In this document: positions 1-64,000 of the stretch, one piece after another | How positions within the stretch are numbered: the stretch's first letter is position 1 | Layout: each line of letters begins with the position of its first letter | DNA from: Thainema sp. | GTDB lineage: Bacteria > Cyanobacteriota > Cyanobacteriia > Phormidesmidales > Phormidesmidaceae | DNA: 64,000 bases | Assembly: GCA_052168235.1 (NCBI GenBank) | Contig: JBQLZK010000001.1 | Span: 128,001 to 192,000, forward strand | Direction of reading: 5' to 3' | Notes under the pieces: model-generated | Told to the model about the DNA's origin: nothing | What the model saw: only the letters and a program-made list of their open reading frames with translations | Database searches by the model: none | Made by a program: the position numbers and the translations under genes

Positions 1-65
1 GAGGTATTCCGCAAATTCAATTTGGCCCTGAAGAAGCGCTGAAGTTTCTGGATCGCTTTGCCTAG
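1..65 (+). CDS. 3' end of a small hypothetical protein, paralog of 3973..4224 (partial)
   Basis: Reads GIPQIQFGPEEALKFLDRFA* (TAG 63-65); the first 37 nt are identical to 4151-4187. Confidence 0.75.
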   Translation, partial: GIPQIQFGPEEALKFLDRFA

Positions 66-82
66 AAAGAGCAGGGACTCAA

Positions 83-2227
83 TTGAACAACCAGAGCTGC
101 AACGACGATCAAGAATACAGCGATTTCACTTCTCTCGCTAATGACGCTTCGCTGGGGCATTTTATCGTCTGTGGCTTGGGTAGTCTGGGGCAGCACTGTA
201 TTTTGAATTTGGATCGATTTGCCTCAGACGAGTTTGGCATTACGCTAGTCGGGGTTGATCAAGAACCTGCGGGTGATTGGGAGATTGATAACCTCTCCGA
301 TTTGCTGGCCCAGCCTCCCATCCGGGGAGATTGCCGTCGAGAGGATATCCTTAAGCAATCTGGCATTCACCACTGCCGCGCTATTTTGCTGGTGACGAGT
401 GATGAGAGTATTAATGTTGAAGCCGCGATCGCAGTTCGGCGACTGAATCCAACGGTGCAAATTGTCGTTCGATCATCTCGCGAAAATCTGAATCAACTAC
501 TCGAACGGCAGCTTGGTAACTTTGTAGCCCTGGATGCGACGAAGCTACCTGCGATTACCTTTGCCTTGGCTGGTTTGGGAGGTGAAATTCTAGGCATCTT
601 TAACAAAGGCAGCTACTGGTTTCGGGTTGTTCAGCAGCGAGTTGCTCCAACAGACTATCGCTTCGATAAATTTCCCATTCATCGGCTCCATCGCAAGCAT
701 CATCGGCTACTGGACTTCCAACCTGCTTACCCATACGATCTATCGCTGAGAAGGGCCACGACTGGATCATCTATTTTTCATCGCTGGCTGCCGGATATGT
801 CCGTTAATGCAGGTGATTGGGTTGCCTATGTTGAGCTGATGGAAAATAGCCCGAATTCAACGCCACAGGCACAACTGCGATCGCAGGGCATTTGGCAGCG
901 GATTCAGAGCAGACTGCAAGATCTGATTCAAGATGATTGGCGGCAGCGGTTGGCACGCTTTTGGCAGTGGGGCCGAGAAAAGCGAATTCAACGAATGTTG
1001 GTGTTTAGCACGTTAACCGCTGTTAGCCTGTGGGTGATTGGAACGATGCTGCTGAAGCTCAGTGTCTCTGGGCTCACCTGGCAAAAGGCCATGTCGCTTG
1101 GCGTCATCTTGTTACTGGGCGGTTATGGCGACGTATTCGGTGGTTTAGACGCCGACCCAATTCCCGGTTGGATTCAGTTCGTCTGCTTACTCATTACGTT
1201 AACCAGCCTTTTAGTGGTGCTGGGAATTCTGGGTTTGATCGCTGAACAGTTGCTGAGTTCTCGATTTGAGTTCTTGCAGCGCCGCCCACCCGTGCCGAAG
1301 TCAGATCACGTTGTGGTTGTTGGATTGGGACGCGTGGGGCAGCAGATCATTCAGTTTCTGCAAACGCTTAACCAGCCTCTGGTTGTGATTACCGAGCAAA
1401 TCCCCGCATCTGATTTGTTAAGCCGAGTACCCGTTTTTTCTGGCCCTATTCTGCGCGAACTCGCTAACGTGAATTTGGCTACAGCAAAAAGCGTGATCGC
1501 TGTGACCGATGACCAAATGCTGAATTTGGAAGTTGCGCTCACAGCCGTAGAAACAGCAGACCAGGTAAAACACCCGATTCACACCATCATCCGCACCTCT
1601 GATCAAAGCTTTAGCAACAACCTCGTGGCGCTGCTGCCCAATGCTAGAGCCTTCAGCGCCTATGCTCTGTCTGCCGAAGCGTTTGCAGGTGCTGCATTTG
1701 GTGAGGATATGCTGAGCCTGTTTCCCTTGAGTGGACAAACGATTCTGGTCGCTGAATATGAGGTAACCGAGGGCGATACGTTGGTGGGTAAGCTATTGGC
1801 TCAAGTAGCTTATGGATATGGGGTTGTGCCTGTTTACTATCTGCGATCGCAAACTATCACGGGCGAAGTGGCAGAGCTGATCATGCCGTCAGACGATTGG
1901 CGACTCCATGCTGGCGATCGAGTGGTGCTGCTGTCGTCCATCAATGGGCTGCGACGGATTGAGCGCGGCGAATTGACACCGCCCCGACGCTGGCAACTCA
2001 TCGTCAAACAGCCCCTAAATCGAGAGTTCACGCTAGAAGCAGGCAACACCCTAGCCAATATCTCAGGCTGCGATTTGGAAATAGCCAGAGCCTTTATGCA
2101 GCAGTTGCCGGGAGAAATGGAGCTTGAACTCTATGATTATCAAGCCCACCGTCTGCTGCAAGAGCTACGAAAGCAAATCCCCGTCAAGCTCATGCCACTT
2201 GAAATACCTCATGAATTGCCGACCTGA
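83..2227 (+). CDS. TrkA-N/RCK domain potassium channel family protein
   Basis: Two Rossmann RCK motifs (IVCGLGSLG, VVVGLGRVG) flank two TM helices with a pore-like LGGYGD; TrkA-C-like region follows. Confidence 0.8.
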   Translation: MNNQSCNDDQEYSDFTSLANDASLGHFIVCGLGSLGQHCILNLDRFASDEFGITLVGVDQEPAGDWEIDNLSDLLAQPPIRGDCRREDILKQSGIHHCRAILLVTSDESINVEAAIAVRRLNPTVQIVVRSSRENLNQLLERQLGNFVALDATKLPAITFALAGLGGEILGIFNKGSYWFRVVQQRVAPTDYRFDKFPIHRLHRKHHRLLDFQPAYPYDLSLRRATTGSSIFHRWLPDMSVNAGDWVAYVELMENSPNSTPQAQLRSQGIWQRIQSRLQDLIQDDWRQRLARFWQWGREKRIQRMLVFSTLTAVSLWVIGTMLLKLSVSGLTWQKAMSLGVILLLGGYGDVFGGLDADPIPGWIQFVCLLITLTSLLVVLGILGLIAEQLLSSRFEFLQRRPPVPKSDHVVVVGLGRVGQQIIQFLQTLNQPLVVITEQIPASDLLSRVPVFSGPILRELANVNLATAKSVIAVTDDQMLNLEVALTAVETADQVKHPIHTIIRTSDQSFSNNLVALLPNARAFSAYALSAEAFAGAAFGEDMLSLFPLSGQTILVAEYEVTEGDTLVGKLLAQVAYGYGVVPVYYLRSQTITGEVAELIMPSDDWRLHAGDRVVLLSSINGLRRIERGELTPPRRWQLIVKQPLNREFTLEAGNTLANISGCDLEIARAFMQQLPGEMELELYDYQAHRLLQELRKQIPVKLMPLEIPHELPT

Positions 2228-2276
2228 AATTCAGCTTCCTGCTTCCCGCTTGAAAAGCCTGATTAATAGCCGTTTC

Positions 2277-3386
2277 CTAAAATTCAGCTTCCTGCTTCAG
2301 CAGTTCTTCAATCGTCAGATCAAAGCGAGCCTCGCCCTCAAAGACGGTGCCCACTTTGCGGTTTTTCAAGTGCTCATGTGCGATCGCATGAGCCTCTTCC
2401 GGCAGCGCCGTGTATCCTACCACTGGAATCAGATAACGAGCGTTCGTCAGGTAATAATCTACAAATGCCTCTAGTTCAGGCTTTTGCTCCAGCGCATCGA
2501 CACTGACATAGATAAACAAAGGCCGGGTCAGCGGCTGGTACTCCCCACTGCTCACCGTTTCGTCTGATGGTGGCACTGGCCCATTGCCGTTGTCGATACT
2601 GAGCGCCTTCAAAGCCGTTTGGCTCTCTTCGTAGTAGGCATAGCCAAAATATCCCAGGCTGTTTGGATCGGTACGAACACCCCGCACCAATTCGGTATCG
2701 TCTTCGCTGGCGGTGTAATCGGTGCGGCTCGCTCCGGATTCACCCATAATGGCCTCAGTGAAGTAGTCAAACGTTCCCGAATCTTGATCTGCACCATAGA
2801 GGTTAATTGGCTCATCCGGCCAGTCTGGGCGAATCTGATTCCAGCGGCTAATCTGCCCTTCTGCTGCTGGTTCCCACAGCATCTTCAACTCATCAACGGT
2901 GATGTCCTCAGCCCAGTCGTTGTCGGGATGAACCGCAATGGTCAAGGCATCAAAGGCCACTGGCAACTCGATATATTCCACACCAGCATCCTTACAGGCA
3001 GCCATCTCATCTTTGGTAATCGGGCGAGATGCCCCGTTAATATCGGTTTCTCCCGCACAGAATTTGCGAAAGCCACCCGTCGTACCAGAGAACGCCACGT
3101 CGATTGAAGGAGCAGCCTCCGCCTTTTCAAACTGATATTCCTTCGCCACTTCATCCGAAATTGGATAGACCGTACTCGATCCATCAATTGCGATCGCAGT
3201 TGGTGATGATACCTCTGCCAATTCAGGCTGAGTAGATTCAGTTGATTCAATTGAAGCGGAACAGCCAACAGTTGTCAGCAATAAACTTAAGGCCATCACG
3301 CAGCGACGTTTCTGAAATATTGCCCATTGTGGAACCGATAATTGCGGCGTAGATGATTGGGGAGCTGGTGAAAGCATAGCCATCAT
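2277..3386 (-). CDS. pstS: PstS-family phosphate ABC transporter substrate-binding lipoprotein
   Basis: IDGSSTVYP, SGTTGGFRKFC, SGTFDYF and YQPLTRPLFIY motifs; lipobox-like TVGC. Confidence 0.88.
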   Translation of the reverse strand: MMAMLSPAPQSSTPQLSVPQWAIFQKRRCVMALSLLLTTVGCSASIESTESTQPELAEVSSPTAIAIDGSSTVYPISDEVAKEYQFEKAEAAPSIDVAFSGTTGGFRKFCAGETDINGASRPITKDEMAACKDAGVEYIELPVAFDALTIAVHPDNDWAEDITVDELKMLWEPAAEGQISRWNQIRPDWPDEPINLYGADQDSGTFDYFTEAIMGESGASRTDYTASEDDTELVRGVRTDPNSLGYFGYAYYEESQTALKALSIDNGNGPVPPSDETVSSGEYQPLTRPLFIYVSVDALEQKPELEAFVDYYLTNARYLIPVVGYTALPEEAHAIAHEHLKNRKVGTVFEGEARFDLTIEELLKQEAEF

Positions 3387-3495
3387 GCCTCCTGTGAAGA
3401 CACTATGTTTATCAGCAAACCAAAATTGTTTAAATTCTCAAGTCATGCAGAATACATCATGAAGCAACGACACGACATGAACTGCCATCCCTGTC

Positions 3496-3771
3496 TCACG
3501 CTTCATCAGCTTGAGACGATTCATTATCTGCAATTCCCAGTCCTTTCTTCGTGCGCTTGAGTTCTTTCCACGCCTGCTTAATCCCTTGGTACGCTTCACC
3601 CGCTGGAATTTTGCCACCCGTCTCTAAAGCACACAGATAACTAACCTGATGCGCAAACTCCTGCAGATTAATATTGAACGCCAACTGCTCAGGGCTGAAC
3701 TCACCGTAGTATTGGCTACGGGCTTGTAAGAACTCTTGTTTTCCAATCACCGGATGATTATCAGTATTCAT
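3496..3771 (-). CDS. Conserved cyanobacterial small protein (DUF7219-like)
   Basis: YYGEFSPEQLAFNINLQEFAHQVSYLCALETGGKI pattern recognised from conserved cyanobacterial hypotheticals. Confidence 0.7.
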   Translation of the reverse strand: MNTDNHPVIGKQEFLQARSQYYGEFSPEQLAFNINLQEFAHQVSYLCALETGGKIPAGEAYQGIKQAWKELKRTKKGLGIADNESSQADEA

Positions 3772-3972
3772 CGCTACATCACCTCAAACGAATATATTTA
3801 AATTAGCCTAAACTTTGACTGCTCTCTCTGCGACGGAAGAGAAGATTTACAACAGCCTCGTATAGTAAGGTTGCGAGCGGACTTCATCTGTTTCGCTAAA
3901 GAGAGTGTCAGCTCTTACTGATTTGGTTAGCTAGCCGTTTATGTTTAACGTAAATTTAAACTGTTATTCTGT

Positions 3973-4224
3973 TTGGACAGCGCGATGAAACAGGACATGG
4001 CTGCCGTCTGCCAGCAACTGTTAACTAAAGCCGCTAATTGTGGCTTAGCCTGTCTGCTCTCTGAACAAGAGGGTTGCCGGATTCAACCTAACGGTCGGGC
4101 ACCAGAGTGGTATCTGATGGCTCAGGATGAAAATTGGCTGCTCGTTGTCCGAGGTATTCCGCAAATTCAATTTGGCCCTGAAGAAGCATTGAAATTTCTC
4201 GACCGCTTTGCCAAGAGAGTTTAA
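3973..4224 (+). CDS. Small hypothetical protein (start may be the ATG a few codons in)
   Basis: 83-aa ORF; a paralogous copy at the window start supports coding status. Confidence 0.7.
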   Translation: MDSAMKQDMAAVCQQLLTKAANCGLACLLSEQEGCRIQPNGRAPEWYLMAQDENWLLVVRGIPQIQFGPEEALKFLDRFAKRV

Positions 4225-4231
4225 CCAGTTC

Positions 4232-4390
4232 CTAATCGTCTGAACAGGACTCAATATTTAAACGGCTCCGCTTTCTCAAGCACGCCATCATCTGTTGCCG
4301 CACCAACCTAGACCACTCTTTAAACTGCTGCGGGTCTAAGCGGGCAGGTTGTGTCACATGCAGAGAATCGGCTTCGACTTGATTGATCAT
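4232..4390 (-). CDS. Small hypothetical protein, 52 aa (absent from ORF track)
   Basis: GGAGG Shine-Dalgarno 7 nt before ATG; MINQVEADSLHVTQPARLDPQQFKEWSRLVRQQMMACLRKRSRLNIESCSDD*. Confidence 0.6.
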   Translation of the reverse strand: MINQVEADSLHVTQPARLDPQQFKEWSRLVRQQMMACLRKRSRLNIESCSDD

Positions 4391-4625
4391 GGCTCGTCCT
4401 CCGATCGCTTATCTACATCATTGATCTTGACAAATTTATGCCGCGAAAGAGTTTAATTGGCATTTAAGATTTGGTAGTCTTTACGTCAAATCTGCGTGTA
4501 AAAACTCAATTTCCTTTTGCGAAACGCTCGCCAAGCAAGCATTTCACAAAAAGAAATGGCGAATTTTCAAACGGACTTCATACTACGTTGAATTACGTTA
4601 GAAAGCCTTACACCAGCAAGCCAGT

Positions 4626-6188
4626 TCATTCGCACCAAGAATGGAGTGCTCGTAGCTGTGGTGTTTTCTTCATCTGGTGGGCTTCCATCCGAGTCAGGAC
4701 ATCGTCCAGAATTGTAATGGCTTCTGCGATGAATGGCCCCTTATTTAGCATGACGCATTCGGCTCGTTCCGCCATTGCCGCATCGGTCATTTCTCCACGA
4801 GAAGGTGCGCCCTTCTTCACCAAATTTTCTAGCACTTGTGTAGCCCAGATAACAGGCACATGAGCCGCTTCACAGAGCCAAAGGATTTCCTCCTGCATCT
4901 CTGCCAAGCGCTGATAACCAATTTCAACGGCGAGATCTCCCCGCGCAATCATCACCCCAAATGACCGCTTACCTGCTGCGTGAATGATCAGCTCAGGCAA
5001 GTTGCGGACTGCCACAGGAGTTTCAATCTTGGCCACAATCGCTGGATTTTTTTCTGTCCCCTGACATCGCTTATCAAGCTCTGCCTGAAGCAAATCGATA
5101 TCACCCGCATGTTGAACAAACGAATAGCCAATAATGTCAGCATGACGTGCAACAAAGTCCAGATCTTTAAAATCTTTCTCTGTCAGAGGACTTAGGGGCA
5201 AAACTGTACCCGGAAAGTTGAGCCCTTTTTCTGATTTTAATCTCTCGCCTTTGGGGCGAGCGTGGGTTACTTGAAGTAACAGCGCATCTTCGCCATCGGG
5301 TAGCGGATAGTGAAGATCCACAACGCGGGTACGAATTTTGCCATCATCAATGTAAACAGGGGTATCTACAGTGAGCTGCTCTAGAATTTTAGGCACTGTG
5401 CAGGATGTTTGGAAGTAGCTTGTCGGCGATGGAGGTGGGCTGTCAAGTTCTTGCATGATGCTGAAGTGAGGAACTGAGCGAGACAAAATCAGATAGTCTC
5501 CATGAAATAACCGTTTCTGATCCGGCGGGACGAAAACTGGGCCAGTGCGAATTTTAGGCCCAGCCAGATCCATCATGACTTTGCAGGCTCTGTCAGTTTC
5601 CAACTCGGCTCGACAGGTATGAGCAATCATACTGCCCCAAGCTGTTGCATCATCATGAGCACAGTTGATTCGCACACAACTTGCCCCTCGCACCACAATC
5701 TCTCGAACTAGGTCATAATTTGTGGCTGCCTCAGTGGGCAGAGTGACCATAATTTGAACACGGCGATGACCTAAAGGTTGACCCAGCAAGTTTGCAGCGT
5801 GGCGTTGAAGTATGCGATCGCCTTCAAAAAACGCCTCAAGGGGTGGATGAATCGCTCCTTCTCTTTCACCACAGATTACTTTGAGGGTAGCAATCACTGC
5901 ATCTAAATTGGGCATCACCCGTGCTTCAATGCGGCCCAGTGACGACAGACCCCAAGGCATCAAGGTCGTTTGGAGAGAGCGGAGGTCGTGGCGACGTAGC
6001 GCCAGATAGCGAGCTAGATTCAACGCACTTGGCAGAAATTCTGGGCGTTGAATATAAGCTCTCCATTCATTAAAGATCTCTAGTGCTTCGGTCTCAACAT
6101 CCTGGCGCAGGATTTGTAGCGTTGCCAGCAAATCGTGGGGGGGCAATGGGGATGATGGTTTGACTTGACCCTGAAGTTGATTAACCAT
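4626..6188 (-). CDS. pyk: Pyruvate kinase (barrel domain with N-terminal extension)
   Basis: RINCAHD, DLAGPKIRTG, KGLNFPG, IVAKIET, MIARGDLAVE, ATQVLE and CVMLNKG motifs. Confidence 0.85.
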   Translation of the reverse strand: MVNQLQGQVKPSSPLPPHDLLATLQILRQDVETEALEIFNEWRAYIQRPEFLPSALNLARYLALRRHDLRSLQTTLMPWGLSSLGRIEARVMPNLDAVIATLKVICGEREGAIHPPLEAFFEGDRILQRHAANLLGQPLGHRRVQIMVTLPTEAATNYDLVREIVVRGASCVRINCAHDDATAWGSMIAHTCRAELETDRACKVMMDLAGPKIRTGPVFVPPDQKRLFHGDYLILSRSVPHFSIMQELDSPPPSPTSYFQTSCTVPKILEQLTVDTPVYIDDGKIRTRVVDLHYPLPDGEDALLLQVTHARPKGERLKSEKGLNFPGTVLPLSPLTEKDFKDLDFVARHADIIGYSFVQHAGDIDLLQAELDKRCQGTEKNPAIVAKIETPVAVRNLPELIIHAAGKRSFGVMIARGDLAVEIGYQRLAEMQEEILWLCEAAHVPVIWATQVLENLVKKGAPSRGEMTDAAMAERAECVMLNKGPFIAEAITILDDVLTRMEAHQMKKTPQLRALHSWCE

Positions 6189-6323
6189 TTTGCCAACTCC
6201 TTATTAGGGCTTTTACCTTTAGTTTCAGACGAAAGCAGGAGCGCAATTGATAAATGTCAAATTTCGATACTTAATTAAGAAAAGGTAAACCCTCACTCTG
6301 CAATTTGCCACAAACAATAAGCG

Positions 6324-8078
6324 TTAATACATTTGGCATAGCTGCCCATCTTCTTCGGCCTGATCTGGCATCTTGGTAGAGATAGTCTCAGTTGGTTCTA
6401 ATTGACTGCTCTGTAACTGAACCGGCAGAAAAATTGTAAACCGTGTTCCATGCCCTACCTGGGATTCGCAGGTCATCTGTCCTTGATGCCGATCGATAGC
6501 ACGACAACTGATCGCTAGACCCAAACCCGTGCCAATATCGGCAGGTTTAGTGGTAAAAAACGGCTCAAAAATGCGTTCTCTCACATGCTCGGGAATGCCA
6601 GGGCCATTATCAGCAATTTCAACATAAATTTGTTCGTTATTATATTGCCCAGTTGTAATTTGGATCTGCTTCACTGAATCTGTAGCTTGTTCTTCTAACG
6701 CATCAACCGCATTACCGATTAAGTTGGTGAAAACCTGATAAAGCGAACCTGCATATCCTTCAATTTCAGGAATTGAGCCATAGTGGCAATTGACTTGAAT
6801 ATGATTTTTAATTCGATTTCGCAAAATCAATAACGCACCATCAATACAATCATGAACTTTCAAGAGATGCGTTTCCGATTCGTTCAATCGCGAGAAATTG
6901 CGTAAACTGAGCACAATCTGTCTTGCCCGTTCTGAACCAACTTTCATTGATGACAAGAGCTTAGGCAGATCTGATTTGATGAACTCTAAATCCAGTTCTT
7001 CTCTCGCATCTTGTATCCGGTCAGATGACGGCGAGAGTTCTGTCTCATAGATTTGAATTAGCTGAAATAGATCATTGATATAGTTTTCAGCAAAATTGAT
7101 GTTTCCATAGACGAAATTGATGGGATTATTGATTTCGTGAGCCACACCAGCGAGCATCCGGCCTAAGCTAGCCATTCTCTCACTTTCAATCAATTTTTCG
7201 GCTTGTTCCTGCCGTTGGGCATCTAATAAACGTCTAATTTGCTGAATCAACTGATTAAAGCTTGTTGCCAAATCTCCCACTTCATCAAAGCTGGCGACAG
7301 GTACATGTAGATCCAGATTATTTTCATCCCGCACTCGACGAGCAATCTGCGTCACCTGATTCAGCGGCTTTGTAATCGCGCGACTCGTCAGCCAAGCACA
7401 TAAAATTGACAAAATAATTGAAATAAAAGCGCTAGCAATAATGATATGAACTTGTGCTCTTTCAGCAGCATTTAAATTTTGCTGAGCGACCTGATAGCGC
7501 TGGGAGGCTGTTTGCACAAATGGCGCAATATCTTGAGTCAACAGATACAGTCGTCGGGACTTGGGACTTTTAACAAATTTTAGATAAGTCTGTATTGAAA
7601 CGTTTCGCTGCTCGCCTGTGCTGGAATATACCGGAAACTCGTCGATCAGGATTTCCAGTTCACGTTGATAAACGCTAAGGGTTGTGCGATGCGAGTCTAA
7701 TAGCGCTAACAATTTTGGAGAACTTACAACAGTAGCATCACCCCTAAGTTGCTGAAAAGACTGCTCGGCAACGGCTAGCCTTTGATTGATTTCCAGTTGC
7801 TGACGCTGAAACTCTTCGGGACTGCCCAGACTATTTAGCAAAATTTGTTGATGAAACGGTAGCGCAGCAATGTTTGTCTGCAAATCCCTCAAACGGCTTT
7901 CCTGCAAGCGTGTTTCGGCCAGATTTCGGATAGCTGCACGCTCATATCGATGGGAAATGGCAAAGCCAACACCCGTTCCAATCACGGTGATACTGAGGAT
8001 CAAGATATAGCCAACGCTAATCTTGTCACGAATGCACAACTGTCGCCGGAAGGTACGTATAGCTTTCTGTATAAGCAT
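6324..8078 (-). CDS. Membrane sensor histidine kinase (HAMP-HisKA-HATPase)
   Basis: Two TM helices, HAMP, H-box AHEINNP, N-box NAVDA, DNGPG, FFTTK and GTGLGL. Confidence 0.92.
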
Positions 8079-8644
8079 GACTGGAAATTTATTTACTAGC
8101 CGATGATAAGTTTATCTAAGCCCCGTATTTAGTATCTCCGAATCAACGTAAAAAAGGCAACAATGCATTTCCAGATTATACGGATTTCACTGAAACGCAA
8201 TTAGGCAAATCTAAAAAATCCGGTTAGTTAAATTGAACTAATTCTTAAGGCCAAAATCATCAAAATTGATTATTGGGGTAGTTAAAATACAACTTTTATT
8301 AATGCATTCTTAACGACTTGATTAACTGCCTGATCAATTGACCGAAGTACTAGTTCCGCTCCCACATTCAATCATATTTTCAAAATTGATCAGGTGCTTT
8401 ATTTAGTAAATTCAGGCAGCAAAATATTATACGGTCAAAAAATATATAAGCCACTCAAGTCACTTTACTTAAGAAAGCGCGATCGCACTTTGGGTAGGAA
8501 GCACAGGAAGGAGAAACCAGCTGAGTCGAACGAGAACTGACGAGGCGCGAGCTACGGAGACTTTTATCCGGTAGTCAATTTTTGATTTTTGCCAGACACT
8601 GGATATACAGCTTTTCACAAATTTCATACCTGATATCACAGCTT

Positions 8645-9779
8645 ATGGATGTATTGGACATTAAACGCGACGTAGAACAACTGTCGAGTCGCCTGGGCAA
8701 AGCCCAGGACTATCTTTGACGTTCCCGCACTTACCGCCAAGATTCAAGATTTAGAGCAGCTCGCGGCTCAGCCCGACTTTTGGGACAACCCCGATCATGC
8801 CCAGCAGCAGATGCAGGAGCTTAACGATCTAAAGTCTCACCTGGAGCAGATGGATCAGTGGCGATCGCAACTGGACGATGTTCAGTCCTTTGTTGAATTA
8901 ATGGACGGCGAAGCCGCTGATGAGGCGCTGCTTCAGGAAGCGCAAGAGAACGTACAGCAGCTTTATCGGGCGCTGGATCAGTGGGAACTGCAGCAGTTGC
9001 TGTCAGGCCCGTATGACCAGCGGGGCGCAGTGCTGTCGATCAACGCGGGTGCAGGCGGCACGGATGCCCAAGACTGGGCGGAGATGCTGTTGCGCATGTA
9101 TACCCGCTGGGGTGAAGCTCAAGGATACAAGGTTCACCTGACGGAAATCTCAGAGGGCGACGAAGCGGGAATCAAGTCCGCCACGTTAGAAATTGATGGT
9201 AAGTATGCCTACGGCTATCTCAAGTCGGAGAAAGGCACCCATCGGCTCGTGCGCATTTCGCCATTCAATGCCAACGGCAAGCGCCAAACCAGCTTTGCTG
9301 GGGTGGAAGTGATGCCCGTGTTGGATGACACGATTGAGCTGAATATTCCCGAAAAGGATTTGGACATTAACACTTCGCGCTCTGGTGGTGCGGGTGGTCA
9401 GAATGTAAACAAAGTAGAAACGGCGGTACGGATTACCCACATTCCCACTGGGATTTCGGTGCGCTGTACCCAAGAGCGATCGCAACTGCAAAACCGCGAG
9501 AAAGCGATGGCGATTCTAAAAGCCAAGCTGCTGCTAATTGCCCAAGAACAGCGAGCCAAAGAGGTTGCTGATATTCGAGGCGATATGGTTGAAGCAGCCT
9601 GGGGCAACCAGATCCGCAACTATGTCTTCCATCCCTATCAGATGGTGAAAGATTTACGCACTGGGGAGGAGACAACCGCGATCGACGATGTAATGAATGG
9701 TGAATTGGCCGAGTTTATTGAAGCGTACCTGCGGCAAGAAAATAATTTAGTTGACGATACGGCTGCTGAGCTGGTCTAA
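8645..9779 (+). CDS. prfB: Peptide chain release factor 2 with programmed +1 frameshift
   Basis: ATG 8645 encodes [24 protein letters not shown], then CTT-TGA-C (8714-8720); the +1 frame continues DVPALTAKI...PDFWD into the ORF with SPF and GGQ motifs. Confidence 0.96.
8706..8720 (+). promoter_or_regulatory. prfB +1 frameshift site (AGGAC-TAT-CTT-TGA-C)
   Basis: Canonical CTTTGAC slippery/stop site preceded by an SD-like AGGA. Confidence 0.92.
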
Positions 9780-9786
9780 ATAGCTA

Positions 9787-9847
9787 AAAACCGAGCGAAT
9801 AGGCAAAAGGCAGGCTGAGCCTGCCTTTTGCCTATTCGCTCGGTTTT
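9787..9847. repeat. Perfect palindrome (29-bp arms, TGA loop), probable prfB terminator
   Basis: aaaaccgagcgaataggcaaaaggcaggc-tga-gcctgccttttgcctattcgctcggtttt directly after the prfB stop. Confidence 0.8.
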
Positions 9848-9905
9848 ATTATGAGGATTTGCATACATCTCCACACCATTTATAGAGATCAAACTGAGAA
9901 CGATT

Positions 9906-9923
9906 GTTACAATGTGTTACGTA
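9906..9923 (+). promoter_or_regulatory. Candidate HLR1 (RpaB-binding) direct repeat
   Basis: GTTACAAT-gt-GTTACGTA matches (G/T)TTACA(T/A)(T/A)-N2 tandem with one mismatch, upstream of the ABC1 kinase. Confidence 0.4.
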
Positions 9924-10129
9924 ACGTGTTTAAGAATGACACTCTACAAACGATGGCGTAGTTTTTCTACTGCTCAGCCGATGTGGCAATTGGAAGAAGT
10001 TGATACCTTGGTTCTAAGCGGCACACATTCAATTCGCCTGAATTGCAACAATATCGTTGATTGGAGTTGTTCTTAAACGCTCTGCTTTAATATCCGCTCA
10101 TTTTGCTCAATTTTGCCTTCGGAGGCTGT

Positions 10130-12262
10130 ATGACGACGAGGTTATCTGAAACTCAAGCGACGGCACTTGCAACTCCTGCAGCTTCTGCAGAGGCCGCCCC
10201 ATCTTCAATTGCGGTAACAGATCCAATCGAGTCGTCCACTCAGCATCAGTCCGCCTATGCAGTTCCCAGTGTTGATGGCTCATTTGCATCCGACTACCCG
10301 CTTCAGAAACGCTCTACAGGGGAGGCGGTTGCAGAGTTTGAGTCTGGAGAAGAAATCGTCTATGACCCAGATGCGATCGCAGCCATCTATCGCAGTCGTC
10401 CGTTTCAAGTCGTGGGGCGGATCTTTGGCATCTTAGGGCCAATGCTTTTCTTTTACCTGAAACTTTGGTGGGACGGTCGCACGGGTCAGGCTAAGAAGAA
10501 TGAGCTTAAGCGGGCTGTGCAGTTACGGAACTTACTGACTAATTTGGGGCCAGCCTACATCAAGATTGGGCAAGCACTCTCTACTCGCCCCGACTTGGTT
10601 CCGCCACTGTATTTAGACGAGCTAACTCAGCTCCAGGATCAGCTGCCCGCATTTCCGAATGAAATTGCTTTTCACTTCATCGAAGAGGAACTTGGCGCAC
10701 CGCCGAGTTCTCTGTATGCCGAACTGTCACCCAATCCCGTTTCAGCCGCTTCGTTAGGACAGGTCTATCGCGGTCGGTTATTTTCGGGCGAAGAGGTAGC
10801 CGTTAAAGTTCAGCGTCCTGGCCTTGCAGAGCGAATCACCCTGGACTTATTTATTCTGCGGGGACTAGCGAAATGGGCCAGCAACCTTAAGCAGGTGCGC
10901 AGCGACTTAGTCGGCATCATGGATGAGTTCGGTGCCCGCATTTTTGAAGAGATGGATTACACCCATGAGGGACGAAATGCCGAGCGCTTTGCCGATCTCT
11001 ATGGTCACTTGCGCGATGTTTACGTGCCCACGATTTACTGGGAGTATACGGGGCGGCGTGTCCTGACGATGGAGTGGATTACGGGCACGAAGTTGACTCG
11101 ACCCGATTTGTTAGCTGCACAAGGAATTGATGCCCGCTACCTGATTGATGTGGGGGTTCAGTGTTCTTTACGGCAGCTACTGGAGCACGGCTTTTTCCAC
11201 GCCGATCCGCATCCGGGTAATTTGCTGGCAACACCCGACGGCAAGCTAGCCTATCTCGACTTCGGTATGATGAGCGAAGTCAAGCCCTATCAGCGCTATG
11301 GCCTGATTGAGGCGGTTGTCCACATGGTCAACCGGGATTTTGAGTCGCTGGTGAAGGACTATGTGAAACTGGAGTTCCTGACGCCCGACACTAACCTCGC
11401 GCCGATTGTGCCTGCGCTGGCAAACGTATTTGGCAACGCCTTGGGTGCCAGCGTGGCTGAGCTGAACTTCAAGAGCATCACCGATCAGCTCTCGGAGTTG
11501 ATGTACGAGTACCCGTTCCGGGTGCCCGCTTACTATGCGCTAATTATCCGTTCACTGGTAACGCTGGAAGGGATTGCTATTAACGTCGATCCGGAGTTTA
11601 AGGTTCTGAGTCAGGCGTATCCCTACATCGCTAAGCGACTGCTGACTGATCCCTCACCTGAACTGCGCGCCTCCTTACGAGATTTACTGTTCAAAGACGG
11701 TAGCTTCCGTTGGAATCGCTTAGAAAACCTGCTACGCAATGCCAAAGACAGCCAGGACTACGATCTGGATGCGGTGCTGGATCAAACCGTTGACTTCTTG
11801 TTCTCCGAACGGGGCACATTTATCCGCGATCGCATTGCCTCGGAAATCGTCAACAACGTTGATTACCTAGGACAGAATGCGATTCAGCGGTTTACCCGTG
11901 GCATCAGCGAACGCATTGGCTTTGAACCTCGGATTGGCGGTGCGGCTCCAGCCAAACCAACTAATAATGCTGAAGCACAAAAGAATTTAGAGCATATCCA
12001 GCGAATTATCGGCATTCTGCGGGAAACGCAGGGATTTGATCCGATCAAAGTCGCGTCCCTGGTGCCTCAGCTCTTGACGAAGCCAGAAACCCATCAGATG
12101 GGCCAGAAAATTGCGGGTCAATTGGCCCAGAGAGCAGCGGCTCGCCTGATTCGCCAGTTTCTAGTACCGGAACCCGATCCGGCAGCACTGCCACCGGTAA
12201 CTTCATCCGCAAGTTCACCTCGTTTAGCCGCGATCGCACCTACTGCATCGAGAAGGGTTTAG
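10130..12262 (+). CDS. AarF/ABC1/UbiB family atypical kinase
   Basis: LGPAYIKIGQALSTRPD, AASLGQVY, VAVKVQRP, FFHADPHPGN and DFGMM motifs; start set at ATG 10130 after GGAGG. Confidence 0.92.
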   Translation: MTTRLSETQATALATPAASAEAAPSSIAVTDPIESSTQHQSAYAVPSVDGSFASDYPLQKRSTGEAVAEFESGEEIVYDPDAIAAIYRSRPFQVVGRIFGILGPMLFFYLKLWWDGRTGQAKKNELKRAVQLRNLLTNLGPAYIKIGQALSTRPDLVPPLYLDELTQLQDQLPAFPNEIAFHFIEEELGAPPSSLYAELSPNPVSAASLGQVYRGRLFSGEEVAVKVQRPGLAERITLDLFILRGLAKWASNLKQVRSDLVGIMDEFGARIFEEMDYTHEGRNAERFADLYGHLRDVYVPTIYWEYTGRRVLTMEWITGTKLTRPDLLAAQGIDARYLIDVGVQCSLRQLLEHGFFHADPHPGNLLATPDGKLAYLDFGMMSEVKPYQRYGLIEAVVHMVNRDFESLVKDYVKLEFLTPDTNLAPIVPALANVFGNALGASVAELNFKSITDQLSELMYEYPFRVPAYYALIIRSLVTLEGIAINVDPEFKVLSQAYPYIAKRLLTDPSPELRASLRDLLFKDGSFRWNRLENLLRNAKDSQDYDLDAVLDQTVDFLFSERGTFIRDRIASEIVNNVDYLGQNAIQRFTRGISERIGFEPRIGGAAPAKPTNNAEAQKNLEHIQRIIGILRETQGFDPIKVASLVPQLLTKPETHQMGQKIAGQLAQRAAARLIRQFLVPEPDPAALPPVTSSASSPRLAAIAPTASRRV

Positions 12263-12405
12263 ATGCCAGTTCTAGGGAATAGCGCTATAGATGAGGTACT
12301 GGGTTTTGGGCTTTAGGTGCTGAGTGCTGAGGAGTAATTTTCACCCATAACCCAGGGAAGCGGCATAATTCTCTCTCGTTGCAGTGTGATTGCAATTAAC
12401 AAGCC

Positions 12406-12450
12406 CCAGAACCGTTTTAGCTTAACCGCTAAAACGGTTCTGGAGTTTTT
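12406..12450 (+). terminator. Intrinsic terminator-like hairpin
   Basis: 16-bp perfect stem ccagaaccgttttagc/gctaaaacggttctgg followed by a T run. Confidence 0.55.
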
Positions 12451-12643
12451 AAGCTGAGTTGAGGCTGAATTGCGTCTGGGGAATTTAAAGTTCTTACTTA
12501 GGGGACAGGATAATGGGAAGCCAGTTCGTTAGCCTGATTGAAAGCAGTAGTTCTCGGCTGATTTGATTTGACTAATAGAATTGCTCAAATTAGCTATCTC
12601 TGCCACTTTGTTTTTATATCTGCCAATAATTAACCGTATTAAT

Positions 12644-12892
12644 ATGTCCCAGACTCGACCTTTAACTGGAACGGATTTAGTTGATTGCGCTAAAGCCAAT
12701 GCCGCTCAAGGCACCGATGTCGCTGCATCTCGCTGTGGCTATGACGATATTGATTCATTCATGAGCGCACTGCGTCAAGCGGCTGGAGAAATGGGAGTTG
12801 AACTCACGAATCTCAACGATCTGGTTTCAGATGGTGGCACGATTCAGCGCGGCGGAGTTGAGATTTCACCCGATGGGCCAGGACAGCTATAA
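12644..12892 (+). CDS. Small hypothetical protein
   Basis: ATG 12644 MSQTRPLTGTDLVDCAKANA...; followed by a terminator. Confidence 0.65.
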   Translation: MSQTRPLTGTDLVDCAKANAAQGTDVAASRCGYDDIDSFMSALRQAAGEMGVELTNLNDLVSDGGTIQRGGVEISPDGPGQL

Positions 12893-12941
12893 GCATCGCT
12901 GTAAGTACTGCTGTTTTGATCAAAATTTTAAAACTCGGGTA

Positions 12942-12974
12942 AGGGGTTTGTCAGCAGACAAACCCCTGTTTTTT
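12942..12974 (+). terminator. Rho-independent terminator
   Basis: aggggtttgtc-agca-gacaaacccct followed by gtttttt. Confidence 0.7.
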
Positions 12975-12979
12975 GCGAA

Positions 12980-13088
12980 CTAGTGCTTTGTCAAGTGTGT
13001 TTTGAGGGGTAGAAGAATTTTGAAAATATTGCGGAGCAATATTTTCAAAATTCTTCTACCCCTCATCTTTACTTTGACAGACTACTAG
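12980..13088. mobile_element. MITE-like element with CTAG ends and an internal 30-bp-arm palindrome
   Basis: Imperfect TIR ctagtgctttgtcaag / ctttgacagactactag; perfect palindrome 13003-13065 with GGA loop. Confidence 0.6.
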
Positions 13089-13138
13089 GACAGGGCGGAG
13101 AAAAGTCAGGCGACTTTATTTCCTTCAGCATCAGCACC

Positions 13139-13231
13139 TATAGTGATTCCAGTTAAGAGTGAGAGAATGAGAGATAAGAGTGCCTCAGGATGAGGCACTC
13201 TTATCTCTCATTCTTATCTAGAACCGCTATA
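13139..13231. mobile_element. MITE-like element with TATAG...CTATA ends and an internal 24-bp-arm palindrome
   Basis: TIR tatagtgattccagttaaga versus tatagcggttctagataaga (reverse complement); perfect palindrome 13164-13214 with GGA loop. Confidence 0.55.
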
Positions 13232-13249
13232 AAACCCAAAACCCAACTC

Positions 13250-14041
13250 TCAACCCTCAGCACTTCTCAAATACTGTGCCAGTTCACAAAAGCCTTCGGC
13301 TTCGGCAGCAAGAGTGACATAACGAGGCTGGTACTGCATGCGATCGCAGTAATCTCGAATATTCGCGACCCCAACCGAATGAGGAAATAGATTTGGATTA
13401 AATAGACTTTCGTCGTTGGGGCTATCACCGACGGTGAGCAGTTGAGTAGGTTCCACCTGGGGAAAGTGCTGTTGCAGGACGGACTGTAGACCCGCCGATT
13501 TTTCTTGTTCAGCCAGCTTAATGTGGCACTGTACGGTGCTATAGGTGAAGCCCCAGCCCTGCTGCGCCAGATGTGCTCGCATCCAGTCCAGTTCTGCGGG
13601 GCTGAAGCCTGCGACATCAAACGTCCAGTCGGTTAGTCGATAGGCATTGTCCGCTGCTTCACGCAGGTGGGGAAACTTGACCTGTAGGGATTGAAACGCC
13701 GCTTGGAGCGCCTGCCGATGCTGAATTAAGTCAGTAATCGGTACCAATAACTCAGGTGCTGTCGTATCGCGATCGCATTTGGGGATAAATAATGCGCCGC
13801 CATTTTCTGCGATCGCACCTGCAACTGGGAGGTAATGTGCGATCGCGCTCACCCAGCCAGCGGAGCGTCCGGTCACAATCAGCACGGTGATATCAGCCTC
13901 AGCCAGATCGGTCAAAGCCTGTAGTAGTGCAGGCGTAAAGCGACCGTGGCGCGTCAGCGTGCCATCCATGTCGGTGGCGATGAAACAAATCTTTTCAAAA
14001 GTTTTGGCTGTAAGGGACTGCATTTTCGCCATAAAGCACAT
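13250..14041 (-). CDS. HAD-superfamily hydrolase (IIB/Cof-like)
   Basis: DMDGTLT motif I, VTGRS, ENG, and GDSPND motif IV. Confidence 0.88.
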   Translation of the reverse strand: MCFMAKMQSLTAKTFEKICFIATDMDGTLTRHGRFTPALLQALTDLAEADITVLIVTGRSAGWVSAIAHYLPVAGAIAENGGALFIPKCDRDTTAPELLVPITDLIQHRQALQAAFQSLQVKFPHLREAADNAYRLTDWTFDVAGFSPAELDWMRAHLAQQGWGFTYSTVQCHIKLAEQEKSAGLQSVLQQHFPQVEPTQLLTVGDSPNDESLFNPNLFPHSVGVANIRDYCDRMQYQPRYVTLAAEAEGFCELAQYLRSAEG

Positions 14042-14086
14042 ACATTGTGATGGATTTCACTCTATCCTTCGCAACTGTATCGGATC

Positions 14087-15790
14087 ATGGCACCTCTGGT
14101 TTCCCCACAGCGAGACGCACTGTATGCCCAAGCGGCAGCCCGAACGGGCATTCATGCGCCCTTACTGGCAGCGCTCTATGCTGTACAGCGACAGCCCTAT
14201 TTGCCCGATGGGGACAGCGGTTTGGGAATGACGCCCGCCAATCAACTGCCGGGAGATGCCGTCAATACGGTTGTGAACCAGGTTCACTATGCCGCCAATA
14301 CGCTGCGCAGTCTAGTCAGCTACCTGACCGCGAAGGGGTGGCAACCCGATGATTTTTGGCAGTCGGGGCAGGATCGCTACAGCGATCGCTTTATTCGTGC
14401 TGTGGCGGATGGGTATGTGCCACCGGAAACGGTGCCGCTGGCCGCGCGGTTAGAACCGTCTGATCCACAGGCTTTGCTGGCAGCTTATCGAGACGCTATT
14501 CCAGCGGTAGACAGTCCTGAATCCCAAACGATTGATGCCGCTCAGGACGTTGCCGACTCCGGTTTAGATAGGGCATTGCTCAGCTTTGTCCGCACCGTGC
14601 CGCGTACTTACAGTGGCTTGGGCTATCAGCGGCAGGCGCTGATGGAGCTGCTGCGGCTCTGGCGCAAGCTGGACACGCCACAGGAGGTGATTCAGTCCTT
14701 GGATCTGGAGTTGCCCAAAGGACAAACCCTGGACAGCTTTGACCCGACGCTGCTGGATCAGCCGCTGCTGATTTTTGCGCAGCAGGTGCCCCAGTTCTAT
14801 GCGGGCTATCCCCACCAGCGGGAAGCCGTGATTCGGCTGGCTCAGCTTTGGGGTCGCTATCCAACCCGCGAAGCTGCGATCGCAAATCTCCAATCTGTCT
14901 CCACGATTCAGCCAGATTTGGCCTTGCTTGATCCGGTGCTGATGGCCTTTGTCCAGTCGATGAGCAACCGCTATCGCGGGCTGGGGCAACAGCGGCTGGC
15001 GCTGACGGATTTTTTTCAAACCTGGAACCAGTTGCGATCGCGGGAAACGGCTATTATCGAGCTAGGGGTTGATCCCAGCCACCTCAATCCCAATGTGGCA
15101 ACGGATGAGATCGTGGCCAATACGGCGCTCCAGATGGATCGATCCCTGCTAGCCTTCATGCAGCGCCTGCCGCAGCAGTACCAGGCAACAGAACAGCAGC
15201 GAGAGCATCTGCTTCAGCTTGTGCAGCACTGGCACCCGTTCGACGATCGTGACATGGCCGTGCAGCACCTATTCAGTCAACTGCGACAGATGGAGACAGC
15301 CAATCGCACTGCCCCGGAAGCCTCGCCAGTCCCCACGCCCTATCCCGCCACCTTCCGCCCTGACCGCTGGACAGTGGAAAATCTCCAGCTCATGCAGTCC
15401 ATTGTGCCCAACGGCAGCTTCACCTGGGCCGATGCCACTCAAGGGGGGCGCTATTTACCTGTGAATCAAGCCGCAATCAACAGCATTGTGCAGTGCGCCA
15501 CGCAGCTTCAGGCCGCTTGCGATCGCATCGGTCGTCCGTTTCGCATTACTCGCTGGTACGCACCAGATATATCGTCACAGAAGCTTGCAACCGATGCCCA
15601 TCGGTTTGCCCTGGGAGAAGCCGTTGAATGTTACATACCGGGACTAACTGCTGATCAGGTCTACTGGGCGCTTACCCCCTGGTGGTCGGGTGGATTAGGG
15701 CGCTATCAAATCTATCCTTATCTGATTTATTTGGATATCAGCTCGTACCCCGTGCGCTGGAACGTGAAGGAAGTGCGTCATGTCCGGTAG
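14087..15790 (+). CDS. Peptidase M15A-domain protein (metal ligands appear substituted)
   Basis: Internal helical repeats (LD.ALL.F...P..Y.G...QR.AL) and a C-terminal M15_3-like domain (FTWADAT, RIGRPFRITRWY, GGLGRY). Confidence 0.7.
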   Translation: MAPLVSPQRDALYAQAAARTGIHAPLLAALYAVQRQPYLPDGDSGLGMTPANQLPGDAVNTVVNQVHYAANTLRSLVSYLTAKGWQPDDFWQSGQDRYSDRFIRAVADGYVPPETVPLAARLEPSDPQALLAAYRDAIPAVDSPESQTIDAAQDVADSGLDRALLSFVRTVPRTYSGLGYQRQALMELLRLWRKLDTPQEVIQSLDLELPKGQTLDSFDPTLLDQPLLIFAQQVPQFYAGYPHQREAVIRLAQLWGRYPTREAAIANLQSVSTIQPDLALLDPVLMAFVQSMSNRYRGLGQQRLALTDFFQTWNQLRSRETAIIELGVDPSHLNPNVATDEIVANTALQMDRSLLAFMQRLPQQYQATEQQREHLLQLVQHWHPFDDRDMAVQHLFSQLRQMETANRTAPEASPVPTPYPATFRPDRWTVENLQLMQSIVPNGSFTWADATQGGRYLPVNQAAINSIVQCATQLQAACDRIGRPFRITRWYAPDISSQKLATDAHRFALGEAVECYIPGLTADQVYWALTPWWSGGLGRYQIYPYLIYLDISSYPVRWNVKEVRHVR

Positions 15791-15918
15791 CAATATCTAC
15801 AAAATGGTCGATGCGCAATTGTTACTGTTCGGAGTCTTGCCGGATTTAGGCAAAATCCTTACTCTATAGAAGACCGTAGCCCAGATCGCCCCAATTATTC
15901 ATCACCTGAAGTCTGCGG

Positions 15919-18900
15919 ATGACCAGTCCTGATCCCAATCGGCCCCAGCCGGAGTCAGAATCGCCTCCGTCTTCTCGGCGACGCCGACGCATTCTTAATG
16001 CGATCGCAATTACGGGCATCTCATTTGGCACACTGGGCATCCTGGGCTATTTGGCGCTGAGCACCTGGATCTATCGTGAACTGCCGTCGTTCCTGGAAAA
16101 TCGGCTAGAAGAAACGCTAGATCGAGAGGTGAAAATTGGTGGGGTTGAGAACTTTACCCTGACTCGGATTCGCTTTGGCCCTTCCTCCATTCCGGCTACG
16201 CCTACCGATCCAGACCGGATTGCCACGGAAGCGATTGACTTAAGCATTAATCCATTTCCCCTGATTAGAAAGAATCTGCATCTCGACATTGAGCTGCTGG
16301 AACCCGTTCTCTACATCGAGCAAGCAGAAGATGGCAGTTGGCTCGATCTGGAATTTGATTCTCAAGGCGGCGAGTTTCCGCTCGATATTGACGCCACGAT
16401 TGAGCTGAAGGAGGCAGAGGCCGCCTTTTTACCGCTCAATACCAACAAAGCGATCGGGGTTGCTGCCAACGGTACATTACAGGTCGTTGGGGACTCAGAG
16501 CAGCAAACCTTCAGGTATGACTTCATTGCCGAACTGGCGGATGGCGTGGCCGAAATTCAGGGTGAAACTTTAAACGACGAAGCGGCTACGAAGGCGACTG
16601 CTTTACTCCGCGATATTCAGTTAGCCCAGCTCACGCCGCTATTAGACTCACTCGGACTGCGCTTACCCGTTGAGGTGGTGGATGGTGAACTGAGCGCGAA
16701 TTTGCGGGTTGATCTGCCGTCCATTCGAGAACTGTCGTCGCTGTCTCTCTATGGCACGGTGGCGCTGGATCAGCTGGCGGCCCAGGTGGAACCGCTGGAG
16801 CCGCCCATTACTCTGGAGGGCATGGCTCGCTTTGTCGATCAAACGGTTGTTCTGGAATCACTGGAAGCGGCGGTTGACGATACCGTGGCGGAGCTAGAGG
16901 GCACGATTAATTTCGATAGGGGCTACAACCTCGACATTGACGTACCCTCGGTCGAATTTGAAGACGTACTGGCTCTAGCTGAGATTGAAGAGTTGCCGAT
17001 TGAGCTGCAAGGAGCTATCCAAGCTGAGTTCGAGCTGACGGGAGAGATCGACGATCCGCAGTTGGCTGGGGTAATTCGCAATCTCCGCACGACTCAGATT
17101 GACGAAGTGGCGCTTGATGATCTGCAAGTTGAGTTCGAAGCCAGCTTGGAGCGGTTTGTATTAGAAGAACTGGCAGTTTCACCAGTCGTAGGAGGAGATA
17201 TCCGGGCAGAGGGCTTTATTCAGTTTGAGAGTTTTGAGGAGTTTCTGAGTAATCCCATCGCGCTGGATTTAGAGGTTGAGAATTTACCGACTGATACGCT
17301 GGCAGCCCTGTATGGTGTAACCACACCGAATATCCGCTTTGGCACATTGAACGCCAACGGTCGAATCGGCGGCACCCTGGAGGATCTCACAGGCGGCGTC
17401 ACCTGGCGATTACCCAATGCTTATGCGGAGGCGACAGGCGCGATCGCAGCTTTGGGTGAACTCCAGTTAGATGGCTCAAATTTACTGATCCGAGACACGC
17501 GCTTCAATCTGGTTGATCAGGCGGGGGCGGTGCTGGTGACCGGACAGGCCAATCTCGACACCAGCGCCTGGCAGTCGCAAATTCAGGCGCTGAATGTGGA
17601 CTTGTCGCAGATTCCAGCTCTGCGCGATGCGCTGCAATCCTCGGCAACGCTGGCTTCAACGGCTCGATCTGATCGGCTCAATGCTCAGCTTGCTCTATCG
17701 GGTAACTTTGCCAGCTTATTCAACGACACGCCAACCACCACGATTACCGCAGATGCGATCGCAGCTCAACTGGGCGACCAGGCAGTTACCGCTGCCGGAC
17801 AGTTTGACATTACGCAAGTGCCCGGTGGATCGCTGATTGTCTCAACGCTGCTGGATGTGACAGCTCAATCAAACCTGGCCTCACTGCCCCAAGCGCTGAT
17901 TAACCAGCAGGTGCGCGATCGCAACATTGACCTGCGCGGTCTAGCTAACTTCCAGGGCCAGCTCCAGGCTGATAATCTGCTTAGCGGCCTGACGGCACCC
18001 GGTAACTTGAACCTGACGGGCAATCTGAACCTAGCCGATTTTGCGCTGAATCAAATCGCCTTTGAGTCGCTGTTATCTGGCCCCGTCAGCATCACACCAG
18101 GACAGGAAATTGTGCTGGATTTGCGGGGACAAACGCGGGCTGCGGGTCGCGATCGCATTGCCGCTCGGCTCACGCCCTGCGTTGAAGCACGCTGTCAGCT
18201 CCCCTATCTGCCGGAATTTATTGCCCTGCGCCAGGGCGGACTATCGCCAGATGCGGTTATTGTTTCCGGTGAGCGCCGGGGCGATATTTTAGATGTCTCG
18301 CTTGAAAACTTCTCGCTGGCGCTCTTCGATCTGGCACCGGGGCAACAGGTGGGGCTGCAAGGCCCAGTACAGGGGCAGGTGACAGGTGATATTGCCTTTA
18401 ATCTCTTCACCTTTGACACCAGTGGCAGCATTACCGTTGAGCAACCCGGCTTGGACTACATCTTGGCCAATCAGTTTACGGCGGATTTCACCTATCGAGA
18501 TGGCATTGTTGAACTGACTTCTGGTTCACTCTCCCTGCTCGATCGCGCTCAGTCCACAGAGTACGCGTTGCAGGGTCGGCTGAATCTCGCGACCGGGGCG
18601 CTGAACGCTCAAATCGACGTGGTGCGCGGCTATGTGCAAGACCTGTTCTTCCTCACCAAAGTGTTTACGGTTGGAGATGTGCAGCGCGGACTGGCGGCCC
18701 CAACGTACCTGACGGCCAATCAGATTTACACCAATCCCCAAGGTACGCCCTACGCCTCGCTGGAATATCAGATTAAGCTGCTGATTGCCGTAACGCGAGA
18801 TTTACAGCAACTTGCGATCGCACGTCAGCAGGCGACCGCACCGGAATATTTGGATATCCAAGGCGAGTACACAGGCGAGGTTAACATCAGCGGTACGCTT

Positions 18901-21129
18901 AGCAGTCCCACAGTCGCGTTTGACATTGCTATGCCGCCGGACGAGAACTGGGTCTGGTATCCCGACGCCCCCTACCTGGTCTACGATGAGCCGCTTGATC
19001 TGACGGCTGAACCAGAAGTCGTGGTTGAGCGACCAGAGGCGGATCTCGACACGCAGCAAGAGATCGAAGCCGCCGTTGTAGAAGCTGCGATCGAGCCAGA
19101 GGATGATTACAATCGGGCGGAACTGGTCAGGGGGCGCGAGCTGATCATTTCTGACTTCAGTGTCTCAGGTGTCTACCAAAACGGCGCGATTTCTGTGGCA
19201 CCGGGGACACAGATTGAACTGGAAAATCAGACGCTTCTTACCGTGGCTGGCCCGCTGGCCCCCAGCACCGCTGCCGAGTTTGAGCTATCAGATTTAACGG
19301 TGGACGTAATCCGCGAATTTGTCAGTGTCCCGTTTGATATCGAGGGCGAAATCAATGCCAGCGGCCTGATCCAAGGTGGCTTGGGCAATCCGACCGTCAC
19401 GGGCAATGTTGCCTTTACCGATGCCGAGCTGAATCAGGAACCCGTGACCCCGATCCTGGGCGACTTTCGTTATGCCAATGCGCGGCTCAACTTTGTTACT
19501 ACACCGGATTCACTGGTTACGGCCAACGCAAGCATTCCGCTGCCGCCTTCACCCGGCAATGACGATTTTGAGGCAGACGTTTATCTCGATACGGAAGCGA
19601 TTCAGGTTTTGTTGGCCTTCACCGATGATCAGGTTGAATGGGTTGACGGTGAAGCGACAGTGGATTTGGATGCTCGGGGACGGCTCGACTTTTCACCCGC
19701 TGGACTGCAAGCACTGCGAGCGACTGGGGAAGCCAATTTTGACAATGCCACGGTCGATATTGCCCGCATTCAGCAGTATGTAGTTGACGAGCAGCTTATC
19801 CTCAACGGTGAACTTCTGCTCGATCAGGGGCGCATTCGCGCTAACGACGTGGTGGCCCAGTTTGCCGAGGGCGACGTGCTGATTGGCGGTGTACTGCCAA
19901 TTATTGCCCCCATCGGTTCAGCTGATCCCGATGCCGCCACGCCGCTGACGGTGCTGATTGAGGAGCAGGAATTTGATATCGACAGCTTCTACGATGGCGA
20001 GGTGGACGGCAGCGTTGTGCTGACGGGTTCCGCTGCGGCTCCCATTGTCAGCGGCAGTGTCACTCTCTACGATGGCGAGGTTTCAATTCCTGAACGGGAA
20101 TCCGTCGATCCAGATGACAGCGATCTGGATGATGAGCCTGATACGACCTTTGCTGCGATCGCATCTCTTACCGAAGCACCAGAACCTCAATCGAACTTCG
20201 GCTGGACGCCCATCTTTGACGATTTTCAGCTTGTACTCGGTCGAGGCTTCGGCGTAGATAACTTCCCGCTGTACTCGGTTCGCGTCCGAGGGCCGCTAGC
20301 CATCAACGGCACCTTAAACAACCTCCAGGCCAATGGGGTAATTGACGTGACTCGGGCTCGCATCAATCTATTTAGCAGCCAGTTTTATCTCACTCGCCGC
20401 CCAGAAGGTCAAACTATCACCTTCTCGCCGGAATTAGAACTGACCAATCCCTATGTGAACGTGCAGCTTTCTGCTACGGCGTTCGAAAACTTTGCCCTGC
20501 GGCGCGAGGAAGTTTCAGAATCCGAAATTCGCGATGACATTATTCCTAATATTCGTCCCGAAGAAATCGAGGTGTTTCTGACGGTAGATGGCCCAGCCCA
20601 AAGTCTGCTGCCTGATGATCCGCTGACTTCTGCCGCTGAATATTGCCAAGTGCGATCGCCCGCTACGTTTTTGGGTGAAAGTTTAGTTACGCCCGAACAT
20701 CTCCAGTCGCTGGAAGACTGCTTGTTGCTCACGGCTCTATCGGGCGACCTGCAAGACCAGCAGGTAATTCAGTCCCCCGTTGTTGAATTGAGCAGCGTTC
20801 CGGAGCGGAGCAATAGCCAAATCGTGTCGCTGCTGGGTAATCAGTTTTTGGCCTTTGCCGAAGAAGCAGAAGAGGTCATTTCCGGTGGCAGTGAAGAAGA
20901 TATCGTCCTATTTGGTGTGTCTGAATTTGTGGTTAAGCCGCTGATTCAGAACTGGCTGCGGGATGTCGATGACTTTACCGATTCCTTAGGCGAAGAAGTG
21001 GGCCTCTCGCAGTTTCGTGTTTTGCCAACGGTGCGAGCGACTCGTCAACTTGATGAGGATTCTGCGCTTGATTTTCAGTATGACTATCAATATGGGCAGT
21101 TTCGAGTGCAGTATCGGTTGAGGTTTTAG
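15919..21129 (+). CDS. Translocation/assembly module TamB (DUF490/AsmA-like) protein
   Basis: 1736 aa, single N-terminal TM helix, long beta-rich repetitive body, C-terminal YRLRF. Confidence 0.8.
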   Translation: MTSPDPNRPQPESESPPSSRRRRRILNAIAITGISFGTLGILGYLALSTWIYRELPSFLENRLEETLDREVKIGGVENFTLTRIRFGPSSIPATPTDPDRIATEAIDLSINPFPLIRKNLHLDIELLEPVLYIEQAEDGSWLDLEFDSQGGEFPLDIDATIELKEAEAAFLPLNTNKAIGVAANGTLQVVGDSEQQTFRYDFIAELADGVAEIQGETLNDEAATKATALLRDIQLAQLTPLLDSLGLRLPVEVVDGELSANLRVDLPSIRELSSLSLYGTVALDQLAAQVEPLEPPITLEGMARFVDQTVVLESLEAAVDDTVAELEGTINFDRGYNLDIDVPSVEFEDVLALAEIEELPIELQGAIQAEFELTGEIDDPQLAGVIRNLRTTQIDEVALDDLQVEFEASLERFVLEELAVSPVVGGDIRAEGFIQFESFEEFLSNPIALDLEVENLPTDTLAALYGVTTPNIRFGTLNANGRIGGTLEDLTGGVTWRLPNAYAEATGAIAALGELQLDGSNLLIRDTRFNLVDQAGAVLVTGQANLDTSAWQSQIQALNVDLSQIPALRDALQSSATLASTARSDRLNAQLALSGNFASLFNDTPTTTITADAIAAQLGDQAVTAAGQFDITQVPGGSLIVSTLLDVTAQSNLASLPQALINQQVRDRNIDLRGLANFQGQLQADNLLSGLTAPGNLNLTGNLNLADFALNQIAFESLLSGPVSITPGQEIVLDLRGQTRAAGRDRIAARLTPCVEARCQLPYLPEFIALRQGGLSPDAVIVSGERRGDILDVSLENFSLALFDLAPGQQVGLQGPVQGQVTGDIAFNLFTFDTSGSITVEQPGLDYILANQFTADFTYRDGIVELTSGSLSLLDRAQSTEYALQGRLNLATGALNAQIDVVRGYVQDLFFLTKVFTVGDVQRGLAAPTYLTANQIYTNPQGTPYASLEYQIKLLIAVTRDLQQLAIARQQATAPEYLDIQGEYTGEVNISGTLSSPTVAFDIAMPPDENWVWYPDAPYLVYDEPLDLTAEPEVVVERPEADLDTQQEIEAAVVEAAIEPEDDYNRAELVRGRELIISDFSVSGVYQNGAISVAPGTQIELENQTLLTVAGPLAPSTAAEFELSDLTVDVIREFVSVPFDIEGEINASGLIQGGLGNPTVTGNVAFTDAELNQEPVTPILGDFRYANARLNFVTTPDSLVTANASIPLPPSPGNDDFEADVYLDTEAIQVLLAFTDDQVEWVDGEATVDLDARGRLDFSPAGLQALRATGEANFDNATVDIARIQQYVVDEQLILNGELLLDQGRIRANDVVAQFAEGDVLIGGVLPIIAPIGSADPDAATPLTVLIEEQEFDIDSFYDGEVDGSVVLTGSAAAPIVSGSVTLYDGEVSIPERESVDPDDSDLDDEPDTTFAAIASLTEAPEPQSNFGWTPIFDDFQLVLGRGFGVDNFPLYSVRVRGPLAINGTLNNLQANGVIDVTRARINLFSSQFYLTRRPEGQTITFSPELELTNPYVNVQLSATAFENFALRREEVSESEIRDDIIPNIRPEEIEVFLTVDGPAQSLLPDDPLTSAAEYCQVRSPATFLGESLVTPEHLQSLEDCLLLTALSGDLQDQQVIQSPVVELSSVPERSNSQIVSLLGNQFLAFAEEAEEVISGGSEEDIVLFGVSEFVVKPLIQNWLRDVDDFTDSLGEEVGLSQFRVLPTVRATRQLDEDSALDFQYDYQYGQFRVQYRLRF

Positions 21130-21311
21130 GTTAGTTCATAGTTGATGGTTTGTAGTGGCTGATGGTTCATGGTTATAGCTTATTAGTTTGTAGAGCGGGT
21201 TGGCGACAAAACAGTACGTCTAAACTAATATAGATGCAGCCCAGAAACGCAGATCCCCTGCTCCCTCGTCCCTAACTCTGTATCTCTGTTAATCAGCAAC
21301 GAATTAAGCCT

Positions 21312-22484
21312 ATGCCCCTCAAACAGTCTGATATTTGGCAACAGCTCCAGGAGAAACGGGAACAGTTCAAACTTCACAATCAAGAAACGCTGAAGTATCT
21401 CCAGCAGTATCGCGCGGCGCTGCGGCATATCAGCAAGCTTTCCGCCAAAGAATGGAAACAGCGGGTGAATAGCCTGCCGCCGCTCAGTGGTGCGATTCCA
21501 ATTGAATCGTTTGTTGAAACAGAACAAGGTGCGATCGCACATCGCCTTACCTGGGGTAGTCGGGAAGAGAGCTTGGCCTGGGTGCGGGACAAAATTACCG
21601 GAGTGGCCACGTTTGCGGTGGATGGGTCGCAGATTTATCCCAGCAAGGATATTTCGCTGCTGGTAGCGCTAGTGCAGGTGGGCTGGTACGAGAACCTGCA
21701 TAAAGACGAGGGGGCGTATAGCAAAGATATTGAAGTGGAGGTGATGACGCCAATTGATCTAGCAGTTGAAGATCGGCGGGAGCTGATTGACCGGAAGGTA
21801 AATATGCGCCGCTTTCAGATGGAAACTGACTGTCTGGTGCGCTATATGGAAGCCCATGAAGGTGATGAAAACTGCCTGGTCTTCTTCGATGGTTCACTGG
21901 TGGCGACGTTCGCTGAAGCCTTTGACTTAAACAGTCAAAAGTTTTACGTCTCCTGTCTCACTCGCCTGCTCAATGCCAGTCAAACCTTTCGCGTTCCCCT
22001 GGTCGGCTATGTCGATACGTCCTACGCCCGCGACTTGACGACCATGCTTCAGCACATGGAGCAACTGCCCGATGTGGAATCAATTCACGACGCCCAGATT
22101 TTGAATACGGTTTTGAAAGACCGCTGGGGCGATCGCACTCCCTTATGCTTGTGCGATCGCAGCGGCATCCTGCGCGAATATGGCCACCAGCAGGATCAGA
22201 TTACGTTTACGTATCTCAAAACTAACCAAAGCTATCCCGCTCGTTTGGAACTGCCTGCCTGGATTTACAAAGCGGGACGCCTAGAACAGGTGATTGACTG
22301 GGTTCGCAGCGAAGTGGTCATTGGCGGTGGCTATCCCTATGTGATTGAAACCGCTGACCAAACCGCCGTTCTGCAAGCTGGCGATCGCAACGCGTTCTAC
22401 CGCATTCTGCAAGACTGGGCCGACACCGAGCAGTTGAATCTCCGCCTCTCGCGCAAGATGGTCAGCAAAGCCCGCCGCCGCTAA
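21312..22484 (+). CDS. nurA: NurA-family nuclease
   Basis: FAVDGSQ, FFDGSL, VGYVD and GYPYVIETADQ motifs of NurA RNase H-fold nucleases. Confidence 0.8.
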   Translation: MPLKQSDIWQQLQEKREQFKLHNQETLKYLQQYRAALRHISKLSAKEWKQRVNSLPPLSGAIPIESFVETEQGAIAHRLTWGSREESLAWVRDKITGVATFAVDGSQIYPSKDISLLVALVQVGWYENLHKDEGAYSKDIEVEVMTPIDLAVEDRRELIDRKVNMRRFQMETDCLVRYMEAHEGDENCLVFFDGSLVATFAEAFDLNSQKFYVSCLTRLLNASQTFRVPLVGYVDTSYARDLTTMLQHMEQLPDVESIHDAQILNTVLKDRWGDRTPLCLCDRSGILREYGHQQDQITFTYLKTNQSYPARLELPAWIYKAGRLEQVIDWVRSEVVIGGGYPYVIETADQTAVLQAGDRNAFYRILQDWADTEQLNLRLSRKMVSKARRR

Positions 22485-22492
22485 GTTCAATG

Positions 22493-22532
22493 AGTCGTTC
22501 CAGGTTTGGGCTGAGCCAAACCTAGAACGACT
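22493..22532. terminator. Near-perfect hairpin between convergent genes
   Basis: agtcgttccaggtttgggc-tga-gccaaacctagaacgact. Confidence 0.5.
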
Positions 22533-22543
22533 TCAACTGCTGC

Positions 22544-22765
22544 TTATGAGGCGAGGGAGCAGTTGGGAAATCGACCGGCTTGGCAGGCGCTGACAATCGC
22601 ATTGCGGCAGTGCAATGGACTTTCCCCCGTCTGCTGAGCCACTTCTTTCAGATTAATTAGCGGATGACTGCTTTCAGGCGCTTGCAGATAGAGATCGTAA
22701 GCAACTTCTAAGATGTCCTGATCAAGGGGGCGGACGTTGAGCGTTTTGGCAATGACGTTAAACAT
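22544..22765 (-). CDS. Small hypothetical protein, 73 aa
   Basis: Likely start ATG 22765 (MFNVIAKTLNVRPLDQDILEVAYDLY...); divergent from uvrB. Confidence 0.5.
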   Translation of the reverse strand: MFNVIAKTLNVRPLDQDILEVAYDLYLQAPESSHPLINLKEVAQQTGESPLHCRNAIVSACQAGRFPNCSLAS

Positions 22766-23018
22766 GGGAAGAATCTTAAAGAAATTTGGCTTAAAGGCGA
22801 TTGATTCCGTAAATATACAGAAGCCGCTCTTCGTTCCAAAATCTCCTAAAGATAGACCTAGTGGACGAGAACTCTTTCTCCTGATACATATCGGGCGATA
22901 GAAAACGGCATAGGGGAATCCGATACAGCCAAAGCCAGCTAGATTCGTCATCATAACTAAATGGGGTATTTTCCCCGTTGCTGTTCAAAAAACCGCTATA
23001 AAAACCAAACCTATACAT

Positions 23019-25037
23019 ATGGCTAACTTTTCCATCCAGGCCCCTTTTGAACCAATGGGCGATCAGCCAAGTGCGATCGCACAATTAACGGCTGGACTGC
23101 GCCAAAATCATCGCTATCAAACCCTGCTCGGTGCCACGGGTACGGGTAAGACGCATACGATTGCGCGGGTGATTGATCAGATTGGTAAGCCGACGCTGGT
23201 TTTGGCCCATAACAAAACTCTGGCGGCGCAGTTGTGCAACGAGCTGCGGGAGTTCTTTCCAGATAACGCAGTGGAGTACTTCATCAGCTATTACGACTAC
23301 TACCAGCCGGAAGCCTACATTCCGGTTACGGATACGTACATCGCCAAGACTGCGTCGATCAACGATGAAATCGACATGCTGCGCCACTCGGCAACGCGAT
23401 CGCTGTTTGAGCGCAAAGACGTAATCGTGGTGGCGTCGATTAGCTGTATTTACGGTTTGGGAATCCCGTCGGAGTATTTGAAGGCGTCGATTCCGCTCCA
23501 GGTGGGCATGGAGGTGAATCAGCGGCAGATTTTGCGCGACCTGGCTTCGGTGCAGTATGAGCGCAATGATTTGGACGTGGGCCGGGGTCGCTTCCGGGTC
23601 AAGGGCGACGTGCTGGAGATTGGCCCAGCCTACGAAGACCGGATTATCCGGGTCGAGTTTTTTGGCGATGAGATCGACGCGATTCGCTACATCGATCCGA
23701 TTACGGGCGAAACGCTACAGAGCATGGATGCGTTGAGTATCTATCCGGCGCGTCACTTTGTCACTCCCGATGAGCGGCTAGAAGAAGCCTGCAATGCCAT
23801 TCAGTTGGAACTGCGGGAGCGGCTGGAGGAACTGGAGCTAAACGGCAAACTGCTGGAAGCGCAGCGACTGGAACAGCGCACTCGCTACGATCTAGAAATG
23901 CTGCGGGAAGTGGGCTACTGCAACGGCGTGGAAAACTATGCCCGTCACCTGGCCGGACGCCTGCCCGGATCGCCGCCGGAGTGCTTAATTGATTATTTCC
24001 CCAGCAAAGACTGGCTGCTGGTGATCGATGAGTCTCACGTGACGGTGCCGCAGATTCGGGCCATGTATAACGGCGATCGCGCCCGCAAGACGGTGCTGAT
24101 TGATCATGGTTTCCGGTTGCCCAGTGCGGCAGATAACCGTCCGCTCAAGGCGGAAGAATTTTGGGAGAAAGTCAACCAGTGTATTTTTGTTTCCGCCACG
24201 CCCGGTGACTGGGAGATCCAGATATCTGAAGGACAGGTGGCTGAGCAGGTGATTCGTCCGACGGGTGTACTCGATCCGGAAATTTTCGTGCGTCCCACAG
24301 AGGGGCAAGTCGATGACCTACTCGGAGAAATCCAGGAGCGGGCGCAGCGGCAGGAGCGGACGCTGGTGACGACTCTGACCAAGCGCATGGCCGAGGATTT
24401 GACCGAGTATTTTGAAGAGCATGGGGTGCGGGTGCGCTATTTGCACTCGGAGATTCACTCAATCGAGCGGATTGAGATTATCCAAGATCTGCGAAACGGG
24501 GTGTTTGACGTGCTGATCGGCGTGAACCTGCTGCGGGAAGGATTGGATTTGCCGGAAGTCTCCCTCGTTGCCATTCTTGACGCCGATAAGGAAGGCTTCC
24601 TGCGGGCTGAGCGATCGCTGATTCAGACCATTGGCCGAGCGGCGCGACATGTGCGGGGACAAGCGGTACTGTACGCGGACAACCTGACCGACAGCATGGC
24701 TAAAGCCATTGGCGAAACCGAGCGGCGGCGACAAATCCAGATGGAGTACAACGAGAAGCACGGCATTACACCCCAGCCGATCGTCAAGAAACCGAAGAAC
24801 TCGATTCTGGCCTTCTTGGAAATCTCCCGCCGCTTGAACGCCGAAGAACTAGAGATTGCTTATGAAAACTCCTATGATCTGCCGCTGGAAGATATTCCCC
24901 AATTGATTACCCAGCTTGAAGCACAGATGAAAGAGGCCGCCAAGAATCTAGAATTTGAAGAGGCCGCCAAATATCGCGATCGCATCAAGCAACTGCGCGA
25001 TCGACTAACGGGCCGTGCGAGTCGATCGCAATCATAA
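23019..25037 (+). CDS. uvrB: Excinuclease ABC subunit B
   Basis: [38 protein letters not shown] and a C-terminal UVR domain. Confidence 0.98.
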
Positions 25038-25191
25038 TTGAGGGATTACTAATTTCAAGGATGGCTGTGTGTCAGGTAGCTGAATTCCCTGACACATCGT
25101 CATCCTCAGATGAAGCAACGCTGTGATAAATATGGACAGATGATGACTGTCGTGCAACTCGTCAGCAGCATGGCCAAACGGTGCCTTATTC

Positions 25192-26037
25192 ATGAGTTCG
25201 ACTTTAGTACGTTTTCTTGACCATCAATCTCGGCCTTTTCTGATCGGCCTGAGTGCTGCCTTATTCATTGCTATTAGCAGCATTGACTATTTTATTGTGA
25301 CGGCTGATCTGGGACTGTCCATCTTTTATGTTGCACCGATTTCGATTTTGGCCTGGTATGTCGGTCGCCGCAGTGCCTTTACCTTATCGATTATCAGCGC
25401 GATCGCATGGGGGCTAGCCGAATATCGCGCTAAAGAATATTACACTCTCCTATTCCCGATTTGGAATGCGGGCGTACGGCTCACCTTCTTTTGTTTGGTG
25501 AGCTATCTGATGGTGTCCTTGAGAGCGGCCTACGAGCGAGAGAAGCAGTTTGCCCGAATTGATGGCCTAACGCAGATTCTGAATCGCCGCTTTTTTATGG
25601 AGGTGCTGGAGCAGGAACTCCTGCGATCGCGCCGCTATCACTATCCGATTACCCTAGCTTATCTAGATCTGGATAACTTCAAAGCCGTCAACGATAAGCA
25701 GGGCCATCACATGGGCGATCAGCTTTTGCAGCAGGTTGCCCGCACCCTGACGGCCACCCTGCGAGATAGCGATCGCATTGCGCGGCTGGGCGGCGACGAG
25801 TTTGCTGTTTTGCTGCCCCATCTGGCCCCTCAAGAAGCAAAGATAGCGCTCAAGCGAATTCACGAACAGCTGCTGTATCAAGTTGAAGCGACCACTTGGG
25901 GCGTGGGCTTTAGTTTAGGAGCTGTGACCTGTCAAAGCTCTGCACCCTCGGTTCAAGACCTGCTGAACGAAGCCGACCGCCTCATGTATACCGTCAAAAA
26001 CGGCGGCAAAAATCAAGTTCGACACCAGGTCATTTAA
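25192..26037 (+). CDS. Membrane-bound diguanylate cyclase
   Basis: Four TM helices followed by DLDNFKAVND and RLGGDEF. Confidence 0.92.
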   Translation: MSSTLVRFLDHQSRPFLIGLSAALFIAISSIDYFIVTADLGLSIFYVAPISILAWYVGRRSAFTLSIISAIAWGLAEYRAKEYYTLLFPIWNAGVRLTFFCLVSYLMVSLRAAYEREKQFARIDGLTQILNRRFFMEVLEQELLRSRRYHYPITLAYLDLDNFKAVNDKQGHHMGDQLLQQVARTLTATLRDSDRIARLGGDEFAVLLPHLAPQEAKIALKRIHEQLLYQVEATTWGVGFSLGAVTCQSSAPSVQDLLNEADRLMYTVKNGGKNQVRHQVI

Positions 26038-26145
26038 ATTAAATCTGCCGATCAATCCGCCAAAACTGCATGAAGTCAGTCTGAATTCCTTTGGGTGAAG
26101 CGCAATATTATAATAGCGAAGCCGTCACGGTAATACGAAAACACT

Positions 26146-27360
26146 ATGGCTGCTCCTTATGCCTGGATTGAACAGTCCCTCAACACCATTCATCGCGCAA
26201 ACTGGCATCGCTCAGTTCAGACCATTGAAAGTCAGTCCGGGGCAGTCGTTCTGCTAGAAGGCACGCCACTGATCAATTTTGCTAGCAATGATTATTTAGG
26301 ACTCGCCAGCGACCCCCGCCTAGCCAAAGCTGCGATCGCAGCGATTAAAGAATATGGCACCAGCAGCACCGGGTCGCGCTTACTCAGCGGTCAGCGAGAA
26401 CTACATAGCCAGATCGAATTAGCCATCGCCCGTTTCAAACAAACCGAAGATGCGCTGGTTTTTAGTTCGGGCTATCTGGCCAACATCGGCACCATCACGG
26501 CTCTCGTCGATCATCGCGATTTGATTGTGTCGGATCAATACAACCACTCCAGCCTGCGCAATGGAGCGGCGATGAGTGGCGCAACGGTGGTGGACTATGC
26601 CCACTGTGACCTGACCGATTTAAAAACTCAGCTTGAAACGCACCGCGATCGCAGTCGCCGCTGCCTGATTATTACCGACAGCGTCTTTAGTATGGATGGC
26701 GATCTCTGTCCCCTGCCCGGAATCTTAGATTTGGCCGATCAGTTTGACTGCATGGTGCTGGTGGATGAGGCCCACGGCACGGGTGTTTTGGGCGAAACGG
26801 GCGCAGGCTGTGTAGAGCACTTTGGCTGTACCACCCGTCCGCTGATTCAAATCGGCACATTGAGCAAAGCAATGGGCAGTTTGGGCGGCTATGTTGCCGC
26901 GTCGGCGCAAGTAATTGACTGGCTGCGCAACCGTGCCCCTAGCTGGATTTACACCACAGCGCTCACTCCGGCAGATACTGCGGCAGCGTTGATGGGGTTG
27001 AAAATTGTCCAGGCCGAACCGGAACGGCGATCGCAACTGTGGAAAAATGTGCAGCAGTTTCAAATGGGATTAGATCAATTGTTCAAGGAAGAGGCCGCAC
27101 AGAATCCCGATGCGCCTCAGCGCATTCCGTCCGAGTCAGCTATTGTTGGTCTCCGAGTCAAAGATGCCGAGACGGTACTGAGTATCGGCCATCGGCTTAA
27201 GGATCACGGGATTTTTGCGGCGGCGGTGCGTCCTCCAACCGTACCCACCAGCCGTCTCCGTTTTACGCTGATGGCTACTCATACGCCGGAACACATCCGC
27301 TACTTGCTGGAGGCGATCGCATGTTTGACACAGATGACAAACGCCCAGCTCGCTCAGTAG
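26146..27360 (+). CDS. bioF: 8-amino-7-oxononanoate synthase
   Basis: [29 protein letters not shown] and RPPTVP motifs. Confidence 0.93.
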
Positions 27361-27376
27361 GCCAAGATCAACGCCT

Positions 27377-27993
27377 ATGCCCTCTACGGTTGCCATCATC
27401 TTAGCGGCTGGAGCCTCAAGTCGGATGGGGCAGTGCAAAGCGCTTTTGCCCTGGCTCAACGGGTCTACCCTGCTGTCCTATCAGATTGCCCAGCTTCAGC
27501 AATCCGGTGTTCATCCGGTTGTCGTCCTGAGTCCTCAAACTACAGCAAACTGCGATCGCGTCTTAGCTCAATTCCAACGCAACGCTCAAAACCTGACATG
27601 CGTCGTCAATCCAGAGCCAGCACGCGGCAAAACAAGCTCCATTTTGACCGGACTCCACGCGATTCCAATCCCCTGGCACACCCTAATTGTTTCCGCCGTC
27701 GATCAGCCCCGTCCCGCCTGGTTCTACCAAACATTGCTCAATGCCCACCACCAGCACACTGCCCTAATCACCCTACCGACGTTCCAGGGACGCTCTGGGC
27801 ATCCCGTTTTATTTGATGCAACCTTGCAACCAGAGCTGGCACGTATCCAAGAAGACAGTCTCGGACTGCGCGCCGTTGTGCAAACCATGCCACCAACGTA
27901 CAAAAAATTGACCTGCAAAGTGCGATCGCGCTGGCTGATTTGAACACACCTGATATCTATCAACAGGCCCTCGAACAATTTCAATCGGCTTAG
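27377..27993 (+). pseudogene. MocA/MobA-like nucleotidyltransferase with a 1-nt frameshift near 27882 (real lesion or assembly error)
   Basis: ILAAGASSRMG, DQP and GHPVLF motifs; the conserved DLNTPDIY C-terminus lies in another frame ending at TAG 27993. Confidence 0.75.
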
Positions 27994-28012
27994 CACGCTG
28001 CATTCGGCTGCA

Positions 28013-28900
28013 TTAGTCAGTTGGCCGGAGGGAAAACTGCTGCTCTAGCTGGCGATAGTGGGGCACGTCAATAATTTGCTCAAAGTCATGAAACGAAATC
28101 GGTGTTTCCAAGCCCAGCGTTGTCTGATGCTGGTGCAAATGCTGGAAGCACTGCTGTAGAGCATGAGTGGCCGCAAACAGCCCCGCCAGCGGATGAACAA
28201 TAATCTTATAGCCTAACTCCTGGAGTTCCACTGGCGTCATCAGCGGCGTTTTGCTACCCTGAATCATATTGGCGAAGAGTGGAAAGTTGGGGAATGCAGT
28301 TGCGATCGCGCGTAACTCTTCAGCCGACTGGGGCGCTTCAATAAACAGCACGTCCGCCCCTGCGTCGATATACATCTGACCTCGATGAATCGCTTCGTCT
28401 AATCCCAACGGCGCACGGGCATCGGTTCGGGCAATCAGCACAAACTCGCTCTCGCCTCGCGCATGAACGGCGGCACGGATTTTCTGCACATGCTCAGCGA
28501 CTGGAATCACCCGCTTGCCCTCAAAGTGACCACACTTTTTCGGCCACTCCTGATCTTCCAAAATCATGCCCGCCATGCCAAACCGCAAACAGTCCTCCAC
28601 GGTGCGGATCACGTTGAGCGGATTGCCGTAGCCCGTATCCATATCGGCAATCAGAGGAATCTCAATCGCCGCTGCCATGTGTCCCACCGTTTCAATCATC
28701 TCTGTCGCCGTCACAAACCCATAGTCAGGCCGACCAAGCAGGGACGCCGCAATGCCAAAACCGCTAGTAAACACAGCTTCAAAACCCACCTGCTGAGCAA
28801 TCTTGGCGCTGAGGCAGTCATACACACCCGGTAGAACTATCGGTTCGGGACGCTGAAGCAGAGAACGAAACTGTTGAGCAGGAGTTGTAGAAGACGGCAT
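28013..28900 (-). CDS. Isocitrate lyase/PEP mutase family protein (PrpB-like)
   Basis: DMDTGYG, EDQEWPKKCGH and ARTDA motifs. Confidence 0.88.
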   Translation of the reverse strand: MPSSTTPAQQFRSLLQRPEPIVLPGVYDCLSAKIAQQVGFEAVFTSGFGIAASLLGRPDYGFVTATEMIETVGHMAAAIEIPLIADMDTGYGNPLNVIRTVEDCLRFGMAGMILEDQEWPKKCGHFEGKRVIPVAEHVQKIRAAVHARGESEFVLIARTDARAPLGLDEAIHRGQMYIDAGADVLFIEAPQSAEELRAIATAFPNFPLFANMIQGSKTPLMTPVELQELGYKIIVHPLAGLFAATHALQQCFQHLHQHQTTLGLETPISFHDFEQIIDVPHYRQLEQQFSLRPTD

Positions 28901-28962
28901 TTCTGATCAGTATGAGCTGCTAATAAAGTAGAGGAGTTGAGTAAGCAAGAAATCTTACTTAC

Positions 28963-29613
28963 TCAACTCAAATCGTATAAAGTCTTAAACCAAGTCACAA
29001 ATTTCTGAGCATTAGGATGCTTGGGATCTAAAATGCGCTCCATAACGGCCTGATGGAGTCGCCGTCCTGGAGACTTTTGCCAGGCCAGCCAAGTATAAAT
29101 GTTAGCTTTATCAAGTTTTTGTTCGGCCAGCTCTGCACCTTTGCGCTTTGCCTCCTGAACAGCCTCTTGAGCAAATCGCCAAAGTTCTTCATTGTCTGAG
29201 GGAATTAGATAGGCTAGAAAAGTTTCTAACATACCCCGCATTTGGTTATCCGGCATCATCCAAATACCAAATTTAATTTCATCAGATGTAGTGTGTATTA
29301 ATCCGTTTTCAGATAGATCTGTTGGAATATCTGGAATGCTTGTTGAAACTGCTTTTATAACACTTTGCCAACGTGCATCAGGATTTTCATCGGCATCAAT
29401 TATGATTCCAAGCGCAGAAAGTCCAGAGCCTTGTAACTCAGTTGCAATACTGTCCGGATCTATTAAGTTTGAATATCCGTCACAATCGCGAATATAAACA
29501 ATTGGATCTTTTTTAGTTCCCCAATCAATGCCGTTTGCCTCTATTAGTTCTGGGATTACAAATTTATCTTGTGCTCCTTCCACTAAAAGAACGTTTGAAT
29601 GCAACTCGGCCAT
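28963..29613 (-). CDS. DUF3226-like TOPRIM-type protein
   Basis: VLLVEGAQD and IIIDADE acidic motifs, GMLETFL; 3 nt downstream of the ATPase. Confidence 0.7.
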   Translation of the reverse strand: MAELHSNVLLVEGAQDKFVIPELIEANGIDWGTKKDPIVYIRDCDGYSNLIDPDSIATELQGSGLSALGIIIDADENPDARWQSVIKAVSTSIPDIPTDLSENGLIHTTSDEIKFGIWMMPDNQMRGMLETFLAYLIPSDNEELWRFAQEAVQEAKRKGAELAEQKLDKANIYTWLAWQKSPGRRLHQAVMERILDPKHPNAQKFVTWFKTLYDLS

Positions 29614-29616
29614 CTC

Positions 29617-30678
29617 TTACCGCACCTCAATCCCGCGTTCTGCTGCAATAGCAATTTGGCGTTCAGTAAAAACGACACTAGTTGGCTTGCCTTTTTCAAT
29701 CCTTTGAATCGTGATCCCTTCCTCACTGGGGTTTTCCGCATTCGCAATAGTCGCTAAACTTGTCCAACAATCGTTACTATGAGTTGTTGCGAAAACTTGA
29801 ACGTTGAGACGCTTTGCTGTTTTCCAGATCAGCTTCCACATGTCGGCCATTGCAGTGAAGTGTAACCCAGCGTCAATTTCATCAACTAGTAAAATTCCAT
29901 CTTTTGCATTGACGATTGCCAACGCAAGCCCTAAAATACGCCAAACACCATCACCCATACTGCCTAAAGGTATACGTTCATCGCTATCACTTAATCGTAA
30001 GACCAATCCACCTGATGCCTTTTTAGATATATATTGACTAGAACCAACTGATGCGATTCGCTCAATATGTGGCTCAATGATTTTCATGGCTTGAATGACT
30101 AAATCTTCTTCTGGTGTCAAGACAACTTGATCAAATAAATCCATCATTTCTTGAGTTGTAAGAAATGAAGTCTTCATGTATTGTGTTCTTTGTGTCAGGT
30201 CTTCTCTTCTTGCAGTGAAAGGAAATAATTCAGTGGATAGACCTCCAAAGCTAGACAAAGGAGAACCCATAGCCTCATTTGTTTTTCCAGATTTACTTAT
30301 ATTTACTTCTAATTCACTATCATTAAATCTATTTGAGCGTGTATTCTTTTCGATAGAGAAAGTAAGTTTTTGTTCTTCGTCATGGTTGAACCCAAATACT
30401 GAGAACTTGCTCCCTGCCTTAATCCTATGCTCACAGAAAAGATGGCGTATATCAATTTCTTGGCTTCTATCTTCAGGCATCCAGATATATTCACCACGAT
30501 TTAATGCTGTCTCCTTTAATGCTTCAAAAATATCTTGTGACGACAGCAGATATATAGCTTCTAGAATCGATGTTTTACCGCTGTTGTTCATACCAACAAG
30601 CAAATTGACTCTGCCAAGCTGCTGAAGCTCGAAAGTTTTGAAACAACGAAAATTTTCGATTCTTACTGATTTCAGCAT
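29617..30678 (-). CDS. ABC-type ATPase (AAA_15/AAA_21 family)
   Basis: IENFRCF, Walker A GMNNSGKT, signature-like MGDG, Walker B LLVDEID, H-loop TTHS. Confidence 0.88.
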   Translation of the reverse strand: MLKSVRIENFRCFKTFELQQLGRVNLLVGMNNSGKTSILEAIYLLSSQDIFEALKETALNRGEYIWMPEDRSQEIDIRHLFCEHRIKAGSKFSVFGFNHDEEQKLTFSIEKNTRSNRFNDSELEVNISKSGKTNEAMGSPLSSFGGLSTELFPFTARREDLTQRTQYMKTSFLTTQEMMDLFDQVVLTPEEDLVIQAMKIIEPHIERIASVGSSQYISKKASGGLVLRLSDSDERIPLGSMGDGVWRILGLALAIVNAKDGILLVDEIDAGLHFTAMADMWKLIWKTAKRLNVQVFATTHSNDCWTSLATIANAENPSEEGITIQRIEKGKPTSVVFTERQIAIAAERGIEVR

Positions 30679-30804
30679 AATTAACTAAAGCCGTGTCAAA
30701 TACAGCGTGTCTTATCAGAATAAGTGATATTTTGAGATGGATGGTGAAATCAGGAACTATTCTAAGATTGGCTGGCATAGCACATTTGTGGTTGTTGCTG
30801 ATGA

Positions 30805-31653
30805 CTACGCTATTGTGCGCGGATCAAGGGCATCGCGCAAGCCATCGCCGAGTAGATTAAAGGCCAGCACGATCAGGGTAATGGCTAAACCGGGAAACAG
30901 AATTGTCCAAGGCGACGATAGCGAATAGCCACCTTTAAACGCATCCGATAGCATTGTGCCCAGTTCTGGTGTTGGCGGTTGTGCGCCCAGCCCCAGAAAG
31001 CCCAAACCCGCAGCCTCTAGCGTGGCCGTCCCGATGGCCAGCGTCGCCTGCACCACCAGTGGCGAGAGGCTTGACGGCAAAATATGCACAAAGATAATTC
31101 GGCCCGGCGATGCGCCAAAGGATTTGACCGACTGGACAAAATTTTGCTCCCGCAGCGACAGCACCATACTGCGAGTGAGACGGATAAACTTGGGCAGTTG
31201 AATTGCGCTCACTGCCACCATGACGCTGCCTAAGCTCGGCCCCGTGACGGTGACAATTGCGATCGCAAGTAGAATCGACGGAAAGGCCAGCATGACATCG
31301 GTGATCCAGCCCACTAGGGTATCCCACCAGCCGCGAAAGTAACCCGCTAAAAGCCCCAGCAGGACACCAATCAGCAGCCCGATCAGCACTGAAATGACGC
31401 CAATAATCAATGAGGTTTGCAGACCATACCACACCTGCGTCAGCACATCGCGACCGAGTCCGTCTGTACCAAACCAGTGTTGCCAACTCGGCGATTGCAA
31501 ACGAGATGCGTAATCTCTTGCTGTAGACGGATCATAGGGGCGGAGCAGCGGAGCCAATAGCGCAAGTCCAATCAGCCAAATTGTAAGAACCAGGCCAATT
31601 CGACCTGAGGTTGACTGAAAGAAGCGCTGTTGCGATCGCGATTCAAACAACAT
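30805..31653 (-). CDS. Peptide/nickel ABC transporter permease (DppC/OppC)
   Basis: HWFGTDGLGRD, EAA-like loop and LGDGLRDALDPR. Confidence 0.92.
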   Translation of the reverse strand: MLFESRSQQRFFQSTSGRIGLVLTIWLIGLALLAPLLRPYDPSTARDYASRLQSPSWQHWFGTDGLGRDVLTQVWYGLQTSLIIGVISVLIGLLIGVLLGLLAGYFRGWWDTLVGWITDVMLAFPSILLAIAIVTVTGPSLGSVMVAVSAIQLPKFIRLTRSMVLSLREQNFVQSVKSFGASPGRIIFVHILPSSLSPLVVQATLAIGTATLEAAGLGFLGLGAQPPTPELGTMLSDAFKGGYSLSSPWTILFPGLAITLIVLAFNLLGDGLRDALDPRTIA

Positions 31654-31666
31654 ATAAAACCCAAAT

Positions 31667-31709
31667 GATATGTTGAGAGGGCTGGCTAAGCCAGCCCTCT
31701 CAACATATC
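31667..31709. repeat. Perfect palindrome (20-bp arms, TAA loop)
   Basis: gatatgttgagagggctggc-taa-gccagccctctcaacatatc between smpB and the permease. Confidence 0.75.
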
Positions 31710-31719
31710 CCGGATTGAT

Positions 31720-32187
31720 CTAATAATTCTTCATTGCCCGCTCGATTTCCCGATTGGCCTGCTTGCGCTTCAGAGATTCTCGCTTATCGTGCAGCTTCTT
31801 GCCTTTGGCCAGTCCCAGCAGCACCTTGATCCAGCCGCGCTTGAGATACATTTTCAGCGGCACGACCGTTAAACCCTTTTGCTCGGTTTTGCCGATTAGC
31901 TTGTTGATTTCATCACGATGCATCAGCAGCTTGCGATTGCGGCGCGGCTCGTGGTTAAATGCCTCGCTGGCACTCTTGTGGGGTGAAATATGCACATTGC
32001 TGAGCCACGCTTCGCCGTCCCGGATGTACGCATAGCCATCCTTTAGATTGACCCGCCCCGCCCGAATGGATTTTACTTCGGTGCCCAGCAGTTCAACCCC
32101 AGCTTCATAAGTTTCCAGAATTTCGTACTGAAAGCGGGCCTGCCGATTATCGGCAATGGTTTTAGATCCGCGACTCTGATCGGCCAT
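31720..32187 (-). CDS. smpB: SsrA-binding protein
   Basis: NRQARFQY, GTEVKSIR, RKLLMH and GKKLHDKR motifs. Confidence 0.97.
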   Translation of the reverse strand: MADQSRGSKTIADNRQARFQYEILETYEAGVELLGTEVKSIRAGRVNLKDGYAYIRDGEAWLSNVHISPHKSASEAFNHEPRRNRKLLMHRDEINKLIGKTEQKGLTVVPLKMYLKRGWIKVLLGLAKGKKLHDKRESLKRKQANREIERAMKNY

Positions 32188-32217
32188 GTTTGAATCGTCC
32201 TAAGGGATGCTCTACTA

Positions 32218-32484
32218 CTACTCTACGACAATGCACCATTGATGCAGTTCGTACTCTACGCAGTGGTGCTTAATCAGCGGGTCTTGTTCTACGATCTGTT
32301 TGGCTTCATCTAACGATGCCGCCTTAAATAACAGCATACCGCCACCATATTCGGCCCAATACCCCGTTTTAGCCTCATGTCCCTGCTCAATGAGCTGACG
32401 AACATAGGCTTTGTGTTCTGGCACATACTGATCAAATTCTGATTTGTTGACAATGCCCCGCTCAATTTTGACAAACCACGGCAT
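32218..32484 (-). CDS. YciI family protein
   Basis: H..Y motif, GGMLLF and DP motif; typical neighbour of smpB in cyanobacteria. Confidence 0.8.
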   Translation of the reverse strand: MPWFVKIERGIVNKSEFDQYVPEHKAYVRQLIEQGHEAKTGYWAEYGGGMLLFKAASLDEAKQIVEQDPLIKHHCVEYELHQWCIVVE

Positions 32485-32536
32485 AGATTTAGTTCTTTCG
32501 TATTCTTGAAAACTTTAGCCCTCCTATTTTAGGCAA

Positions 32537-33109
32537 TTGCCCGTGACTGATCCGAACAGCCCCCGTCGATTTTTTATTGCCCTGCTGCCACCGCCACCGA
32601 TTCAGGACTATGCGACCCAAATTAAGCAGGAATTTTGCGATCGCTATTCCAGTAAAGCAGCGTTGCGATCGCCACCGCACATTACGCTGCAACCGCCGTT
32701 TGAGTGGACATTCGCAGAAATTGATCAGGTTAAGCATCAGCTTCAGGTATTTGCTAGCCGTCACTCATCACTGCTCATTCAGCTTTCAGGCTTTGGCGCA
32801 TTTCCACCCCGCGTCATCTACATCGACGTGGTGCGCAGTCCGGAACTTTTGGAACTCCAGCGCAACCTGATGGCGCATTTAGAAGAGACGCTGGACATTG
32901 TCCATCCGGTTTCAAAAAAGCGACCCTTTGCGCCGCACATGACCGTGGCATTTCGCGATCTCAAACCTGCCAGCTTTCGCATCGCCTGGCCTAAGTTTGA
33001 AAATCGAGAACTGGAATTTGAGTTTATGGCCTCTGCACTGACGCTCTTGCTGCACGATGGCCAACGCTGGACGGTCTATGAGGATTTTCAGCTTCAGGCC
33101 GTTCAGTAA
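32537..33109 (+). CDS. 2H phosphoesterase (2'-5' RNA ligase family)
   Basis: Two HxT motifs: PHITL and PHMTV. Confidence 0.85.
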   Translation: MPVTDPNSPRRFFIALLPPPPIQDYATQIKQEFCDRYSSKAALRSPPHITLQPPFEWTFAEIDQVKHQLQVFASRHSSLLIQLSGFGAFPPRVIYIDVVRSPELLELQRNLMAHLEETLDIVHPVSKKRPFAPHMTVAFRDLKPASFRIAWPKFENRELEFEFMASALTLLLHDGQRWTVYEDFQLQAVQ

Positions 33110-33266
33110 TTCAACCGACAGCCGTAGCCGCAAAACCTGCGGTAATAAAGCTGGGTTATCTATAAAAATCAACGTTTACTGATACTTTCCGTAGAGCGAA
33201 TGAGCTTTGTAGCCTAAGCAACAATCACAGGGTGCAAAAGACTATTTACTTATCTTTACATTTAGC

Positions 33267-34457
33267 TTGTATGTCTATTGGACAAGTATGAAAGTTATAA
33301 GGCGTTCACATAAGCTTCGGAAATTCCGGTCTGTTCGGCGGTCTTGGCAGCTTGCAGGTGGAGCACTACTGCTCGCTCTATTCGCCACAGTCGGATTGGT
33401 TCAGTTTTCACCCGTGTGGGCAACAAACCACACCTACGAGGTTAAATCTACTCCCGAAAATGTGATCTGGGGAGAATTATTCAAGCCTGACAGTGCGCCT
33501 ATTTTGACCGTTCAGTCAGGCGACCAAATCACCATGGAAACGGTTTCCCATGAAGGTATCCTGCCCGACCAAGGTGACACTGTTGAGTTCTTGACCAAGG
33601 GTGGTATTAAAGAAGACGATATCCTGCCGGATCAAATCACCATCAAATCCACTGTCACCAAGTCTGGCCCTGGCCCCCACGTCATCACAGGCCCTATCTA
33701 TGTTGAAGGCGCAGAACCGGGTGACGTGTTGGAGATCAAAACCGTCAACATTGACTACCGAGTGCCCTACGGCGTCATCTCGAATCGTCACGGCAAGGGT
33801 TCATTGCCAGGAGAATATCCTGAAAATGGCGATCCCATCTATACCAAGGTTATTCCAATTGAGATGACCAAGGATGTCGGTATTTTCAAACCCAGCAATG
33901 GTTTGTCTGATCTGGAAATCCCGCTGAAGCCGTTTATAGGACTGATGGGCGTTGTCCCTGCCGACACCGAGCAAACGGCTAACTCCGTGCCACCGGGTCT
34001 ATATGGCGGCAACTTGGACATTAAGCATCTGGGTGAAGGCAGCAGCTTGTACCTGCCAGTACAGGTACCGGGCGCACTCTTTTATGCAGGCGATCCGCAC
34101 TGTGCCCAAGGAAATGGTGAAGTTGCTCTAACCGCAATTGAGTGTTCGCTGACGCCAACCTTTGAACTGACGTTGCACAAGGACATGGAGCTACCTGCCC
34201 CAATGGGTGAGACGGAAGATGCCTGGATTGCGGTCGGTCTAGATGAAGACCTCGACGAAGCCATGAAGAAGTCCGTGCGTGAATACTTGCGCATCATGAA
34301 TGAGAACTATGGTCTGACTAAGCCGGATGCATTACTCTACGCCAGCGCGGGCATCGATTTTGAGGTGTCACAGGTGGTGGATATCGTCAAGGGGATTCAC
34401 AGCGTGATTCCTAAAGAGCGATTCAAGGTGCTGGAAGAAACCGTTCCTGGTTCGTAA
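33267..34457 (+). CDS. Acetamidase/formamidase family protein with an N-terminal signal peptide (start probably the ATG about 21 nt downstream)
   Basis: TGPIYVEGAEPGD, GGNLD and GDPHCAQGNGE motifs; basic plus hydrophobic leader ending VWA. Confidence 0.85.
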   Translation: MYVYWTSMKVIRRSHKLRKFRSVRRSWQLAGGALLLALFATVGLVQFSPVWATNHTYEVKSTPENVIWGELFKPDSAPILTVQSGDQITMETVSHEGILPDQGDTVEFLTKGGIKEDDILPDQITIKSTVTKSGPGPHVITGPIYVEGAEPGDVLEIKTVNIDYRVPYGVISNRHGKGSLPGEYPENGDPIYTKVIPIEMTKDVGIFKPSNGLSDLEIPLKPFIGLMGVVPADTEQTANSVPPGLYGGNLDIKHLGEGSSLYLPVQVPGALFYAGDPHCAQGNGEVALTAIECSLTPTFELTLHKDMELPAPMGETEDAWIAVGLDEDLDEAMKKSVREYLRIMNENYGLTKPDALLYASAGIDFEVSQVVDIVKGIHSVIPKERFKVLEETVPGS

Positions 34458-34484
34458 GTCAGCTTCTGAATCCATTGCTGTTAC

Positions 34485-34509
34485 GTAGGGGCGAGGCATT
34501 TGCCCCTAC
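34485..34509. repeat. GTAG-type REP-like palindrome
   Basis: gtaggggcgaggcatttgcccctac. Confidence 0.55.
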
Positions 34510-34535
34510 AGGATGTTTGGAATTGCTGATTTTAA

Positions 34536-34578
34536 GTATGAATTGTGATGTGAGGACACCCCACATCACAATTCATAC
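34536..34578. repeat. 17-bp-arm inverted repeat
   Basis: gtatgaattgtgatgtg-N9-cacatcacaattcatac. Confidence 0.65.
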
Positions 34579-34630
34579 CCAGATTAAGCAACGCCGGATT
34601 TTATTGATAACGGTTAACGATTAGGTTGGC

Positions 34631-35593
34631 TTGATGTTTGTCCATTCTGCAAATTGTGGCTGTACCCAGCACGCTTCGGTTGATCGGAATCAGAAGACTC
34701 GTCTACTGCTAACTGCGCTGGCGCTGATTGGTGGATTTTCAGTCATTGAGCTGGTGATGAGTGTATCAAGCGGTAGTTTAGCGCTGCTGGCCGAAGCTGG
34801 GCACATGCTGTCCGACTGCGCGGCCCTGGGTATTGCCCTGCTGGCAACCTGGCTGGGGCGACGAACCGCTTCTGCACCAGCTCCCTTTGGCCATCGCCGA
34901 GTTGAGATTCTGGCGGCACTGCTCAACGGCTTGGGACTAATAGCCGTTGCCCTCTGGGTGAGTTGGGAAGCAATTGAGCGGTTGCAGGCTCCCGCAGTTG
35001 AAGTTCTGGCACTACCAATGCTGGTGACTGCGGTTCTGGGACTGGTTATTAACCTGTTCAATATTGCGCTGCTACACGACCATAGCCACTCTGATCTCAA
35101 CCTCAAAGGAGCATTTTTGCACGTGGTGGCGGATGCTCTGGGATCGCTAGGGGTAATTGTAGCTGCGATCGCAGTTTATGTTTTGGGCTGGACATGGGCT
35201 GACAGTGCAGTTAGCCTCGTGGTGGCAGCTTTGATTGTCACAGGAGCCGTGCCTCTCGTGCGTCAGAGTCTTGATATTTTGCTAGAGAAACCCCCTGCCG
35301 ATCTGAACGTCCGCAAGATAGAAGCGCTATTGGCATCAGCACCGGGAGTCATCAGAGTCGAAAATTTGCATTTGTCGGTGATTGCACCGGATCACAATCG
35401 GCTCTCGGCTCATTTAGTGGTTGAACTGACAAATGCAGCAGCACGTGATCGGCTGTTGCAGGAGCTACAGGTCAGTTTGTTCCAGCGGTTTGGCTTACAA
35501 GATACGTGTCTGCAAATGCAGTCGCCTGCCCCCGCTACTCTTTCACTCTCACCGAATCTATTGCTATTGGCTGCAGGGAAAGGTTGCCGATAG
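34631..35593 (+). CDS. Cation diffusion facilitator (CzcD/ZitB-like)
   Basis: HMLSD, His-rich loop HDHSH, AFLHVVAD and six TM helices. Confidence 0.9.
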   Translation: MMFVHSANCGCTQHASVDRNQKTRLLLTALALIGGFSVIELVMSVSSGSLALLAEAGHMLSDCAALGIALLATWLGRRTASAPAPFGHRRVEILAALLNGLGLIAVALWVSWEAIERLQAPAVEVLALPMLVTAVLGLVINLFNIALLHDHSHSDLNLKGAFLHVVADALGSLGVIVAAIAVYVLGWTWADSAVSLVVAALIVTGAVPLVRQSLDILLEKPPADLNVRKIEALLASAPGVIRVENLHLSVIAPDHNRLSAHLVVELTNAAARDRLLQELQVSLFQRFGLQDTCLQMQSPAPATLSLSPNLLLLAAGKGCR

Positions 35594-35615
35594 ATGAAGT
35601 CTCAGGATCGGCTAT

Positions 35616-35819
35616 TATAGCCATCGCCATTTTGGTTGAGTGGTTGAGACATCTACAGAATCCAACGTTTGAATGTTTGAACGTTTTCGGGATTTTCCAA
35701 CGTTCTAACTAATACAGCCATCTTAAATTGATTATGAACAGGCCGCCCCGCTGGGGCGGCCTGTTCATAATCAATTTAGTTCATCAGCTATTTGAGAGCG
35801 CTGTATAACTATTGCTATA
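35616..35819. mobile_element. MITE (TATAGC...GCTATA) interrupted by a second element
   Basis: Homologous to the inverted copy at 60303-60406; its right TIR is split by the insert at 35715-35803. Confidence 0.75.
35715..35803. mobile_element. Nested MITE with TA target duplication and a 26-bp-arm palindrome
   Basis: TA-cagccatcttaaattg...ctatttgagagcgctg-TA; perfect palindrome 35724-35778. Confidence 0.7.
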
Positions 35820-36096
35820 AATTGGGTGCATTTTCCGGGGCGATAATAGTTAGCTATTCCTACAGCAATAGACTTAGTAAGTCTGCGTTAATTGCTCATA
35901 TTTTGCTCACATCTTTTTCTCATATCTAAAGAGGCTGTTTCACCACCGAAGCACAGCAGCAAAACAGCCTCTTCATGCTTTTATATTTTCGGCTTTTCTT
36001 GGAACACTATCGAAATATTAATTGAAATCACTAAAGCGAAACATTTATCGCATTTTGCCAAAAATACGGATCACTAACCCTGAATCTAACACTCGT

Positions 36097-36122
36097 GCAT
36101 CCAAATCGTCATCGGTGACGTA
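36097..36122 (+). promoter_or_regulatory. Candidate autoregulatory ECF promoter
   Basis: GCATCC-N16-CGTA about 100 nt upstream of the ECF sigma gene. Confidence 0.45.
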
Positions 36123-36225
36123 ATCCTAGTGCAGTCGATATTTTAGGACATCAACTTACCAGTATCGATGAAAAATCATCGATCGAAGTAAGATATGTCA
36201 TAGCGGTTCTGCATATTTAGGATCT

Positions 36226-36816
36226 ATGGATTCCGAACAATCTAGCCATGCTGAGCAGGCTGACCTGACAGATGTGCAACTATGGCAGGCAACTCAGCAG
36301 GGTCAGACAGAGGCATTAGGGGTGCTTTATGATCGCCATGCTGGTCTGGTCTATGGAATTGCGCTAAAGGTACTGGGAAATTCTCAAGAAGCAGAGGATT
36401 TAACGCAGGATATTTTTATCAAACTAATCGATGGTTCATCGTATGATCCTCAGCGCGGTTCATTAAGAACGTTTTTAGCCATTCTCACCCGATCGCGGGC
36501 GCTTGATCGGGTGAGGTCGCGCCAACGGGAAAGCCTACGGCGGAGAAAAAATCAGACTTTAGTGTTTCAAGACTCTATTCATTCATCATCTAGTTCAATT
36601 GATGAAATTTTTCAGCAAGAGCAGAAACAAGAAATACGCTCTGCCCTTTCGCAATTGTCAGAACAGCAGCAGCAGCTTTTAAGAATGAGTTATTACGATG
36701 GATTGACCCAGTCAGCTATTGCTGAGCGTTTAAATTTGCCGCTCGGAACCGTTAAGTCAAAGGTGCGCCGAGGACTACTCAAACTGCGCCAAGTTTTACA
36801 AGATCGGTTGGATTAA
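36226..36816 (+). CDS. ECF sigma-70 factor (SigK-like)
   Basis: LYDRH, AEDLTQDIF and region 4 IAERLNLPLGTVKSK. Confidence 0.92.
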   Translation: MDSEQSSHAEQADLTDVQLWQATQQGQTEALGVLYDRHAGLVYGIALKVLGNSQEAEDLTQDIFIKLIDGSSYDPQRGSLRTFLAILTRSRALDRVRSRQRESLRRRKNQTLVFQDSIHSSSSSIDEIFQQEQKQEIRSALSQLSEQQQQLLRMSYYDGLTQSAIAERLNLPLGTVKSKVRRGLLKLRQVLQDRLD

Positions 36817-36840
36817 TCATTTCATTGTGTCTATGACAGT

Positions 36841-37683
36841 ATGACCATGTCGATGTCTCCGGAAGAGTTACAGCAGTTAATCGCAGGCTACGTTCTTTAT
36901 ACGCTCAGCCCAGAAGAGGTGGCTACCTTAGAACAGTTGATGAGAACGAATCCAACGATTCTCAAAGAAGTTGAGCTGATGCAAAAAGCACTGGAACTCA
37001 CGTTTATGCCGTCTGAGGCGCAGCCACCGGAACAGTTGCGATCGCAGATTTTAAATCTCGCGCGTCAAACCGCTCTGCCGCAGTCCCAGCAGCCATCAGC
37101 CGCATCACCCGTTCCTGACGCAACAGTTTCCAACCCAACAATTCCCGGCCCAAGCCCTATTCCCGTATTTGAATCACCATCTCCATCTCGTCAGACTCAA
37201 CGGCGGAGCTGGGTCATCGGTCTGGGTGCGATCGCAGCTTCGCTCATTGTGGGGTTAAGCATCAGTAATTACGCGCTGTGGCGCTCGTTACAACTTGCCC
37301 GTTCTCAACTACAACCTTCTGAGGCCGTGGTCGTTGCGCTCGAACCAACGGCAGAGGATAGTCCAGTAGCGGCCACAGTTGCGCTTGATCCCGCTAATCT
37401 GCAGGCCACCTTAAACATTGAAAACCTGCCTCCACTACCAGCAGGCCAGGTCTATGTGCTGTGGACGGTTCTAGAAGCGGATGCACCATTTACCACGGAT
37501 GCCAAGAATGCGATTCTGACCGAAACCTTTACCGTTAGCGATCAGGAAACGCAATCACAGCAAATTGCTCTCCCGCCCGTCTATCGCGATCGCCAGTGGA
37601 TAAAAGCGATCGCAATTACCGTCGAAGCGGCAGAAGCTCCCCAACGGCACGAAGCTAGTCCAATTCTGATTCAGATGCTGTAG
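36841..37683 (+). CDS. Anti-sigma factor (RskA-like)
   Basis: AGYVL N-terminal domain, single TM helix, LPPLPAGQVYVLW and AITVE; directly after the sigma gene. Confidence 0.85.
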   Translation: MTMSMSPEELQQLIAGYVLYTLSPEEVATLEQLMRTNPTILKEVELMQKALELTFMPSEAQPPEQLRSQILNLARQTALPQSQQPSAASPVPDATVSNPTIPGPSPIPVFESPSPSRQTQRRSWVIGLGAIAASLIVGLSISNYALWRSLQLARSQLQPSEAVVVALEPTAEDSPVAATVALDPANLQATLNIENLPPLPAGQVYVLWTVLEADAPFTTDAKNAILTETFTVSDQETQSQQIALPPVYRDRQWIKAIAITVEAAEAPQRHEASPILIQML

Positions 37684-38095
37684 CGTCATCGCGCATCTGT
37701 TTCAGCCACTGCAGCAGCTCATTCGGCAGCGGACGCTTGGCTCGACTGCGAGGATCGATGCAAACATGACGAGTTTTTGCGATCGCGGCAGGCTTATCGG
37801 TTACAGAAAAGACTTGATAGCTAATTTCAAACACTGCCTCACTGAGTTTGACGGGCAAAAGCTGCACCGTTAACCGATCGCCACAGAATAGCGGTTGATG
37901 AAAATCGGCACTGGCATGAACAATAGGGACAGCCACAATTCCCTGACTGCTAAAAAACTCTCGCAGCACAATACCTGAATCGGCCAAAGATGCCTCGTAA
38001 GCCTCATGACACAGGCTTAAAAGGTTCGCGAAGTAAACCACGCCCGCCGCATCCGTATCCTGAAAGCGAACGGTACGTTGATATGAAAAAGCCAT
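37655..38095 (-). CDS. Hotdog-fold thioesterase, probable 1,4-dihydroxy-2-naphthoyl-CoA hydrolase
   Basis: RTVRFQDTDAAGVVYFAN and CHEAYE motifs. Confidence 0.8.
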   Translation of the reverse strand: MAFSYQRTVRFQDTDAAGVVYFANLLSLCHEAYEASLADSGIVLREFFSSQGIVAVPIVHASADFHQPLFCGDRLTVQLLPVKLSEAVFEISYQVFSVTDKPAAIAKTRHVCIDPRSRAKRPLPNELLQWLKQMRDDATASESELD

Positions 38096-38197
38096 AGTGC
38101 GATCGCACCCAGTCTAACGAAACGGCATATAAAATCGCGGCAACTGTAGGAGCGAAAGGGTTTCGCCCTAAGATGCTGAAAGATGCGGATCTAAGCA

Positions 38198-39169
38198 TCA
38201 GCTATGAACCGAACCATCTGGCATGATCACGCCCGTCAAAATTGCTCCCGTCAGTTTCACCATAATTTTGTCGGAGAAGCCAACCCGTGCCCCAGTCATA
38301 TCCGCACCGGATAAATCCGCACCGGATAAATCCGCACCGATTAAATCCGCTTCCCGCAAGTTTGCACCCCGTAAATTCGCCTGGAGCAAATTTGCGCGGA
38401 ACAAGCGAGCTTTTGAAAGGTTCGCGCCACTAAGGTCAATCTTATGCAAAAACGCATCGCTCAAATCCGCACCGCTCAAATTGCAGCCACTAAGATTTTG
38501 ACCCGATAAATCCCGCTCATGTAGATCAGCTCCCTCCAAGTTTTGATGGCTGAGTTCTGACGGCTTCGCGGATGATGGCTCTGGCGGACGATAAGATTGG
38601 GTATTGCGCCAATAGTGAGGCGGCGGCGTATAGCCTGAGGAAGGCCGAGGAGGATACTGCTGAGCGTAGTTGGAATCATATTCCCAGCCTGTATCGTACG
38701 GAGCCTGTGGTTGCGGTTGCGACTTATAAGAACGAGGATAGCCTTGGTCGTAGGCCGATCGGGCGGAGGTGGACTGAGACGTAGACTGATGAGTATCCTC
38801 CCGCCGATGGGCATTGCCGTTGGCATAGCGGTTAGAGTAGCCGTTTTGATAGCTACGGCTGGAGTCGCGATTTCCATCACTGCGGGAATTGGTACTCGCT
38901 GAGCGCGCTGAGCCATTGGCCGTATTGGTGGCATTATTAGACGCTCGACTAGAGCGCCGTTCGTCCCGCCGATAACGCCGCAGCTCGTCCCGTGCGTGGT
39001 TAATCGCCTTAATCTTTTCCTGGGCCTTTTGGTGCAATCGCGTATTATCCTTTGGGATGCGATCGGGATGCCAAATAAACACCAAGTCTTTGTAAGCCTG
39101 GTTGATGTCCTCTAGCGAGGCACCAGGCTCTAGCTCTAGAATGCGGTAGCAGTGTTCCAAATCTCTCAT
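38198..39169 (-). CDS. DnaJ-domain plus pentapeptide-repeat protein
   Basis: J-domain with HPD; C-terminal A(D/N)LxG pentapeptide repeats. Confidence 0.9.
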   Translation of the reverse strand: MRDLEHCYRILELEPGASLEDINQAYKDLVFIWHPDRIPKDNTRLHQKAQEKIKAINHARDELRRYRRDERRSSRASNNATNTANGSARSASTNSRSDGNRDSSRSYQNGYSNRYANGNAHRREDTHQSTSQSTSARSAYDQGYPRSYKSQPQPQAPYDTGWEYDSNYAQQYPPRPSSGYTPPPHYWRNTQSYRPPEPSSAKPSELSHQNLEGADLHERDLSGQNLSGCNLSGADLSDAFLHKIDLSGANLSKARLFRANLLQANLRGANLREADLIGADLSGADLSGADMTGARVGFSDKIMVKLTGAILTGVIMPDGSVHS

Positions 39170-39470
39170 ACTGAGATCAACATAACACCTAGCGCCCCAA
39201 GACGATCGCGCTCTTCACCAGTCTACTTAATCCCGAACAATAGGGACTGGTACTCAAGTAGTGATTTTTAGAGACTCTTGGAAAAAGACAATGGCACAGG
39301 CTGGCTCCCAGTATGGAGAAGAATCTAGCTAACGCGACAAAATTGCAACACTGTCTTTATATCTGTCTCTTTATATCTGTCAAGTAATACCGAATCTAAA
39401 GCCAGCCACACAGTCACCGTGCTAGCGCTGTAGAATTGCACAGGGGATTCAACGGGAGCAAACGAACGAC

Positions 39471-40118
39471 ATGCTGAGCTTCTATGATTTTTTTGCGGCC
39501 TGTTCCGGCAAGTGGACAACGGAGCGTACCTATCATTTTGTCCTCACCGACACGATTGAGCGCTCTCACACTACGTTTCATGTCCAACCGTTAGGCAACG
39601 AAGATAAGCAGCGAATTCTTTCAGTTGCAGATCCAGAATCGGCACCACTCAAGATTAATCTGGCCCAGGCGAACCAAGACGAGAAACTGTGGCCCGGATT
39701 CTCAATTTCCTTCGAGACTCGCTCTGAAACGGGTGAAGAAGTCTCAATGGATTTGAAGGCGCTGTTTGTGCCCGATGCGCTGGTGCTCTCGCCGGAAACA
39801 GCGGCTCAGTTTCCGCCCTCTCCCGTCGCCTCCCAGATTACCGATACAGAATCGGGCGATATCATTCGCGGCTTTTATCTGCGGGATCAGGGCTATTCCG
39901 AAGCAGGTGCGATCGCAGGTCGGTTTACCTATCAGTCGATTCGTCAAGCCCTGGAAATGACGACCTACTATCGGCGTTCGGTGGCAGTGGATCAAATGCG
40001 GATTATCAGTCCTAAGCTGCGGCTGCGGACGATTGTGAACTATCAGCGCCCGGAGACAGATGTGTCTCCCAGCGTGATTGATTTGATTGGATTTGGTGTT
40101 GAACAAAAGCATGGTTAA
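39471..40118 (+). CDS. CpcS/CpeS-family phycobiliprotein lyase (CpcV-like)
   Basis: FF..CSGKWTTERTYH, LRDQGYSE, RLRT and C-terminal GFGVEQK. Confidence 0.78.
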   Translation: MLSFYDFFAACSGKWTTERTYHFVLTDTIERSHTTFHVQPLGNEDKQRILSVADPESAPLKINLAQANQDEKLWPGFSISFETRSETGEEVSMDLKALFVPDALVLSPETAAQFPPSPVASQITDTESGDIIRGFYLRDQGYSEAGAIAGRFTYQSIRQALEMTTYYRRSVAVDQMRIISPKLRLRTIVNYQRPETDVSPSVIDLIGFGVEQKHG

Positions 40119-41298
40119 TCGGCGTTCGGTACTGATTGGCGGCAGCGCTCTGGCGGCAGCGCAGTTACTCAGCGCCTGTCGGCCCAGGCAAATTCCTAGA
40201 CTGCGAGTAGACTATCTGAAAGATTCTGTTCCCAGTTCGCTGCTAGAGATCTTTCAAGAATCACAGGCTGAACCGCTGGATTTGCGGTTGCAGACCAGCG
40301 ACCAAATCCGTGAACTGTATGAAATGCTAGTTGCGATCGCAGATCCGCAGAATGCGCCCAAACCTTGGCTCAGGCTGCCCTTCCGCAACTCTGGGCCGCC
40401 CCAATTAGATATCGTCACACTGGGCGACTACTGGCTGACAAAAGCCATTCGGGAAGAGCTGATTCAGCCGCTCAATGTCAGCCAGCTTTCGGGCTGGTCG
40501 CAGTTGCCGCCTCAGTTTCAGCAACTGGTTCAGCGGAATGAACAGGGATCTGTCGAGCCGAACGGTTCGATCTGGGGTGCGCCCTATCGCTGGGGCAGTA
40601 CCGTGATTATTTATCGGATTCAAGACTTTGACGATTTGGGTTGGACACCTCAAGACTGGTCAGACCTGTGGCGGCCAGAATTGAGAGGCAAAATCTCCCT
40701 GCTCGATAGCCCCCGCGAGGTGATTGGCTTGACGCTCAAGCGGCTCGGTTACTCATACAATGAACCGGATCTAGCTGCGATCGCAGAGTTGCCGAAAGCC
40801 TTGGCCGAACTCGATCAGCAGGTCAAAGTATATACGTCTACCTCCTACCTCGAACCGCTGCTGATTGGTGACATCTCACTGGCGGTTGGCTGGTCAACGG
40901 ATATCGTGCCTGTCCTGCGCAAATCACGAGATTTGGCCGCCGTTGTGCCTGTCTCAGGCACCGCTCTGTTTGCAGATTTATGGGTGCAGCCCGCATCTGC
41001 ATCATCGACCGATGACGCGGACTCATCTACTGACTTGCTGTCCCAGTGGTTTAACTTCTACTGGCAACCTGAGGTTGGCATCCAACTGGCACTGCAAGCG
41101 GCGGGTAGTTCGCCAGTTGTACCTGGCTTATCAGCAGATCAACTGCCGGAGACGCTACAGCAGGATGAACTGTCACTGCCCAATTCTGAGATCTTGAGTA
41201 AAAGCGAGTTTCTGCTGCCGTTGACCGATGATACGGCTAAGAAACAGTTTGATCTATGGGAAGAAATGCGCTGTCAGGAGAAGCAAACAACTTGCTGA
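40111..41298 (+). CDS. Polyamine-type ABC substrate-binding lipoprotein (PotD-like) with Tat signal
   Basis: NRRSVL...LSAC leader, PYRWG, DWSDLW and LAVGWS motifs. Confidence 0.8.
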   Translation: MVNRRSVLIGGSALAAAQLLSACRPRQIPRLRVDYLKDSVPSSLLEIFQESQAEPLDLRLQTSDQIRELYEMLVAIADPQNAPKPWLRLPFRNSGPPQLDIVTLGDYWLTKAIREELIQPLNVSQLSGWSQLPPQFQQLVQRNEQGSVEPNGSIWGAPYRWGSTVIIYRIQDFDDLGWTPQDWSDLWRPELRGKISLLDSPREVIGLTLKRLGYSYNEPDLAAIAELPKALAELDQQVKVYTSTSYLEPLLIGDISLAVGWSTDIVPVLRKSRDLAAVVPVSGTALFADLWVQPASASSTDDADSSTDLLSQWFNFYWQPEVGIQLALQAAGSSPVVPGLSADQLPETLQQDELSLPNSEILSKSEFLLPLTDDTAKKQFDLWEEMRCQEKQTTC

Positions 41299-41559
41299 CA
41301 ATTGATTTTGGGGTTGTACGCGATCGCATCATGAAACAACAGCACTGAGTTCAACCAGGATGAGATCTTACTTCTTGGAATCCGCCCGCCAGGGACGCAA
41401 CCACTTTCCCAGATACCTACTGTTTAAGTATTATCCTGTTCTTAGTTCGAATAGGAATATTTTATTACTGCTCTTTAAGACATTCTCGTATAGGGGTAAA
41501 TCATTCTTCTTAAACGAAGCAAGTTAGGGTGCAAACTCAACTTGAAAGACCCCACCGTT

Positions 41560-42252
41560 CTATGGTGAAGATGCGCCAAATCCAGAATTGTTTTGTCCCC
41601 GTATACCGCCTGCACCAAAGGCGTCTAGCCTTTCGACTGTACAAGTGGAAGCATCTGCGATCGCACCTCGATCACCCACCAACGTTGGGTTCGCAGCTAA
41701 CGTCGGCTCAAACTTGCAAAAGTACGCCCCCAAAAAGTCCCGCTCTGTATTGAAAATTCGCACGCTGTAAAGATAATCACGCGCTGCTGTGCCAAACTGA
41801 TTCAGCACCGTGTAGCGCTCCATATAGTCCAACAGACTCCACGGCTGGGCATTCACAACGATATCGACTCGTCGAACCGCAGTCGCCGCATCCGGATAGG
41901 CCAACCAATTTTCGACTAGCAGCGGATTAAACTGCTCGGCAATCTGATCCCGCGTGTACCACAGGCTGGGAATCGTCAACTGCGCCTGATTCACGTCATT
42001 GGCCGTGATCACCCCCGTCGTTTTGACGCCTCCATCCCCCGCCGCATTGTCCGGCGATTCTGTGTCCTCATCCAGCAGCTCCGGCTGAAACGGCGCATTC
42101 AGCAATGCCTCCAACTGGCTATCCTGCCGATACGACGCAATCTTCTTCGCAGCGGCTGAATCGGTCATTAGCATCAATCCAAGAGCAAGTGCGATCGCAC
42201 TCCATCTCCCCAACATTCGGTACTGCCCAGCTCGAACCTTCATTGCACCCAT
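41560..42252 (-). CDS. Conserved cyanobacterial exported hypothetical protein
   Basis: Signal-like N-terminus; TIPSLW...W.LLDY.ERY..LNQFG..AR pattern. Confidence 0.65.
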   Translation of the reverse strand: MGAMKVRAGQYRMLGRWSAIALALGLMLMTDSAAAKKIASYRQDSQLEALLNAPFQPELLDEDTESPDNAAGDGGVKTTGVITANDVNQAQLTIPSLWYTRDQIAEQFNPLLVENWLAYPDAATAVRRVDIVVNAQPWSLLDYMERYTVLNQFGTAARDYLYSVRIFNTERDFLGAYFCKFEPTLAANPTLVGDRGAIADASTCTVERLDAFGAGGIRGQNNSGFGASSP

Positions 42253-42435
42253 TCCCCGCCTTTCCTAAATAGTTGCCCTTCACGTGTGAGTAGTCGCGGT
42301 CTTGCACAGCGAACTCGGTTCGTCCAAACCCATCCTCCAAGGCCACCCAAAATCGTAGAGCTAGTCAAACACAACCACCTAGATAGCTCACCATTGATCA
42401 TCAAGCGAAGCGTAATCCTTCTTCACTCCTCACCC

Positions 42436-43698
42436 TCACCCCACCATCATCACCCTCACCATACTCCCCGCTTCAATCACCGTCTCCCCCATTGGCACCA
42501 CCGCCAGTCCAGACGTATTGGCCAAATTAATCAAGTTACCTGAACTATGACTGCCACCTGACAAAGCAAACTCGTAGCCATCAGCAGTTAACGATAGCTG
42601 TCCCCACAAATAAGTTTCCCGTTTACCGCCCGCTTTCAGCGTCTGTTGCGATCGCGCTTGCACAAATTTGGGCGACCAGGGTGCAGGTAGTCCCGACCGT
42701 TTACGAATTGCAGGCTGCACAAATCGCCAGAAGCTTACCAGTGCCGAAACCGGATTGCCCGGTAGACCAAAGTAAAAGGCTTGAGACTGAGCTTCCGTGT
42801 CCGGATCGGTTTTCGGTAGGGTAGCGAACGTCAGCGGCTTACCGGGCTTGACTGCAACAGAGCGAATATGCAGCGTTGCATCCAGTTCCGCCAAGATGTC
42901 ATCCACATAGTCATAGTCACCCACGGAAACGCCACCAGAGGACAGAACGATATCGGCTTGTGATGCCGCTTTTGCGATCGCATCTTTCAGCACGTCCCGA
43001 TCATCAGGCACAATCCCCATTGTCAGCGGGATCGCACCCGCTTGAGCCACTAGAGCAGCCAAAGCGTATTGATTGGAGTCAACAATTTCACCTGGCCTCA
43101 GCTTTTGGTTAATTGGCATCAACTCGTCGCCCGTGGACAGAATCGCCACCCTGGGTCGTCGATAGACGGGAATTTCAATGCACTGGGCGGCAGCGAGAAC
43201 GGCAATTTCGGGCGCTTGTACGTAGGAGCCAGCCGGGAGAAGCGGTTCGCCTGCTTTGTAGAAGCTGCCTTGATGGCGCACAAATGCTTGCGATTCTGGT
43301 GCAGCTAGGATTTTGACCTGTGCCCCATCGCGCTCCGTTTCCTCTTGAATCACAATCGTATCGGCTCCCTCCGGCATCATCGAACCCGTAAAGATGCGAG
43401 AGGCTTGGCCAGCGCTGACTGGACGGACGGGCGTTTTTCCTGCCGGAATGTCTTCAATCACATCCAATACCGTTGGCTGATCGGCAGACGCATTAGCCAC
43501 ATCCTCATAGCGCACTGCATAGCCATCCATCGCGGAGTTGTCCCAGTGGGGAAAATCTAGTTCACTGGTCACAGGCGCGGCTAATATTCGCTGGAGGACT
43601 GCGCCAAGAGAGACTAATTCGCGATCGCACTCTGCATCCAGCGGCTGCACCTGCTCTAAAATCAACGCTTCTGCTTCTTCTACCCGCATCATCGACAT
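42436..43698 (-). CDS. moeA: Molybdopterin molybdotransferase
   Basis: SAMDGYA, RIFTG, STGDEL, SGGVSVG, KPGKP and GLPGNPVS motifs. Confidence 0.95.
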   Translation of the reverse strand: MSMMRVEEAEALILEQVQPLDAECDRELVSLGAVLQRILAAPVTSELDFPHWDNSAMDGYAVRYEDVANASADQPTVLDVIEDIPAGKTPVRPVSAGQASRIFTGSMMPEGADTIVIQEETERDGAQVKILAAPESQAFVRHQGSFYKAGEPLLPAGSYVQAPEIAVLAAAQCIEIPVYRRPRVAILSTGDELMPINQKLRPGEIVDSNQYALAALVAQAGAIPLTMGIVPDDRDVLKDAIAKAASQADIVLSSGGVSVGDYDYVDDILAELDATLHIRSVAVKPGKPLTFATLPKTDPDTEAQSQAFYFGLPGNPVSALVSFWRFVQPAIRKRSGLPAPWSPKFVQARSQQTLKAGGKRETYLWGQLSLTADGYEFALSGGSHSSGNLINLANTSGLAVVPMGETVIEAGSMVRVMMVG

Positions 43699-43772
43699 AA
43701 CTATCTAACCTAATCTCATCAATCCGTCGTCGGTTCGTCGTCTGTTACCTGTAATCTATCCTCAACCTACCT

Positions 43773-43839
43773 GTAGAGGGACAGATTTAGCCAACAAATT
43801 GGTGCATCCAATCCAAATTGCTCAACAAACCGTCCCTAC
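43773..43839. repeat. GTAG REP-like inverted pair (REPIN-like)
   Basis: gtagagggacagatt...aaaccgtccctac. Confidence 0.4.
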
Positions 43840-43954
43840 ACCAGGAAACGTGCAGGCAGAAAGGAATGAATTTAACTGAAAAGTAGCTCCATCCAATCAA
43901 CAATGAGTCAATGCATCCCGCCACTACAAAGATGCTTGGGAACACTAATCCCTG

Positions 43955-44743
43955 CTATTTCAAGACCTGAATTGGCCCTTCTACCGCACCGTCAAAGAAC
44001 TGACGCACAACGGGATGGGTGGTGCTGTCAATGTCATCGACACCGCCCTGCCACTGGATTTTGCCACCATAGAGGAAAATGATTCGATCCGATGTGCGGC
44101 GAATGGTGCTGTCCTGGTGCGTCACCATCACGTAGGTGCTACAGGCTCCTTCTTGCTTCTGCAAACCGCGAATCAAATCTTCCACCACCGTCGAAGCAAT
44201 CGGATCGAGTCCGGCAGTTGGTTCGTCGTAGAGCAGCACTTCCGGATTGTCAGCAGGATTGAGCGGATTGGTCATAATCGCACGAGCAAAGCTGACCCGC
44301 TTACGCATACCACCGGATAACTGCGCCGGATAGCGTCCGCCAATGCCCGGTAGGCCAACCAGTGAGAGCTTGTCTTCAACTAGCTTGCGGATTTCTGCCG
44401 CTGGCATCCGCGTATGCTGGTAGAGCAAAAAGCCGACGTTCTCTTCAACGGTCAGCGAATCAAACAAAGCCGCCTGCTGAAACACCATACCGATGCCAAT
44501 CGGATCGGGTTCGTCCTCAATTAGTCCTTTTCGCTGCTTACCCGCTATGTAAATTTCTCCAGCATCAGGTTCCAGCAGCCCCGCAATAATCCGCAAAATC
44601 GTAGATTTTCCAGTTCCCGACGGGCCAATGATCGACAGCGCTTCCCCACGATGAATCGTCAGGTCAACGTCATCCAAGATCACGCTTGACCCGAACCGCT
44701 TTGTGATGCCTTTCAGCTCAATTAGGGGGTCACCTCTATTCAA
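43955..44743 (-). CDS. ABC transporter ATP-binding protein (MlaF/Tgd3-like)
   Basis: GPSGTGKS, LSGGMRKRV, LYDEPTAGLDP and C-terminal EGPI. Confidence 0.88.
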   Translation of the reverse strand: MNRGDPLIELKGITKRFGSSVILDDVDLTIHRGEALSIIGPSGTGKSTILRIIAGLLEPDAGEIYIAGKQRKGLIEDEPDPIGIGMVFQQAALFDSLTVEENVGFLLYQHTRMPAAEIRKLVEDKLSLVGLPGIGGRYPAQLSGGMRKRVSFARAIMTNPLNPADNPEVLLYDEPTAGLDPIASTVVEDLIRGLQKQEGACSTYVMVTHQDSTIRRTSDRIIFLYGGKIQWQGGVDDIDSTTHPVVRQFFDGAVEGPIQVLK

Positions 44744-44746
44744 GGG

Positions 44747-47725
44747 TTACTTTGTCTCCATCCAGTTTTGCCCAGCATGAACTTCAACTCGCAGCGGTAC
44801 TTCTAGCTGCACCGCCGACTCCATTGCGGTCTGAATTTTAGGGCTGAGTTCGGCCCATTCATCGGGCGGAGCCTCAAACACCAGTTCATCATGCACCTGT
44901 AAGAGCAGACGAGTTTCATACGACTTTAGCAAATCTTGGATCTGCACCATCGCGATTTTGATGATGTCAGCGCTAGAACCTTGAATCGGCGCATTGGCCG
45001 CTGCTCGCAGCAGTCCGGCATCATAGCCACCGGGACGAATCGTTTGCAAGTCAATCTCATCTGGACTCTTACCCTGGAGCCGCTTTAGGCTACCGCTGGT
45101 GAAATTGAAATAGCGGCGACGACCTTTAATTGTTTCGACGTAGTTGTTTGCGATCGCATTTTTCTGCATTTGCTGCAAATAGCCGAATACCAACGGATAG
45201 CGTTCGTTAAAGCGGTCAATGAACATTTTGGCATCGGCCCGACTCACTCCGGCTTCACGGGCAAAGCGGGAAGCTCCCATGCCGTAAATGACGCCGAAGT
45301 TGATCGTTTTACCCAAGCGGCGCTCGTCCGGAGTAACGTCGTCTTTCTCGAACAGCAAGCGAGCCGTCAAGGCGTGAACATCGTCGTTGTTGCGGTACGT
45401 CTCAACCAAAACAGGCTCACCGCTCAGGTGGGCCAAAATCCGTAGCTCAATCTGAGAATAGTCGGCTGCAGCCAAAATCCAGCCCGGTTCCGGAATAAAC
45501 GCCGCCCGAATCTGGCGACTGAAGGCGGTGCGAATCGGAATGTTTTGCAGGTTGGGATTGGACGAAGACAGGCGGCCTGTGGTCGTAATCGCCTGATTGA
45601 AGTCGGTATGTACCCGTCCCGTTTTGGGATTGACTAGCTCCGGCAGCGCATCCACATAGGTCGATTTCAGTTTGGACAACGTGCGAAATTCCACCACCGC
45701 ATCCACGACTGGGTGATCGCCCTGCAGTTTCTCTAGCGTGGCGGCATCGGTAGAGTAGCCCGTCTTCATCTTGCGCGACTTGCGCTTATCCAGTCCCAGC
45801 TTGTCAAAGAACAATTCGCTCAACTGCTTGGGCGAACCGAGATTAAACGTCTCGCCAGCATCCTCATACGCCTGCTGCTCGATCTCTTGCAAGTTCTTTT
45901 CCAGTTGAACTGAAAGTTTACGCAAGTACTCTTGATCGATGCGAATGCCCGTATATTCCATGTCGGCCAGAACAGGCTCCAGCGGCAGCTCGATCTCATG
46001 CAGCAAGGCCGGAAACGCTTCGACCTGCTCCAGTTGCGCCTGCAAGAGGGGTACTAACCGATAAGTCAGATGGACATCCATGCCACAGTAGTTAGCCACC
46101 GCTGGGATACTGACATCGGCAATCGTTTGCTTTTTGGGGACGAGATCGGTGTAGCTCGTCACTTCTAACCCAAAATAGCGCAGCGCCATATCGGTGAGAT
46201 TATGGCTACTTTCGGGATTGATCACGTAGCTGGCCAGCATCGGGTCAAACACCACGCCCTTCAGGTCAACTCCCTGGCAGCGCAGCACCAGCCGATCAAA
46301 CTTAGCATTCTGAAACGCCTTGGGATAAGCAGGATCTTCTAAGAGCGATCGCAACCTCTCCAGCACCGTCTGCACGTCCAGAGATTTCCCGACAGTGTGA
46401 CCAACGGGAATATAGGCCATGTCCGCCGCTTCCTCACCCCAGCAGCAGCCGATGCCGACTAACTGAGCCTGCCAGGGGTCAAGCGCTGTCGTTTCCGTAT
46501 CCCAGGCCGTCGGGTGCTTCGGATCAGTGTGCTGCTTAAGGCGCTGAATCAGCTCGTCTAACTCGTCGGTTGTTCGAACAATCTGCGGCTTGATCGTGAC
46601 GTTTTCGTCAGGAGCAGCCTGAGCTTTGAGCGTATCTTCGAAGGTAAAGAACGAAATGTCGTCATCGTCAAAGAATGGAGATGGAGGTGCGATCGCGCTT
46701 TTTCCCTCAGCCCCACCACTGGTTTCTGTCGCCTCAACCTCACCACCAAAGGCGGTCTGAATTTTGCCAATCCGCTTAATAAAACTCTGAAACTCTAGGC
46801 GCTTAAACTCTTGGACAACCTTCGCTTCGTCAAAGCCCTCCAGCTTACACATCGTCAAGCTGACATCAATCGGTACGCCCAAGTGAATCTGCGCCATGTA
46901 CTGCGAGTGCATCGCATCGTCGTGCCCCTCTTCCAGCTTCTTGCGAGTCGCACCTTTAATTTGGTCAATCGACGCATAAATATTTTGCAGGGAGCCATAC
47001 TCGTCCAGCAGCTTGACCGCTGTTTTTTGCCCAATTCCTTTTACACCAGGAATATTATCTGAGGTGTCGCCACAGAGGGCCTTGTAATCCACCACCTGAT
47101 CGGGGCGAATGCCCAGCTTTTCCTGCACCTGCTGGGGGCCAAATTCCGTTACTCTGGCTCCAGCCCGATAGAGAGCGCTGCCCATATGCAGCACGGAAAT
47201 TCCCTGCTCTGGATCAATGAGCTGAAACATATCCTGGTCGCCGCTGAGGATTTTGACCCGATAGCCGTCCTGAGCGGCTTTACGCGCTGTTGTCCCCAGC
47301 ACGTCATCCGCTTCGTAGCCATCCAGCATCAGAATCGGCACCCGCATCAGCGTCAGCAGCGCTTGCAGGTTTTTGATATCTTCTCGAAAATCATCTGGCG
47401 CTTCTGGTCGATCTGCCTTGTATGTGACATCGACATCATGGCGAAATGTGGGGGCACTGGAGTCGAACGCTGCCGCCGCATAGTCTGGCCGCTCGGAATC
47501 CATCACGTCCATCAGCAGCGTTAAGAAGCCGTAGGTAGCACTAGTGGGAATGCCAGAAGAAGTTCGCAATCCACCATCCGGGCCACGAGAAAAGGCATAG
47601 TAGGCCCGGTAGGCCAGCGAATGGCCATCAACGAGGAGCAGCGTGGGTTTCTCAGTCGCTTTGGGTGTCGCGGTTTCAGGAGTTGAATCAGCCAAGATTA
47701 GATCGAACAGATGAGCAAACGACAT
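44747..47725 (-). CDS. polA: DNA polymerase I (start uncertain; ATG 47725 preferred)
   Basis: LLVDGHSLAYR 5'-3' exonuclease, DTET, TGRLSS, DYSQIELR, KTINFGVIYG and QVHDELV motifs. Confidence 0.97.
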   Translation of the reverse strand: MSFAHLFDLILADSTPETATPKATEKPTLLLVDGHSLAYRAYYAFSRGPDGGLRTSSGIPTSATYGFLTLLMDVMDSERPDYAAAAFDSSAPTFRHDVDVTYKADRPEAPDDFREDIKNLQALLTLMRVPILMLDGYEADDVLGTTARKAAQDGYRVKILSGDQDMFQLIDPEQGISVLHMGSALYRAGARVTEFGPQQVQEKLGIRPDQVVDYKALCGDTSDNIPGVKGIGQKTAVKLLDEYGSLQNIYASIDQIKGATRKKLEEGHDDAMHSQYMAQIHLGVPIDVSLTMCKLEGFDEAKVVQEFKRLEFQSFIKRIGKIQTAFGGEVEATETSGGAEGKSAIAPPSPFFDDDDISFFTFEDTLKAQAAPDENVTIKPQIVRTTDELDELIQRLKQHTDPKHPTAWDTETTALDPWQAQLVGIGCCWGEEAADMAYIPVGHTVGKSLDVQTVLERLRSLLEDPAYPKAFQNAKFDRLVLRCQGVDLKGVVFDPMLASYVINPESSHNLTDMALRYFGLEVTSYTDLVPKKQTIADVSIPAVANYCGMDVHLTYRLVPLLQAQLEQVEAFPALLHEIELPLEPVLADMEYTGIRIDQEYLRKLSVQLEKNLQEIEQQAYEDAGETFNLGSPKQLSELFFDKLGLDKRKSRKMKTGYSTDAATLEKLQGDHPVVDAVVEFRTLSKLKSTYVDALPELVNPKTGRVHTDFNQAITTTGRLSSSNPNLQNIPIRTAFSRQIRAAFIPEPGWILAAADYSQIELRILAHLSGEPVLVETYRNNDDVHALTARLLFEKDDVTPDERRLGKTINFGVIYGMGASRFAREAGVSRADAKMFIDRFNERYPLVFGYLQQMQKNAIANNYVETIKGRRRYFNFTSGSLKRLQGKSPDEIDLQTIRPGGYDAGLLRAAANAPIQGSSADIIKIAMVQIQDLLKSYETRLLLQVHDELVFEAPPDEWAELSPKIQTAMESAVQLEVPLRVEVHAGQNWMETK

Positions 47726-47802
47726 CTCATTGTAACGAGCAATTGGCGATGCGGATGATGATGCAGTGGCGAGGCAATTTATTGCCTCGGTTAAATAGGA
47801 TA

Positions 47803-47877
47803 TCAGCGCTGCACGAGGATGATCAGAATGAACACTGCGACGGCAATGGCAACATAGGGAAACCATTGGATTTGGCC
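47803..47877 (-). pseudogene. Relic copy of the 3' end of the NB-ARC-TPR gene
   Basis: Encodes GQIQWFPYVAIAVAVFILIILVQR*, 16/24 identical to the NLR C-terminus; preceded by in-frame stops. Confidence 0.75.
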
Positions 47878-47942
47878 TTATTGGCAGTTGCGGGCTTATG
47901 CTGTAAACGTGGTTGTTGAGATGAGGTTATATTTCATACCAC

Positions 47943-48212
47943 TCATGGAAAGTAGCGGTAGAATTCGCGGCGGTGTAGCACTCTCATGACTTCTAACGTG
48001 TCGCCGTTAAGTTCAACTCCAACCCGATAATCACCGACGCGAATGCGATATCGGTTGGGATAGCCTATTAATGCTTTTACATTAGGCAGACTTTGGAGGG
48101 ACTGAGCTGCTGGCAATGTTGTAAAGGCAAGCTCAAAGATTCGCTGATAAGCGGATGAGCCTTTGAGTTTTTTCAGATCTTTCAAAAAGAGCTTCCGATA
48201 CTCAATCTTCAA
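47943..48212 (-). CDS. RelE/ParE-family type II toxin
   Basis: TTG start overlaps the antitoxin stop; FLKDLKKL, YRIRVGDYRVG and HRREFYRYFP. Confidence 0.88.
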   Translation of the reverse strand: MKIEYRKLFLKDLKKLKGSSAYQRIFELAFTTLPAAQSLQSLPNVKALIGYPNRYRIRVGDYRVGVELNGDTLEVMRVLHRREFYRYFP

Positions 48213-48442
48213 TCGGCTTCCTCCTCTGCCAAAAACTGAAGCGCATCTTCGCGGCTGAGCAGGGGCGATGTTTTGGCTTCGTCCATCGCTTTGTTTAAGC
48301 AGTAGTCTGCTAAATTTTCGGCGAGATTTTCGAGTGTTTCGTTGCCTTGGGGCATCAGTCGCTGCCAAAGCTCAATGGGAATGACAACGGCCTTGGGATT
48401 GCCGTCAGCGTCGGTGAGATAGTTGATGGCAGGGTTGGTCAT
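48209..48442 (-). CDS. Putative antitoxin
   Basis: 77-aa acidic protein (YLTD..G...AVVIP; LNKAMDEA) upstream of and overlapping the toxin. Confidence 0.78.
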   Translation of the reverse strand: MTNPAINYLTDADGNPKAVVIPIELWQRLMPQGNETLENLAENLADYCLNKAMDEAKTSPLLSREDALQFLAEEEAD

Positions 48443-48467
48443 GGCCTAGCCTCCTTTATGTTTTACT

Positions 48468-51185
48468 CTAACGCTGCAAGATGATAATCAGAACACAGAC
48501 AATAATGGCGATGGCAATATAGGGGAGCCATTGGATCTGACCTTGGCGGGAATTGGACTTTGAGGAATAGGAAGAGTTGGGAAGGGATTTTTCCCACCAA
48601 TCAGGCCTTGAATCCTCTTTTTCCAGAAGAGTAGGCATTTTTCGAGGTTGCATCACAATAGTCTGATTGAGATTGTAAATCACTCGTTCACAATCCTTAA
48701 CTTCGTGGTCAAGTTGCAACTCTTCGTAAATTGCTTTTGCTGCTTCGAGATCTTGCTTCGCTGCCCATAGCTCGTCAATTCTGGCGTAAGCTAAAGCTCG
48801 GTTAAATAGATTGGCTGCTTGGCCCCTGGGTGTATCAATCCGTTTCGCAATTTTTAGAGATTGCCCATAGAATTCAATTGCTTTAACATGTTGACCTAAC
48901 GAACTATAAGCAAGGCCAAGATTACAAAGATTAGCAGCTTGCCCATGAAGATCACCAATCTTCCGATTAATTTCTAAGGCTTGTTTATGTAGGTTCACTG
49001 CTTTGTCATATTGGTGCAACGAATGATACGTACTGCCGAGACTACCAAGAGAAACAGCTTGACCATCAAGGTCACCAATCATCTGCGATATCTCTAAAGT
49101 CTGCTGATGCATTTCAATTGCTTTGTCATGCTGACCCAAGGAATTATAAGCAAAGCCAAGATCTCCAAGATTGGCTACTTTGCCTGTGAGATAACCAATT
49201 TCTTGATTAATTTCTAGGGCCTGCTTGTGCAGTGCAATTGCTTTGGTACATTTACCTAAGGAATAGTATGCAGAGCCAAGGTTGCCTAGATTTGTAGCTT
49301 GACCTTTGCGATGGCCGATCTTCTCCATTATTTCTAGGGCTTGCTCGTGCAGTTTAATTGCTTTATCGTATTGATCTAACAAGCGATAGCTTTGACCAAG
49401 ATTGCAAAGATTATGGGCTTGACCTTCAGCATGGCCAATTTCCTGCACGATTTCTAAAGCTTGCTCATGTAGCTCAACTGATCGAGCATATTCGCTTAAC
49501 TCCTTATAGACTATGCCGAGATTGCCTAGATTGGTAGCTTCCCCCCTACGATCTCCAACCTCTCGATGGATCTTTATAGCTTGCTCAAATAGCTCAATTG
49601 CTTTGTCATACTGGCTCAATGAGACATAAGCCACTCCAAGATTGTCGAAAGCAACAGCTTGGCTGTGAAGATCTCCAAGCTCCTGCTCAATTTCCAGAGC
49701 TTGCTTCTGTAGCTCAATTGATCTGGTGTACTGGCTTAATAAACGGTAGGCAAGGCCAAGGTTACCAAGAGCAGCGGCAAATTTCCGCCTTTTCTCCAGT
49801 GTTTTCGGTGGATAATTTTTCCAGGCTGTCGTCAGCCGTTCATAGGTATCTGCCCAAATGCGATAGTAACCTAGCAAGTCAAACCATTTAGTACATTCTG
49901 AGATCGCATCATAGGCAGCTTCATATTTGTCTAGCTCACAGTGATGGTGAAATACAGCTAAATAGTCATCTAAAAACTTCTCAATATCGTTTTGCTCTGG
50001 TTTTAGAGGTAAATAGTCAGTAAAGAACTCAACCGCCTTCTGATGTGCTCCAACCTCCAATTGTCGCTCTTGCAATGTCTTCTCGACAAACTGCCGCATC
50101 AGCGGATGCAATGTCCAGCGATCTTGTCGCTTCAGCAAAAAGCCCTGCATTTCTAATAGTTCCAGATCAGCCTCTGCCACCTGCGGCTGCATTGCCTGTG
50201 CCCGTTCCACATCAAACGGATTCTGATAAACCGACACCTCCAGCAGTGCCGTCTGCAACGTCTCCGATAACTGCTGCAACAAAAGCTGAAAAATCTCCTC
50301 AACCTTCGCTTCCGGATCACCCAAATTGTTCTCAAACAGCCTCTCAAAAAAGCTTAAATCCGTTTCTTTGAGTTGTCCCGCTGCCGTCTGATTCAGCCAA
50401 CTCGCCGCCAAATTCAACAACAACGGATGCCCATCTGCCAACGTCGAAAGCTGCTCTAAATTGACTTCTTCCGATGCAGAAATTTCCTGCTTCTGCAAAA
50501 ACGCCGCCCCTTCCTGCGGTGTAAACCCCGGCAAAACGTAACGAACCGAATCTTCAGCAACAAACCGATTCCGCGTCGTCACCAGAATCATGCTTTTCCG
50601 TCCCCGCTGTTGCCACTGCTCCAAAAATGCCTCAAACAATGGCCGATCTGCCGACTGCTCAATCTCCTCAAGCTGATCCATCACCAGCAGACAGCGGCGT
50701 TCACTCAGCCGATGAATTGTCTGAGTAATTAGCTCCTCGTCTGGAACTGACTCATCCGGAACTAAAAAGCCAATTTCTTGATGTACCCAGCGACCAAACG
50801 TACTGAAAGATGGCTGTTTTTGAAAATTGATCCACAGCGCATAGTCAAACCGCGCTTGAGTAACTTCATACGCCCAACACGCCAACAGCGACTTACCAAA
50901 ACCACCTGCTGCCACCACTTCAGTCAGCAGAACACGATCCGACTGTATCCGCTCCATCAAATTAGCTTGTGGCTGTGTCCGGTCAACCCATCTGTCCGGC
51001 TCACGCCTGGGTAGAATGGGATCAATTTCTGTAACCAGCACCGTGCGCTGAGACTCAATGCGATCGCCAAAATTTGCGGTTCCATGAAACTCACCAAATC
51101 CGTAGTTTCGGGAATTACCATGTCCTTCGATATCAATGTTGACCTTGTTAGGATCAAATTTCGGCGTTTTGTCTTGCCCAGTCAT
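48468..51185 (-). CDS. NLR-like protein: N-terminal amyloid-type motif, NB-ARC-like NTPase, TPR array, C-terminal TM helix
   Basis: AAGGFGKS Walker A, LLVMD Walker B, ILVTTR, GHPLLL, LHPLMR; about 9-10 40-aa TPR repeats; hydrophobic tail. Confidence 0.88.
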   Translation of the reverse strand: MTGQDKTPKFDPNKVNIDIEGHGNSRNYGFGEFHGTANFGDRIESQRTVLVTEIDPILPRREPDRWVDRTQPQANLMERIQSDRVLLTEVVAAGGFGKSLLACWAYEVTQARFDYALWINFQKQPSFSTFGRWVHQEIGFLVPDESVPDEELITQTIHRLSERRCLLVMDQLEEIEQSADRPLFEAFLEQWQQRGRKSMILVTTRNRFVAEDSVRYVLPGFTPQEGAAFLQKQEISASEEVNLEQLSTLADGHPLLLNLAASWLNQTAAGQLKETDLSFFERLFENNLGDPEAKVEEIFQLLLQQLSETLQTALLEVSVYQNPFDVERAQAMQPQVAEADLELLEMQGFLLKRQDRWTLHPLMRQFVEKTLQERQLEVGAHQKAVEFFTDYLPLKPEQNDIEKFLDDYLAVFHHHCELDKYEAAYDAISECTKWFDLLGYYRIWADTYERLTTAWKNYPPKTLEKRRKFAAALGNLGLAYRLLSQYTRSIELQKQALEIEQELGDLHSQAVAFDNLGVAYVSLSQYDKAIELFEQAIKIHREVGDRRGEATNLGNLGIVYKELSEYARSVELHEQALEIVQEIGHAEGQAHNLCNLGQSYRLLDQYDKAIKLHEQALEIMEKIGHRKGQATNLGNLGSAYYSLGKCTKAIALHKQALEINQEIGYLTGKVANLGDLGFAYNSLGQHDKAIEMHQQTLEISQMIGDLDGQAVSLGSLGSTYHSLHQYDKAVNLHKQALEINRKIGDLHGQAANLCNLGLAYSSLGQHVKAIEFYGQSLKIAKRIDTPRGQAANLFNRALAYARIDELWAAKQDLEAAKAIYEELQLDHEVKDCERVIYNLNQTIVMQPRKMPTLLEKEDSRPDWWEKSLPNSSYSSKSNSRQGQIQWLPYIAIAIIVCVLIIILQR

Positions 51186-51631
51186 GACTTTGAATCACCA
51201 AAGTTTGCTGTCCCGTGAAATTCACCAAATCCATAATTTCGGGAATTATCGTGTCCCTCAATGTCAACGTTGATTTCCTTATGGACTTGGTTCTGCTGAC
51301 CAATGTTAATAATCTGTTGCGCCATCTGCTGCACATCCTCAGCAAACTGCTGATTCTCTGGATCTCTTAATTCATAAGCTAGACAAATCTCCAGTTCTTC
51401 TAGTGCAGCCTCAGACTTTTCTTGCTCTACTCGGGTGATGGCCTTTTCCATCCGCTTATTTCCAGTAAAGTGCTGCTTGATCCGTTTCCACAACGCCTCA
51501 ATCTGGCTACCCGCCGTCTTCAACATGGCTGGGGTCGTTATTTCTGCCGCTTTGCCTGCTGCTGCCTCAACAAACTTACTTGCCGCTATGGCAGCGATCC
51601 CCGCTGCCGTTAACGTGACTGGATCAGTCAT
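51182..51631 (-). CDS. Bell-like helical effector with C-terminal amyloid-type motif
   Basis: MTDPVTLTAAGIAAIA hydrophobic N-helix, LW..I...F.G and FA..VQQ.A pattern; C-terminal motif repeated in the next gene; ATGA overlap. Confidence 0.75.
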   Translation of the reverse strand: MTDPVTLTAAGIAAIAASKFVEAAAGKAAEITTPAMLKTAGSQIEALWKRIKQHFTGNKRMEKAITRVEQEKSEAALEELEICLAYELRDPENQQFAEDVQQMAQQIINIGQQNQVHKEINVDIEGHDNSRNYGFGEFHGTANFGDSKS

Positions 51632-51813
51632 AGTTTTATATCTAGGTAATGGCTACATTTGACTCATCCCAATTCTGCACAGAATTTCTCTCAGTGTCGA
51701 GAATCGAGGATTAAGCTAGTTGTTATATGTATAGACAAAGCCATTGATACGTTACGGCTAGCGCCTGACACATCCTACGAAGCTACAAAACTTAAAATCT
51801 GGGGAAACAGCAG

Positions 51814-52053
51814 ATGGCTGAAAACATCGTGAAAGTAGACATCTCATTTCAAGCCTTACTCACAGCCGTTCTATCTCTGGAACGCGCTGAGAAGCAGAAG
51901 CTTTGGGAATTCCTGGAAACAGATTTATTTCCAGACGAGGAGGATTCACCCGAAGATCTGGCTGAAATTGAAGCTGCTCGCGCCGACTATACAGCAGGTG
52001 ACTACATCACGTTTGATCAATACGCAGCAGAGCGAGCTAGCCGTTACGAATGA
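51814..52053 (+). CDS. Putative antitoxin
   Basis: 79-aa acidic protein (EIEAARADYTAGDYITFD) with ATGA overlap to a RelE-like gene. Confidence 0.7.
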   Translation: MAENIVKVDISFQALLTAVLSLERAEKQKLWEFLETDLFPDEEDSPEDLAEIEAARADYTAGDYITFDQYAAERASRYE

Positions 52054-52289
52054 CGTACACAATCATTACGCCTAAAGTTGTTCGAAAACAGCTAGATGAC
52101 TTGCCCGATGACGTTTATGAACGTATTGCTCCTAAGATCCAGCAGCTTGCAGAACATCCTCGCCCAGACGGGGTTACAAAGCTGAAAGGAACCGATCGCG
52201 AATATTGGGTTCGTTGTGAAATTGATGACAAGGAAAAAGTGATCTTGCTCTTATAGTGCAAGCACTAAAGAGATATCTACCGGAAGTAG
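52050..52289 (+). pseudogene. Decayed RelE/ParE toxin
   Basis: PRPDGVTKLKG present, but the RIRxGDY segment is missing and the tail reads LLL*CKH*RDIYRK*. Confidence 0.75.
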
Positions 52290-52345
52290 ACAAATTTCAA
52301 AAAGGACAGCCAAGATAGCTGTCCTATAGCATTCAATCTTTAGCC

Positions 52346-52834
52346 CTAAATATCTTTACTTTGCACAAAATAGGAGCCAATACTGAAGCTGGTATCGCTT
52401 TCCTCAAGCTGCTTTAAGACTGAACGGGTAATTAGCTTCTCTTTTTCGACCAGCACTTGACCTGTGATTGGGTGCAGCAAATCTTGCTCTGCCCGCCGTC
52501 CAATCAGCGCCTCAATATCCTTCAGCGAATTAATATACATACCGGGCGGTAGCTCCACCACCACGCCTTCGCCCTGCACCCGTGCCTGACAGGCCAAGCG
52601 CGAATTGGGCTTGCAGGTGGTAATCACTTCTAACGTACGCTGTTCCCGGCGGTTAATTGGGCTGAGCGAGCCCATGCCCTCTTTCACATAGATATGGCAG
52701 GTGGCGCACATACCCCGCCCACCACACTCTTTCAAAACGTCCAGTTCTTCATCCAGCAGCACAGAGAGCAGGTTGCCGTCAGTTGCGATCGCGGTTTCCT
52801 GAGCAATTGGTTCTAGTCGAACAATTTTAACCAT
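52346..52834 (-). CDS. 2Fe-2S ferredoxin-domain protein
   Basis: CGGRGMCATC...RLACQ motif with a C-terminal extension. Confidence 0.88.
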   Translation of the reverse strand: MVKIVRLEPIAQETAIATDGNLLSVLLDEELDVLKECGGRGMCATCHIYVKEGMGSLSPINRREQRTLEVITTCKPNSRLACQARVQGEGVVVELPPGMYINSLKDIEALIGRRAEQDLLHPITGQVLVEKEKLITRSVLKQLEESDTSFSIGSYFVQSKDI

Positions 52835-53082
52835 TAAATTCGCCTACTCAATATCAAAACAAATTGAAACCCAAAAACCGAAACGAGAAGAGCCAATTAG
52901 CTAGAAAGGAACCAGCTTAAAACTGTATCAATTAGACAATTTAGACAGTTTTGTTGCCAACTCAATAAAAATCAACATTCAACTCACCATTTAACCAACC
53001 ATTTCGCAAAACCAAACCTTTATCTAAAAATGCTGATGTTGATTCACAACAAGTGATTTACAACCAGATGACAAGGTAAATC

Positions 53083-53961
53083 TTATCGCTCCGGGAAAAC
53101 CGTCAAATCAGACAGCAAAATGTACCGTTGACGTTCATCCAACGCCTCTTGCTCCATCAAAACGGGGAAATCGCGGATTACTCTTGCGCAACGGGTTACG
53201 AACGCCGTTACCCACATTTTGATCCACTTCTGATGCTCATTTTCAATCTCTTCTTGCAGCGAGGTTTGAGAACTCGGTGCAAGACTAATATTCCCCGTCC
53301 GTTCAATCTGAAAAACGTCCAGCCAATCTAAATCAGGCCGACTGGTTTTCCAGTAGTTTGATACCACAGCTTTGCCCAGATATTGGCTAGCATATTGGCT
53401 CAAGCTATTCAACGCAGATAGCACCTCACCTAAATTCGGTGGCTTCATCACCGAAGCCTGATTCGATTTCGGTGTCGGCGGAGTTCTCTGGGCAGGGGCG
53501 ACCGTCGCATTGGACTGGGTTGTAGAGCCCGATGTGCTTAAGGCAGCTTGGGATTGAGACTCTCCCCAGTAGCTTTGTCCCGATAACGATATACTTCCCG
53601 CTAACAACCGAAATGTTGCAACCGCTTTGGTAATATCGCCCAGAAGTTCATCCTTCAGCAGACTAATTCCCTGCATATAGGACGTGATATCCAGATTTTC
53701 GTTCGTCAGAACCAGTAAAATTGCACCCTGTTCCAGTTTATAAATGTACACACTGTAATTGGAAAACAGGAACTCAAACGACTCAAATCCGGATGGCGTT
53801 GTGTCGATAACCTGTTGAATTCCTTGGGCTAGCGCCTCCCGCTGCTGGAAGTTGAGTGTCTGATCCAATCCAAAAAAATAGGGACGCGATCGCCCATCCA
53901 TTAGGGCAATGCCCGCAATTCCTGGTAAATTCAGAAAATCCTGAACGACCTCCCGTTTCAT
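53083..53961 (-). CDS. Conserved cyanobacterial hypothetical protein
   Basis: FLNLPGIAGIALMDGRSRPYF N-terminus; YLG..VV.NYW..SRP C-terminal domain. Confidence 0.7.
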   Translation of the reverse strand: MKREVVQDFLNLPGIAGIALMDGRSRPYFFGLDQTLNFQQREALAQGIQQVIDTTPSGFESFEFLFSNYSVYIYKLEQGAILLVLTNENLDITSYMQGISLLKDELLGDITKAVATFRLLAGSISLSGQSYWGESQSQAALSTSGSTTQSNATVAPAQRTPPTPKSNQASVMKPPNLGEVLSALNSLSQYASQYLGKAVVSNYWKTSRPDLDWLDVFQIERTGNISLAPSSQTSLQEEIENEHQKWIKMWVTAFVTRCARVIRDFPVLMEQEALDERQRYILLSDLTVFPER

Positions 53962-54484
53962 AGGATGCCTAAAATCGTTGTCCGTCTAAATCAGCAATAG
54001 TCAATCTGGAATCATCAATCTGGAGAGTCAATCGAGCTGAGTTGAGCCAACTCTTCATACTGGATTGAACATACAGATTGAAAACAGTCAAGCAAGCGAT
54101 CATCAAGTTTTGCGCCTTAACTTGGGCTTTGGCTTTAACAGGGTCACACAAGTTTATCCTGGTCTAGAGCGCAACTTCCACTTAGCGAAAATTAAAGTCA
54201 GCACATCAGGTGCGATCGCATGCTAGTTCTTAAATTAATGCACAGTTGAATCGGGTAAGAAATATTTCAAATCATGTCAAAGGGTAATCTAAGAATTAAA
54301 GTGCATTTCATTACAGTACGTTGGATAGTGCATTAGACGTTGAGTATGTAAATCTGCATGCAACAACACTACACAATGACCGGAATATCTATATCTCTCA
54401 CACTACAGAGATATGATATGTGGCGTATTTCGCCTCAGATGTTTCAAACTTGTTCGTTTGTTCCTCCGTATAAGGCTAGCAGCT

Positions 54485-55522
54485 ATGTCTGATCTTCCGT
54501 TTACCTTAGACCAACTTCGAATCCTCAAAGCGATCGCCGTTGAAGGGAGTTTCAAGCGAGCTGCTGACAGTCTGTACGTCTCCCAACCTGCCGTCAGCCT
54601 ACAGGTACAAAACCTAGAGCGTCAATTGGATGTCCCCCTGTTTGATCGGGGTGGACGACGCGCCCAGTTGACAGAGGCCGGCCATTTGCTGCTCAGCTAC
54701 GGAGATCGAATCCTCACTCTATGCCAGGAAACTTGTCGGGCCATTGAAGATTTACAAAACTTACAGGGTGGAACCCTGATTGTAGGGGCAAGTCAGACGA
54801 CAGGCACCTATTTACTGCCCCGCATGATTGGTCTATTTCGGCAGCAGTATCCCGATGTGGCCGTCCAGCTTCATGTGCATTCCACTCGTCGCACCTCCTG
54901 GAGCGTGGCCAACGGGCAGATTGATTTAGCAATTATTGGCGGTGAGGTTCCTCCTGAGTTACAGGACTCTCTTAATATTGTTCCCTACGCTGAGGATGAA
55001 CTCGCGCTGATTATGCCCGTTTTTCATCCCTTAGCCAATGTTGACCTAATTCAGAAAGACGATCTGTACAAGCTCAACTTTATTGCTCTGGATTCCCAAT
55101 CAACCATTCGCAAGGTCATCGACCAGGTGCTAACCCGGAGCGGTATTGAGACGCGGCGGCTCAAGATTGAAATGGAGCTGAACTCAATCGAGGCGATTAA
55201 GAATGCTGTCCAGTCCGGTCTCGGCGTTGCCTTCGTTTCAATTTCAGCCATTGAAAAAGAACTGCAAATGGGTCTACTTCAGCGCACCAAGGTTGATGAA
55301 GTGGTGATTAACCGCACTTTATCGGTCATTGTCAATCCGGCCCGCTATCGCTCAAAAGCCGCTGAAGCATTCACGAAGGAAATTTTGCCCCAGTTCACAT
55401 CGAAACCGATTAACCTGGATCGAAAAGCCGATCGGAGTGGAGTAACCGAACCACCAGCCAGCGTTCCTTTAAAATCTTCGGCCTCGGCTTCCCCCCGCTC
55501 CGGCAGTGAATCCTTGAAGTAA
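54485..55522 (+). CDS. rbcR: LysR-family regulator RbcR/Ycf30
   Basis: [37 protein letters not shown] and [15 protein letters not shown], characteristic of Ycf30. Confidence 0.88.
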
Positions 55523-55612
55523 GCCTCCCGAAAGTAAGACTCACACCAGCGCCCGTATTGCGCCCGTACCGCGTTTGCCATCGCAGTTTGTCATCGCATT
55601 TCAACCAGGTGA

Positions 55613-57175
55613 ATGGAAGTTTACTGTACCCGCCCTAACTGCCCAAAGCCGACGAACTACTACGCGGATTTAGACCAGAATGCGACGCTGCAAACAGTGC
55701 AGCAAAAGTTCTGTACAAGTTGCGGAATGCCGTTGATTTTGGCGGGTCGATATTTGCCGCAGAAGCTCTTGGGCCGAGGCGGATTTGGGGCAGCGTTTTT
55801 AGCCATTGACCGCTATACACCAACACTGCGGCAGTGTGTTGTCAAGCAGTTCCAGCCCACCGGGGACTTGAGTCCAGCTCAAATGCAGATTGCCCAGGAT
55901 TTGTTTAATCGCGAGGCGGAAATCCTAGAGCAAATCGGCAATAAGCATCCGCTGATTCCCGATCTGTTTGCCTTTTTTCCGCTGATCGTCGATTTGCCCT
56001 CTCGAACTGGGCAAACGGAACTGTTCTACATCGTTCAAGAGTTTATTGACGGTCAGGATCTAGAGCAGGAGCTGGCTCAAAAAGGTTCGTTTCCCGAGAC
56101 AGAAGTTCGCGAAATTTTAGACTCTGTACTCAAGACGCTCCAGTTTGTCCACGATAGCGGCGTGATTCACCGGGACATTAAACCGTCGAACATCATGCGC
56201 GATCGCAGCGGCAAACTGTACCTGCTCGATTTCGGCGCAGTTAAACGGGTAACGGCTAAGGCGTCCCAGGCAAGCGGCAGCAATCAATCCACTGGTATTT
56301 ATTCAATGGGGTTTGCGCCGCCCGAACAGATGGCAGGCAGTACAGTTTATCCCGCCACCGACCTCTATGCATTGGCCGTCACCTGCATTACCCTGCTGAC
56401 TGGGAAACAGCCCAAAGACCTCTACGACTCCTATAGCAACGGCTGGAACTGGCATCCCCATGCTCAGGTTGGGGGCCAACTAGCGGCAATTCTCGACAAA
56501 ATGCTGATGCCGACCCCTAGCCAGCGCTTTCAGTCTGCACAAGACGTACTGGATGCTCTAGCAGGTACAGCGTCACCGACCACATCGTCAAATCCGAGAT
56601 CGCAATCTTCACCACCCAACCCGTTTTCCGCTTCGACGACCACTCCGACGGGGATACCACCGACCGCCGCAGGTACAGCCCTGCAATCCTCCTCGCCCGC
56701 CATGCCGCCAATTCAGCCCGCGACTCCGGCTCCAATCACCCCTGGCGCTTCTCAGTCTGTCGCAGCTCAGCAGCCTACTCCAGCATCGGCTCAGACCTCC
56801 TCTGGTTTCAGCCTGCTGGAATTTTTGGGCGGAGCTGCGTTTACCGGATTTGAAGGGGCACTACTTGCGATCGCGCTATTTAGCCTCAGCTTTTTGGGTA
56901 CCCTAGTGAGCGGCATCTTCTGGATTTTGCTGATCGCAGCGCTCATCTTTTTCCAGTCGCGCCGCACGATTGAACGGGTGGACTTGCTGATCATTGCGGG
57001 GCTAACGCTGCTAATCGTGCTATTTGTGCCGCCGCTTCAGTCTTTACCGCTGCTGCAGGCCAGTGGCAGTTCTCGACTGTTAACGGTTATCTTAGCGGTG
57101 ATGGCAAGTCTAGTCGTGGTGGCAGCGGCAACCCTATTTCGGTTGATCTACAGTATTTTGGCTCGTTTTCTGTAA
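55613..57175 (+). CDS. Ser/Thr protein kinase with 4-Cys prefix and C-terminal TM helices
   Basis: C..P.C...C..CG prefix; GRGGFG, HRDIKPSN, DFG and APPE motifs. Confidence 0.92.
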   Translation: MEVYCTRPNCPKPTNYYADLDQNATLQTVQQKFCTSCGMPLILAGRYLPQKLLGRGGFGAAFLAIDRYTPTLRQCVVKQFQPTGDLSPAQMQIAQDLFNREAEILEQIGNKHPLIPDLFAFFPLIVDLPSRTGQTELFYIVQEFIDGQDLEQELAQKGSFPETEVREILDSVLKTLQFVHDSGVIHRDIKPSNIMRDRSGKLYLLDFGAVKRVTAKASQASGSNQSTGIYSMGFAPPEQMAGSTVYPATDLYALAVTCITLLTGKQPKDLYDSYSNGWNWHPHAQVGGQLAAILDKMLMPTPSQRFQSAQDVLDALAGTASPTTSSNPRSQSSPPNPFSASTTTPTGIPPTAAGTALQSSSPAMPPIQPATPAPITPGASQSVAAQQPTPASAQTSSGFSLLEFLGGAAFTGFEGALLAIALFSLSFLGTLVSGIFWILLIAALIFFQSRRTIERVDLLIIAGLTLLIVLFVPPLQSLPLLQASGSSRLLTVILAVMASLVVVAAATLFRLIYSILARFL

Positions 57176-57176
57176 C

Positions 57177-57276
57177 TTTATATCTTGCACCTTGCCAATC
57201 AAAAACCCGAAGTGGCTATTTTGCTACCGCGATGCAGCAGCAAAATAACTCCTGTGGATTTGATGCAAGATGTGAA
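57177..57276. mobile_element. MITE-like element (ATCTTGCA...TGCAAGAT ends)
   Basis: TIR tatatcttgcac / atgcaagatgtga with an internal hairpin; related ends at 62562-62663. Confidence 0.5.
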
Positions 57277-57321
57277 TAACTCATTTCTCAAACCTTGGCA
57301 AATACCTCGGCAAAGTAGGTT

Positions 57322-58410
57322 ATGGCTTCTAAAAACGAGACTCCGGTTCTGATTGCGGCCTTACTGATTACTGTGGGCGTAATCGGTGGTGCGGGCTGGT
57401 GGCTGTATCGCAGCACTGACATATTTAGCGGACTGGGAGGTTCATCGTCACCATCGCCATCTAGCCCAGCAACTGCAACATCCTCAGACCCGACAGCGAC
57501 CATACCGCCCGATATTGCCCAGTCCAATGCCGAGACTCTGGCGCAAGTGGAGGGAGTTCCCCAAGGATTGTTCAACTATGGCGGCAGCACCACATGGGCA
57601 CCGATGCGCGGCACAGTTGATCCGCTAATTGAAACTGTGTGGCCCCGGTATGACCTGCGCTATGTCGATCCAACCACAGGTGCCGCCGGATCGAGTACGG
57701 GAATCGAAATGCTGCTGGATGGGCAGCTTTCCTTCGCCCAGTCCTCTCGTCCCCTGGAAGATGAGGAGTACCAACGAGCCGAACAGCGGGGCTTCAACCT
57801 GAGCCAAATTCCAGTCGCCCTGGAAGGCATTGCCTTTGCCGTTAATCCATCGCTGCCCGTGGACGCCCTAACGCTGGATCAAATCCAGCAAATATATACC
57901 GGGGAAATTACCAACTGGAGTCAGGTTGGTGGGCCGTCATTGCCGATTACGCCATTATCGCGATCGCAACAGTCCGGCGGTACCGTCGAGTTCTTTCAAG
58001 AAAACGTTCTCGGTGGCGCAGAACTGAGCAACGCCGTCCGCATCGTGTCCAATACTACCCAAGCCCTACGCCAGCTTGCTGAAACCCCCGGCGGCATTTA
58101 CTATGCCTCTGCTCCAGAAGTCGTGGGTCAATGCACGATTAAGCCCTTATCCATTGGCCGCAGTGCCAACCAGTTAGTCGCCCCCTATCAGGCTCCCTAC
58201 GTCCCAGAATCCGACTGTCCAGCCCGTCGTAATCAGCTTAACCAGGATGCTTTCCGCAGCGGCGACTATCCGCTGACTCGCCAACTGTTTGTCATCGTGA
58301 AGCAAGATGGCCAAACCGATCAGCAAGCCGGAGAAGCTTACGCCAAGCTACTGCTGTCAGAACAGGGGCAAGAGCTGGTGCAGGAAGCGGGATTTGTGAG
58401 GTTAAAGTAG
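57322..58410 (+). CDS. Membrane-anchored PstS-family substrate-binding protein
   Basis: YGGSTTWAP, GSSTGI.ML, SSRP, GGTVEFF and YPLTRQL motifs; N-terminal TM helix. Confidence 0.82.
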   Translation: MASKNETPVLIAALLITVGVIGGAGWWLYRSTDIFSGLGGSSSPSPSSPATATSSDPTATIPPDIAQSNAETLAQVEGVPQGLFNYGGSTTWAPMRGTVDPLIETVWPRYDLRYVDPTTGAAGSSTGIEMLLDGQLSFAQSSRPLEDEEYQRAEQRGFNLSQIPVALEGIAFAVNPSLPVDALTLDQIQQIYTGEITNWSQVGGPSLPITPLSRSQQSGGTVEFFQENVLGGAELSNAVRIVSNTTQALRQLAETPGGIYYASAPEVVGQCTIKPLSIGRSANQLVAPYQAPYVPESDCPARRNQLNQDAFRSGDYPLTRQLFVIVKQDGQTDQQAGEAYAKLLLSEQGQELVQEAGFVRLK

Positions 58411-58496
58411 ACTCCTTACTTTCATTACAGACCCCATCCCACGCCCCACAGATTTGCCATCATAGAGAGCGTTCGTGGTGATGAACTGGGTATGCT

Positions 58497-59132
58497 ATGT
58501 CAGCCCACTTGAGGAGAAATGTGATGAAACGATATTGCTGGTCGATGATTGGGGCGTTGGCATTAGGTGGGACGGTTGGGGTCATGCAAAGTGCGATCGC
58601 ACCTCTGGTTGCACAGGCGTACACGGCGCGGGTCGATTTGACCCTAGCTAGCGGTAAAGAAGAAACCTACGAGGTATTACTTAATCGGGCAGAAAACGTA
58701 GCCAGAGCGGCAGTACAGCGCAGTTTCGATGCGGATTTATTAGCAACAGACGTGATCGTGATCGTGGTGGGCGATCGTGGTGGCATTGTTGCGCCAATCA
58801 TGGACGTGCGGGTGAGTCGAGCGGAATGGCGTAGCCGCCCAGATGTAGCCTACTGGGGAGACTATTATCTAGATGCGCGAGCGCTCTTGGGTTTTGAGAG
58901 TTTCAGTGGTTCTGCCTCTGAAACAACTACATCACCCGTAGAACGTCCCTCACGCCCAGCTACTAATCCGGCTGGAACAGAATCAGATACAACTTCACCG
59001 TCAAATTCAGACGCTGATGCAACACCGGGTGAAACATCAGATGAAATTCCTGATTTAGATCGAGGCCCTGGCGAAATCGAGACGCCACGACCGTTTGTGA
59101 TTCCGGTTGATCCCTTTAACCCGCTGTTTTAG
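58497..59132 (+). CDS. Conserved exported hypothetical protein
   Basis: Signal peptide ending AQA; AYTARV...RAE..AR..VQRSFD.D pattern; low-complexity tail. Confidence 0.7.
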   Translation: MSAHLRRNVMKRYCWSMIGALALGGTVGVMQSAIAPLVAQAYTARVDLTLASGKEETYEVLLNRAENVARAAVQRSFDADLLATDVIVIVVGDRGGIVAPIMDVRVSRAEWRSRPDVAYWGDYYLDARALLGFESFSGSASETTTSPVERPSRPATNPAGTESDTTSPSNSDADATPGETSDEIPDLDRGPGEIETPRPFVIPVDPFNPLF

Positions 59133-59136
59133 GTTT

Positions 59137-60282
59137 CTATAGCGCCTGTAGCGACTGATAATGCAGCAAATGCTGTTCTGCGGAGCGTTGCCAGGTGTAT
59201 TGCTCCAGGATGGCTTGGCTGTTCCGGACGCGGATTTGCGCCAGGTCTGGATCGTGGTAGACGTCCAGCATCGCAGTTGCGATCGCACTTACTTGCTGCG
59301 GATCAACCAGCCATGCCTGATCGGGCGATAGGAATTCAGTAAATGGAGTTTGGTTAGACGTAATCACGGGTAGACCCGATGCGATCGCTTCTAGCACGAC
59401 CAATCCCCAACCTTCTTTTACGGACGGAAAGACAAAGGCAGCGGCACAGCGGTAGAGCGCAGGCAAATCAGCATCGGCAATCACACCGGGCAAAATTAAC
59501 GACTGACCAATTGAAATACGCAAGCGCTCGGCTAGTTGAAAAAATTCGTCGCGATAGGCCTGATAGTCAAATAGCGTCGCGCCTCCAGCAATCACCAGCT
59601 GCGCATGAGGAAGCACCCGAAGCACTTGAGCAAATGCTTCCAAAATGCACAGTGAATTCTTGCGCGGCTCAATGCCACCTACAGTTAGATATATCGGTTG
59701 CCCCTTGAGAGAATAGCGCTGTTTAAGCGATGCTTCTTTGCCATTTGGTACAGCAGAAAATCGTTTTGTATTAATGCCGTTGATCACCCGTGGCGCGGTG
59801 ATGCCATAGTCCTGGTGGAGTGTTTTTTGCCAGCGATCGCTAACGCAGAGACACCGATCCGGTTCGCGAATCGAGCGGTCTTGGCACTGTTGCAGATAGG
59901 GGCTGGCAAAGTCCTCAACGTGATGTACTGTACGCACGAAGTGTTGGATTTCGCCCCGCTGCTTCAACTGGGCGAGGGCGTTTGCGCCAATGCAGTCCTG
60001 AGCGTGATAGATATCGTAGTCAGTCTGACTCTGCTGAAAATGCTGGACAAACTCCTGAATCCGCTGATGAATCAAGGCATCAATAGCATTGGGTGCAGGT
60101 TGAGCTGAAATGAGAATGAGATCGCACTTTATCGGCCAGTCGAATCCCTGCCCATCTTTATCTAGCGCATAAACGCAGACGCTGTGACCCAGATCGTGTA
60201 GTGCATCGGCTAATTCCAGCGTATGAACTACGCTGCCGCGCGGCTTAGTGGAATAGGTCAGTAACGCAATTCGCTGGGGCAT
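59137..60282 (-). CDS. GT4 glycosyltransferase, MSMEG_0565 family
   Basis: TYSTKPRGSVVHTLEL, HAQDCI, GGIEPRKN and EGWGLVVLEA motifs. Confidence 0.85.
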   Translation of the reverse strand: MPQRIALLTYSTKPRGSVVHTLELADALHDLGHSVCVYALDKDGQGFDWPIKCDLILISAQPAPNAIDALIHQRIQEFVQHFQQSQTDYDIYHAQDCIGANALAQLKQRGEIQHFVRTVHHVEDFASPYLQQCQDRSIREPDRCLCVSDRWQKTLHQDYGITAPRVINGINTKRFSAVPNGKEASLKQRYSLKGQPIYLTVGGIEPRKNSLCILEAFAQVLRVLPHAQLVIAGGATLFDYQAYRDEFFQLAERLRISIGQSLILPGVIADADLPALYRCAAAFVFPSVKEGWGLVVLEAIASGLPVITSNQTPFTEFLSPDQAWLVDPQQVSAIATAMLDVYHDPDLAQIRVRNSQAILEQYTWQRSAEQHLLHYQSLQAL

Positions 60283-60302
60283 TGTCGGAGCATTTTCAGT
60301 TT

Positions 60303-60406
60303 TATGGCAGTAGTCACATCGGTTAGGACGTTAGAAAACTCTGAAACGTTCAAGCGTTTAAACGCTGGATTTCGTAACTATCTCAACCAAAATGGCGATG
60401 GCTATA
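60303..60406. mobile_element. MITE, intact relative of 35616-35819
   Basis: TIR tatggcagtagtcacatcggttagga / tctcaaccaaaatggcgatggctata; body aligns to 35616-35712 in reverse. Confidence 0.75.
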
Positions 60407-60622
60407 TCAATTCAAATCTAATCAAGTTCAGCTTGCAATCAGTTGAAACCATCGTTGCCCCAAGTTACCCCTAAATAGCGTTTACGCAAGACTAGCAGTG
60501 CCAGTCTTACGCAAATACATACCGCGTTCTTTAGCCAAAAATTATTTTGTTCATTGTGTAAGACCAGCCCTATAAGCCCTGCTCGCTCATGCTCGCAATC
60601 GCAACTGAGTCGAGTACAAGTT

Positions 60623-60873
60623 TTATATGTCGTAAACGCGGCACTCGTCAGCGTCGGGATTTTGGTCGCAGTAGGCTTCAAACGAGGTTCTGGCTTTGTT
60701 ACGATATCCGCTTTTCTGGTGGGATGCTTCGGCTTGTAGTTCTTCTACCGTATCCCACGCATTGGCACAGGCCGCAGAGTTGGGGCCGAACCGCTACAGG
60801 CTTGATGCGCATCTGAGATCGCAGTGCCAATAGCGTCATGAATGCTGGAAGGTTGAACAGTCTGAGTAGTCAT
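60623..60873 (-). pseudogene. cp12: CP12 Calvin-cycle regulator with a 1-nt frameshift (real lesion or assembly error)
   Basis: AGGAG SD and ATG 60873 MTTQTVQP...AHQAC; a second frame encodes CANAWDTVEELQAE...YCDQNPDADECRVYDI*; total span 251 nt. Confidence 0.85.
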
Positions 60874-61219
60874 ATAGATTAAGTCACTCCTAAATCTTGC
60901 CTCTGACTTGATCGTAGAAAACCCTTACACTAACTGCATTCGGGAAACCGTAGTCGGGAACCCCAAGCAACCGATAGACTGATCCTCCGACCTAAAACGT
61001 TTGGTAGGGACAGGCCGCGATCATAGACTAATCAATCTGTTCCATCAGAAGAGAGAAGAGAACAAGACACAGCTCTGCAACAACTTGTCTTAGGATTTAG
61101 GATAGAAGCGGCCTCGAAATATTCCGTTACATTTTCGTTGTAGCTAAATCCAATGCGATTTAGCCGCACGCAACCAACGACTGATTCTATTCTGATTCTG
61201 TCAATGTATTTACAAGCCC

Positions 61220-62071
61220 ATGTACTGGCAAAATCTTGAAGGCAACTGGGTATTAGTTCCTCCCAAGCCTGTCGCCATTATTCACTTTTTGGGTGGCGCA
61301 TTCGTGGCGAGTGCGCCCCACATGACCTATCGCTGGCTACTGGAGAACCTGGCCGAGGCCGGTTACGTGATCGTTGCGACTCCGTTTGTCAACACGATGG
61401 ATCACCATGACATTGCCCGCCAGTGTTTGTGGAAGTTTAACGATACTCTGACCGATTTGTACACATACTCCCTGCGTCGAAAGCAGCTACCCATTTATGG
61501 TCTAGGCCACAGCATGGGCTGTAAGCTACATGTTCTGATCGGGAGTCTGAGCCGTTCGGAACGGGCAGGCAATATCTTGATGTCCTACAACAACTTTTCG
61601 GCGCGACGCTCCATTCCACTGATGGATCAAATGTCACCACTGATCGATCAGTTCAAGCCGCTGTTGGGCCAGTGGATAATGAATTCAGGCAGTGCGATCG
61701 CAACTGAATTTACGCCGTCTCCAGCCGAAACCATGCAGCTTGTCCAAGAGCGCTATCGCATTGATCGCAACTTGATGATCAAGTTTCGCAACGATGACCT
61801 GGATGAGACCCGTGCCCTTACGGAAGCACTCCGATTACGTTTTCCCGAGATGACTGCCGTGCAAATTCTCAAAGGCAATCATCTTACACCAATGGGACAA
61901 GACGTTGGTTGGCAAGCCGGTGCAGAGTTTAGCCCTCTAGATGCTGTTGGTCAGTTTGTGCGTCAGGGACTCTACCGCGACTTGAATGTGCTAAAAGCAA
62001 CTATTTTAAGATGGCTTCAGGATATGGATTCCACCACAGTTAACCCCTCGACGAACCCCTCTATGCGTTAG
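61220..62071 (+). CDS. DUF1350 family alpha/beta hydrolase-like protein
   Basis: IHFLGGAF, GLGHSMGCKL and GNHLTP motifs; usual neighbour of psbI. Confidence 0.85.
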   Translation: MYWQNLEGNWVLVPPKPVAIIHFLGGAFVASAPHMTYRWLLENLAEAGYVIVATPFVNTMDHHDIARQCLWKFNDTLTDLYTYSLRRKQLPIYGLGHSMGCKLHVLIGSLSRSERAGNILMSYNNFSARRSIPLMDQMSPLIDQFKPLLGQWIMNSGSAIATEFTPSPAETMQLVQERYRIDRNLMIKFRNDDLDETRALTEALRLRFPEMTAVQILKGNHLTPMGQDVGWQAGAEFSPLDAVGQFVRQGLYRDLNVLKATILRWLQDMDSTTVNPSTNPSMR

Positions 62072-62308
62072 TCGCCTATTTGGTCACAGTAGATAACTTG
62101 AAACGGTCTGAGATGAACCCGATGCTCATAATCAAAATCCTTGGCCGAGGCAGGAACTTTATGTGTGCAGGAGCTGTCATAACGATTCAATTAGGGAAAT
62201 TGCATCACCTAGACGTTGAATCGATACTAGATCCGCATTAAGTTCTGAGGGTGGAATGCAAGCGTGTATTATTAAATCTAGTAAAGCCTGCGTCTGGGAG
62301 AAATCAGA

Positions 62309-62425
62309 ATGCTGACTCTTAAAATCGTTGTTTATATTGTTGTCTTTTTCTTTATTGGCCTCTTTGTCTTCGGCTTTCTATCCGGTGACCCATCTCGTAA
62401 CCCAGGTCGTCGCGATCTCGAATAA
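62309..62425 (+). CDS. psbI: Photosystem II reaction centre protein I
   Basis: [38 protein letters not shown], 38 aa. Confidence 0.97.
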
Positions 62426-62561
62426 TTTCGCTGGCAGCCAATTTAAGATACGGTAGACACAATTTAACTCGCTTTTGGAAACTGCTGATTTGAGGTCTAA
62501 AGGGGATGTGAGGCCATGCTCCACATCCCTATTCAGACCCGGATTATGCAAAATTCGTTTG

Positions 62562-62663
62562 CTCATATCTTGCGCCGAAACCTAGACAAGTTATGTTGCC
62601 ATGTCTCGCAATAGCAACATCAGCTTCTTCTGGTTCTAGTTTTGCGAACAGCAAGGTATGAAG
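62562..62663. mobile_element. Degenerate MITE-like element
   Basis: ctcatatcttgc...gcaaggtatgaag ends with an internal hairpin; same end type as 57177-57276. Confidence 0.4.
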
Positions 62664-62816
62664 TGTTCTGAGGTGGTGACAGATGGGCAATGCCATCTGT
62701 CGTCCATCTTGGGAGTAGCTCAATCGTTTGACAATACGTCAGCGTTTTGATTTAGCGTTTTACAGATCTCCTTTTGTAAAAGCTCGTTGTTTGGTTTAGT
62801 CATTTATCGTTGACGT

Positions 62817-64000
62817 ATGCCCTATCCGGTTTTACCGCCTGATCTGCCGCCTGTTGTTCAGACCTCGCAGCCGGAGAGTAGTTTCACAACCGACCCCTCA
62901 ACTGAGGCTGGCTCAGTCGTTTCCTCATCTCTTGCGACTAGTGCAACAGATCAGTCCGCGACTTCACAGACACAGTCGTCGTCTGACGCTCCATCTCAGC
63001 CGTCAGATCAGCCATCTTCTCAAGCGACTGAAGAAGGGCAAGCCTCATCCCCTGCGATCCAAGCTCATGTTTCTCTTCGCTTGCCGGAGATCGCAACTCC
63101 TGAAATTTTTTCTCCAAATCCGACTCGCACGCATCATGAATCTGTAACGGGTACCGCTCCGGATCATGCCAACTCTAACGTAGAAACATCGGCCCATAGT
63201 TTGGGACAGCCGATGGCGCTCGACATTGCCGATTTTGCCATTGCGCCTACATCCTCGGTACCTGCGATCGCAGAGTTGCGATCGCAACTGTCGCAAGCAC
63301 CGCTACCAAAGCCCGAATTTTCCACTACGCCGTTATCGACTGATTTTGGCCATCGAGCAGCTTATTCACCGTTGGCAAGTCAAACACTAAGTCAGACTTC
63401 GAATCAAGCGTTTAGTCAGGCAGCCGTTAATCAACCTGCGCCAGAGCGGGGTACTTCCTTCACACCTCTGCCGTTGCCGAGTATCCTGCACAGTGGAACA
63501 GGTACCGGATTCGCTAACCAATTCAGCGGTACGACCGCTTATGTGACGCCTACCTCTAACCCAGCAGCAGAATCTGCTCCACATTCTTTTTTCCCGCTCG
63601 TTGCTCCGGGAGAAGCGCTCGGTCAGTATTTAGCGCAGCATTTAGCATCCAATTCCGCCCAAAACTCAGCGCCAGAATTGGGGCAAGCGGATCCAGATGC
63701 ACTACCCAATCAATCGGAGGAAGAGCCGCTCGAATCACCATCGCCAAATCGGCCAGTGCTAGAGATTCCCACGACTCCTCCTAGCGAGGCCGAAACCGAG
63801 GAATTGCCGCCGGAATCTGCGGGTGAATCAACAGAGGATACTCCACCGGACAGTGATGAAACCGATGGTGCAGAAGACCCGACCGTTCCGGTAACGCTAG
63901 AGGAATCTCTGGTTGAATTACAGGCTGATCGCCAGGAATATGACACCATTCGCCGTATTTTCGAAGCGGAAGGCAATGTTGTCATGCGCTACGGCGGTGG
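62817..64000 (+). CDS. DUF3769 (LptD-like) protein, 5' partial
   Basis: ATG 62817 MPYPVLPPDLPP, low-complexity linker, in-frame ELQADRQEYD...FEAEGNVVMRYGG at the window end; follows psbI. Confidence 0.8.
   Translation, partial: MPYPVLPPDLPPVVQTSQPESSFTTDPSTEAGSVVSSSLATSATDQSATSQTQSSSDAPSQPSDQPSSQATEEGQASSPAIQAHVSLRLPEIATPEIFSPNPTRTHHESVTGTAPDHANSNVETSAHSLGQPMALDIADFAIAPTSSVPAIAELRSQLSQAPLPKPEFSTTPLSTDFGHRAAYSPLASQTLSQTSNQAFSQAAVNQPAPERGTSFTPLPLPSILHSGTGTGFANQFSGTTAYVTPTSNPAAESAPHSFFPLVAPGEALGQYLAQHLASNSAQNSAPELGQADPDALPNQSEEEPLESPSPNRPVLEIPTTPPSEAETEELPPESAGESTEDTPPDSDETDGAEDPTVPVTLEESLVELQADRQEYDTIRRIFEAEGNVVMRYGG

What the first reader, a model, noticed from the sequence alone, without database searches (positions are those of the whole stretch)
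48468..51631. Bell-like effector plus NB-ARC-TPR receptor sharing a motif: candidate amyloid-signalling immune system
Seen: the 149-aa protein ends INVDIEGHDNSRNYGFGEFHGTANFGDSKS, and the next gene (ATGA overlap) begins ...VNIDIEGHGNSRNYGFGEFHGTANFGD before an NB-ARC-like NTPase and a TPR array. The small protein starts with a hydrophobic helix and has a Q/N-rich linker. Known: fungal NWD2/HET-S and bacterial Bell/BASS loci use this layout; the ligand-activated NLR oligomer templates the amyloid fold onto the effector's matching motif and releases a membrane-damaging N-terminal helix. Inference: a prion-like signalling and programmed-cell-death defence system in a cyanobacterium, possibly with a motif family not yet catalogued.
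Basis: partly seen in the sequence, partly recalled or inferred. Interest (0 to 1): 0.92.

Follow-up and report, generated by a model that had tools for sequence, protein, structure and literature searches.

The report
Bell/NLR amyloid-tag gene pair, known kind
Two overlapping cyanobacterial genes, a small helical "executioner" protein and a membrane-anchored NB-ARC/TPR receptor, carry the same 28-residue tag, which makes them a fresh example of an amyloid-signalling cell-death module first catalogued in 2020.

Summary
A 149-aa ORF (51182-51631, minus strand) and a 905-aa ORF (48468-51185, minus strand) overlap by ATGA. They share a 28-residue motif, 24/28 identical, E 2e-16.

The large protein has the motif, then NB-ARC, a TPR array and a C-terminal membrane anchor. 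The small protein has no Pfam, NCBIfam or PADLOC hit. It is homologous to proteins whose tails are in the published Bell/BASS data set.

The tag is kept by selection. Half of the identical residues use different codons. In 22 homologous pairs, cognate tags match better than in all 10,000 permutations.

The motif is a diverged form of a BASS1-like type, not a new family. Its exact variant was found nowhere else.

The pair lies in a 4.6-kb islet flanked by toxin-antitoxin modules, and a same-genus genome lacks the islet.

Verdict: a new member of a known kind. The scan has met this kind before on other DNA.

By-product: in a sister class, including a third locus in this genome, the receptor has no tag of its own. 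It follows the Bell gene in frame after one UGA plus a covarying hairpin, which suggests programmed read-through.

The parts
51182..51631 (-). Bell-like effector gene, 149 aa: a helical N-terminal domain (about residues 1-117) and a C-terminal tag
   Evidence: ORF. No Pfam, NCBIfam or PADLOC family. 27 further proteins besides the window's own, P0001; P0028, named OmpA-like by one source, matches only at E 7.2e-5. One search gives 76 representative clusters at E<=1e-3. AF2 model all-helical, pLDDT 73.7, tail under 50. 41% identity, E 7e-18, to the L016 small ORF, whose tail is entry Ccya03_s030 of the published Bell-side set.
51563..51619 (-). N-terminal hydrophobic helix (residues 5-23), preceded by M-T-D-P
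   Evidence: Sequence. KD mean 1.40. M1 and P4 are invariant and position 3 is D or E in 26 of 26 aligned homologues. This matches the acidic residue at position 2-3 and the 'MEPIS' region described for Bell/HeLL (sections read).
51194..51277 (-). Effector-side tag (residues 119-146, EINVDIEGHDNSRNYGFGEFHGTANFGD)
   Evidence: 24/28 identical to the receptor copy. pLDDT under 50. No K, P or L; G5 N4.
48468..51185 (-). NLR-like receptor gene, 905 aa; its start overlaps the effector stop (ATGA)
51063..51146 (-). Receptor-side tag (residues 14-41)
   Evidence: In the whole own genome the tag occurs only at these two places, plus a weak match (E 0.93) in the paralogous receptor.
50388..50942 (-). 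NB-ARC NTPase module (residues 82-266)
   Evidence: Pfam PF00931, E 8.4e-10, above the gathering score. P-loop AAGGFGKS read from the sequence. Walker B LLVMDQ at 166, VTTR at 202, GHPL at 252.
48696..49853 (-). TPR sensor array (about residues 445-830)
   Evidence: TPR_12, TPR_1, TPR_10 and others. It is the most diverged part between the paralogues (22-60% identity per 50 columns).
48477..48536 (-). C-terminal tail anchor (residues 884-903), after an S/Q-rich linker and a DWWEKSLP motif
   Evidence: The same tail and upstream motif occur in the partner NLRs of C17, L002, L004, L007 and L017.
47943..48442 (-). RelB-like antitoxin (48209-48442) and ParE-like toxin (within 47943-48368), 25 bp downstream of the receptor on the same strand
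   Evidence: Pfam RelB-like E 1.8e-16 and ParE_toxin E 2.9e-9.
51814..52256 (+). Second small overlapping gene pair (79 aa + 68 aa), possibly a toxin-antitoxin module, divergent from the effector gene
   Evidence: Only a sub-threshold ParE_toxin hit (E 0.03) for the 68-aa protein. A copy at 85% identity lies elsewhere in the same-genus genome.
47750..52340 (.). Accessory islet of about 4.6 kb (TA + receptor + effector + TA-like pair), between polA and a 2Fe-2S ferredoxin-like gene
   Evidence: In same-genus genome G001, contig C55, the polA match ends 16 bp from the match to window 52353-54024. The junction is aligned. GC is 0.42-0.51 in the islet against 0.50-0.56 in polA.

Best explanation
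This is a two-gene Bell/BASS-NLR module, a regulated cell-death switch of the kind catalogued in filamentous bacteria. The receptor is tethered to a membrane by its C-terminal anchor and is held inactive. Binding of an unknown cue to its TPR array would allow nucleotide exchange and oligomerisation of the NB-ARC module. Oligomerisation brings the N-terminal 28-residue tags together into a cross-beta nucleus. That nucleus templates the identical tag at the C-terminus of the small protein. Folding of the tag frees the small protein's N-terminal hydrophobic helix from its helical bundle, and the helix inserts into the membrane and kills the cell. The most likely role is abortive defence against phage. 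What is shown here: gene layout, domain content, the shared tag, selection on the tag, co-variation of tags in homologous pairs, homology to published Bell-side proteins, and accessory-islet context. What is inferred from the family: amyloid formation, templating, membrane damage, the trigger and the defence role.
For: Layout and tag. Receptor modules: NB-ARC above the Pfam cut-off, a TPR array, and Walker B/TTR/GxPL motifs.

Effector: short, all-helical, with a disordered tag. Its N-terminus is M-x-[DE]-P plus a hydrophobic helix in 26 of 26 homologues. The effector is homologous to small ORFs whose tails are in the published Bell-side sets. L016 is 41% identical (E 7e-18) and its tail contains entry Ccya03_s030 exactly. 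The loci with NYGRDQINIE tails match cluster C20.

Selection on the tag: 12 of 24 identical residues use different codons.

Co-variation: at least 20 of 28 related loci have a downstream NTPase with a matching tag. In 22 pairs the cognate score sum is 1664 against a permuted mean of 824 (sd 95), with 0 of 10,000 permutations reaching it. Within the one motif type (11 pairs) the sum is 927 against 598 (sd 60), again 0 of 10,000.

Paralogous pair in the same genome (C17): the Bell domain is 90/115 identical (dN/dS 0.09) and the NOD has dN/dS 0.17. The tags are only 11/34 identical between the pairs, yet they match within each pair (alignment scores 145 and 132 against 54 and 43 crosswise).

Accessory context: TA-flanked, absent from the syntenic site of a congener. 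The family is patchy, present in 20 of 41 relatives.

Published basis: BASS1 and BASS3 form prions and fibrils (abstract). A Bell-related protein with BASS11 mediates abortive antiphage defence in E. coli (abstract and sections 4 and 8).
Against: No experiment and no structure supports amyloid formation by this particular tag. The tag is unusually acidic and aromatic for the class (3 E, 3 D, 3 F, 1 Y; only 1 V, 2 I, no Q).

The effector has no hit to HeLo, HeLL or any other Pfam family. No significant fold match was found: Foldseek's best E was 2.3 and VIA's best Z was 5.0.

In the co-variation test the cognate partner was the single best match in only 9 of 22 pairs (6 of 11 within the motif type), because many tags are close to a shared consensus.

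A defence role has been shown only for a distant E. coli relative with a different receptor. PADLOC has no model for either protein beyond a generic TPR model. The trigger is unknown. No promoter or terminator signal above chance defines the operon.
Confidence: 0.72

Rival explanations
1. The shared tag is a non-amyloid docking peptide. The receptor recruits the small protein stoichiometrically through a short linear motif, for example by strand pairing in a defined hetero-oligomer, without prion-like templating or amplification.
For: The tag is acidic and aromatic, poor in V/I/Q, and predicted disordered. Co-variation would be expected for any specific peptide-peptide contact.
Against: By descent the tag belongs to a type that resembles BASS1-cluster members, and BASS1 forms ordered amyloid fibrils and prions (abstract). 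A self-matching (homotypic) tag is the signature of templating, not of a lock-and-key contact. The tag has no K, P or L, as reported for BASS motifs.
Confidence: 0.12
2. The module is a real amyloid-controlled death switch, but it serves self/non-self recognition or developmental cell death within filaments or aggregates, not phage defence.
For: The authors of the BASS catalogue stress the link with multicellular life style (abstract and section 6). Fungal counterparts act in allorecognition. No phage gene lies in the islet.
Against: The pair sits in a 4.6-kb accessory islet between TA modules, and a congener lacks it. That context is typical of defence genes. A Bell-related/BASS11 system is an abortive-infection system.
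Confidence: 0.1
3. The pair is a decaying or silent relic with no present function.
For: No RNA data could be found. Some related loci carry shortened receptors (L005 659 aa, L006 529 aa, L008 295 aa).
Against: Both ORFs are intact and the NTPase motifs are present. Against the paralogue, dN/dS is 0.09 for the Bell domain, 0.17 for the NOD and 0.21 for the TPR array. The tag is kept identical through synonymous change.
Confidence: 0.04

Closest known systems
Bell-domain protein / NLR gene pairs with BASS motifs (Dyrka et al. 2020, bioRxiv 10.1101/2020.01.06.895854; abstract and sections 6, 7 and 9 read)
   Same: A short helical protein with an acidic residue at position 3 and a hydrophobic first helix. 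A tag of about 25 residues at its C-terminus and at the N-terminus of a collinear, overlapping NB-ARC/TPR gene. A cyanobacterial host; Leptolyngbya is named among the genera with hits.
   Different: The tag is a private variant, not seen in any other protein I could find nor in the held part of the published training sets. The receptor carries a conserved C-terminal membrane anchor, which the preprint text does not mention (0 occurrences of 'transmembrane').
BASS1 motif family (cluster C01 of the training data in PMC8086366, supplement 1; the C01 = BASS1 mapping is my inference from matching set sizes)
   Same: The related tag type NIDARDEARVNAVGE..TVNFGD and the paralogue's NTTARDQSRVNNFGEF resemble C01 entries such as ..NIDARDSATVKAI.. 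and ..TNTARDNGRVFAALGG... The window's EGHDNSRNY resembles ..AEAHDNSRVY...
   Different: The second half of the window's tag (GFGEFHGTANFGD) has no counterpart among the entries I saw. The words GFGEF, NFGEF and SRNYG have 0 occurrences in the held part. I could not run the authors' profile HMMs.
Bab/Agp, BASS11 antiphage abortive-infection system of E. coli (Ibarlosa et al. 2024, bioRxiv 10.1101/2024.11.07.622273; abstract and sections 4 and 8 read)
   Same: A small helical effector with a conserved N-terminal helix and a C-terminal amyloid tag, shared with the N-terminus of the adjacent sensor gene. It lies in a mobile defence context.
   Different: The Bab domain is shorter (about 80 aa). 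Its sensor is a TPR-GreA/B-PIN protein without an NTPase. The tag family is different. No detectable sequence or fold match to any solved structure was found here.
Fungal HET-S/NWD2 and HeLL/PNT1-type amyloid signalosomes (named from the introduction of Dyrka et al. 2020 and from my own knowledge)
   Same: The logic is the same: NLR oligomer, then amyloid nucleus, then templating of the effector tag, then release of an N-terminal membrane-inserting helix.
   Different: No sequence homology was detected (no HeLo/HeLL Pfam hit). The effector carries a single tag copy, not two pseudo-repeats. The host is bacterial.
All-in-one antiphage STAND NTPases (Avs, bNACHT)
   Same: A STAND NTPase with a C-terminal repeat sensor. 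Some share the N-terminal 'MEPIS' region with Bell domains (section read).
   Different: Here effector and receptor are separate proteins coupled by a tag. There is no PADLOC Avs or bNACHT hit.

Membership tests
Bell domain (Dyrka et al. 2020) | Short protein (about 120-140 aa) with an all-alpha domain of about 100 aa | tested here: met
   149 aa. AF2 gives helices 9-17, 22-28, 34-39, 41-54, 59-71, 74-89 and 91-125, with pLDDT 73.7.
Bell domain (Dyrka et al. 2020) | N-terminal hydrophobic helix with an acidic residue at position 2 or 3 | tested here: met
   MTDPVTLTAAGIAAIAASKFV. D or E at position 3 in 26 of 26 homologues, with M1 and P4 invariant.
Bell domain (Dyrka et al. 2020) | Sequence homology to the authors' Bell set (HMMER from ONI86675.1) | tested here: met
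   The link is indirect. The effector matches the L016 small ORF at E 7e-18, and that ORF's C-terminus contains training entry Ccya03_s030 exactly. Loci L013, L021, L024, L025 and L028 carry C20-type tails. The seed protein itself was not available to me.
Bell domain (Dyrka et al. 2020) | Encoded next to, and collinear with, an NLR-like gene at a very short distance | tested here: met
   4-nt ATGA overlap.
Bell domain (Dyrka et al. 2020) | Membrane-targeting, cell-killing activity | not testable with these tools
   Needs expression and viability or membrane assays.
BASS amyloid signalling motif | A motif of about 25 residues shared by the effector C-terminus and the NLR N-terminus | tested here: met
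   24/28 identical, E 2e-16. Cognate tags match better than permuted ones in 22 pairs.
BASS amyloid signalling motif | Composition enriched in G, N, Q, V, I and depleted in K, P, L | tested here: inconclusive
   0 K, P or L, with G5 and N4. But only 1 V, 2 I and 0 Q, against 6 acidic and 4 aromatic residues.
BASS amyloid signalling motif | Match to one of the BASS1-10 profile HMMs | tested here: inconclusive
   The profiles are not available. By eye, and by descent through the paralogue, the tag relates to C01 entries. The preprint's Table S2 could not be opened.
BASS amyloid signalling motif | Forms amyloid fibrils or prions, and the NLR-side copy seeds the effector-side copy | not testable with these tools
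   Needs ThT, EM and cross-seeding assays.
NLR-like STAND NTPase (NB-ARC + TPR) | NB-ARC domain above Pfam's gathering score | tested here: met
   PF00931, 38.8 bits against 23.5.
NLR-like STAND NTPase (NB-ARC + TPR) | P-loop, Walker B, TTR and GxP motifs | tested here: met
   AAGGFGKS ([AG]x4GK[ST], read). LLVMDQ at 166, VTTR at 202, GHPL at 252.
NLR-like STAND NTPase (NB-ARC + TPR) | C-terminal repeat sensor | tested here: met
   TPR_12 E 6e-64 in five stretches, and other TPR models.
HeLo / HeLo-like / SesA (fungal) and MLKL executioner domains | Pfam match, or a significant fold match | tested here: inconclusive
   No Pfam hit at E<=0.1. MLKL chains appear only at Foldseek E 4.5-7.1. VIA's best Z is 5.0, to unrelated proteins.
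RHIM / BASS3 | Central (I/V)-Q-(I/V)-G-type core | tested here: not met
   No such core in EINVDIEGHDNSRNYGFGEFHGTANFGD. C03 entries show ..GVQVGDHNTQ...

The most novel reading that the evidence does not exclude
The Bell/NLR family to which this pair belongs may have two interchangeable ways of giving receptor and effector the same amyloid tag. One is a second, co-evolving copy, as in the window and its paralogue, whose tags have drifted apart and may form two insulated channels in one cell. The other is programmed read-through of a leaky stop. At the genome's third locus (contig C19) and in at least 26 loci of other cyanobacteria, the tag-less receptor follows the Bell gene in frame after a single UGA, an 8-nt spacer and a covarying 5-bp hairpin. 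A minority of ribosomes would then make a Bell-tag-NLR fusion (the receptor), while most make the free effector. This part lies outside the window.
Probability: 0.5. Interest if true: 0.8.

Novelty: new member of a known kind. Interest (0 to 1): 0.4.

Why it matters
On its own the pair adds one more example to a class of several hundred catalogued gene pairs. No NLR-type (Bell/NLR) cyanobacterial member of that class came up as functionally tested in the papers I read.

It offers a convenient natural experiment. Two paralogous pairs in one genome have near-identical effector domains (78%) and NTPase modules, but tags that are only about a third identical. Cross-seeding tests between them could show how amyloid templating specificity is encoded and insulated.

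The conserved membrane anchor of the receptor suggests that the amyloid nucleus forms at the membrane the effector attacks.

If the read-through class seen in passing is real, it would be a new use of translational recoding in bacterial immunity. It would also be a simple answer to how receptor and effector keep identical tags.

Tried and rejected
- Family scans of the small protein found nothing usable. Pfam gave only a sub-threshold PFEMP hit; NCBIfam and PADLOC gave nothing.
- 60 of the 76 representative homologues were scanned against Pfam. None hit a Bell, HeLo or HetE-N family.
- The ESM Atlas pointed to PF20701 HetE-N in 12% of one neighbouring cluster. That family has no match in the own genome at E<=1. 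Lead dropped.
- PDB sequence search with the family profile: best E 0.22.
- Foldseek against the PDB: no hit at E<=0.001. VIA wide search: best Z 5.0 to unrelated helical proteins. These show neither a new fold nor a known one.
- Complex prediction on two copies each of effector 105-149 and receptor 1-50 gave no answer (score 0.03).
- The promoter and terminator scan gave counts at chance level.
- A word-based search with receptor residues 1-60 returned only the protein itself (1 candidate). It also missed the known paralogue, so it says little.
- For the by-product: MFE z-scores of the post-stop region were not significant (z -0.56; mean z 0.19 over 23 loci, none below -2). Only the explicit pair count shows the small hairpin.
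- Rfam has no match in 4 such loci.
- Selenocysteine was considered as a reading of the UGA and rejected for this genome. No selA match was found, and the best selB-model match (188.7 bits) is under the cut-off of 242; the genome is 99.99% complete.
Full report
**1. The observation**

One search lists a 149-aa ORF at 51182-51631 and a 905-aa ORF at 48468-51185, both on the minus strand. One search shows the small gene's TGA overlapping the large gene's ATG (ATGA). BLASTP of the two proteins aligns residues 119-146 of the small one with residues 14-41 of the large one: 24/28 identical, 27/28 positive, E 2e-16.

The two coding stretches are 67/84 identical at DNA level. Of the 24 identical residues, 12 use different codons. 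The likeness is therefore maintained at protein level and is not a recent copy of DNA. In the whole 7.5-Mb genome the tag occurs only at these two places, plus a weak echo (E 0.93) in a paralogous receptor.

**2. The receptor**

Pfam gives NB-ARC at residues 82-266 (38.8 bits, cut-off 23.5) and a long TPR array (TPR_12 E 6e-64). The sequence holds a P-loop (AAGGFGKS), Walker B (LLVMDQ, 166), VTTR (202) and GHPL (252).

NCBIfam gives only partial TPR-type matches below their cut-offs. PADLOC gives a generic TPR model.

The protein ends with an S/Q-rich linker and a 20-residue hydrophobic tail (maximum KD19 2.67 at residue 884). The tail, with a DWW.KSLP motif before it, recurs in the partner receptors of C17, L002, L004, L007 and L017. 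The word 'transmembrane' does not occur in the Dyrka preprint text, and a five-term literature search (listing only) showed no paper on it.

**3. The effector**

No Pfam, NCBIfam or PADLOC family matches it.

A word-seeded search of 5.8 billion proteins found 28 proteins at E<=1e-3 among 74 candidates, the window's own included. The exhaustive HMMER search of representatives found 76 clusters at E<=1e-3, of which 14 were at E<=1e-10.

In the alignment of 26 homologues the first 115 residues or so are conserved. M1 and P4 are invariant and position 3 is D or E in all 26. The last 30 residues or so vary.

AlphaFold2 with this alignment gives an all-helical model (pLDDT 73.7, pTM 0.64) with the tag below pLDDT 50. 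Fold and sequence searches against solved structures found nothing significant.

Membership in the Bell family rests on sequence. The protein matches the small ORF of locus L016 (Scytonema sp. PCC 10023) with 41% identity, E 7e-18. The C-terminus of that ORF contains, letter for letter, entry Ccya03_s030 of the Bell-side BASS training set distributed with PMC8086366. Other homologous loci carry NYGRDQINIE tails, like cluster C20 of that set.

The N-terminal M-x-[DE]-P plus hydrophobic helix fits two published descriptions. One is the acidic residue at position 2 or 3 (section 6 of Dyrka et al.). The other is the 'MEPIS' region (sections 4 and 8 of Ibarlosa et al.).

**4. Related gene pairs and co-variation**

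A scan of one genome per species returned 28 loci, nearly all from cyanobacteria. In at least 20 of them a downstream NTPase gene starts with a stretch that matches the tail of the small protein. L011's partner was missed there and was found.

Three tag types appear:
- NIDARDEARVNAVGE.NATTVNFGD
- YNNYGRDQINIENIQGN
- NRDNAKGFQVQANRIDRIGDDY

For 22 pairs (20 loci, the window and its paralogue) the summed cognate alignment score is 1664, against 824 (sd 95) for permuted partners, with 0 of 10,000 permutations as high. Within the first type alone (11 pairs) it is 927 against 598 (sd 60), again 0 of 10,000. The cognate partner is the single best match in only 9 of 22 pairs (6 of 11), because many tags lie close to the type consensus.

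The window pair is an outlier in the other direction: 145 for the cognate against at most 54 for any other partner.

**5. A paralogous pair in the same genome**

The genome holds three Bell-like genes. The pair on contig C17 has a 150-aa effector and an 868-aa receptor, with the same ATGA-type overlap, NB-ARC, TPR and tail anchor. It is a close paralogue.

| Region compared with the window pair | Result |
|---|---|
| Bell domain | 90/115 identical, dN/dS 0.09 |
| NOD | 70-94% identical per 50 columns, dN/dS 0.17 |
| TPR array | 22-60% identical per 50 columns, dN/dS 0.21 |
| Effector tails (tags) | 11/34 identical; tag dN 0.42-0.62 against 0.09-0.12 next door |

Each pair keeps its own tag matched. 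The window pair is 24/28 identical (score 145). The C17 pair scores 132, against 54 and 43 for the two cross-combinations.

This shows by descent that the window's odd tag (HD-NSR-NYGF-GEF-HGTANFGD) derives from the first type, since the paralogue has RD-QSR-VNNF-GEF-NANTVDFGD. It also raises the possibility, untested, that the two pairs are insulated from each other.

**6. Is the tag catalogued?**

The training data of PMC8086366 (supplement 1, held only in part) list ten clusters. Their highest entry numbers equal the ten family sizes given in Table 1 of that paper. I therefore read C01 as BASS1, C20 as BASS8 and Ccya03 as BASS9. This mapping is my inference.

C01 holds entries such as ..QNIDARDSATVKAIANVENANTIN..TNTARDNGRVFAALGG.. 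and ..AEAHDNSRVYMAGRD... These resemble the first tag type, the paralogue's tag and the window's first half. The words GFGEF, NFGEF and SRNYG do not occur in the held part.

So the family is most likely BASS1-like, while the exact variant appears private. There is no RHIM-type core.

**7. Context**

The receptor gene is followed after 25 bp, on the same strand, by a RelB-like antitoxin (E 1.8e-16) and a ParE-like toxin (E 2.9e-9). A second small overlapping pair lies upstream on the other strand.

In a same-genus genome (G001) the polA match and the match to window 52353-54024 lie 16 bp apart on one contig. About 47750-52340 of the window (4.6 kb) is absent there. Copies of both small modules lie elsewhere in that genome (92% and 85% identity).

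The Bell-like family is patchy. It is present in 20 of 41 relatives including the own genome, and in 12 of 24 genomes of the same family. The congener has only a distant member (E 1e-9). With the C19 protein as query, 95 of 401 sampled genomes of the class had a match at E<=1e-8.

**8. Mechanism and rivals**

The best-supported reading is the published one for this class: ligand-driven oligomerisation of the NLR, a cross-beta nucleus of its N-terminal tags, templating of the effector's tag, then release and membrane insertion of helix 1. The added point here is that this receptor is itself membrane-tethered.

The templating and killing steps are inferred from BASS1/BASS3 experiments (abstract) and from Bab/Agp (abstract and sections). 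The rivals are a non-amyloid docking motif, a developmental or allorecognition role, and a silent relic. They are weighed in their own sections.

**9. Novelty**

The kind is known and reviewed (passages of PMC13506858). This scan has filed several such pairs from other genomes as known. The window pair is a new member.

**10. By-product outside the window**

At the genome's third locus (contig C19, locus L034) the Bell gene ends with TGA. An NB-ARC/TPR open frame follows in the same frame from the very next codon, and this receptor has no tag of its own.

I tallied all 98 non-redundant Bell-like ORFs in the loci I held. These came, plus the window; own-genome duplicates and synteny loci were dropped. 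Of the 98, 76 have an adjacent NTPase frame.

| Class | Loci | Reading frame of the receptor (0/1/2) | Stop codons |
|---|---|---|---|
| Receptor has a second tag copy | 52 | 12/12/28 | TGA 21, TAG 19, TAA 12 |
| Receptor has no second copy | 24 | 23/0/1, open from the first codon after the stop | TGA 21, TAG 2, TAA 1 |

Further features of the 24 loci without a second copy:
- 20 of the 23 in-frame stops are followed by C, mostly TGA-CTG-GAG.
- The peptide after the stop is conserved (LE[PS]S..R.K..PP.N.P...FVGR[ED]), with the P-loop about 55 codons on.
- In 13 of the 24 the first ATG, GTG or TTG lies at codon 35 or later, behind the conserved FVGR motif.

Eight nucleotides after the stop, a 5-bp stem with an 11-nt loop pairs in 23, 21, 23, 23 and 23 of 23 sequences at its five positions. 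Double-sided changes occur at two positions (8 and 13 sequences). The covariation score is 0.41, against 0.18 (sd 0.03) in 500 shuffles (0 as high) and at most 0.08 when the partners are slid. A sixth pair I proposed fails, pairing in only 2 of 23. One covarying position links a synonymous third base with a second base that switches Arg and Pro, which points to an RNA constraint and not a protein one.

A covariance model built from these 23 sequences was run over 100 sources. It found the element in the 17 training loci among those sources (matches by construction) and in five further loci: L089, L095, L101, L102 and L097. It found it in none of the two-copy loci at E<0.01. In L097 the Bell frame is shifted upstream of the element.

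The genome lacks selA and has no selB match above the cut-off. Rfam has no match.

I found no paper on it: the listing shows none, and the Dyrka preprint has 0 occurrences of readthrough, stop codon or in-frame.

The natural reading is programmed UGA read-through that makes a Bell-tag-NLR fusion beside the free effector, so that one tag copy serves both. An internal non-canonical start, or a conserved regulatory stop, is not excluded.

Noticed in passing
L034 (G000 contig C19) 2842-5781, minus strand; also L020, L042, L044, L064, L079, L084, L085, L088-L091, L095, L096, L098-L102, L105, L109, L112-L114, L119, L121, L122: This is a sister class of Bell/NLR loci in which the receptor has no tag of its own. 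The receptor follows the Bell gene in frame after a single stop (TGA in 21 of 24, usually TGA-C). An 8-nt spacer and a 5-bp hairpin with compensatory changes follow. 23 of 24 tag-less receptors are in frame, against 12 of 52 tag-bearing ones. This suggests programmed read-through that makes a Bell-tag-NLR fusion.
   Followed up: partly
window 47750-52340: The effector/receptor pair and two flanking small toxin-antitoxin-type modules form a 4.6-kb islet between polA and a 2Fe-2S ferredoxin-like gene. A same-genus genome has the two flanks 16 bp apart and carries copies of the small modules elsewhere.
   Followed up: yes
window 48477-48536 (receptor residues 884-903); L033, L002, L004, L007, L017: A conserved C-terminal tail anchor, preceded by DWW.KSLP and a low-complexity linker, occurs in the NB-ARC/TPR partners of this Bell subfamily. 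This implies a membrane-tethered NLR. It is not mentioned in the catalogue preprint's text.
   Followed up: partly
L013, L021, L024, L025, L028 (partners of NYGRDQINIE-type effectors): The partner NTPases of this tag type are shorter (613-677 aa). They have a strongly hydrophobic internal segment (KD19 2.35-2.92 near residues 460-520) and not a C-terminal anchor, so they are a different receptor architecture.
   Followed up: no
proteins P0085, P0036, P0070, P0073, P0047: Some homologues of the effector's N-terminal domain are fused to TIR (P0085), TPR (P0036, P0070) or HEAT repeats (P0073), or lie in a 1603-aa protein (P0047). The domain is thus also used as a module in longer proteins.
   Followed up: no
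L005, L006, L008: The partner receptors are shortened (659, 529 and 295 aa, against about 770-980) and lack the tail anchor. This may be decay or assembly error.
   Followed up: no
L097 1981-2035, minus strand: The stop-plus-hairpin element and the in-frame receptor are present (37.2 bits), but the Bell reading frame is shifted just upstream of the element. This is a frameshift or a sequencing error.
   Followed up: no
window 47748-47866: The listed polA ORF (1039 aa) probably starts later than its first ATG. Homology with the congener ends at about 47747, and the first 47 residues or so look non-coding.
   Followed up: no

Follow-up and report, generated by a model that had tools for sequence, protein, structure and literature searches.

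A candidate Bell/NLR gene pair of Thainema sp. with two peptide tags matched by selection at the protein level

The closest described relatives of the locus studied here are the Bell/NLR gene pairs of bacterial amyloid signalling (BASS), of which 91% are collinear and 42% overlapping; for other BASS motifs, experiments have revealed fibrils, prion behaviour and conversion from the NLR side to the Bell side (Dyrka et al. 2020, 10.1101/2020.01.06.895854). In fungi, the HRAM motifs of effectors and NLRs diverge in concert into discrete classes, which have been proposed to represent independent, non-cross-seeding pathways (Daskalov et al. 2015, PMC4518210). The Bell-type protein of the Escherichia coli Bab/Agp system (BASS11) takes part in antiphage abortive infection, which supplies a tested biological role for such pairs, namely phage defence via cell death; the function of Bell/NLR pairs in multicellular bacteria is still unknown according to the same authors (Ibarlosa et al. 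2024, 10.1101/2024.11.07.622273). Here we describe a gene pair found in the window, i.e., the whole stretch of 64,000 nucleotides of Thainema sp. DNA that was analysed. Its layout matches that of the Bell/NLR BASS pairs already described by Dyrka et al. (2020), of which it is a new example, and by analogy with them we consider it probable that the two genes form a Bell/NLR module of the BASS kind.

Layout of the locus and its two proteins

The effector and NLR genes are adjacent and collinear, the stop codon of the former overlapping the start codon of the latter by four bases (Table 1), an arrangement also found in 9 of 12 related pairs. The last two codons of the effector tag (GGTGAT, 51199-51194) lie 8 bases before the NLR ATG and resemble a Shine-Dalgarno site, a role that they might play for the receptor gene. 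The pair is located between polA on one side and a ferredoxin gene on the other, and toxin-antitoxin-like genes flank it.

Table 1 Features of the gene pair, in positions of the window
Feature	Positions	Strand	Basis
149-aa Bell-like effector gene, helical domain and C-terminal tag	51182..51631	-	ORF
Helical globular domain of the effector, ~aa 1-113	51293..51631	-	AF2 helices
Effector-side tag INVDIEGHDNSRNYGFGEFHGTANFGD, aa 120-146, then three residues and stop	51194..51274	-	Translation
ATGA overlap of effector stop codon and NLR start codon (read 51185-51182)	51182..51185	-	Junction sequence
905-aa NLR-type receptor gene: tag, NB-ARC, TPR, hydrophobic tail	48468..51185	-	ORF, Pfam
Receptor-side tag VNIDIEGHGNSRNYGFGEFHGTANFGD, aa 15-41 of the NLR	51063..51143	-	Translation
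NB-ARC NTPase domain, aa 82-266	50388..50942	-	Pfam PF00931
TPR repeat region, ~aa 446-825	48711..49850	-	Pfam, NCBIfam
C-terminal hydrophobic tail IQWLPYIAIAIIVCVLIII, aa 884-902	48480..48536	-	Hydropathy
Tag-junction-tag cassette, ~190 bp, divergence island relative to the C17 locus	51092..51284	-	Nucleotide identity

The receptor matches the NB-ARC profile (E 8.4e-10, 38.8 bits for a cut-off of 23.5) and contains the corresponding motifs GGFGKS (aa 94-99), LLVMD (aa 166-170) and GHPL (aa 252-255). Its second half is recognised by Pfam TPR_12 (E 6e-64), as well as by TPR_1, TPR_10 and others, and by NCBIfam TPR models covering aa 446-709; this TPR region is presumably the sensor. The protein ends in a hydrophobic tail (19-residue Kyte-Doolittle mean of 2.67) which may be a membrane anchor. 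Similar tails exist in the receptors of the window, of a second pair on contig C17 of the same genome and of related loci L004, L006, L009, L043 and L012, the latter cut by the contig end. This conservation suggests membrane-seated receptors, which, if confirmed, would bear on the site of effector activation.

The effector begins with a hydrophobic helix carrying an acidic residue at position 3 (MTDPVTLTAAGIAAIAASKF). Its AF2 model, based on 27 relatives, had a mean pLDDT of 73 and helices over residues 9-123, with a pLDDT under 50 in the tail (residues 114-149). The protein had no family match in Pfam, NCBIfam or PADLOC, none of which contains a Bell profile. Structural comparisons of the model were equally negative: Foldseek retrieved 0 PDB matches at E <= 0.001, and the best VIA-align score against 48161 chains (Z 5.3) was within helical-bundle noise, as was that of the plant resistosome chain 6j5t_G (Z 4.0, rank 27). 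A profile search of PDB sequences with the effector yielded a best E of 0.18. Relatives of the helical domain nevertheless turned up at 40 loci in cyanobacterial genomes and at 31 in metagenomes, and among them are proteins of Nostoc, Calothrix and Pseudanabaena (tblastn E 1e-13 to 1e-19, calculated relative to the candidates only) whose tails carry the motif NYGRDQINIE, which the searched part of the PMC8086366 supplement lists under 'C20' among the BASS clusters of the Bell side. The assignment of the effector to the Bell type is suggested by this homology to proteins bearing a BASS motif of a published data set, together with its architecture.

Protein-level selection on the two tag copies

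The tags borne by the two proteins are identical at 24 of 27 residues, in register, and the similarity ends at their borders, where the neighbouring residues differ (HKE versus PNK, and SKS plus the stop versus RIES). When either tag was searched by tblastn against the whole 7.5-Mb genome, the other copy matched at E ~1e-13 and the tags of the C17 pair at 3e-5 and 5e-8, with nothing else below 1e-4.

At the DNA level, the copies share 66 of 81 bases, the differences numbering 2, 1 and 12 at first, second and third codon positions, respectively. The original prediction that they are separated by 12 synonymous third-position differences and only 3 replacements (V/I, I/V, G/D) over 27 codons was reproduced on the minus strand, and an excess of at least 12 third-position differences out of 15 has a binomial P of 2.9e-4. 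Expressed per site, 12 of 17.0 synonymous and 3 of 64.0 non-synonymous sites differ (Fisher P 3e-8), and a formal Nei-Gojobori estimate, suggested earlier as a check, agreed with this (pS 0.71, dN 0.048, omega 0.023). The duplication also proved to be old, as had been claimed: 12 of the 24 identical residues use different codons, for 13.7 ± 2.3 expected from the codon usage of the genome. Silent differences are thus at the level of independent codon draws and no DNA-level memory is left between the copies. Purifying selection acts at the protein level on both of them, with silent sites saturated, and this saturation shows that the match is upheld by selection on the peptides.

The paralogous module and the tag family

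The second Bell/NLR pair of the same genome, on contig C17, has a different tag which is again matched within the pair (24 of 26 residues; omega 0.053, Fisher P 2e-5). Between the two modules, identity is 77.7% in the Bell domain and 76-90% in alignment windows of the NB-ARC region, whereas the tags are only 38.5% identical between modules on the effector side and 54% on the receptor side. Among the 28 columns of an alignment of the four tag copies, 10 are invariant, 12 have changed in concert (one of them a shared deletion) and 6 belong to neither class. Smith-Waterman scores are much higher between cognate tags (145 and 132) than across modules (54 and 43). Both tag copies have therefore diverged in concert relative to the paralogous module, and the two modules constitute a natural experiment in which the specificity of amyloid templating could be tested with four short peptides.

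The divergence is concentrated in a cassette comprising the two tags and the gene junction, which has 40-58% nucleotide identity with the C17 locus (windows of 45 columns, with centres between 51269 and 51092). Upstream of it, the effector gene is 53-96% identical to its C17 counterpart, reaching 91-96% just before the cassette, and downstream the NLR gene is 71-100% identical. At 0.71, the pS of the tag pair does not significantly exceed that of the locus as a whole (0.55; P 0.15). One contig with ~84% identity continues into a C17-type tag; the DNA contigs compared were otherwise fragments lying outside the tag cassette. The contrast between near-identical engines (Bell domain and NB-ARC) and diverged tag cassettes and TPR sensors could be explained if ~190-210 bp encompassing effector tail, ATGA junction and receptor head were a single evolutionary unit setting a channel address. 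Each cell would then have two insulated amyloid channels, with selection against cross-seeding, or against inhibitors that mimic a tag, keeping the cassettes apart or swapping them as units, and the window cassette would be a private address. We regard this joint reading as tentative and rather doubtful; as the two modules have effectors of one type, the need to insulate them is not self-evident.

The tag family, with a consensus of about FNIDARDxARVNAVGExNAxTVNFGD, is rare: of 1.84 billion representatives covered by a profile search, 20 matched at E <= 0.001. The window variant was absent from these 20 matches, and a word-indexed search of longer proteins for it returned only the two proteins of the window. 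We also considered a phage decoy, but a consensus-type tail (P0038) and the window NLR head had no tblastn match at E <= 1 in 50,697 phage records. A search of IMG/VR viral contigs with the Bell clade profile gave 313 pattern matches, none of them a relative.

For a comparison at the family level, 12 effector/NLR pairs were chosen by eye out of 74 loci. L003, L044, L045, L046 and L049 were dropped because their contigs stop short of the NLR (the tails of the first three are the same as that of L043, and that of L046 is one residue off it), and L047 because it lies on the same contig as L005. Also dropped were L013, with a family-type tail and an NLR frame that starts 496 bases further on without a tag (score 17), L019, with a family-type tail and no long downstream ORF, and every locus with other tail motifs. 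The retained pairs are not independent, the effector tails of L008 and L010 being identical and L004 and L007 close relatives. Over these 12 pairs, cognate identity was 0.55 and non-cognate identity 0.39 (a difference reached by 9 of 100000 permutations), in agreement with the expectation that within-pair identity exceeds between-pair identity; when the two pairs of our genome were left out, the values were 0.49 and 0.41 (744 of 100000 permutations). The gap pattern was alike in both partners in 8 of the 12 pairs. Not all of the family shows strong matching within pairs: the cognate receptor was the top-scoring partner of only 6 of the 12 effector tags (it ranked 8th in L004 and 7th in L007), and cognate partners came first in both directions in only 5 pairs. 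This uneven ranking implies that near-consensus tags may cross-react or that strict identity is not needed. The low omega of the window tags and the co-change of both copies relative to the C17 pair, together with the higher identity of cognate tags over the 12 pairs, bear out the earlier proposal that selection keeps the two peptides matched. Tag-pair omega and concerted indels offer a simple sequence criterion to distinguish functional tag pairs from recent duplications.

Amyloid reading, alternatives and comparison with known systems

Over its 27 residues each tag has 5-6 G, 4 N and 3 F, whereas K, P and L are absent. This composition fits the published BASS bias, and a beta-arch amyloid fold is the likely structure of the tag by analogy. 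The three elements of the original prediction hold as far as sequence reaches: old duplication and matched selection are supported, and the amyloid fold stands as a prediction that the composition fits. A complex prediction with three copies of effector residues 105-149 plus NLR residues 1-50, an uncontrolled run, had a score of 0.02 and counts as evidence neither way.

We propose a mechanism in which amyloid formation, templating, membrane attack and biological role are all modelled on published systems. The NB-ARC/TPR receptor would sense a cue via its TPR repeats and oligomerise via its NTPase domain, gathering the N-terminal tags into a stacked cross-beta fold. This fold would template the matching tag that the small helical effector carries C-terminally. 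Once the tail is converted, the helical domain would be free to attack the membrane with the hydrophobic helix at its N-terminus, and the cell would die, probably as abortive defence. Because in-register stacking requires rungs alike in sequence and length, the target of selection would be the two peptides together, as a match, rather than their DNA.

The most serious alternative, which we nevertheless judge improbable, is that the shared tag is a non-amyloid element for homotypic interaction or recognition, for instance a peptide for beta-strand addition or heterodimerisation, or a label that some third factor (a protease, chaperone or membrane-targeting machine, say) recognises on both proteins. 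Protein-level constraint, concerted change and terminal position need only like-with-like peptide recognition, the effector tail is unstructured in the AF2 monomer, and membrane co-localisation through the conserved NLR tail could be part of the logic. However, paralogues would be expected to share the tag if a third factor read it, but in this genome it co-diverges in each module; the 27-residue length, the G/N richness, the lack of P, K and L and the Bell/NLR context match amyloid prions proven experimentally in the published work covered here; and the indels shared within pairs fit in-register stacking.

Repeated gene conversion between the direct repeats, which are 131 bp apart, might instead have kept the copies alike with no selection for matching. 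Close direct repeats are a favourable substrate for this process, which would produce concerted changes including the shared deletion. The C17 pair indeed has fewer silent differences than independent codon choice would give (9 versus 14.2 ± 2.3, P 0.019), and stretches up to 100% identical between the window and C17 (~50660-50705) imply that conversion or recombination acts in the gene family. But conversion copies silent sites too, and those of the window tags are randomised (12 versus 13.7), with differences at only 3 of 64 replacement sites, which makes this explanation quite unlikely. With silent sites saturated and replacements few, purifying selection must have held the match for the full saturation time, whatever its origin; ancient conversion followed by selection is compatible with our main explanation. 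That the resemblance reflects chance or low-complexity composition, or that the NLR-side copy is an untranslated leader, is very improbable, since, despite the G/N richness of the tag and a GTG at NLR codon 49, the next in-frame start just after it, 24 of 27 residues match in register with an E-value of ~1e-13 against the whole genome, the omega of 0.02 is impossible with one copy untranslated, the NLR frame has no start before its ATG, which overlaps the upstream stop, and each of the 12 related pairs has an ATG ahead of the tag, so that the downstream start named beforehand as a possible refutation does not apply.

As in BASS1-10 (Dyrka et al. 2020), the effector is a small helical protein of ~120-150 aa (described there as ~120-140 aa) that begins with a hydrophobic helix and has an acidic residue at position 3 (there 2 or 3); the receptor combines NB-ARC with TPR repeats (there NB-ARC or NACHT with TPR or WD repeats); motifs of ~25 residues (there at least 15), rich in G and N and devoid of K, P and L, occupy the effector C-terminus and the receptor N-terminus; and the genes are collinear with a 4-base overlap and have cyanobacterial relatives. 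In the searched part of the BASS sets of the PMC8086366 supplement, the words RVNAI, NFGEF, SRVNN and VNFGD had 0 occurrences, and RVNAV, VNAVG and TVNFG appeared only in unrelated contexts (C06, C09 and C02); the words compared give the window tag family no place in BASS1-10 so far. Receptors of the window type also differ in ending with a hydrophobic tail, of which the part of that paper covered here makes no mention.

In the Bab/Agp system, likewise, a small effector related to Bell proteins has an amyloid motif at its C-terminus, and its activator, encoded by the neighbouring gene, bears the same motif at the N-terminus. However, that partner is a TPR-GreA/B-PIN protein and the motif is another one, whereas the window partner is an NB-ARC/TPR NLR, with no GreA/B or PIN among the best 25 of its 31 Pfam families, which argues against membership in BASS11; moreover, Bab/Agp sits in prophage defence hotspots, not between polA and a ferredoxin gene. 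In HET-S/NWD2, one motif is common to an NLR and the pore-forming effector encoded beside it, much as in the window for the receptor and its putative membrane-attacking effector, and the window and C17 modules show concerted motif divergence like that of fungal HRAM. In the fungi, however, the effector combines a HeLo domain with two 21-residue pseudo-repeats (r1 and r2) that form a beta-solenoid, and the NLR has one repeat, whereas in the window module each protein has a single tag, the effector domain is Bell-like and the sequence does not resemble HRAM; the genome tblastn of the tag found no second copy in the effector, and Pfam gave no HeLo match. The window module would work like HET-S/NWD2 but is not a member of it. 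What is new here is the contrast with the C17 module and its co-diverged tags, the island of divergence formed by the cassette, and the greater, if uneven, likeness of cognate than of non-cognate tags over 12 pairs.

Matched tags of the window module

The original prediction, that the two tag copies are conserved as protein and not as DNA, was confirmed, and its overall reading, in which selection keeps the peptides matched for homotypic templating, is supported by two results computed from sequence, the kind of selection acting on the tags and their concerted change. The tags are carried by an effector gene and an NLR receptor gene joined by an ATGA overlap (see table) and share 66 of 81 bases. 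The predicted codon count was reproduced exactly, with 15 of 27 codons differing through 12 synonymous changes (all third-position) and 3 replacements (V/I, I/V, G/D). By the Nei-Gojobori method, synonymous change is saturated (Sd 12 over 17.0 sites, pS 0.706, corrected dS ~2.1) and non-synonymous change is low (Nd 3 over 64.0 sites, dN 0.048), yielding an omega of 0.023 (Fisher P 3e-8). Independent codon choice in the two copies, based on the usage of 1649 long ORFs of the same genome, would be expected to give different codons at 13.7 +/- 2.3 of the 24 identical residues; 12 are observed, and the tag DNAs are therefore no more alike than if a single peptide had been back-translated twice, each time independently. 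Searching the genome (7.5 Mb) with the tag returned, below E 1e-4, only the partner copy (E ~1e-13) and both tags of one paralogous module.

The effector had no family match in Pfam, NCBIfam or PADLOC. Its AF2 model (27 relatives as input) is all-helical over residues 9-123 (mean pLDDT 73), and pLDDT is <50 over residues 114-149, tag included. Its putative identity as a Bell, a small helical effector domain, rests on architecture and an indirect homology link, through relatives whose tails carry the published NYGRDQINIE motif; fold searches with the AF2 model gave no match above noise (Foldseek none at E <= 0.001, VIA-align best Z 5.3). The hydrophobic C-terminus of the NLR is conserved in the family as WLPY followed by ~18 hydrophobic residues (window, its paralogue on contig C17, and loci L004, L006, L009, L012 and L043), and these receptors look like C-tail-anchored membrane proteins; no mention of such a stretch was found in the parts of the published accounts of bacterial amyloid signalling sequence (BASS) pairs considered here. 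Toxin-antitoxin-like genes lie on both sides of the pair, with a ParE-family toxin ORF (PF05016, E 2.9e-9) on one flank and two small overlapping ORFs (79 and 68 aa, the former a weak VapB15-antitoxin match, E 0.0019) on the other; housekeeping genes lie outside them.

Features of the window module, its flanks and related loci (window coordinates unless a contig or locus is named)
Feature	Position	Strand	Details
Effector gene	51631-51182	-	149 aa; tag copy within last 30 residues
Effector-side tag	51274-51194	-	
NLR gene	51185-48468	-	905 aa; tag copy at residues 15-41
Receptor-side tag	51143-51063	-	
NB-ARC domain of NLR	aa 82-266		PF00931, 38.8 bits vs cut-off 23.5
Long TPR region of NLR			TPR_12, E 6e-64
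NLR motifs			GGFGKS, LLVMD, GHPL
NLR C-terminal tail	48480-48536	-	strongly hydrophobic, 19 residues; Kyte-Doolittle mean 2.67
Toxin-antitoxin-like genes	47943-48368	-	
Toxin-antitoxin-like genes	51814-52256	+	
polA	44747-47866		
2Fe-2S ferredoxin	52346-52834		
Paralogous Bell-like/NB-ARC-TPR pair	C17 96818-99873 (L001 819-3874)	-	same layout and ATGA overlap
Third Bell-like protein	C19 86825-87280 (L002 3326-3781)	-	151 aa; G/N-rich tail
Irregular effector locus	L013 4001-4477		family-type tail
Loci with tail motif NYGRDQINIExIQGNPKIGG			L014, L016-L018, L020-L027, L029, L034, L036-L038, L042, L054-L056, L061, L065, L066, L070-L073

Co-divergence of effector and receptor tags

Twelve pairs with the window motif type were usable for matching. 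Mean Smith-Waterman scores between effector and receptor tags were 84 for cognate and 53 for non-cognate combinations, a cognate total reached by 1 of 100000 permutations. As anticipated by the original prediction, identity in a common alignment was higher within pairs than between them (0.55 vs 0.39; 9 of 100000 permutations); excluding the two own-genome pairs, it was 0.49 vs 0.41 (744 of 100000). The matching was uneven: the cognate partner ranked top both ways in five of the 12 pairs (window, C17, L006, L010, L012), and the cognate receptor only 8th in L004 and 7th in L007. Gap patterns are identical in both partners of 8 pairs, and private insertions in L006 and L012 are each present in both partners. 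A 4-base overlap between effector stop and NLR start is present in 9 of the 12. Every pair has an ATG ahead of the tag, which speaks against a start downstream of the motif, the outcome that would have undermined the prediction.

The tags of the C17 module, FNTTARDQSRVNNFGEFNANTVDFGD and FNTDARDQSRVNNFGEFNANTVNFGD, are identical at 24 of 26 positions and differ by 9 synonymous and 3 non-synonymous bases (omega 0.053). Between the window and C17, amino acid identity was 77.7% (dN 0.125) in the helical effector domain, 76-90% (dN 0.05-0.13) in three 100-codon windows across and just past NB-ARC, 38.5% (dN 0.50) in the effector-side tag, 54% (dN 0.34) in the receptor-side tag and 46-56% in TPR windows. 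Aligning all four tags gave 28 columns, 10 constant in all copies, 12 agreeing within modules and differing between them (one a deletion common to both window copies) and 6 neither constant nor concerted. A scan of the two aligned loci in sliding stretches of 45 columns revealed a sharp trough of 40-58% nucleotide identity, its centres running from 51269 to 51092, against 53-96% in the effector gene upstream (91-96% immediately before the tag) and 71-100% in the NLR gene downstream (100% around 50660-50705). Effector tail, junction and receptor head are contiguous on the DNA and behave together like a single cassette, diverged where the flanks are conserved. Possible origins of the cassette are stepwise co-evolution in place, homogenisation by old conversion and swap-in of a block; the pS of the tag pair (0.71) does not significantly exceed that of the whole locus (0.55, P 0.15). 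The C17 tag type also occurs in other samples, in an orthologous receptor (P0030) and an effector (P0003).

The computed results would also fit a non-amyloid homotypic or third-party recognition element, a reading that seems rather improbable; joint divergence within each module would not be expected of a tag that one shared third factor reads. We give still less credence to gene conversion alone keeping the copies alike: it may have contributed to the origin of matched variants, perhaps more recently in the C17 pair (silent differences 9 vs 14.2 expected, P 0.019), but it cannot account for a match kept while silent sites were randomised. In the NLR Walker B region (~50660-50705, minus strand), at least one 45-base window is 100% identical between the paralogous loci vs ~80-90% around it, which suggests recent conversion between paralogues sparing the tag cassette. 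Explanations by chance, by low complexity or by a lack of translation of the NLR-side copy can practically be dismissed, contradicted by the genome search (E ~1e-13), the omega of 0.023 and the ATG before the tag in 12/12 pairs.

The wider Bell clade and its tail motifs

Among 74 candidates from a 5.8-billion-cluster collection, 28 were effector relatives at E <= 0.001, unnamed or 'hypothetical' except for an 'OmpA-like' label on the weakest match; one came from a Leptolyngbya MAG. Scanning species-representative genomes with the relatives' alignment gave 40 loci, 39 titled cyanobacteria (including Leptolyngbya, Phormidesmis, Nostoc, Calothrix and Pseudanabaena), and a metagenome scan added 31. 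The MAG that contains one cyanobacterial-type Bell/NLR pair (L017, contig CALRKB020000034.1) bears the name Rhizobium sp., which probably reflects an error of binning or labelling.

Effector tails and heads of the downstream frame, extracted at every locus, showed several tail motifs: the window type (consensus ~FNIDARDxARVNAVGExNAxTVNFGD) and others (NYGRDQINIENIQGNPKIGG, NRDNAKGFQVQANRIDRIGDDY, NQGRDQFIVNNPTGDLKLGG). The downstream NLR, where present, mirrors the effector's motif in most loci. The motif NYGRDQINIExIQGNPKIGG, from Nostoc, Calothrix, Pseudanabaena and others, is likewise mirrored at the adjacent NLR head, and its strings are found in the BASS sets of PMC8086366 under the cluster name 'C20'. 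In a comparison with the published motif families (BASS1-10), four 5-mers of the window tag family are absent from the portion of these sets covered here.

Searching 1.84 billion proteins with a profile of 11 receptor heads gave no more than 20 representatives at E <= 0.001. They comprise receptor heads, effector tails and two small proteins in which predicted membrane helices replace the Bell domain. In these two, P0041 (101 aa) and P0042 (114 aa), the N-terminal half is hydrophobic and resembles membrane helices, and the C-terminus belongs to the same tag family (e.g., SFDIDASDNARVNAIDGDVNATIVNFGD); they may represent an alternative effector type for it. The window's own tag variant was absent from the profile matches, and a word-indexed search of longer proteins found no carrier of it besides the two proteins of the window.

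Two loci are irregular. At L013 the NLR frame opens only 496 bases after the effector, without a tag, and the receptor head may have decayed or been rearranged. At L002, on contig C19 of the window's own genome, the tail of the Bell-like protein finds no matching tag elsewhere in the draft assembly (best match other than itself E 0.63). An NB-ARC/TPR reading frame that lacks a tag follows the TGA stop of the Bell-like gene in frame, and its first 19 codons include no start. A split Bell-NLR fusion or readthrough of the stop codon could explain this arrangement; folding of the 83 bases from the stop is no stronger than that of shuffled sequences (z 0.05).

Proposed mechanism and kinship with published BASS pairs

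As described by Dyrka et al. 2020 (bioRxiv 10.1101/2020.01.06.895854), who list 346 pairs, Bell proteins are short and helical; their N-terminal helix is hydrophobic, and residue 2 or 3 is acidic. Their NB-ARC/TPR partners share with them a motif of ~25 residues, rich in G/N/Q/V/I and poor in K/P/L, and the genes, from filamentous cyanobacteria and actinobacteria, are collinear and often overlapping. Other BASS motifs were shown there to form fibrils and to behave as prions in Podospora, the NLR-side motif converting the Bell-side one. In E. coli, a Bell-related protein bearing a further motif, BASS11, was shown to carry out abortive infection in response to phage T5 (Ibarlosa et al., bioRxiv 10.1101/2024.11.07.622273), and in the fungal HET-s motif family effector and NLR motifs diverge in concert into classes proposed not to cross-seed (Daskalov et al. 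2015, PMC4518210).

By analogy with this layout, the fibril, prion and abortive-infection results and the concerted divergence of HET-s motifs, the most likely mechanism is one in which the receptor would oligomerise and its tag would convert the effector tag by a templated cross-beta fold, membrane attack coming after this conversion. The computed selective regime and concerted tag change are those expected of such templated conversion. With the same layout as the pairs of Dyrka et al. 2020, the window pair is a further example of the published Bell/NLR BASS kind; what it adds is two modules in one genome with conserved engines and co-diverged tags, and templating specificity is therefore directly testable.
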